Positions 1 through 20,000 of a stretch of 20,000 bases of DNA are shown one piece after another; the stretch's first letter is position 1; the number at the start of each line of letters is the position of its first letter. The notes below the pieces were generated by a model that was not told the DNA's origin, searched no databases, and saw only the letters and a program-made list of their open reading frames with translations. The stretch is from sequence record DRR723986_5317; one strand, written 5' to 3'. A program made the translations under genes and the position numbers.

Positions 1-426
1 CCTGTGCAAAAAGAGGAAGGGCAAAAGTATTTTTTCACAATGCTACCTGGAACATTTTCTGATTTTTATGATGGAGAAAACATTGATACATTGGAGTATG
101 CCACACGTACAAAAATTAAATCTGAATACGGCAATGTCAGAGTTAATCTAAGAAATGCAAAGTTTCCATTAATTGTTCAATTGGTCAATCAGAACGGTGA
201 TGTTTTATATGAAAAATACACTACCGAATCTCCAGTGGTAGACTTTACCCTTATATCACCAAGAATGTATGGCCTCCGTGTAATTTTTGATAGTAACGGT
301 AATGGAAAATACGATACTGGGAATTATTTATTAGGCATACAACCAGAACGTGTTAGTTATTCACCTCCAATAGATGAAATCCGATCAAATTTTGATCAAA
401 TAGTAGAGTTTATTCTTTTAGACTAA
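1..426 (+). CDS. C-terminal fragment of a Bacteroidota Ig-like (Big_5-type) domain protein; 5' end lies outside the window
   Basis: Frame is open from base 1 to TAA at 424-426. The C-terminal 'YGLRVIFDSNGNGKYDTGNYLLGIQPERV' resembles the conserved tail of this family. Confidence 0.6.
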   Translation, partial: PVQKEEGQKYFFTMLPGTFSDFYDGENIDTLEYATRTKIKSEYGNVRVNLRNAKFPLIVQLVNQNGDVLYEKYTTESPVVDFTLISPRMYGLRVIFDSNGNGKYDTGNYLLGIQPERVSYSPPIDEIRSNFDQIVEFILLD

Positions 427-1192
427 AGTCATCCTTATCATCTAAAAAGCGTAACTTATTTCTATACTTTTTTATATGATCTTTTTCTAAGGTGATAATT
501 TCTGTCATTTCTTTATTAGGAACAGAATTATCAATTCTGTTACCAAAGACATCGTATACTCCTGAGTGCCCTGGATATTCATAATTTGAACCATCTAAGC
601 CAATTCTATTAACACCAATACAATAAGACATATTTTCTATAGCGCGAGCTTTAAGCAATGCATCCCAGGCACTAATTCTCGGTTTTGGCCAATTTGCAAC
701 ATAAAACAATAAATCATAATCTTCTGTATTTCTTGCCCAAACAGGAAATCTCAAATCGTAGCAAATAAGTGGACAGATTTTCCAATCCTTATATTCTAAA
801 GTAATTTTATGTTTACCTGCGGTATATACCTTATGTTCTCCAGCTAAAGTAAAGGTATGTCGCTTATCATATTGGGTGATTTTCCCAGATGATTCAACAA
901 ATACGAGTCGGTTATAATAATTGCCATTTTCTTCAATAACTAAACTCCCAGTAATGGCGCATTGTTTTTTTTGCGCATGCGCTTTTAACCAAGAAATAGT
1001 TATGCCATTCATGGTCTCTGCAACCGCCGTAGCATTCATTGTAAAACCAGAGGTAAACATCTCAGGTAAAATAATAAGATCAACACTTGTTTTAATAGCA
1101 TTGATCTTATCATCTAATTGTAGTCTATTTTCTTCTGGATTTTCCCAGATTAAATTTGTTTGTATTACAGCAACTGTTAGGGAATTGGCCAT
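410..1192 (-). CDS. yafV: Nitrilase-family amidohydrolase (omega-amidase, YafV-like)
   Basis: Glu-Lys-Cys triad contexts LPEMF, YDKRH and ICYDLRFP, plus ANWP and ARAIEN. Start moved to ATG 1192 (MANSLTVAV), 2 nt after the stop of the reconstructed upstream gene. Confidence 0.85.
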   Translation of the reverse strand: MANSLTVAVIQTNLIWENPEENRLQLDDKINAIKTSVDLIILPEMFTSGFTMNATAVAETMNGITISWLKAHAQKKQCAITGSLVIEENGNYYNRLVFVESSGKITQYDKRHTFTLAGEHKVYTAGKHKITLEYKDWKICPLICYDLRFPVWARNTEDYDLLFYVANWPKPRISAWDALLKARAIENMSYCIGVNRIGLDGSNYEYPGHSGVYDVFGNRIDNSVPNKEMTEIITLEKDHIKKYRNKLRFLDDKDDFSLKE

Positions 1193-1194
1193 TA

Positions 1195-1546
1195 TTATCT
1201 TCGTTTTACTCTCTTTTGAGCTGTTTCTAATTTTTCGGTTAGTTTTTCGATTTTTTCTAACCATTTACCTTCATCTACGGGGGATAACTTTCCTTTCTTT
1301 TTTAAACGCTCATGTTTTTTTTGCGCTTTTTCAGCTTTTTCCTGCATTTTCATTTTTTTTTGAAATTGCAGTAGCTTTAGTTAAAATGACTTCTTTTTCT
1401 TCTGCACTTAGCGATGCGGTAACATCTTCACCGTTAAGAAAAACTTTTTCTTTTTTTACTTCATAAACCTTTCCATCTTTTTCCACTTTTTGAGCAAAAG
1501 AGGATAACGAAAATGTGAATAATAAGAGTAAAATATAATATTTCAT
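1195..1546 (-). pseudogene. Small exported Lys/Glu-rich hypothetical protein, frameshifted at an A9 tract (real lesion or sequencing error)
   Basis: Signal peptide MKYYILLLLFTFSLSSFA-Q from ATG 1546. Removing one base from T9 at 1353-1361 gives a 116-aa ORF ending ...KMKMQEKAEKAQKKHERLKKKGKLSPVDEGKWLEKIEKLTEKLETAQKRVKRR with TAA at 1195-1197. Confidence 0.75.
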
Positions 1547-1598
1547 AATGTTTAATTTTGAGTTCAATTGTTGGACACAGAAAAGTACAAAAAGTAAC

Positions 1599-2741
1599 TT
1601 ATATAGTACATAATATTTCGGCTGCTTTAATTAAGGTTTCTTCTTTTTTTGCAAAACAGAATCGTAATACCTTATCGTCTTTACCATTTTCATTAAAAAC
1701 AGAAAGAGGAATAGAGGCAATTTTATAATCTTTGGTTAATCGTTTTGCAAAGTCAACATCATATTCATCTGTAATATTAGAATAATCTAACACCTGAAAA
1801 TAGGTGCCTTTAGATGGAGTAAATTCAAATTTAGAATCGGCAATAAGATTTAAAAATAAATCGCGTTTATGCTGAAAAAATTCATCTAGTTCAAGATAAG
1901 TTTTTGGTTCTTGCATATAATCTGCTATGCCTTTTTGCGCTGGATGATTGACAGAAAACACATTAAATTGGTGCACTTTTCTAAATTCAGTCATGAGTTC
2001 TTCAGGTGCACAACAGTAACCAATTTTCCAGCCAGTATTATGAAAAGTCTTTCCAAATGAAGCAGTTATAAAACTGCGTTTTTTTAAATCATTAAATAGG
2101 CAAACGCTGTGGTGTTGTTCGTTGTCAAACACAATATGTTCATAAACTTCATCACTCAATACGATTATATCAGTATTTTCAGTAAGCCTTTGAAGTTCTA
2201 GTATGTCATTACTAGACCACACTGTTCCACTTGGGTTATGTGGGGAATTGATAATTATCATTTTCGTTTTACTATTAATTTTAGTAGCAACGTCTTCCCA
2301 ATCAATATTGTAGTTCGGTGCAGATAATTGTATTGGTACACAATTGCCACCATTAATTTCAACGGCTGGTTGATAACAGTCATAGGCAGGTTTGAAAATA
2401 ATGACTTCATCAGTAGGTCTTATAAATGCAGAAACAATTGTGTAAATAGCTTGAGTTGCTCCTGCTGTAACTGTAATTTCTTTTTCAGGATGATAAGTAG
2501 AATTATAAAGAAGTTGGTATTTATTGGTAATTACCAATCTTAAATCTAAATTACCTGCCATAGGAGCATATTGATTATAACCATTATTCATGGCATTACT
2601 TAATAAGTCATTCAACTTTTGAGAGCTCGGATAATTAGGGAATCCTTGAGACAGATTAAGCGCATTATGTTCTTTCGCCAAGGCACTCATTACAGTGAAA
2701 ATAGTTGTGCCAACATTAGGTAGTTTAGAATTAAAATTCAT
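1599..2741 (-). CDS. ybdL: PLP-dependent methionine aminotransferase (YbdL-like, class I/II)
   Basis: SKLPNVGTTIFTVMS, NLSQGFP, NSPHNPSG, SDEVYEH and the PLP-lysine motif SFGKTFHNTGWKIGY. Start moved to ATG 2741. Confidence 0.88.
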   Translation of the reverse strand: MNFNSKLPNVGTTIFTVMSALAKEHNALNLSQGFPNYPSSQKLNDLLSNAMNNGYNQYAPMAGNLDLRLVITNKYQLLYNSTYHPEKEITVTAGATQAIYTIVSAFIRPTDEVIIFKPAYDCYQPAVEINGGNCVPIQLSAPNYNIDWEDVATKINSKTKMIIINSPHNPSGTVWSSNDILELQRLTENTDIIVLSDEVYEHIVFDNEQHHSVCLFNDLKKRSFITASFGKTFHNTGWKIGYCCAPEELMTEFRKVHQFNVFSVNHPAQKGIADYMQEPKTYLELDEFFQHKRDLFLNLIADSKFEFTPSKGTYFQVLDYSNITDEYDVDFAKRLTKDYKIASIPLSVFNENGKDDKVLRFCFAKKEETLIKAAEILCTI

Positions 2742-2770
2742 GCAATAAATGGCTTTTAGTGTAATTTCTT

Positions 2771-2801
2771 TAAAGATATAAAACAAGCTTTTTTATCTTT
2801 A
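2771..2801. promoter_or_regulatory. Divergent near-consensus Bacteroidota -7 elements for ybdL (minus) and the S46 peptidase (plus)
   Basis: TATCTTTA on minus at 2771-2778 and on plus at 2794-2801, each one mismatch from TAnnTTTG. Confidence 0.45.
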
Positions 2802-2823
2802 CGAAAACACAAAAAAAATAATT

Positions 2824-4914
2824 ATGCGATTCATTAAAATACTATTCTTTTTTATCGTTTTTCAGATTTCTGCACAACAGGGAGGTATGTGGATTCCTTC
2901 TCTTTTAGAAGGTATGAACGAAAAAGAAATGCAAAATTTAGGAAGTAAATTAACCGCTAAGGATATTTACGATGTCAATAATTCTAGTTTAAAAGATGCT
3001 ATAGGTCATTTTAATGGTGGTTGTACAAGTGAAGTTATTTCTCCCAAAGGATTGTTATTAACAAACCATCATTGTGGTTTCAGTCAGATTCAATCTCACT
3101 CTTCGTTAGAAAATGATTATTTAAAAGACGGTTTTTGGGCTATGTCATTTGAGGAAGAAATACCAAATGAAGGATTATTTGTTGAATTTATTGTTAGAAT
3201 AGAAGATGTAACTTCGGCTATGCTACAAGGCGTTAATGATGTTATGACACCGCGCGAAAAGCAATCTCAAATTGATAAAAACCGAAATAGAGTTGAAAAA
3301 AACGTGAAGAAAGAAGCTTGGCAAGGCATAAAGATTACACCATTTTATAAAGGGAATCAATATTTCTTATTTGTGACAGAAAGATTTGAAGATGTGCGTT
3401 TGGTAGGTGCTCCACCAAGTAGCATTGGTAAATTTGGTAGTGATACTGATAATTGGGTATGGCCAAGACATACAGGTGATTTTTCAATTTTTAGAATCTA
3501 TGCAGATAAAAATAACAGACCGGCAAAGTACAGCAAGGATAACGTGCCTTATAAGCCAAAACATTTCTTACCTCTTTCATTAGACGGTATTGAGGAAGGT
3601 GATTTTACAATGGTTTTTGGTTTTCCTGGACGTACCAACGAGTACTTACCTGCTGTAGCTGTAGAGCAAATCACTAAGAAAGTGAATCCTGCTAAGATTG
3701 CTATTAGAGAAGCGGCATTAAAAGTTATAGATGCTAATATGAAAACTAATGACCAGATTAGAATTCAATATGCTTCAAAGCAAGCACGTATTGCGAACTC
3801 TTGGAAAAAGTGGATAGGTGAGAATTTAGGTATAGAAAAAAGTGGCGCAATAAAGATTAAACAAGATTTTGAAAGTGAGTTTAAAAATGCTTTAAAAGCC
3901 TAAGGTAAAGAAGAGGTTTATGGTAACTTATTAACTGACTTTAATAAACTTTATAATGAATTTGAAGCTGTAAATATTAAGAGAAATCAATTTGTAGAAG
4001 TTTTTCTAAGGACTAATGAACTTATGCAAATGATGTTTCGCTTGGCACAGATGGAAATGTCTGCTCAACGAGGCGAAGAAGCTTTTGAAAAGGCGAGAAC
4101 TTCAATGGTAAATAGACTAAAAGGGATTCACAAAAATTATGATGTAAGTGTAGATAAAGGAGTATTTGAGGCTGTAATGCCAATGTATAAACCCAATAAT
4201 AGTGATGCCTCTATATATGAAACTACCGCATTCACAAAATTAGAAAGTGCACTAAAAATTTTAGAAGGCGACTCAAAAAAGGTTCTAGAAAAGTTAAATG
4301 CAGATACGGCTTACCAATTTGCAAAGCCTATGGTTTTAGAATTTTACATGACTTTAGAGCCAGAATTTCAGAGAATAAACACTCAAATAAATGGCCTGCA
4401 GACTACTTACATGAGAGCACTGATGGAGGTGATGCCAGAAGCGCGTTATTTTCCAGATGCCAATAGTACAATGCGTGTAACCTATGGAAAAGTTAACGGT
4501 TATTCTCCGAGAGATGCTGTGTATTATAATCCTGTAACCTATTTAGATGGTGTTATTGAAAAGTACGTGCCAGGCGATTACGAATTTGATGTGCCACAAA
4601 GATTAATAGATTTATATGAAGCTAAGGATTACGGTCAATATGCTGATAAAAATGGAAAGTTGCCAATTTGTTTTTTAGGCACAAACCACACCACAGGAGG
4701 TAATTCTGGAAGTCCAGCTATTGATGCTCAAGGTAATTTAGTTGGTCTTAATTTTGATCGTGTTTGGGAAGGAACGATGAGTGATATTTATTATGAACCG
4801 GAAATTTGCCGAAACATAATGGTAGATTTACGTTATGTACTCTTTATAATTGATAAATATGCTGGTGCGAAGCATCTAATTGACGAAATGGAATTGGTGC
4901 GTCCTAAACGATAA
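2824..4914 (+). pseudogene. S46-family dipeptidyl peptidase (DPP11-like) interrupted by one in-frame TAA at 3901-3903
   Basis: ORFs 2824-3903 and 4024-4914 share a frame and the 40 intervening codons contain no stop. Signal peptide plus GGMW, catalytic His (TNHHC), DTDNWVWPRHTGDFS, and catalytic Ser (TTGGNSGSP). Confidence 0.88.
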
Positions 4915-4926
4915 TCAATTCGTTGG

Positions 4927-5391
4927 TTAGTTTAAAATATCCTTAATAATCTTTAAATGATGATTTGTATGTAATTCTAAAAATCGAACTACTCTTTTTT
5001 TATTGATATTACCAAATATTGGATGCTTAAAAAATGCATTCTCATCTAAGGTATTTATAGTTTCGATATTAGATTTAGCAAGTTGAATCTGTGATATCAA
5101 ATCATTTTCTAAAATCGTCTCAGGTGGTCTAACATATTTTGGAGCTTTTGCTTTACCTCTAGGAAAAAATCCGAACGCAAAGAAAAATCTCCCTAAAAAA
5201 CTGAAATTGTTTCTATATAAACTTGGGTCTGAAGATTGAAGCGTATTAACCACTCTATTTATTACCTTAAGGCTATGATCTATTTGCCAACCAACTGTAC
5301 TTTTTGATACTTTAAGGTTTTTAACTTGGTGTTTAGCGATATAGTCTTCTAATTGATTTATATTACTAGTAATTCGTTTGCTTTGATTCAT
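4927..5391 (-). CDS. DinB/DUF1569-like helical-bundle protein
   Basis: His motifs VGWQIDHSL, HPIFG and LELHTNHHL. Start moved to ATG 5391 because the longer ORF begins inside the ahcY terminator. Confidence 0.65.
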   Translation of the reverse strand: MNQSKRITSNINQLEDYIAKHQVKNLKVSKSTVGWQIDHSLKVINRVVNTLQSSDPSLYRNNFSFLGRFFFAFGFFPRGKAKAPKYVRPPETILENDLISQIQLAKSNIETINTLDENAFFKHPIFGNINKKRVVRFLELHTNHHLKIIKDILN

Positions 5392-5410
5392 GGTATAAAG
5401 TTGGTTCCTA

Positions 5411-5445
5411 AAATAAAAAATCCCAAACATTTCTGCCTGGGATTT
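5411..5445 (-). terminator. Intrinsic terminator downstream of ahcY
   Basis: Minus strand reads AAATCCCAGGC-AGAAAT-GTTTGGGATTT followed by TTTATTT. Confidence 0.7.
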
Positions 5446-5494
5446 GATGATTAATTGTGATTAATGAGATTCGTCGCTTTCGTTCTGAAAAATA

Positions 5495-6811
5495 TTAATA
5501 ACGATAATGTTCAGGTTTATAAGGTCCTTCCACAGTTACACCTATGTAATCTGCTTGGTAATCCTTAAGCTCTGTTAACTCTACACCAATTTTTTCTAAA
5601 TGTAGTTTTGCTACTTTTTCATCTAAATGTTTTGGTAACATATACACTTCATTATTGTAGTTTTCAGAATTGTTCCAAAGTTCTATCTGGGCTAAAGTCT
5701 GATTTGTAAATGAATTACTCATTACAAAACTTGGGTGACCAGTTGCACAACCTAAATTAACTAAACGCCCTTCAGCTAAAATGATAATGTCTTTACCATC
5801 TATAGTATATTTATCTACTTGAGGTTTAATGGTATTTTTAGTATTGCCATAATTTTCGTTTAACCAAGCCATTTGTATTTCATTATCAAAATGACCTATG
5901 TTACAAACTATGGTTTTATCTTTTATTGCCTTAAAGTGTTCAGCGCGCACTATATCTTTATTTCCTGTAGTTGTAATTACAATATCTGAATTACCAACCA
6001 CTGTTTCTAGTCGCTTCACCTCAAAGCCGTCCATTGCTGCCTGAAGAGCACAAATAGGATCAATTTCCGTAACTGTTACAATACTACCAGCACCTTTAAA
6101 TGAGGCTGCCGTTCCCTTACCAACATCTCCATAACCACAAACAGTTACTCTTTTACCAGCTAACATAACATCTGTTGCTCTTCTAATCGCATCTACAGCA
6201 GATTCTTTACAACCATATTTATTATCAAACTTAGACTTTGTTACGGAATCATTGACATTAATAGCAGGCATAGGTAATGTACCATTTTTAACACGCTCAT
6301 ACAATCTGTGAACACCTGTAGTTGTTTCTTCTGAAAGACCTTTAATGTCTTTCGCTAAATGAGGGTATTTGTCTAAAACCATATTGGTTAAATCTCCACC
6401 ATCATCAAGAATCATATTTAATGGTTGTCTGTCCTCTCCAAAAAATAAGGTTTGTTCAATACACCAATCAAATTCCTCTTCAGTCATATCTTTCCAGGCG
6501 TATACTGCAGTTCCTGCTGCAGCTATTGCCGCAGCTGCTTGATCTTGCGTAGAAAATATATTACAAGAACTCCAAGTAACTTCAGCTCCTAAAGCTTGTA
6601 AAGTCTCAATTAATACAGCAGTTTGTATAGTCATATGTAAACATCCTGCAATACGAGCACCTTTTAGTGGCTGCTCGTCTTTGTATTCTTCTCGAAGACT
6701 CATTAATCCTGGCATTTCTGACTCAGCTAGTTCAATTTCTTTTCTTCCCCATTCTGCGAGGTCAATGTTCTTTACTTTAAAGGGTACGTAAGCAATTGTT
6801 TTAGTACTCAT
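5495..6811 (-). CDS. ahcY: Adenosylhomocysteinase (SAH hydrolase)
   Basis: [36 protein letters not shown], the NAD-binding [26 protein letters not shown] and a C-terminal HYRY. Confidence 0.98.
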
Positions 6812-6860
6812 ATTTATTCTTCTTAGTTTTTATATTACAAATGCCATTGGGAATACAATT

Positions 6861-6868
6861 TAAATTTG
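6861..6868 (+). promoter_or_regulatory. Candidate -7 element for the PPTase-to-arfB operon
   Basis: TAAATTTG matches TAnnTTTG, 76 nt before ATG 6945. No clear -33 element. Confidence 0.35.
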
Positions 6869-6913
6869 GTTAAATTCGCTTACCAAAATAAATCAATCTT
6901 GCCTTAGGCGCTG

Positions 6914-6921
6914 CAAAGATA
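6914..6921 (-). promoter_or_regulatory. Bacteroidota -7 promoter element for ahcY
   Basis: Minus strand TATCTTTG(CA) matches TAnnTTTG, about 100 nt upstream of the ahcY ATG. Confidence 0.65.
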
Positions 6922-6944
6922 ATCAATAGGTTTCACAATATTAA

Positions 6945-7574
6945 ATGCCACTGTACAAATCCATTAATGTAAACTCACAAACTGCTGTTAAAATCTGGAG
7001 GATTGAGGAGTCTTATAATGATTTATTAAAACCATTAGATTTAAAACCTAATAGTATTGAGCGTGTTTTAGGTATGAAAAGTGAAATACACCAACGTGGT
7101 TTTTTGAGTGTTCGGCATTTGCTTAGAGAATTTGGATACACGGATAAGGATTTGTTTTATGATAAAAATGGTAAACCTCACCTTAAAGATGGCAAGCATA
7201 TTTCTATTACACATTCTTTTTCGTTTTCTGGAGTGATTGTCAGTGATAAAGAAGTAGGAATTGACATAGAGAAACAACGCGAAAAAATTGCAATCATAGC
7301 TAAGAAGTTTATCGATTATGAATTTAAATATCTCAACACTTCTGCTAAAGATTACATAAGATACTTAACCGTTATTTGGGGAATTAAAGAATCGTTATAT
7401 AAACTTTTTGCAACACCAGGAATGCTGTTTAAAGAGCATTTTTTAGTGATACCTTTTATGCTAAATGATAAAGAAACAGTGGCTTGGATAGACTATAAAA
7501 ATAAAAAGTACAGGTTCAACACCGCCTTCTTAGAATTTGAAGGTTTCACGTGTGCCTATGTTGTCCCAGAATGA
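6945..7574 (+). CDS. 4'-phosphopantetheinyl transferase superfamily protein (Sfp-like)
   Basis: GKPHL, ISITHS, VGIDIE and WGIKESLYK motifs. Confidence 0.9.
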   Translation: MPLYKSINVNSQTAVKIWRIEESYNDLLKPLDLKPNSIERVLGMKSEIHQRGFLSVRHLLREFGYTDKDLFYDKNGKPHLKDGKHISITHSFSFSGVIVSDKEVGIDIEKQREKIAIIAKKFIDYEFKYLNTSAKDYIRYLTVIWGIKESLYKLFATPGMLFKEHFLVIPFMLNDKETVAWIDYKNKKYRFNTAFLEFEGFTCAYVVPE

Positions 7575-8296
7575 ATAATATATACCAGAACATATTAAAA
7601 TCAAGCTCTAAGTCAAAGAAATTATTGGCGGTATTAATTGACCCTGATAAAATGATGGTTGAACATGTATCAGACTTTGTCGCTAAGGTAAATGAATGTA
7701 TTGCTACTCATATTTTCGTAGGTGGAAGTGAAGTAAGTAATGGTGCTACTGAACTTATTGTCGAAGAAATTAAGAAACATACTAATTTACCAGTAATTTT
7801 ATTCCCTGGAGATATTATTCAAATTACAGAAAAAGCAGATGCACTCTTGTTTTTATCTTTAATTTCTGGCCGAAATCCAGATTATTTAATAGGGAAACAA
7901 GTAGAGGCTGCACCACTAATAAATTCATCTAATTTAGAAACTATACCTACAGGATATGTGCTTATTGAAAACGGTAAGCAAACTGCTGTAGAACGTGTAA
8001 GTAATACCCAACCATTAAAGCGAAATAATAAGGTTGCCATATTAAATACGGCCTTAGCAGGTGAGTTTTTAGGTATGAAATTAATTTATCTTGAAGCTGG
8101 TAGTGGAGCAACACATCCAATAGAACCTGAGATTATTGAAAAGGTAAAAAAGGAATTAAACATACCATTAATTGTTGGTGGTGGTATAAGAACAAAAACA
8201 GCATTGGACTCAGCATATGAGGCAGGTGCAGATTTGGTAGTTATTGGTACAGCATTTGAAAATGATGAAAACTTTTTTAATCGACTAAAACGATAA
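7571..8296 (+). CDS. Geranylgeranylglyceryl/heptaprenylglyceryl phosphate synthase (GGGPS/PcrB family)
   Basis: LIDPDK, VGGS, LFPG, SLISGRNP, YLEAGSGA and VGGGIR. Start ATG 7571 overlaps the PPTase stop (ATGA). Confidence 0.92.
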   Translation: MNNIYQNILKSSSKSKKLLAVLIDPDKMMVEHVSDFVAKVNECIATHIFVGGSEVSNGATELIVEEIKKHTNLPVILFPGDIIQITEKADALLFLSLISGRNPDYLIGKQVEAAPLINSSNLETIPTGYVLIENGKQTAVERVSNTQPLKRNNKVAILNTALAGEFLGMKLIYLEAGSGATHPIEPEIIEKVKKELNIPLIVGGGIRTKTALDSAYEAGADLVVIGTAFENDENFFNRLKR

Positions 8297-8297
8297 C

Positions 8298-8558
8298 ATG
8301 AATATATCTGTTGAACTAACATTATCTCCCTTACAAAATGACTACGAAAAGCATATTATTAATTTCATCATAAGTCTGAGAGAGTCTGGATTTACTGTGT
8401 TAGAGAATCCATTAAGCACTCAAATTTATGGCCATTATGATGCCTTAATGCCATTTTTAACAAAAGCAATTAAAACGTCTTTTTTAGACTTAGATATTGC
8501 TGTATTACAAATGAAGGTTGTAAAAACAGACCGAAGCAATTATGAGCCAGATTTTTGA
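8298..8558 (+). CDS. Small thiamine-binding-protein-like (YkoF/MTH1187 ferredoxin-like fold) protein
   Basis: 86 aa with the ISVELTLSPL ... NPLSTQIYG.YD pattern, directly upstream of pnuC. Confidence 0.6.
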   Translation: MNISVELTLSPLQNDYEKHIINFIISLRESGFTVLENPLSTQIYGHYDALMPFLTKAIKTSFLDLDIAVLQMKVVKTDRSNYEPDF

Positions 8559-9174
8559 TTTTTTATTTGGGCAATATTCAGACTATCAGACTATAGATAT
8601 TGTATTAGAGATTGTAGCTGTAGTTTTTGGGTTTTTATCAGTTTGGTTCTCTAAGCAGAATAATATTTGGGTTTTTCCAACAGGTATGATAAGCACTGCA
8701 ATATTTGTTTATTTGCTATTAAAATGGGAATTGTTAGGTGACATGATGATTAATGGTTACTATTTTGCAATGAGCGTTTATGGTTGGTATATATGGACAA
8801 GAAAAATTGACGCAACACATGTAACTCCAATATCAAAAACTTCAAAAAAAGAAAAATTAATAAGTATTACTATCTTCTTTGCAACACTTTTATTCGTTTT
8901 TACAGTTTATAAAACATTTGACAAATGGACAAGTTGGGTAGCATATGTAGACACAATCACAACAGCTATTTTCTTTGTTGGTATGTGGCTTATGGCTAGA
9001 AGAAAAATTGAAAACTGGATTTTTTGGATTATAGGTGATGTCATATCTGTACCTTTGTATTTGTATAAAGGGTTTACTTTTACAAGTTTTCAATATTTAG
9101 GATTTACAGTTATTGCCATATTTGGATATTTAGCATGGAAGAAGCACTTAAACAACAACCTTCAATCTGCATAA
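8542..9174 (+). CDS. pnuC: PnuC-family vitamin/nucleoside transporter (nicotinamide riboside or thiamine)
   Basis: Multi-pass membrane protein with YGWYIW, DTITT, ARRKIENWIFWIIGD and GYLAWKK. Confidence 0.88.
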   Translation: MSQIFDFLFGQYSDYQTIDIVLEIVAVVFGFLSVWFSKQNNIWVFPTGMISTAIFVYLLLKWELLGDMMINGYYFAMSVYGWYIWTRKIDATHVTPISKTSKKEKLISITIFFATLLFVFTVYKTFDKWTSWVAYVDTITTAIFFVGMWLMARRKIENWIFWIIGDVISVPLYLYKGFTFTSFQYLGFTVIAIFGYLAWKKHLNNNLQSA

Positions 9175-9704
9175 AAGTAGTGTTATTTGGTCCGGAATCT
9201 ACTGGTAAAACAACGCTATCAAGACAATTAGCAAGGTATTATAATTCGGTTTGGGTACCAGAATATGCGCGTGAGTATCTTCAAAATAAATGGGATAATG
9301 AGCGAAAAACCTGTGAACCTAAAGATTTGCTGCCTATTGCAATAGGGCAAATGAAATTAGAGAATGATTTAGCGCAAAAAACGGATACAGTGTTAATTTG
9401 TGATACAGACTTATTAGAGACAAAGGTTTACAGTGAAGCTTATTACGATGGCAGTTGCGATCCATTACTAGATAAATATGCAAATGAAAACACTTACGAT
9501 TTATATTTTTTAACATATATTGATACGCCTTGGGAAGCAGATGACCTCAGAGATAGACCAAAAGAAAGAGAGCGTATGTTTAAGGCTTTTAATGATGCTT
9601 TAATTGACCATTCTAAACCATTTGTGCTACTTAAAGGGAATAAGGAAGAACGCTTAGCTTTAGCTACAAAACATATTGATAAATTACTAGAACAGCGTAA
9701 ATGA
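9135..9704 (+). CDS. NadR-like P-loop kinase (ribosylnicotinamide-kinase-like, AAA_28), stand-alone domain
   Basis: Walker A GPESTGKTT, VPEYAREY, CDTD and PWEADDLRD. No N-terminal HTH or NMN adenylyltransferase domain. Confidence 0.85.
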   Translation: MEEALKQQPSICIKVVLFGPESTGKTTLSRQLARYYNSVWVPEYAREYLQNKWDNERKTCEPKDLLPIAIGQMKLENDLAQKTDTVLICDTDLLETKVYSEAYYDGSCDPLLDKYANENTYDLYFLTYIDTPWEADDLRDRPKERERMFKAFNDALIDHSKPFVLLKGNKEERLALATKHIDKLLEQRK

Positions 9705-11257
9705 ATTTTTCAGAAAAAGATATAAAACAAATAGAACAAAAAGGATTAACACTAAAAGATGTTGAATCACAGATAGCGGTATTTAAATCTGGTATTCCAT
9801 TTTCTAATATTGCAGAAGCAGCTACTAATGAACACGGAATAATTGTTCTAAATGAGGATATTGTAAAACAATCTGTTGAAACCTTCGAAGCAAATAAAAA
9901 CAATTTATCACTGTTGAAATTTGTTCCAGCTTCAGGTGCGGCTACGAGAATGTTTAAGTTCCTTTTTAGGTTTGTAAAAGAATATAACCCAGATAAAGAA
10001 TCCATTAACTCTTACATCAATAAAAACAAACTTAAAGACCTATCCTTATTTTTAGTAGGATTAGAAAAATTTCCTTTTTACAATGAAGTCTTAGAGCATC
10101 TAGAAGAAAAAGGTGTAGACTTTAATGAATTGTCAACGAGCAAAAAGGCGTGGCATTTTGTACATGCCATGTTAGATGAAGAACAACTTAATTTTGGAAA
10201 TTCCCCAAAAGGATTATTGCCATTTCACGAATATAAAAATGATCATATTTCTACTGCATTTGAGGAGCATCTTTATGAAGCCGCACTATATGCAAGTGAT
10301 GATAATAATGCTAAACTTCATTTTACCATTTCAGAAAGATTTAAGGATAAGTTTGATGAAGAGTTTAAGCGTATCGAAGAGCATGTAGAACAGAAAACAG
10401 GTGTCTCCTTTGATATTGACTTCTCATACCAGCATGAATCTACAGATACCATAGCTGTTACACTAAATAATGAACCTTTTAGAGATGATGGTAATTTATT
10501 ATTTAGACCATCTGGGCACGGAGCCTTATTAAAGAATCTCAACAGTCTAGATGCAGATATTATTTTTATTAAAAATATAGATAATGTTGTAGTAAAAAAG
10601 TACAAAGATGAGGTGGCTAAATACAAAAAAGTCTTAGCAGGTATATTACTTCAACTACAATCAAAGGTGTTTAGTTTCTTAAATGAACTTGAAAAGCCTG
10701 ACCTTTCAGAAGAAAAACTAATTGAGATTGCAGAGTTTTTAACTCGAGAATTAAATGTGAAGATTTCACATGAATTTGAAAAGTACTCTGATAAATATAA
10801 AATAGAATACTTACGAGAAAAATTAGACAGACCAATAAGAGTCTGTGGTATGGTTAAAAACGAAGGAGAACCTGGTGGTGGGCCTTTTTGGGTAAAAGAT
10901 CAAAGCTGGAATTTATCATTACAAATAGTAGAGTCTGCTCAAATAAATCAAAAAGACAGGTTTCAAAAGGAAATTTTAATGAATGCCACACATTTTAATC
11001 CGGTAGACTTAGTATGTGGTGTAAAAAACTATAAAGGAGAGAAGTTCAATCTTGAAAATTATATAGATCATAAAGCGGCTTTTATCACTAAAAAAACAAA
11101 AGTTGGTAAAGATTTAAAGGCCTTAGAATTACCTGGTTTGTGGAATGGCAGTATGGCATATTGGAATACTATTTTTGTTGAAGTACCAATTATAACTTTT
11201 AATCCTGTTAAAACAGTAAACGATTTACTTAAAGCACCACATCAAATTAAAACCTAG
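9701..11257 (+). CDS. DUF4301 family protein, probable nucleotidyltransferase
   Basis: KFVPASGAATRMFK, PKGLLPFH, FRPSGHGAL, FIKNIDNV, GEPGGGPFW, THFNPVDLVC, ALELPGLWNGSM and TFNPVKTVNDLL. Confidence 0.85.
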   Translation: MNFSEKDIKQIEQKGLTLKDVESQIAVFKSGIPFSNIAEAATNEHGIIVLNEDIVKQSVETFEANKNNLSLLKFVPASGAATRMFKFLFRFVKEYNPDKESINSYINKNKLKDLSLFLVGLEKFPFYNEVLEHLEEKGVDFNELSTSKKAWHFVHAMLDEEQLNFGNSPKGLLPFHEYKNDHISTAFEEHLYEAALYASDDNNAKLHFTISERFKDKFDEEFKRIEEHVEQKTGVSFDIDFSYQHESTDTIAVTLNNEPFRDDGNLLFRPSGHGALLKNLNSLDADIIFIKNIDNVVVKKYKDEVAKYKKVLAGILLQLQSKVFSFLNELEKPDLSEEKLIEIAEFLTRELNVKISHEFEKYSDKYKIEYLREKLDRPIRVCGMVKNEGEPGGGPFWVKDQSWNLSLQIVESAQINQKDRFQKEILMNATHFNPVDLVCGVKNYKGEKFNLENYIDHKAAFITKKTKVGKDLKALELPGLWNGSMAYWNTIFVEVPIITFNPVKTVNDLLKAPHQIKT

Positions 11258-11661
11258 TGGATATTGATGCGTTAAAATCCGAATTAAGCTTTAAAGCTGT
11301 TAGAAGTTCTGGTAGTGGTGGCCAAAATGTAAATAAGGTAGCGACCAAGGTAGAACTCTACTTTAATATTTCAGAATCTAATGTATTTACTGATGAGCAA
11401 AAAGATAAATTAATTAGAGTTTTAAAAAGTCGAATTAATAAAGACGGTATTTTAATTTTAAGCTCTGGTGAAAGTCGTAGTCAATTTAGAAATAAAACTA
11501 TTGTTACAAACCGATTTATTGAACTTGTTAGAGCAGCATTAAAAGAGGAAAAACCACGTAAAAAAACCAAAGTACCTAAAGCCGTAAAGTTGAAACGTTT
11601 AGAGCAAAAGAAAAAAGCATCTGAAAAGAAGGCAAATAGAAAGCCACCAAAACTCAATTAA
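11257..11661 (+). CDS. arfB: Alternative ribosome-rescue peptidyl-tRNA hydrolase ArfB
   Basis: RSSGSGGQNVNKVATKV (GGQ motif), RSQFRNK and a basic C-terminal tail. GTG start overlaps the upstream TAG. Confidence 0.93.
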   Translation: MDIDALKSELSFKAVRSSGSGGQNVNKVATKVELYFNISESNVFTDEQKDKLIRVLKSRINKDGILILSSGESRSQFRNKTIVTNRFIELVRAALKEEKPRKKTKVPKAVKLKRLEQKKKASEKKANRKPPKLN

Positions 11662-11702
11662 AATATTTCAATTTTCTTTTCATTTCACAAATGATTAGTT
11701 GT

Positions 11703-11710
11703 TATCTTTG
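11703..11710 (+). promoter_or_regulatory. Bacteroidota -7 promoter element for the TPP riboswitch/TonB receptor transcript
   Basis: TATCTTTG(CA) immediately 5' of the aptamer. Confidence 0.7.
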
Positions 11711-11714
11711 CATC

Positions 11715-11791
11715 GTTCTCAAAAAAGGGGTGCCAAAAAGTGGCTGAGATCATACCCATTGAACCTAGAACAGGTAATGCTGTTTAGGAAA
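11715..11791 (+). ncRNA. TPP riboswitch (THI element)
   Basis: GGGGTGCC...GGCTGAGATCATACCCATTGAACCTAGAACAGGTAATGCTGTTTAGGAA carries the GGGG..CTGAGA..ACCC..GAACCT..GTAATGC..AGGA consensus and lies upstream of a TonB receptor. Confidence 0.93.
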
Positions 11792-11893
11792 TAAAAGAAT
11801 TTGTTGCCCTATTTATGCAGCGAGTTCATAATTTATCAATTATTAACCAAGAATAATTACCTCTTTTTATTCGATTATAAACATATAGTCGTA

Positions 11894-14095
11894 ATGAAAT
11901 TTAGTATTCTTAAACTTAAATCTAGTTTCTTTATTTTCTTATTTAGTATCTGTTCAGTTTTTGGGCAGGAAAAACAACAAGATTCAACCAAAGTAGAAAA
12001 GCTAGATGAAGTCTTAGTGAAATCAGTTAGAGTAGATGCAAAATCTCCAATTACACACTCTAATGTATCCAAAGCGGAGTTAGCGAAGCGTAATCTTGGT
12101 CAGGATATACCTATTCTATTAAACTTTTTACCTTCAGTGGTAACAACAACAGATGCTGGAGCTGGAGTGGGTTATACAGGCATAAGGGTTAGAGGTGTAA
12201 GTCCACAGTCAACCAATATTACAATTAATGGTATTCCTTATAACGATGCAGAATCTTTAGGAACATTTTGGGTAAATCTAGGTGATTTTGCGTCGTCGGT
12301 TGAAAGTTTACAATTACAGCGAGGTGTTGGTACCTCTACTAACGGATCTGGTGCGTTTGGGGCAAGTATTAACGTTCTAACAGATGCTGTTTCAAGGGAA
12401 GCTACAGGAGAAATCTCAAATTCGTTTGGAAGTTTTAATACCAGAAAGCATACCGTTAAGTTTAGCACTGGGTTATTAAATGACCATTTTGAAATCGCTG
12501 GTCGTTTATCTAATATATCATCATATGGCTATATAGATAGAGCATCAGCAGATTTAAAATCTTATTTTTTACAAGCCTCTTATGTTAATACTAATACCTT
12601 GATAAAAGCGATTGCTTTTGGTGGTAATGAAGTAACATACCAATCTTGGTATGGCATAGATGGTGAAACATTAAAGAAAGACAGAACTTTCAATTTCGCT
12701 GGTATTTATACCGATGATGACGGGAATACTAGGTTTTATGATAATGAAGTGGATAATTATAGTCAAGATCATTATCAATTACATTGGAATCAGCGTTATG
12801 ACAATAATTGGTCAACAAATCTAGGTCTCAACTATACCTATGGTCGTGGTTATTTTGAGCAATTTAGAGAGGACGATGATTTTTCAACTTATGGATTTGA
12901 AGAACTAAATGTAAATGGTGAAACAGTAAATACTACCGATTTAATCCGCCGTCGCTGGTTAGATAATGACTTTTACGTTGTCAATGCTAGTGTAAATTAT
13001 AAGAATGATGAGATAGACATGATTTTTGGTGGGTCTTATAGTCATTATGATGGTGATCATTTTGGTGAAGTTATATGGGCCGAATTTGCCAGTCAGAGTG
13101 ATATAAGAGATCGATATTACGATGGTAATAGTATAAAGAATGATTTATCGGTTTTCTATAAAGCTAATTACAGGCTCAATGATAAATTGAGTTTATATGG
13201 TGATGTTCAGGTTAGAAATGTAACTTATGAAACTACTGGAACAACTTCGGATTTAGTGCTTTTTGAAGTCGATGAAGAATTTACTTTCTTTAATCCAAAG
13301 GCAGGTATTAGTTTTGAACTCAATGATGCAAATAATTTTTATTTCTCTTATGCCAGAGCAAATAGAGAACCAAACAGAACCGACTTTGAAAGTAATCCGA
13401 ATATTAAACCAGAAGAATTAAATGATTTTGAGTTAGGTTTGAGGCATAAAAAAGGCAACTTTACTTTTAATGCTAATGCTTACTATATGTTGTATAATCA
13501 GCAATTAGTCTTATCCGGACGATTAGATGATGTAGGTAATCCAATAAGAACAAACAGCGGTGAAAGTTATCGTTTAGGTATAGAGTTAGAAGCAATTATA
13601 CCTGTAACTCCAAAACTTACGCTTCAACCTAACATGACTTTAAGTTCAAACAAAAATAGAGCGACTAAAATATTCAGAGATGGTTCTCCAGATCCTATAA
13701 ATTTAGGAAAAACAGATATTTCATTCTCACCAGACTTGGTTGCAGCAAATGCTATAGTATTTCAACCAATAAAAAATCTGCAAATGTCACTATTAAGTAA
13801 ATTTGTAGGTGAACAGTATATGAGTAATACTGAAGCAAAATTATCAAAATTAGATAGCTTTTTTGTAAATGATTTTAACATTACTTACACCTTAAAAACC
13901 ACATCTATTTTTGATTCAATTGTTTTTAGCGGATTGGTAAATAACATATTTAATGAGAAGTATGTATCTAATGGATACTATTTTACCTTTGATGATGATT
14001 TCTCAAATCCAGGAACTATAACTACTGTAGAAGGAGCAGGATTTTATCCGCAGGCAACTACTAACTTTTTAGTAGGAGTTACACTGAATTTCTAG
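11894..14095 (+). CDS. TonB-dependent outer-membrane receptor, probably for thiamine
   Basis: Signal peptide, TonB-box-like LDEVLV, plug (GQDIP...DAGAGVGYTGIRVRG...QRGVGTSTNGSGAFGASIN) and C-terminal Phe (VTLNF). TPP riboswitch upstream. Start moved to ATG 11894. Confidence 0.9.
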   Translation: MKFSILKLKSSFFIFLFSICSVFGQEKQQDSTKVEKLDEVLVKSVRVDAKSPITHSNVSKAELAKRNLGQDIPILLNFLPSVVTTTDAGAGVGYTGIRVRGVSPQSTNITINGIPYNDAESLGTFWVNLGDFASSVESLQLQRGVGTSTNGSGAFGASINVLTDAVSREATGEISNSFGSFNTRKHTVKFSTGLLNDHFEIAGRLSNISSYGYIDRASADLKSYFLQASYVNTNTLIKAIAFGGNEVTYQSWYGIDGETLKKDRTFNFAGIYTDDDGNTRFYDNEVDNYSQDHYQLHWNQRYDNNWSTNLGLNYTYGRGYFEQFREDDDFSTYGFEELNVNGETVNTTDLIRRRWLDNDFYVVNASVNYKNDEIDMIFGGSYSHYDGDHFGEVIWAEFASQSDIRDRYYDGNSIKNDLSVFYKANYRLNDKLSLYGDVQVRNVTYETTGTTSDLVLFEVDEEFTFFNPKAGISFELNDANNFYFSYARANREPNRTDFESNPNIKPEELNDFELGLRHKKGNFTFNANAYYMLYNQQLVLSGRLDDVGNPIRTNSGESYRLGIELEAIIPVTPKLTLQPNMTLSSNKNRATKIFRDGSPDPINLGKTDISFSPDLVAANAIVFQPIKNLQMSLLSKFVGEQYMSNTEAKLSKLDSFFVNDFNITYTLKTTSIFDSIVFSGLVNNIFNEKYVSNGYYFTFDDDFSNPGTITTVEGAGFYPQATTNFLVGVTLNF

Positions 14096-14523
14096 TTGCT
14101 AATCACATAGGTGTTATCACCAATAAAATCAACCCTGTATGGCTTTAGTGTGCAGGGTTGATTAGTTTCACTAACTAATTGACCAGACACAAGACTATAT
14201 TCATTACCATCACCACAACCGCATACACCATTTAATCCCTCTATGGTCAGTGCAGAACATGCAGATGGTGCATGATTTGGATCAGCTCCGTCCCACGCAA
14301 CAAGAGTCGAAGAGTTTACTCTGACTAAAATTATACCTTCATTCCCAAATCCTTCTAATCGAACTGCATTAACTGGAAATTGTAATTGATTAAACTGTGG
14401 TAAGTTTAAATTAACTGTGGCATTAACACCAACATTAAGCAAGAAGTTACAATTGTTGTTATTTCTGTCTTTACTACAGGAGAAAATAACAAAACAAAAA
14501 AGCAGCGAAAGCAATTTTTTCAT
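14092..14523 (-). CDS. Lipoprotein with a degenerate Rieske-like domain
   Basis: Lipobox-like IFSC at Cys16. AWDGADPNH...C...CGCGDG.EYSLVSG...LKPYRV follows the Rieske-fold layout. Confidence 0.6.
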   Translation of the reverse strand: MKKLLSLLFCFVIFSCSKDRNNNNCNFLLNVGVNATVNLNLPQFNQLQFPVNAVRLEGFGNEGIILVRVNSSTLVAWDGADPNHAPSACSALTIEGLNGVCGCGDGNEYSLVSGQLVSETNQPCTLKPYRVDFIGDNTYVISN

Positions 14524-14578
14524 GAGTGAATTTTAATGGGCAATTTACAATTATTTCAAGTATACCGTAAATATTTTA

Positions 14579-14586
14579 TATATTTG
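14579..14586 (+). promoter_or_regulatory. Bacteroidota -7 promoter element for greA
   Basis: TATATTTG(CA), about 100 nt upstream of the greA ATG. Confidence 0.65.
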
Positions 14587-14592
14587 CATTGT

Positions 14593-14620
14593 AATCTCGT
14601 CTCTGCGAGATTTTTTATTT
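14593..14620 (+). terminator. Terminator-like hairpin in the greA leader
   Basis: AATCTCG-TCTCTG-CGAGATT followed by TTTTATTT. Confidence 0.5.
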
Positions 14621-14689
14621 AGTCCCGAACTTGTTTCGGGCTATTTTGAATATAGCAAGCAGAGATTACATAGAATAAACGAAAGAATT

Positions 14690-15163
14690 ATGGGTAAAGT
14701 ATCTTACTACACGGCAGAAGGATTAAAAAAATTAAGAGAAGAATTAAATCATCTAAAAGATGTGGAACGTCCAAAAGCCTCACAGGCTATTGCTGAGGCA
14801 AGAGACAAAGGTGATTTAAGTGAAAATGCGGAGTATGATGCAGCTAAAGAGGCTCAGGGAATGTTAGAAATGAAAATTTCTAAAATGGAAGAAACACTTG
14901 CAAATGCACGTGTTATAGATGAGTCTCAGTTAGATACATCTAAAGTATTGGCATTATCTATTGTTAAAATTAAAAATCAAACCAATGGTATGGAAATGAC
15001 ATATACGTTGGTGGCAGAAAGTGAAGCCGACTTGGCAGCAGGTAAAATATCGGTAAACTCGCCAATAGGTAAAGGATTACTTGGTAAGTCGGTAGGTGAT
15101 ACTGCTGAAATCCAAGTGCCAAACGGTATTATGAAGTTTGATATTTTAGAGATTTCTAGATAA
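14690..15163 (+). CDS. greA: Transcription elongation factor GreA
   Basis: EARDKGDLSENAEYDAAKEAQ and ISVNSPIGKGLLGK. Confidence 0.97.
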   Translation: MGKVSYYTAEGLKKLREELNHLKDVERPKASQAIAEARDKGDLSENAEYDAAKEAQGMLEMKISKMEETLANARVIDESQLDTSKVLALSIVKIKNQTNGMEMTYTLVAESEADLAAGKISVNSPIGKGLLGKSVGDTAEIQVPNGIMKFDILEISR

Positions 15164-15206
15164 GAATTAATTGAGATAACTTAAATCTCGTATCATATTA
15201 TAATTT

Positions 15207-15234
15207 AAAGATTCCTTTCTCAAGGAATCTTTTT
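15207..15234 (+). terminator. Intrinsic terminator after greA
   Basis: AAAGATTCCTT-TCTC-AAGGAATCTTT is a perfect 11-bp stem ending in a T run. Confidence 0.7.
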
Positions 15235-15259
15235 ATCTTTATAAGATATTCATTAATCC

Positions 15260-15649
15260 ATGGCTACACTATTTACAAAAATTATTAATGGCGATATTCC
15301 ATCGCATAAAGTGGCTGAAACTGAAGATTTTTATGCCTTTTTAGATATTAATCCAAATGCTAAAGGTCATACACTTTGTATTACCAAAAAGGAAGTTGAT
15401 AAAATCTTTGATTTAGATGAAGAGACCTATACGGCGCTGATGCAATTTTCGAGACGTGTTGCAATAGCTATAGAAAAAGCTGTGCCTTGTGAACGCGTAG
15501 GAATGTCAGTTATAGGCTTAGAAGTTCCGCATGTACATGTGCACCTAATTCCTTTGCATACAATGGAAAATGCTCGTTTTACTCACAAGGAAAAGTTACA
15601 GCCAGAAGAGTTTGAAGCCATAGCTTCTGCAATTGCTTCAAACTTTTAA
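15260..15649 (+). CDS. HIT (histidine triad) family protein
   Basis: LFTKIINGDIP, AFLDINP..GHTL and the HIT motif HVHVH. Confidence 0.93.
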   Translation: MATLFTKIINGDIPSHKVAETEDFYAFLDINPNAKGHTLCITKKEVDKIFDLDEETYTALMQFSRRVAIAIEKAVPCERVGMSVIGLEVPHVHVHLIPLHTMENARFTHKEKLQPEEFEAIASAIASNF

Positions 15650-15654
15650 AGGAT

Positions 15655-16815
15655 TTAAACGGTTTTTAGCATTATTTGTAGTGTTGTCCCCTTATCAATT
15701 TCAGAATTAAGGACTTTAATTTTGCCATTATGATAGTCTTCTATAATTCGTTTTGCTAAAGATAACCCAAGTCCCCAACCACGTTTCTTAGTTGTGTATC
15801 CAGGTTCAAAAATTTGAGAATATTGAGTTTTAGACATCCCTTTTCCAGTGTCAGAAATATTAATATAAACAAGCTTTTCTTTTTCAACTAGCTCTAATTT
15901 CAAATCACCTTTACCTTTCATTGCATCAATAGCATTTTTCACCAAATTTTCTATAGTCCAACTGTAGAGTTGCGAGTTGAGATTGGCAAAGATTTCTTTT
16001 TCTGGGATTAAAATTTTAAAATTAATGAGTTTAGATGATCTGGATTTTAAGTAGTCATATGAAAGTTGCGTCACATCCACAATGTTTACGCGCTCTAAGG
16101 TAGGTGCAGAGCCAATTTTACTAAAACGATCTGTGATAGTTTGCAATCTATCAATATCTTTCTCTATTTCAGTGATGTATTCCGGATTTATATTTTCAGA
16201 TTTTAGTATTTCTGTCCAACCAACCAGAGAAGACAATGGAGTACCAATTTGATGTGCTGTTTCCTTTGCCATTCCTGTCCAAAGTTTGTTTTGCTGAGCA
16301 TTTTTTGAGCTTCTATAAAAGAAATAGACTACAGCAGCAAATAGTACAATAATCAAAATTAAAGCGAGTGGATAATACTTTAGCTTATTTAGTAATGGAG
16401 AATTACCATAGTATAGTTTACCAGGTTTATTATCAGGTAAGGTGACTTCAAGCGGCTCGTTTTGAGAAATTAAATTATTTAGAAGATTAATGATAGATTT
16501 TGGACTATCTACAAGGTTACTATCAATGTTTCTAAAATTTATTATTTTATTATTTTCATCAACCAATAGCATAGGTATAGTCACTGTAGTATCCGTAACT
16601 ACTCTGTCTGCTACTTCGTTCATTTCTACATTGTCTTGGTAGAAAAACTTAGAATATTCAGGATAGGCAAAAGTCCAATTCTTCATTTTATTTCGCTCTT
16701 CAGCCTTAAAATTCTGAAAGAAAACATAAGTATTCCATAGAATAAGAGAGATGATAATAAATGAAGATAAAATTATAATCCAACGGATTACATTTCTGTT
16801 TGTGCTAAACGTCAT
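15655..16815 (-). CDS. Membrane sensor histidine kinase
   Basis: Two TM helices, H-box ETAHQIGTPLSSL, N-box ENLVKNAIDA, G1 DTGKG, F-box IFEPGYTTK and G2 GWGLGL. Confidence 0.93.
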   Translation of the reverse strand: MTFSTNRNVIRWIIILSSFIIISLILWNTYVFFQNFKAEERNKMKNWTFAYPEYSKFFYQDNVEMNEVADRVVTDTTVTIPMLLVDENNKIINFRNIDSNLVDSPKSIINLLNNLISQNEPLEVTLPDNKPGKLYYGNSPLLNKLKYYPLALILIIVLFAAVVYFFYRSSKNAQQNKLWTGMAKETAHQIGTPLSSLVGWTEILKSENINPEYITEIEKDIDRLQTITDRFSKIGSAPTLERVNIVDVTQLSYDYLKSRSSKLINFKILIPEKEIFANLNSQLYSWTIENLVKNAIDAMKGKGDLKLELVEKEKLVYINISDTGKGMSKTQYSQIFEPGYTTKKRGWGLGLSLAKRIIEDYHNGKIKVLNSEIDKGTTLQIMLKTV

Positions 16816-16911
16816 TGGTTAGTGCAATTTCTTTCTAAATATAATGGAAAACTGTTAATAATATTGTGCTTCAATGTGGATAAAATACTTTCACTAGCAA
16901 ACCAATATAAT

Positions 16912-16919
16912 TATATTTG
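16912..16919 (+). promoter_or_regulatory. Bacteroidota -7 promoter element for the flavin reductase-DUF3127 unit
   Basis: TATATTTG, 19 nt before ATG 16939. Confidence 0.65.
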
Positions 16920-16938
16920 TTGAAAATCAGATAAGTAC

Positions 16939-17808
16939 ATGATTTCATTAGATCCTAAAGACCTTTCAACAGGTAAATTACATGGCTACCTACTAAGTTC
17001 AGTTGCGCCCAGACCTATTGCATTTGCGAGTACAATTGACCAAGAAGGAAATCCTAATTTATCACCGTTTAGTTTCTTTAATGTATTTAGTGCTAATCCG
17101 CCAATATTAATTTTTTCGCCTGCCAGGCGTGTTAGAGATAATACCACAAAGCACACTTTAGAAAATGTTGAGACAATTAAAGAAGTAGTAATTAATGTGG
17201 TGAATTATGATATTGTTCATCAAATGTCATTAACAAGCACTGAATATCCGGAAGGTGTAAACGAATTTGAAAAGGCAGGTTTAACCATGTTGCCATCAGA
17301 AATGATAAAACCGTTTAGAGTGGTTGAATCACCTGTGCAATTTGAATGTAAAGTGACTGAAGTTGTGCATTTAGGAAAGGAAGGTGGTGCTGGGAACTTA
17401 GTGATTTGTGAAGTCGTTAAACTTCATATATCAGAAGACGTTTTAAATGAAGACCAAACTATTAATCAAGAAGCTTTAGATTTAGTATCAAGAGCAGGTG
17501 GGAGCTATTATAGTAGAGCAAAAGTAGGATTTTTTGAAATTCCAAAACCATTAAGAACTTTGGGAATTGGAGTAGATAACATGCCAGATCATGTTAGAAA
17601 TAGTATGATTTTAACAGGAAACAATATAGGTATGTTGGCAAACGTTGAAGCCTTGCCTGACGAAAAGGAAGTTAATAAATTTGTTAAAGATATTAGTGAA
17701 CGATATCCTGATATTAAAACAGCTTCTCATAGAGAAAAACATAAAATTGCTCAAAATTATTTGAGCTACGGAGACGTAGAAAGTGCATGGAAGTTATTAC
17801 TTTCGTAG
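16939..17808 (+). CDS. Flavin reductase-like (DIM6/NTAB, FMN-binding split barrel) protein with a C-terminal extension
   Basis: VAPRPIAFAST, NLSPFSFFN, KHTLEN, NEFEKAGLT and ESPVQFECKV. Confidence 0.88.
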   Translation: MISLDPKDLSTGKLHGYLLSSVAPRPIAFASTIDQEGNPNLSPFSFFNVFSANPPILIFSPARRVRDNTTKHTLENVETIKEVVINVVNYDIVHQMSLTSTEYPEGVNEFEKAGLTMLPSEMIKPFRVVESPVQFECKVTEVVHLGKEGGAGNLVICEVVKLHISEDVLNEDQTINQEALDLVSRAGGSYYSRAKVGFFEIPKPLRTLGIGVDNMPDHVRNSMILTGNNIGMLANVEALPDEKEVNKFVKDISERYPDIKTASHREKHKIAQNYLSYGDVESAWKLLLS

Positions 17809-17851
17809 CCACAAAAAAATAAATATTTAACTAAATTATAGATTAAGCAAA

Positions 17852-18229
17852 ATGGAAGTACAAGGACGTATTAAGGTGATTGGAGAGACTCAGACTTTTG
17901 GAAGTAACGGTTTTAGAAAAAGAGAAGTAGTTGTAACTACTGAAGAACAATACCCACAACATATTATGGTAGAGTTCGTGCAAGATAAAACAGACTTATT
18001 AAACAACTTTCAAGTTGGTCAGCAAGTAAAAATAAATATAAACCTTAGAGGTAGAGAGTGGGTTAATCCACAAGGCGAAACAAAATATTTTAATTCCATA
18101 CAAGGTTGGAGAATAGAAGCGTTACAACAAGAAGCAGCAGGAGGAGATATGCCACCAGTACCACCTACAGAGGCTTTTGAACCTGTGAGTGATATTAATG
18201 ATGGCGACCATGACGATTTACCATTCTAA
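17852..18229 (+). CDS. DUF3127 protein (SSB-like, acidic DDLPF tail)
   Basis: GFRKRE.V..T.EQYPQ, NLRGREW, YFNSIQGWRIE and the C-terminal DHDDLPF. Confidence 0.85.
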   Translation: MEVQGRIKVIGETQTFGSNGFRKREVVVTTEEQYPQHIMVEFVQDKTDLLNNFQVGQQVKININLRGREWVNPQGETKYFNSIQGWRIEALQQEAAGGDMPPVPPTEAFEPVSDINDGDHDDLPF

Positions 18230-18243
18230 TAAAGACAGAATTG

Positions 18244-18282
18244 AATAAAAAACTTGCTCTTGTGGAGCAAGTTTTTTTATTT
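18244..18282. terminator. Bidirectional intrinsic terminator after DUF3127
   Basis: AAAAAACTTGCTC-TTGTG-GAGCAAGTTTTTTT, flanked by A and T tracts. Confidence 0.85.
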
Positions 18283-18287
18283 AAACT

Positions 18288-18316
18288 AAAAAAGTCCCGA
18301 TGGTTAGTCGGGACTT
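18288..18316 (-). terminator. Minus-strand intrinsic terminator closing the sRNA candidate
   Basis: Minus strand AAGTCCCGA-CTAACCA-TCGGGACTT-TTTT, a perfect 9-bp stem with a U tract only in this orientation. Confidence 0.75.
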
Positions 18317-18345
18317 AATATTGTGGTTTTAGGTTTTGACCTCTA
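18288..18345 (-). ncRNA. Candidate ~57-nt small RNA
   Basis: Bounded by TTTG-N18-TAAGTTTG upstream and an oriented terminator. No ATG within it. Confidence 0.5.
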
Positions 18346-18349
18346 CAAA

Positions 18350-18379
18350 CAAACTTAAAAAAAAGCAATGATGAACAAA
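18350..18379 (-). promoter_or_regulatory. Bacteroidota -33/-7 promoter pointing into the intergenic region
   Basis: Minus strand TTTG (18379-18376), an 18-nt spacer, then TAAGTTTG (18357-18350). Confidence 0.55.
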
Positions 18380-18491
18380 AATTTATTACATAAAGGTCAA
18401 GTCAAATATCAATAAAATTCTTATACTATCAAAACTAAAAGCTGTATTTAACAGCAAAAATGTTAAAAAAATGTTAGTGAAGCCTTAAATC

Positions 18492-19115
18492 ATGCACTTT
18501 TTAACTCATAAAATAGAATTTCCAGATGTTTCTGAGGCTACGTCAGAAGGGCTTTTAGCCGTTGGAGGTGACTTGTCTTCAGAACGTTTATTACATGCTT
18601 ACAAGAATGGAATTTTTCCTTGGTTTGAGGACGAGGAACCCATACTTTGGTGGTCACCAGATCCTCGATTTGTATTATTTCCAGATGAATTAAAGGTTTC
18701 AAAGAGCATGAAACAAGTGCTTAAGAAACAAAGTTTTACAGTAACTACAAATAAAGCTTTTGAGGCTGTTATAAGAAATTGTGCTAACACAAAACGCAAA
18801 GGGCAACGTGGAACATGGATTACAGAAGAAATGGTTGCGTCTTACATAAAGCTTCACAAAATTGATTACGCAAAGTCAGTTGAGGTTTGGCAAAATCACG
18901 AGCTTGTAGGTGGTTTATATGGTATAGATTTAGGAAATGGAGTGTTTTGCGGCGAGAGTATGTTTGCTAAAGAAAGTAATGCTAGTAAAGTAGGATTTAT
19001 TTCATTTGTTCAAAACTCAGAATACAAATTGATTGATTGTCAGTTACACACCAATCATTTAGAAAGCCTAGGAGCAAGGTCAATCTCAAGATCAGAATTT
19101 TTAAGATATCTTTAA
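18492..19115 (+). CDS. aat: Leucyl/phenylalanyl-tRNA--protein transferase
   Basis: GLLAVGGDLS, AYKNGIFPWF, WWSPDPR, GTWIT, SVEVW, GESMF, NASK and LIDCQ. Confidence 0.96.
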   Translation: MHFLTHKIEFPDVSEATSEGLLAVGGDLSSERLLHAYKNGIFPWFEDEEPILWWSPDPRFVLFPDELKVSKSMKQVLKKQSFTVTTNKAFEAVIRNCANTKRKGQRGTWITEEMVASYIKLHKIDYAKSVEVWQNHELVGGLYGIDLGNGVFCGESMFAKESNASKVGFISFVQNSEYKLIDCQLHTNHLESLGARSISRSEFLRYL

Positions 19116-19675
19116 ACTTCGTTATACCTAAAACATGAGACCTCATGGTCATTAACCATACCTGTAGCTTGCATATGTGCATAAACTACAGTGGTGCCAA
19201 CAAACTTAAATCCTCGTTTTTTTAAGTCTTTACTAATGGTGTCACTAAGAGGTGTATTTGCTGGAGCCTTTTTATAATCTGCAAATTTGTTTTTAATAGG
19301 TTTACCATTTACAAATTCCCAGATGTATTTGGAAAATGAGCCATATTTCTTCTGAATATCCATAAATGCTTGTGCATTACTTATTGTTGCTTTAATCTTT
19401 AACTTATTTCTAATAATACCTGCATTTTGCAACAACTCATCGATTTTTGATTGTTGGTACTTAGCAATTTTATTGTAATCAAAATTGTCGAAGGCTTTTC
19501 TAAAATTTTCACGTTTTCTAAGAACAGTGATCCAACTCAAGCCAGCCTGAAAGGTTTCTAAAATTAGAAACTCAAATAGTTTATTATCATCATAAACAGG
19601 AACTCCCCATTCTTCATCATGATAGGCTTCATATAGAGCATCACCTTCACACCATCCGCATCTCTTAATTTCCAT
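19112..19675 (-). CDS. tag: DNA-3-methyladenine glycosylase I
   Basis: RCGW, YHDEEWG, LETFQAGLSW, IIRNKLKI, GFKFVG and the Zn-ligand motif NDHEVSC. Confidence 0.96.
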   Translation of the reverse strand: MEIKRCGWCEGDALYEAYHDEEWGVPVYDDNKLFEFLILETFQAGLSWITVLRKRENFRKAFDNFDYNKIAKYQQSKIDELLQNAGIIRNKLKIKATISNAQAFMDIQKKYGSFSKYIWEFVNGKPIKNKFADYKKAPANTPLSDTISKDLKKRGFKFVGTTVVYAHMQATGMVNDHEVSCFRYNEV

Positions 19676-19743
19676 TATTGTAAGTTTTAAAAATTAATAC
19701 TACTAATGTAACAACTGTTGCCTTAAAAACTGTAGCATAATCT

Positions 19744-19751
19744 TAATTTTG
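19744..19751 (+). promoter_or_regulatory. Bacteroidota -7 promoter element for the thioredoxin-like gene
   Basis: TAATTTTG(CA), ending 4 nt before ATG 19756. Confidence 0.55.
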
Positions 19752-19755
19752 CACC

Positions 19756-20000
19756 ATGGAAGTTTTAAATACAAATATGATAAACACAATTATTTCTTCA
19801 AGTTTAAAAGCTAGTATGTCTTATAAATCTTACAGGCAGCTAGTGTCAGATTTAGTTGAAAAACAGTCTGCTACGGGAAATGAAAAAACAGAAGCTTTAG
19901 CTAATTATACAATGCTTAATGATAGGCGTATGAAACGTTGGGATAAAACAGTGAAAGTATCTGACGAAACTAAAAATCTTATTAAAACCTACAAGAAGAA
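19756..20000 (+). CDS. N-terminal fragment of a probable thioredoxin-family protein; runs off the window end and is absent from the ORF track
   Basis: Manual translation is open to the end: MEVLNTNMINTIISSSLKASMSYKSYRQLVSDLVEKQSATGNEKTEALANYTMLNDRRMKRWDKTVKV... The MSY..Y...YT.LN.RRMKRWDKT pattern resembles Bacteroidota Thioredoxin_9 proteins. The active site is not in the window. Alternative start at ATG 19777. Confidence 0.7.
   Translation, partial: MEVLNTNMINTIISSSLKASMSYKSYRQLVSDLVEKQSATGNEKTEALANYTMLNDRRMKRWDKTVKVSDETKNLIKTYKK

Follow-up and report, generated by a model that had tools for sequence, protein, structure and literature searches.

What do a Pnu-type transporter, a small kinase and a DUF4301 protein accomplish together when their genes overlap on one strand? 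The question is raised by sequence record DRR723986_5317, of which a stretch of 20,000 nucleotides, here called the window, was analysed. Its list of open reading frames contains four plus-strand genes that overlap one another by 17, 40 and 4 nt, as a preliminary description had stated. The set opens with a gene for a small protein, probably of the YkoF/MTH1187 family (Pfam Thiamine_BP; 86 aa; 8298..8558, +) to judge from a profile of its orthologues. It is followed by genes for a Pnu-family inner-membrane vitamin transporter of the PnuC/PnuT type (PF04973; 210 aa; 8542..9174, +), a P-loop kinase homologous to the RNK domain of NadR (PF13521; 189 aa; 9135..9704, +) and DUF4301, a predicted UDPGP-fold nucleotidyltransferase (PF14134 and an AlphaFold2 model; 518 aa; 9701..11257, +). 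Abutting DUF4301 is the gene of an ArfB-type peptidyl-tRNA hydrolase (11257..11661, +; NF006718, 126.6 bits, cut-off 100), which is probably co-transcribed with DUF4301 and functionally unrelated to it. The preliminary description had missed the identity of the first reading frame, as well as both ends of the same-strand run, i.e. PPTase and PcrB at its 5′ start and ArfB as its 3′ continuation.

The arrangement was compared over 80 flavobacterial loci. Upstream of DUF4301, the Pnu gene was found in 74/80 and the kinase gene in 65/80, and a YkoF/MTH1187-like gene was present in 47/80; ArfB followed DUF4301 in 52/80, and a TonB receptor gene lay downstream in 56/80. Synteny alone is nevertheless weak evidence, because the unrelated PPTase was kept in 70/80.

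We then asked what kind of protein DUF4301 is. It matched PF14134 over profile positions 2-507 of 507 (Pfam; 9.4e-217, 721.3 bits), and an AlphaFold2 model of it had a pLDDT of 93.4 and a pTM of 0.92. Foldseek found 93 matches to this model in the PDB at E≤0.001, with A. thaliana UGPase at E = 1.7e-10 and all of the top ranks listed being UGP or UAP. In the list of 50 structural matches evaluated with VIA, which was drawn from Foldseek's top chains, yeast Ugp1p (2i5k_B) superposed on the model with Z = 23.4 and an rmsd of 3.8 Å over 325 residues. The first 48 entries listed were all UGP, UAP/AGX or USP, followed by GlmU (Z = 16.9); these 50 listed matches are of UDPGP and GlmU type and include no member of the HIGH-motif NMN adenylyltransferase family. 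AlphaFold2, Foldseek and VIA hence bear out the UDPGP-family fold that had been proposed for DUF4301, and by its modelled structure the protein belongs, deeply diverged as it is, to the structural family of the UDP-sugar pyrophosphorylases (UDPGP).

The catalytic motifs are consistent with this assignment. The four that had been quoted for the window, ASGAATRM (residues 77-84), PSGHG (270-274), FIKNIDN (289-295) and FNPVKTVNDLL (500-510), held up in a family alignment of 43 DUF4301 sequences (39-65% identity), in which their columns were invariant or near-invariant. The His, N.DN and PVK-Lys motifs were invariant in this alignment and retained by all fused forms, and H273 and K504, conserved in 43/43 sequences, aligned to PPGHG and FAPVK of bacterial UDPGP. 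A bona fide bacterial UDPGP (L131; 437.7 bits to PF01704) displays, likewise in this order, GGLGTGMG, PPGHG, FISNSDN and FAPVKTTNDLL. Given the conserved columns and the order shared with a bona fide UDPGP, the resemblance of the motifs is more than chance. Alignment of DUF4301 with UDPGP profiles by hhalign (E = 4.7e-5) paired GHG, N.DN, the GG loop, ExAQ and F.PVKT.NDLL in order. PF01704 was matched at E≤1 by 15/43 family members, each other family being matched by one member, and these PF01704 matches were colinear. P0121 alone among the 43 exceeded the gathering score (27.8 vs 22 bits), and the window's protein gave no PF01704 match at E≤1. In TbUGP, the counterparts of H273 and K504, His192 and Lys377, are described as contacting phosphates (PMC3270307). 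The Lys of the sugar-binding loop (TbUGP Lys256, KGG motif) is absent from DUF4301, where the profile alignment places GEPGGGPFW opposite ADKKGGHLA. Since the catalytic machinery of UDPGP is kept, the predicted chemistry is most likely the transfer of NMP from an NTP onto a phosphate-bearing acceptor, with formation of pyrophosphate.

The kinase is a single-domain protein. It matched PF13521 (AAA_28) over residues 14-173 (Pfam; 5.5e-44, 150.7 bits) and covered only the C-terminal (RNK) part of NadR models (NCBIfam TIGR01526, positions 161-320 of 325); the NadR structures 9x6f, 1lw7 and 8x7f were likewise matched in their C-terminal domains only (1e-13 to 1e-15). The TIGR01526 match being confined to the RNK part, the protein is a kinase only. 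AAA_28 was the sole domain found with Pfam and NCBIfam in its 189 residues, an N-terminal HIGH-type NMN adenylyltransferase domain being absent, which agrees with the earlier reading of a P-loop kinase domain standing alone. Its closest characterised relatives are ribosylnicotinamide kinases, and in a tree it grouped with other short Pnu-linked kinases (support 1.0). Outside Flavobacteriaceae, most of these short kinases have no adjoining nucleotidyltransferase gene.

The transporter matched PF04973 (NMN_transporter; Pfam, 2.7e-55, 187.4 bits), TIGR01528 (PnuC; NCBIfam, 95.8 bits, cut-off 42.45) and the PnuC structure 4qtn (PDB, 3.1e-7), and WIFWIIGD in its translation agrees with WxxW(x)3D/N, the motif given for TM6 of Pnu transporters (PMC5749112). 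In a Pnu tree, its clade contained 5/6 of the sampled TPK-linked transporters, its sister being the transporter of a TBDR-TPK-Pnu locus (support 84/87), and the PnuC proteins linked to NadR (NMNAT+RNK) fell in the other clade. Phylogeny does not fix the substrate, because both clades contain TPK-linked as well as kinase-linked members.

The surroundings of the two genes point to thiamine. The 86-aa protein of the window matched PF01910 weakly (E = 0.0021, 18.4 bits; cut-off 24.9); among its aligned orthologues, 23/23 matched this family at E≤1 (best 2.9e-8) and 17/23 matched Ykof PF07615, and the family profile matched 2ibo (8e-6), 2eky and YkoF 1s7h in the PDB. Downstream of ArfB lies a TPP-riboswitch-like element (11716..11807, +; RF00059, 42.1 bits, E = 2.3e-5, the gathering score of 54.3 not being reached) with the sequence GGGGUGCC...CUGAGA...ACCC...GGUAAUGC. 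Elements in the orthologous place scored 45.1 bits in L001, 45.0 in L034 and 39.1 in L053. At non-flavobacterial loci with Pnu and a short kinase, a TPP riboswitch was found directly 3′ in 4/12, three of these exceeding the gathering score (L149, L157 and L160, 61-72 bits). The element of the window is followed by the gene of a TonB-dependent outer-membrane receptor, OMthi-like by position, with Plug and TonB_dep_Rec_b-barrel domains (11801..14095, +; translation probably begins at an ATG near 11894, MKFSILKL...). Riboswitch and TonB receptor come after the operon not only in the window but in distant orders as well. Neither the element nor the receptor had been noticed in the preliminary description. 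Lying downstream of transporter and kinase, the riboswitch cannot regulate these two genes in the usual way.

Pathway gaps were read from the genomes of relatives, the nearest of which (G001) encodes a DUF4301 protein 76% identical to that of the window. Among 12 genomes with the transporter-kinase pair, ThiL was present in 12/12, TPK and ThiN in 0/12 each, and ThiE and ThiD exceeded the cut-off in 1/12 and 0/12, respectively, so that 11/12 had ThiL without TPK, ThiE, ThiN and ThiD. No ThiK of the E. coli type was found above the cut-off in the two genomes searched (G001 and G002). Flavobacterium-type genomes encoded TPK in 11/11, including three that have lost the kinase (G191, G207 and G267). 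The ThiL-only gap is one that a thiamine kinase would fill, and we propose the Pnu-linked AAA_28 kinase, from these gaps, as a candidate. Counting against such a gap, YjbQ-family proteins, reportedly weak thiamine-phosphate synthases, occurred in 11/12 of the transporter-kinase genomes.

Together, four independent context signals (the Thiamine_BP-like gene, the TPK-linked transporter clade, the riboswitch with its TonB receptor, and the ThiL-only gap) point to thiamine, and import of nicotinamide riboside, as first suggested for this locus, is doubtful because of them. The kinship of the kinase with ribosylnicotinamide kinases and the name PnuC given to the transporter by TIGR01528 were counted against thiamine. 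On balance, we regard it as probable that the transporter-kinase pair serves thiamine uptake and trapping rather than nicotinamide riboside. Thiamine would cross the outer membrane through the OMthi-like receptor under TPP-riboswitch control and the inner membrane through the PnuT-like transporter, with the YkoF-like binding protein taking part in an unspecified manner; the AAA_28 kinase would convert it to thiamine monophosphate, and ThiL would convert this to thiamine diphosphate.

Next we considered how closely DUF4301 is tied to this module. DUF4301 was detected in 50 of 301 sampled Bacteroidota genomes; 603 or more species genomes carry it, Bacteroides thetaiotaomicron being among the carriers, and a DUF4301 protein of Prevotella ruminicola has been detected in the rumen; a control search did not find the family in E. 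coli. The kinase gene was adjacent or fused to DUF4301 in 16/50 genomes, only Pnu was adjacent in 3, and DUF4301 was unlinked in 31. The expected linkage with the kinase is thus real and limited to Flavobacteriaceae; it does not extend over the phylum, and at that level one of the conditions that the preliminary description had named as refuting its reading applies. Within this family DUF4301 is translationally coupled to the kinase, whose stop overlaps the DUF4301 start at 34/40 loci measured. The two genes are fused at 21 loci of one Flavobacterium clade (support 1.0) and in 8/50 DUF4301 genomes of the sample, and after fusion the kinase was lost at least three times in this clade, with Pnu-DUF4301 remaining. 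L019 and L022 have lost both Pnu and kinase and kept DUF4301. Two proteins carry a mannose-6-phosphate-isomerase-like N-terminal part fused to DUF4301, and four are DUF4301-receiver-PP2C phosphatase fusions. Neighbours of the unlinked genes (31 genomes) were mixed. In L064 a galactokinase gene of the same strand precedes DUF4301 by 54 nt, STAS and receiver-SpoIIE genes adjoin divergently in L122, L124, L125 and L127, and an RsbW-like ATPase gene is near DUF4301 in L126. No riboswitch was found near unlinked DUF4301 genes (0/15).

The active-site motifs of DUF4301 are identical in genomes without transporter and kinase, and the gene survives their loss; for these reasons its acceptor is most likely an endogenous phosphate ester. 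As a whole, the locus is best explained, with a probability of about 0.55, by a UDPGP-fold enzyme that sits with a thiamine-type module and would itself act on such an ester.

Which ester this may be is the least certain point. In our ranking a sugar-1-phosphate, the usual acceptor in the fold family, comes narrowly first, before thiamine mono- or diphosphate and then any other acceptor, with NMN well behind. DUF4301 could be a housekeeping sugar-1-phosphate nucleotidyltransferase whose operon place and fusion are accidents of compact overlapping genes, a tentative alternative that we take seriously without preferring it. Sugar-1-phosphates are the substrates of all characterised structural relatives, the mannose-6-phosphate-isomerase-like fusions and the galactokinase neighbour are in keeping with a sugar, and so are the unlinked majority and the persistence of DUF4301 after loss of Pnu and kinase. 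Canonical GalU was found in 1/91 Bacteroidota genomes and a full-length PF01704 match in 1/301, which also speaks for this reading; yet with 50/301 carriers DUF4301 is not a general source of UDP-glucose, and it shows no complementarity with GalT (16/50 vs 60/251). The roughly 180 residues of insertions and the missing sugar-loop Lys also argue against a sugar. As to accident, PPTase and ArfB are equally syntenic though unrelated, and a 1-nt change suffices to fuse genes that share a 4-nt ATGA overlap; against it stands the persistence of the fusion at no fewer than 21 loci. Rather unlikely, in our estimate, is that DUF4301 nucleotidylates ThMP or ThDP to adenosine (or another nucleoside) thiamine di- or triphosphate. 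Fusion and translational coupling to a probable thiamine kinase speak for it, attack of a phosphate on the alpha-phosphate of an NTP is UDPGP-like chemistry, and ThDP, being universal, fits DUF4301 without a transporter. The fold family, however, offers no precedent, riboswitches are missing near the unlinked genes, other fusion partners point elsewhere, and DUF4301 is not associated with TPK (27/50 carriers vs 125/251 others). A review attributes AThTP to a ThDP adenylyl transferase and notes that in-vitro formation of AThDP has yet to be demonstrated (PMC8615392); E. coli is described as making AThTP (PMC2881022), yet is without a detected DUF4301. We consider it still less likely that both halves hold jointly, i.e. 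that DUF4301 makes a thiaminylated nucleotide and its RNK-like partner supplies the thiamine kinase that TPK-less Bacteroidota would otherwise lack. An acceptor other than sugar-1-phosphate, thiamine phosphate or NMN is also unlikely.

The earlier proposal, in which PnuC imports nicotinamide riboside, the kinase forms NMN and DUF4301 adenylylates NMN to NAD as a non-orthologous replacement of the NadR adenylyltransferase, is not favoured and seems to us very unlikely. In its favour are the homology between the kinase and the RNK domain of NadR, and the other Bacteroidota in which PnuC stands beside a long NadR-like protein with a weak CTP_transf_like match plus AAA_28, whose domain logic a kinase-DUF4301 fusion would mirror; NMN, which is produced endogenously, also fits the occurrence of DUF4301 without a transporter. 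Against this, the context is of thiamine type, most short Pnu-linked kinases outside Flavobacteriaceae lack a nucleotidyltransferase neighbour, the kinase was repeatedly lost with Pnu-DUF4301 remaining, and we know of no UDPGP-fold enzyme that uses NMN. Moreover, NadD and CinA/PncC are present in 5/5 related genomes (G001-G005), so that NMN can already be turned into NAD there and no NMN step is missing. It is highly improbable that DUF4301 serves chiefly to sense a ligand or to regulate, and not as a metabolic enzyme: the receiver-PP2C fusions and the STAS, receiver-SpoIIE and RsbW-like neighbours would suit such a role, but the catalytic motifs do not vary in any form, PP2C fusions included, as expected of an active enzyme.

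A widespread Bacteroidota family now has a predicted fold, a probable chemistry and testable catalytic residues. The survey also exposes a pathway hole, in that many marine flavobacteria and other Bacteroidota have ThiL without the tested routes to its substrate; a Pnu-linked RNK-like kinase as the missing thiamine kinase would bear on how vitamin B1 auxotrophy is read from genomes. If thiamine phosphate were the acceptor, DUF4301 would be the first gene assigned to thiaminylated-nucleotide synthesis, opening the genetics of adenylated thiamine derivatives.

Compared with known systems, DUF4301 shares its predicted fold with UDPGP enzymes (PF01704; Ugp1p 2i5k, Leishmania UGP/USP, human AGX1; Z = 17.9-23.4 over 322-348 residues) and the motif order of glycine-rich nucleotide loop, GHG, N.DN, GG loop and F.PVKT.NDLL, at a sequence identity of 13-19%. 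It differs by helical insertions that stay unaligned (about 83-158 and 299-375 of the model), by the replaced sugar-loop Lys and by an apparently missing UGP C-terminal domain, matches stopping near residue 400 of UGP chains. The ThiK of E. coli, a phosphotransferase-family protein, would share with the window kinase its proposed role, thiamine to ThMP with ThiL continuing to ThDP, but its fold is unrelated to that of the P-loop kinase. PnuC-NadR salvage of enterobacteria, Haemophilus and Lactococcus likewise places a Pnu transporter beside an RNK-type P-loop kinase, which traps the imported vitamin (PMC5749112, PMC2330246). Unlike there, the window kinase has no NMNAT domain, the transporter belongs to another clade than the NadR-linked PnuC of Bacteroidota, and the pair is flanked by a TPP-riboswitch-like element and a probable thiamine-binding-family gene. 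In the OMthi-pnuT-tnr3 thiamine uptake operon described for gut Bacteroidetes, a TPP riboswitch precedes the gene of a TonB receptor, and a Pnu transporter and a kinase for trapping complete the set (PMC5613172); L162 and L176 show a TBDR-TPK-Pnu arrangement. The window has the receptor behind a TPP element, the Pnu transporter and a kinase in common with OMthi-pnuT-tnr3, but its kinase is of the AAA_28/RNK type instead of a thiamine pyrophosphokinase, its riboswitch comes after transporter and kinase instead of before them, and DUF4301 and ArfB stand between kinase and riboswitch.

The transporter, kinase and DUF4301 genes belong, as the preliminary description had it, to a set of four overlapping open reading frames on the + strand (8298-8558, 8542-9174, 9135-9704 and 9701-11257; overlaps of 17, 40 and 4 nt). 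The second encodes a Pnu transporter (Pfam NMN_transporter, 2.7e-55), the third an AAA_28 kinase (5.5e-44) and the fourth DUF4301 (Pfam, 9.4e-217), in whose translation all four motifs quoted earlier were found. The 189-aa protein is indeed kinase-only: the NCBIfam NadR models matched it solely in their C-terminal kinase part, and its alignment to NadR crystal structures was limited to the ribosylnicotinamide kinase domains. The closest named homologues were from Winogradskyella. Immediately upstream, at 6945-8296 (+), a 4'-phosphopantetheinyl transferase (PPTase) gene shares 25 nt with that of a PcrB-family prenylglyceryl-phosphate synthase, and a gap of 1 nt separates the pair from the small first ORF; lying on the same strand at this distance, they may make this a compact run of seven genes.

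Other features of the window were also recorded. A Peptidase_S46 gene (dipeptidyl-peptidase 7/11-like; 2824-4914, +) is split into two ORFs by an in-frame TAA at 3901-3903. The frame continues past the stop (...KNALKA-stop-GKEEVYG...), with profile positions 3-339 and 434-697 matched one on each side, and the TAA may reflect a nonsense mutation, an error in sequencing or read-through. After the DUF3127 gene, the segment 18241-18348 weakly matched several unrelated sRNA or leader models on both strands (best model STnc370, 40.5 bits, E 0.011) and probably forms a hairpin or terminator. A tRNA search of the window was negative.

By fold and motifs, sequence comparison and an AlphaFold2 model identify DUF4301 as a UDPGP-type nucleotidyltransferase, in agreement with the proposal made from its motifs. 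Among 43 family members sharing 39-65% identity with the window protein, 15 matched the Pfam UDPGP family (PF01704) at E<=1 (best 1.4e-6) and any other Pfam family was matched by a single member each; the window protein itself was without a UDPGP match at this threshold. The matches were colinear, placing DUF4301 residues ~393-515 on UDPGP positions 235-347 (11 proteins) and residues ~250-317 on positions 159-222 (2 proteins), and a PF01704 genome scan gave a weak signal on the DUF4301 genes of two genomes (G219, G033). Profile-profile comparison (hhalign) with 24 bacterial UDPGP proteins gave a probability of 68% (E 4.7e-5), the local mode alone being informative (global mode, probability 0.06). 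A permissive alignment paired, in order, PGGHG/PPGHG, NIDN/NSDN, GEPGGG/DKKGG, VExAQ/REsAQ and FNPVKTVNDLL/FAPVKTTNDLL, and left the first glycine-rich motif unpaired. In sequence searches, neither the single sequence nor the profile matched any PDB chain. H273, N292, D294, N295 and K504 are invariant in the 43-sequence alignment. In the UDP-glucose pyrophosphorylase (UGP) of T. brucei, His192 and Lys377 are described as contacting the phosphates, and Lys377 as the counterpart of the catalytic Lys367 of potato UGP (PMC3270307).

The AlphaFold2 model, built from the same alignment, had a pLDDT of 93.4 and a pTM of 0.92. Foldseek returned 93 PDB matches at E<=0.001, and the top ranks among the matches listed were all UDP-glucose or UDP-GlcNAc pyrophosphorylases. 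With VIA-align, yeast Ugp1p reached Z 23.4 (rmsd 3.8 A over 325 aligned residues); entries 1-48 were all UGP, UAP/AGX or USP enzymes (Z 17.9-23.4), followed by GlmU (Z 16.9).

The proposed linkage of DUF4301 to the kinase held strongly inside Flavobacteriaceae and not outside. In the 80 top-ranking genome loci, almost exclusively from this family, a Pnu gene lay upstream of DUF4301 in 74, the kinase in 65 and the unrelated PPTase in 70, and the kinase stop overlapped the DUF4301 start in 34 of the 40 loci with both ends placed, mostly by 4 or 1 nt. DUF4301 was present in 50 of 301 sampled Bacteroidota genomes, drafts in which the absence of a gene is no proof being among them. By coordinates, the kinase was adjacent or fused in 16 of these 50, Pnu alone was adjacent in 3, and DUF4301 was unlinked in 31. 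Any Pnu gene occurred in 35/50 versus a background of 97/251, and any AAA_28 gene in 33/50 versus 85/251, the AAA_28 count including an unrelated RecQ-linked paralogue. Neighbours of unlinked DUF4301 genes were mixed: RelA/SpoT, 5-oxoprolinase subunits, STAS and receiver-PP2C genes and, once, a galactokinase. The flavobacterial paralogue just mentioned (loci L184-L193; 144-161 bits in the four scanned) is conserved beside a RecQ-like helicase gene, with DUF493, DUF4290 and a MurA-like gene in divergent orientation; given this neighbour and a branch far from the Pnu-linked kinases, it was not considered further.

Kinase-DUF4301 fusions fell into separate 50% clusters (P0126, P0133, P0189) and also occurred as P0051. 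A DUF4301 tree (108 rows) grouped 21 fused loci and 10 Pnu-DUF4301 loci without the kinase in one clade (support 1.0), which suggests that the genes fused essentially once and that the kinase part was then lost three times or more. The underlying 110 loci include regions present twice (e.g. L073 and L084), and L031 and L039, although scored as fused, were left out of the fusion count because their DUF4301 stretch reads with a stop. One genome, G267, has kept Pnu-DUF4301, and no AAA_28 gene was found anywhere in it. A single genome, G159, showed a 481-aa protein (locus L149, 1063-2508, -) that joins a Pnu-linked AAA_28 kinase to an aldose-1-epimerase domain, with a TPP riboswitch downstream (61.4 bits).

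The preliminary description took the transporter-kinase pair for a nicotinamide riboside (NR) module. Four lines, namely the first gene, the transporter tree, the TPP riboswitch and gaps in the pathway, point to thiamine instead. The 86-aa first ORF belongs to the YkoF/MTH1187 family: Thiamine_BP was matched by 23/23 orthologues, and the family profile matched PDB 2ibo, 2eky and YkoF. A tree of 49 Pnu proteins split into two clades (100/100). Clade A holds all five PnuC adjoining long NadR-like proteins, which carry a weak CTP_transf_like domain plus AAA_28, and clade B the window transporter with five transporters adjoining thiamine pyrophosphokinase (TPK); the flavobacterial group is sister to a locus of TonB-dependent receptor (TBDR), TPK and Pnu (support 84/87). 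As both clades are mixed, the tree is only suggestive. After the operon, the window has a TPP-riboswitch-like element (42.1 bits, under the gathering score) and a TonB receptor, and such an element lies at the equivalent place in three further loci (L001, L034, L053). The order Pnu, short AAA_28 kinase, TPP riboswitch, receptor recurred in 4/12 non-flavobacterial loci; riboswitch scores were 61-72 bits at L157, L160 and L149 and 40 at L156. Upstream of TBDR-PnuC-NadR-long loci, no riboswitch was detected at E<=0.001. Gut Bacteroidetes are described as having TPP-riboswitch operons of OMthi, pnuT and the pyrophosphokinase tnr3 (PMC5613172). For NR speak the characterised relatives of the window kinase, which are NR kinases, and TIGR01528, which names the transporter PnuC; the position of the riboswitch, downstream of the transporter and kinase genes, also counts against thiamine. 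Counted on the same side is the finding of NadD and CinA/PncC in 5/5 genomes tested, which would complete an NR route with no need for DUF4301.

The pathway gaps were read from relatives, namely 12 genomes with Pnu and short kinase (G001, the nearest named relative, G002, G179, G251, G239, G203, G219, G283, G299, G295, G223 and G167). ThiL was present in 12/12 and ThiE above cut-off in 1/12, and TPK, ThiN and, above cut-off, ThiD were each found in 0/12; E. coli-type ThiK was found in neither of two of them. Eleven of the 12 thus keep a thiamine monophosphate (ThMP) kinase without a known source of ThMP, which a thiamine kinase beside the transporter would supply, and the orphan ThiL in 12/12 points to an unrecognised thiamine kinase. 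YjbQ-family proteins occurred in 11/12; lacking ThiD, such a route would lack HMP-PP. TPK was present in all 11 Flavobacterium-type genomes, including the kinase-less G191, G207 and G267, and in none of the 8 genomes of marine flavobacteria that carry the full cluster. Outside subscription journals, a literature search found no paper on an RNK-like thiamine kinase.

As to the acceptor of DUF4301, its motifs are the same in Pnu-linked, unlinked, kinase-fused, receiver-PP2C-fused (four) and isomerase-like-fused (two) forms, which favours a single reaction, on a metabolite that is available without the transporter. A sugar-1-phosphate is the family default and fits the galactokinase neighbour and the fusions to a mannose-6-phosphate-isomerase-like region. 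A thiamine phosphate would agree with the fusion to a probable thiamine kinase; against it, a riboswitch lay near 0/15 unlinked DUF4301 loci. AThTP is ascribed to a thiamine diphosphate (ThDP) adenylyl transferase in an account (PMC8615392) according to which AThDP synthesis in vitro was not demonstrated. NMN would agree with NadR domain logic and little else.

The isomerase-like region is a cupin ahead of DUF4301 in P0253 and P0394 (909 aa each). Its MPI_cupin_dom matches were weak and below cut-off (E 2.7e-5 and 0.013); P0253 is annotated in one source as a class I mannose-6-phosphate isomerase, and by sequence it had no PDB match. DUF4301 as a GalT substitute was rejected, there being no anticorrelation (16/50 vs 60/251). 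Canonical GalU (TIGR01099) was above cut-off in 1 of 91 genomes (G002, G006-G095), with or without DUF4301, and so gave no complementarity signal for or against a role as GalU substitute. A full-length eukaryote-type UDPGP occurred in 1/301 Bacteroidota genomes, and in seven genomes (L132-L138) open frames of ~1113-1231 aa matched UDPGP partially (positions ~160-295, 26-44 bits). In four proteins of another Bacteroidota lineage (P0391, P0392, P0393, P0395), DUF4301 forms one polypeptide with a receiver domain and a PP2C (SpoIIE) phosphatase, and at L122, L124, L125 and L127 it lies divergently beside STAS and receiver-PP2C genes; partner-switching signalling is a second, independent conserved association of DUF4301.

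Outside subscription journals, no paper on DUF4301 function was found; the sole paper found to name DUF4301 is a rumen metaproteome study with a Prevotella ruminicola protein in a table (PMC7035244). Compared with UGPs, about 180 residues of DUF4301 are unaligned, mostly as helical insertions, the UGP C-terminal domain has no counterpart, and there is no Lys at the place of the UGP sugar-loop Lys. Judged from sequence and model, DUF4301 is a diverged branch of UDPGP whose architecture differs and whose acceptor probably does too, within what is probably a variant thiamine uptake module.
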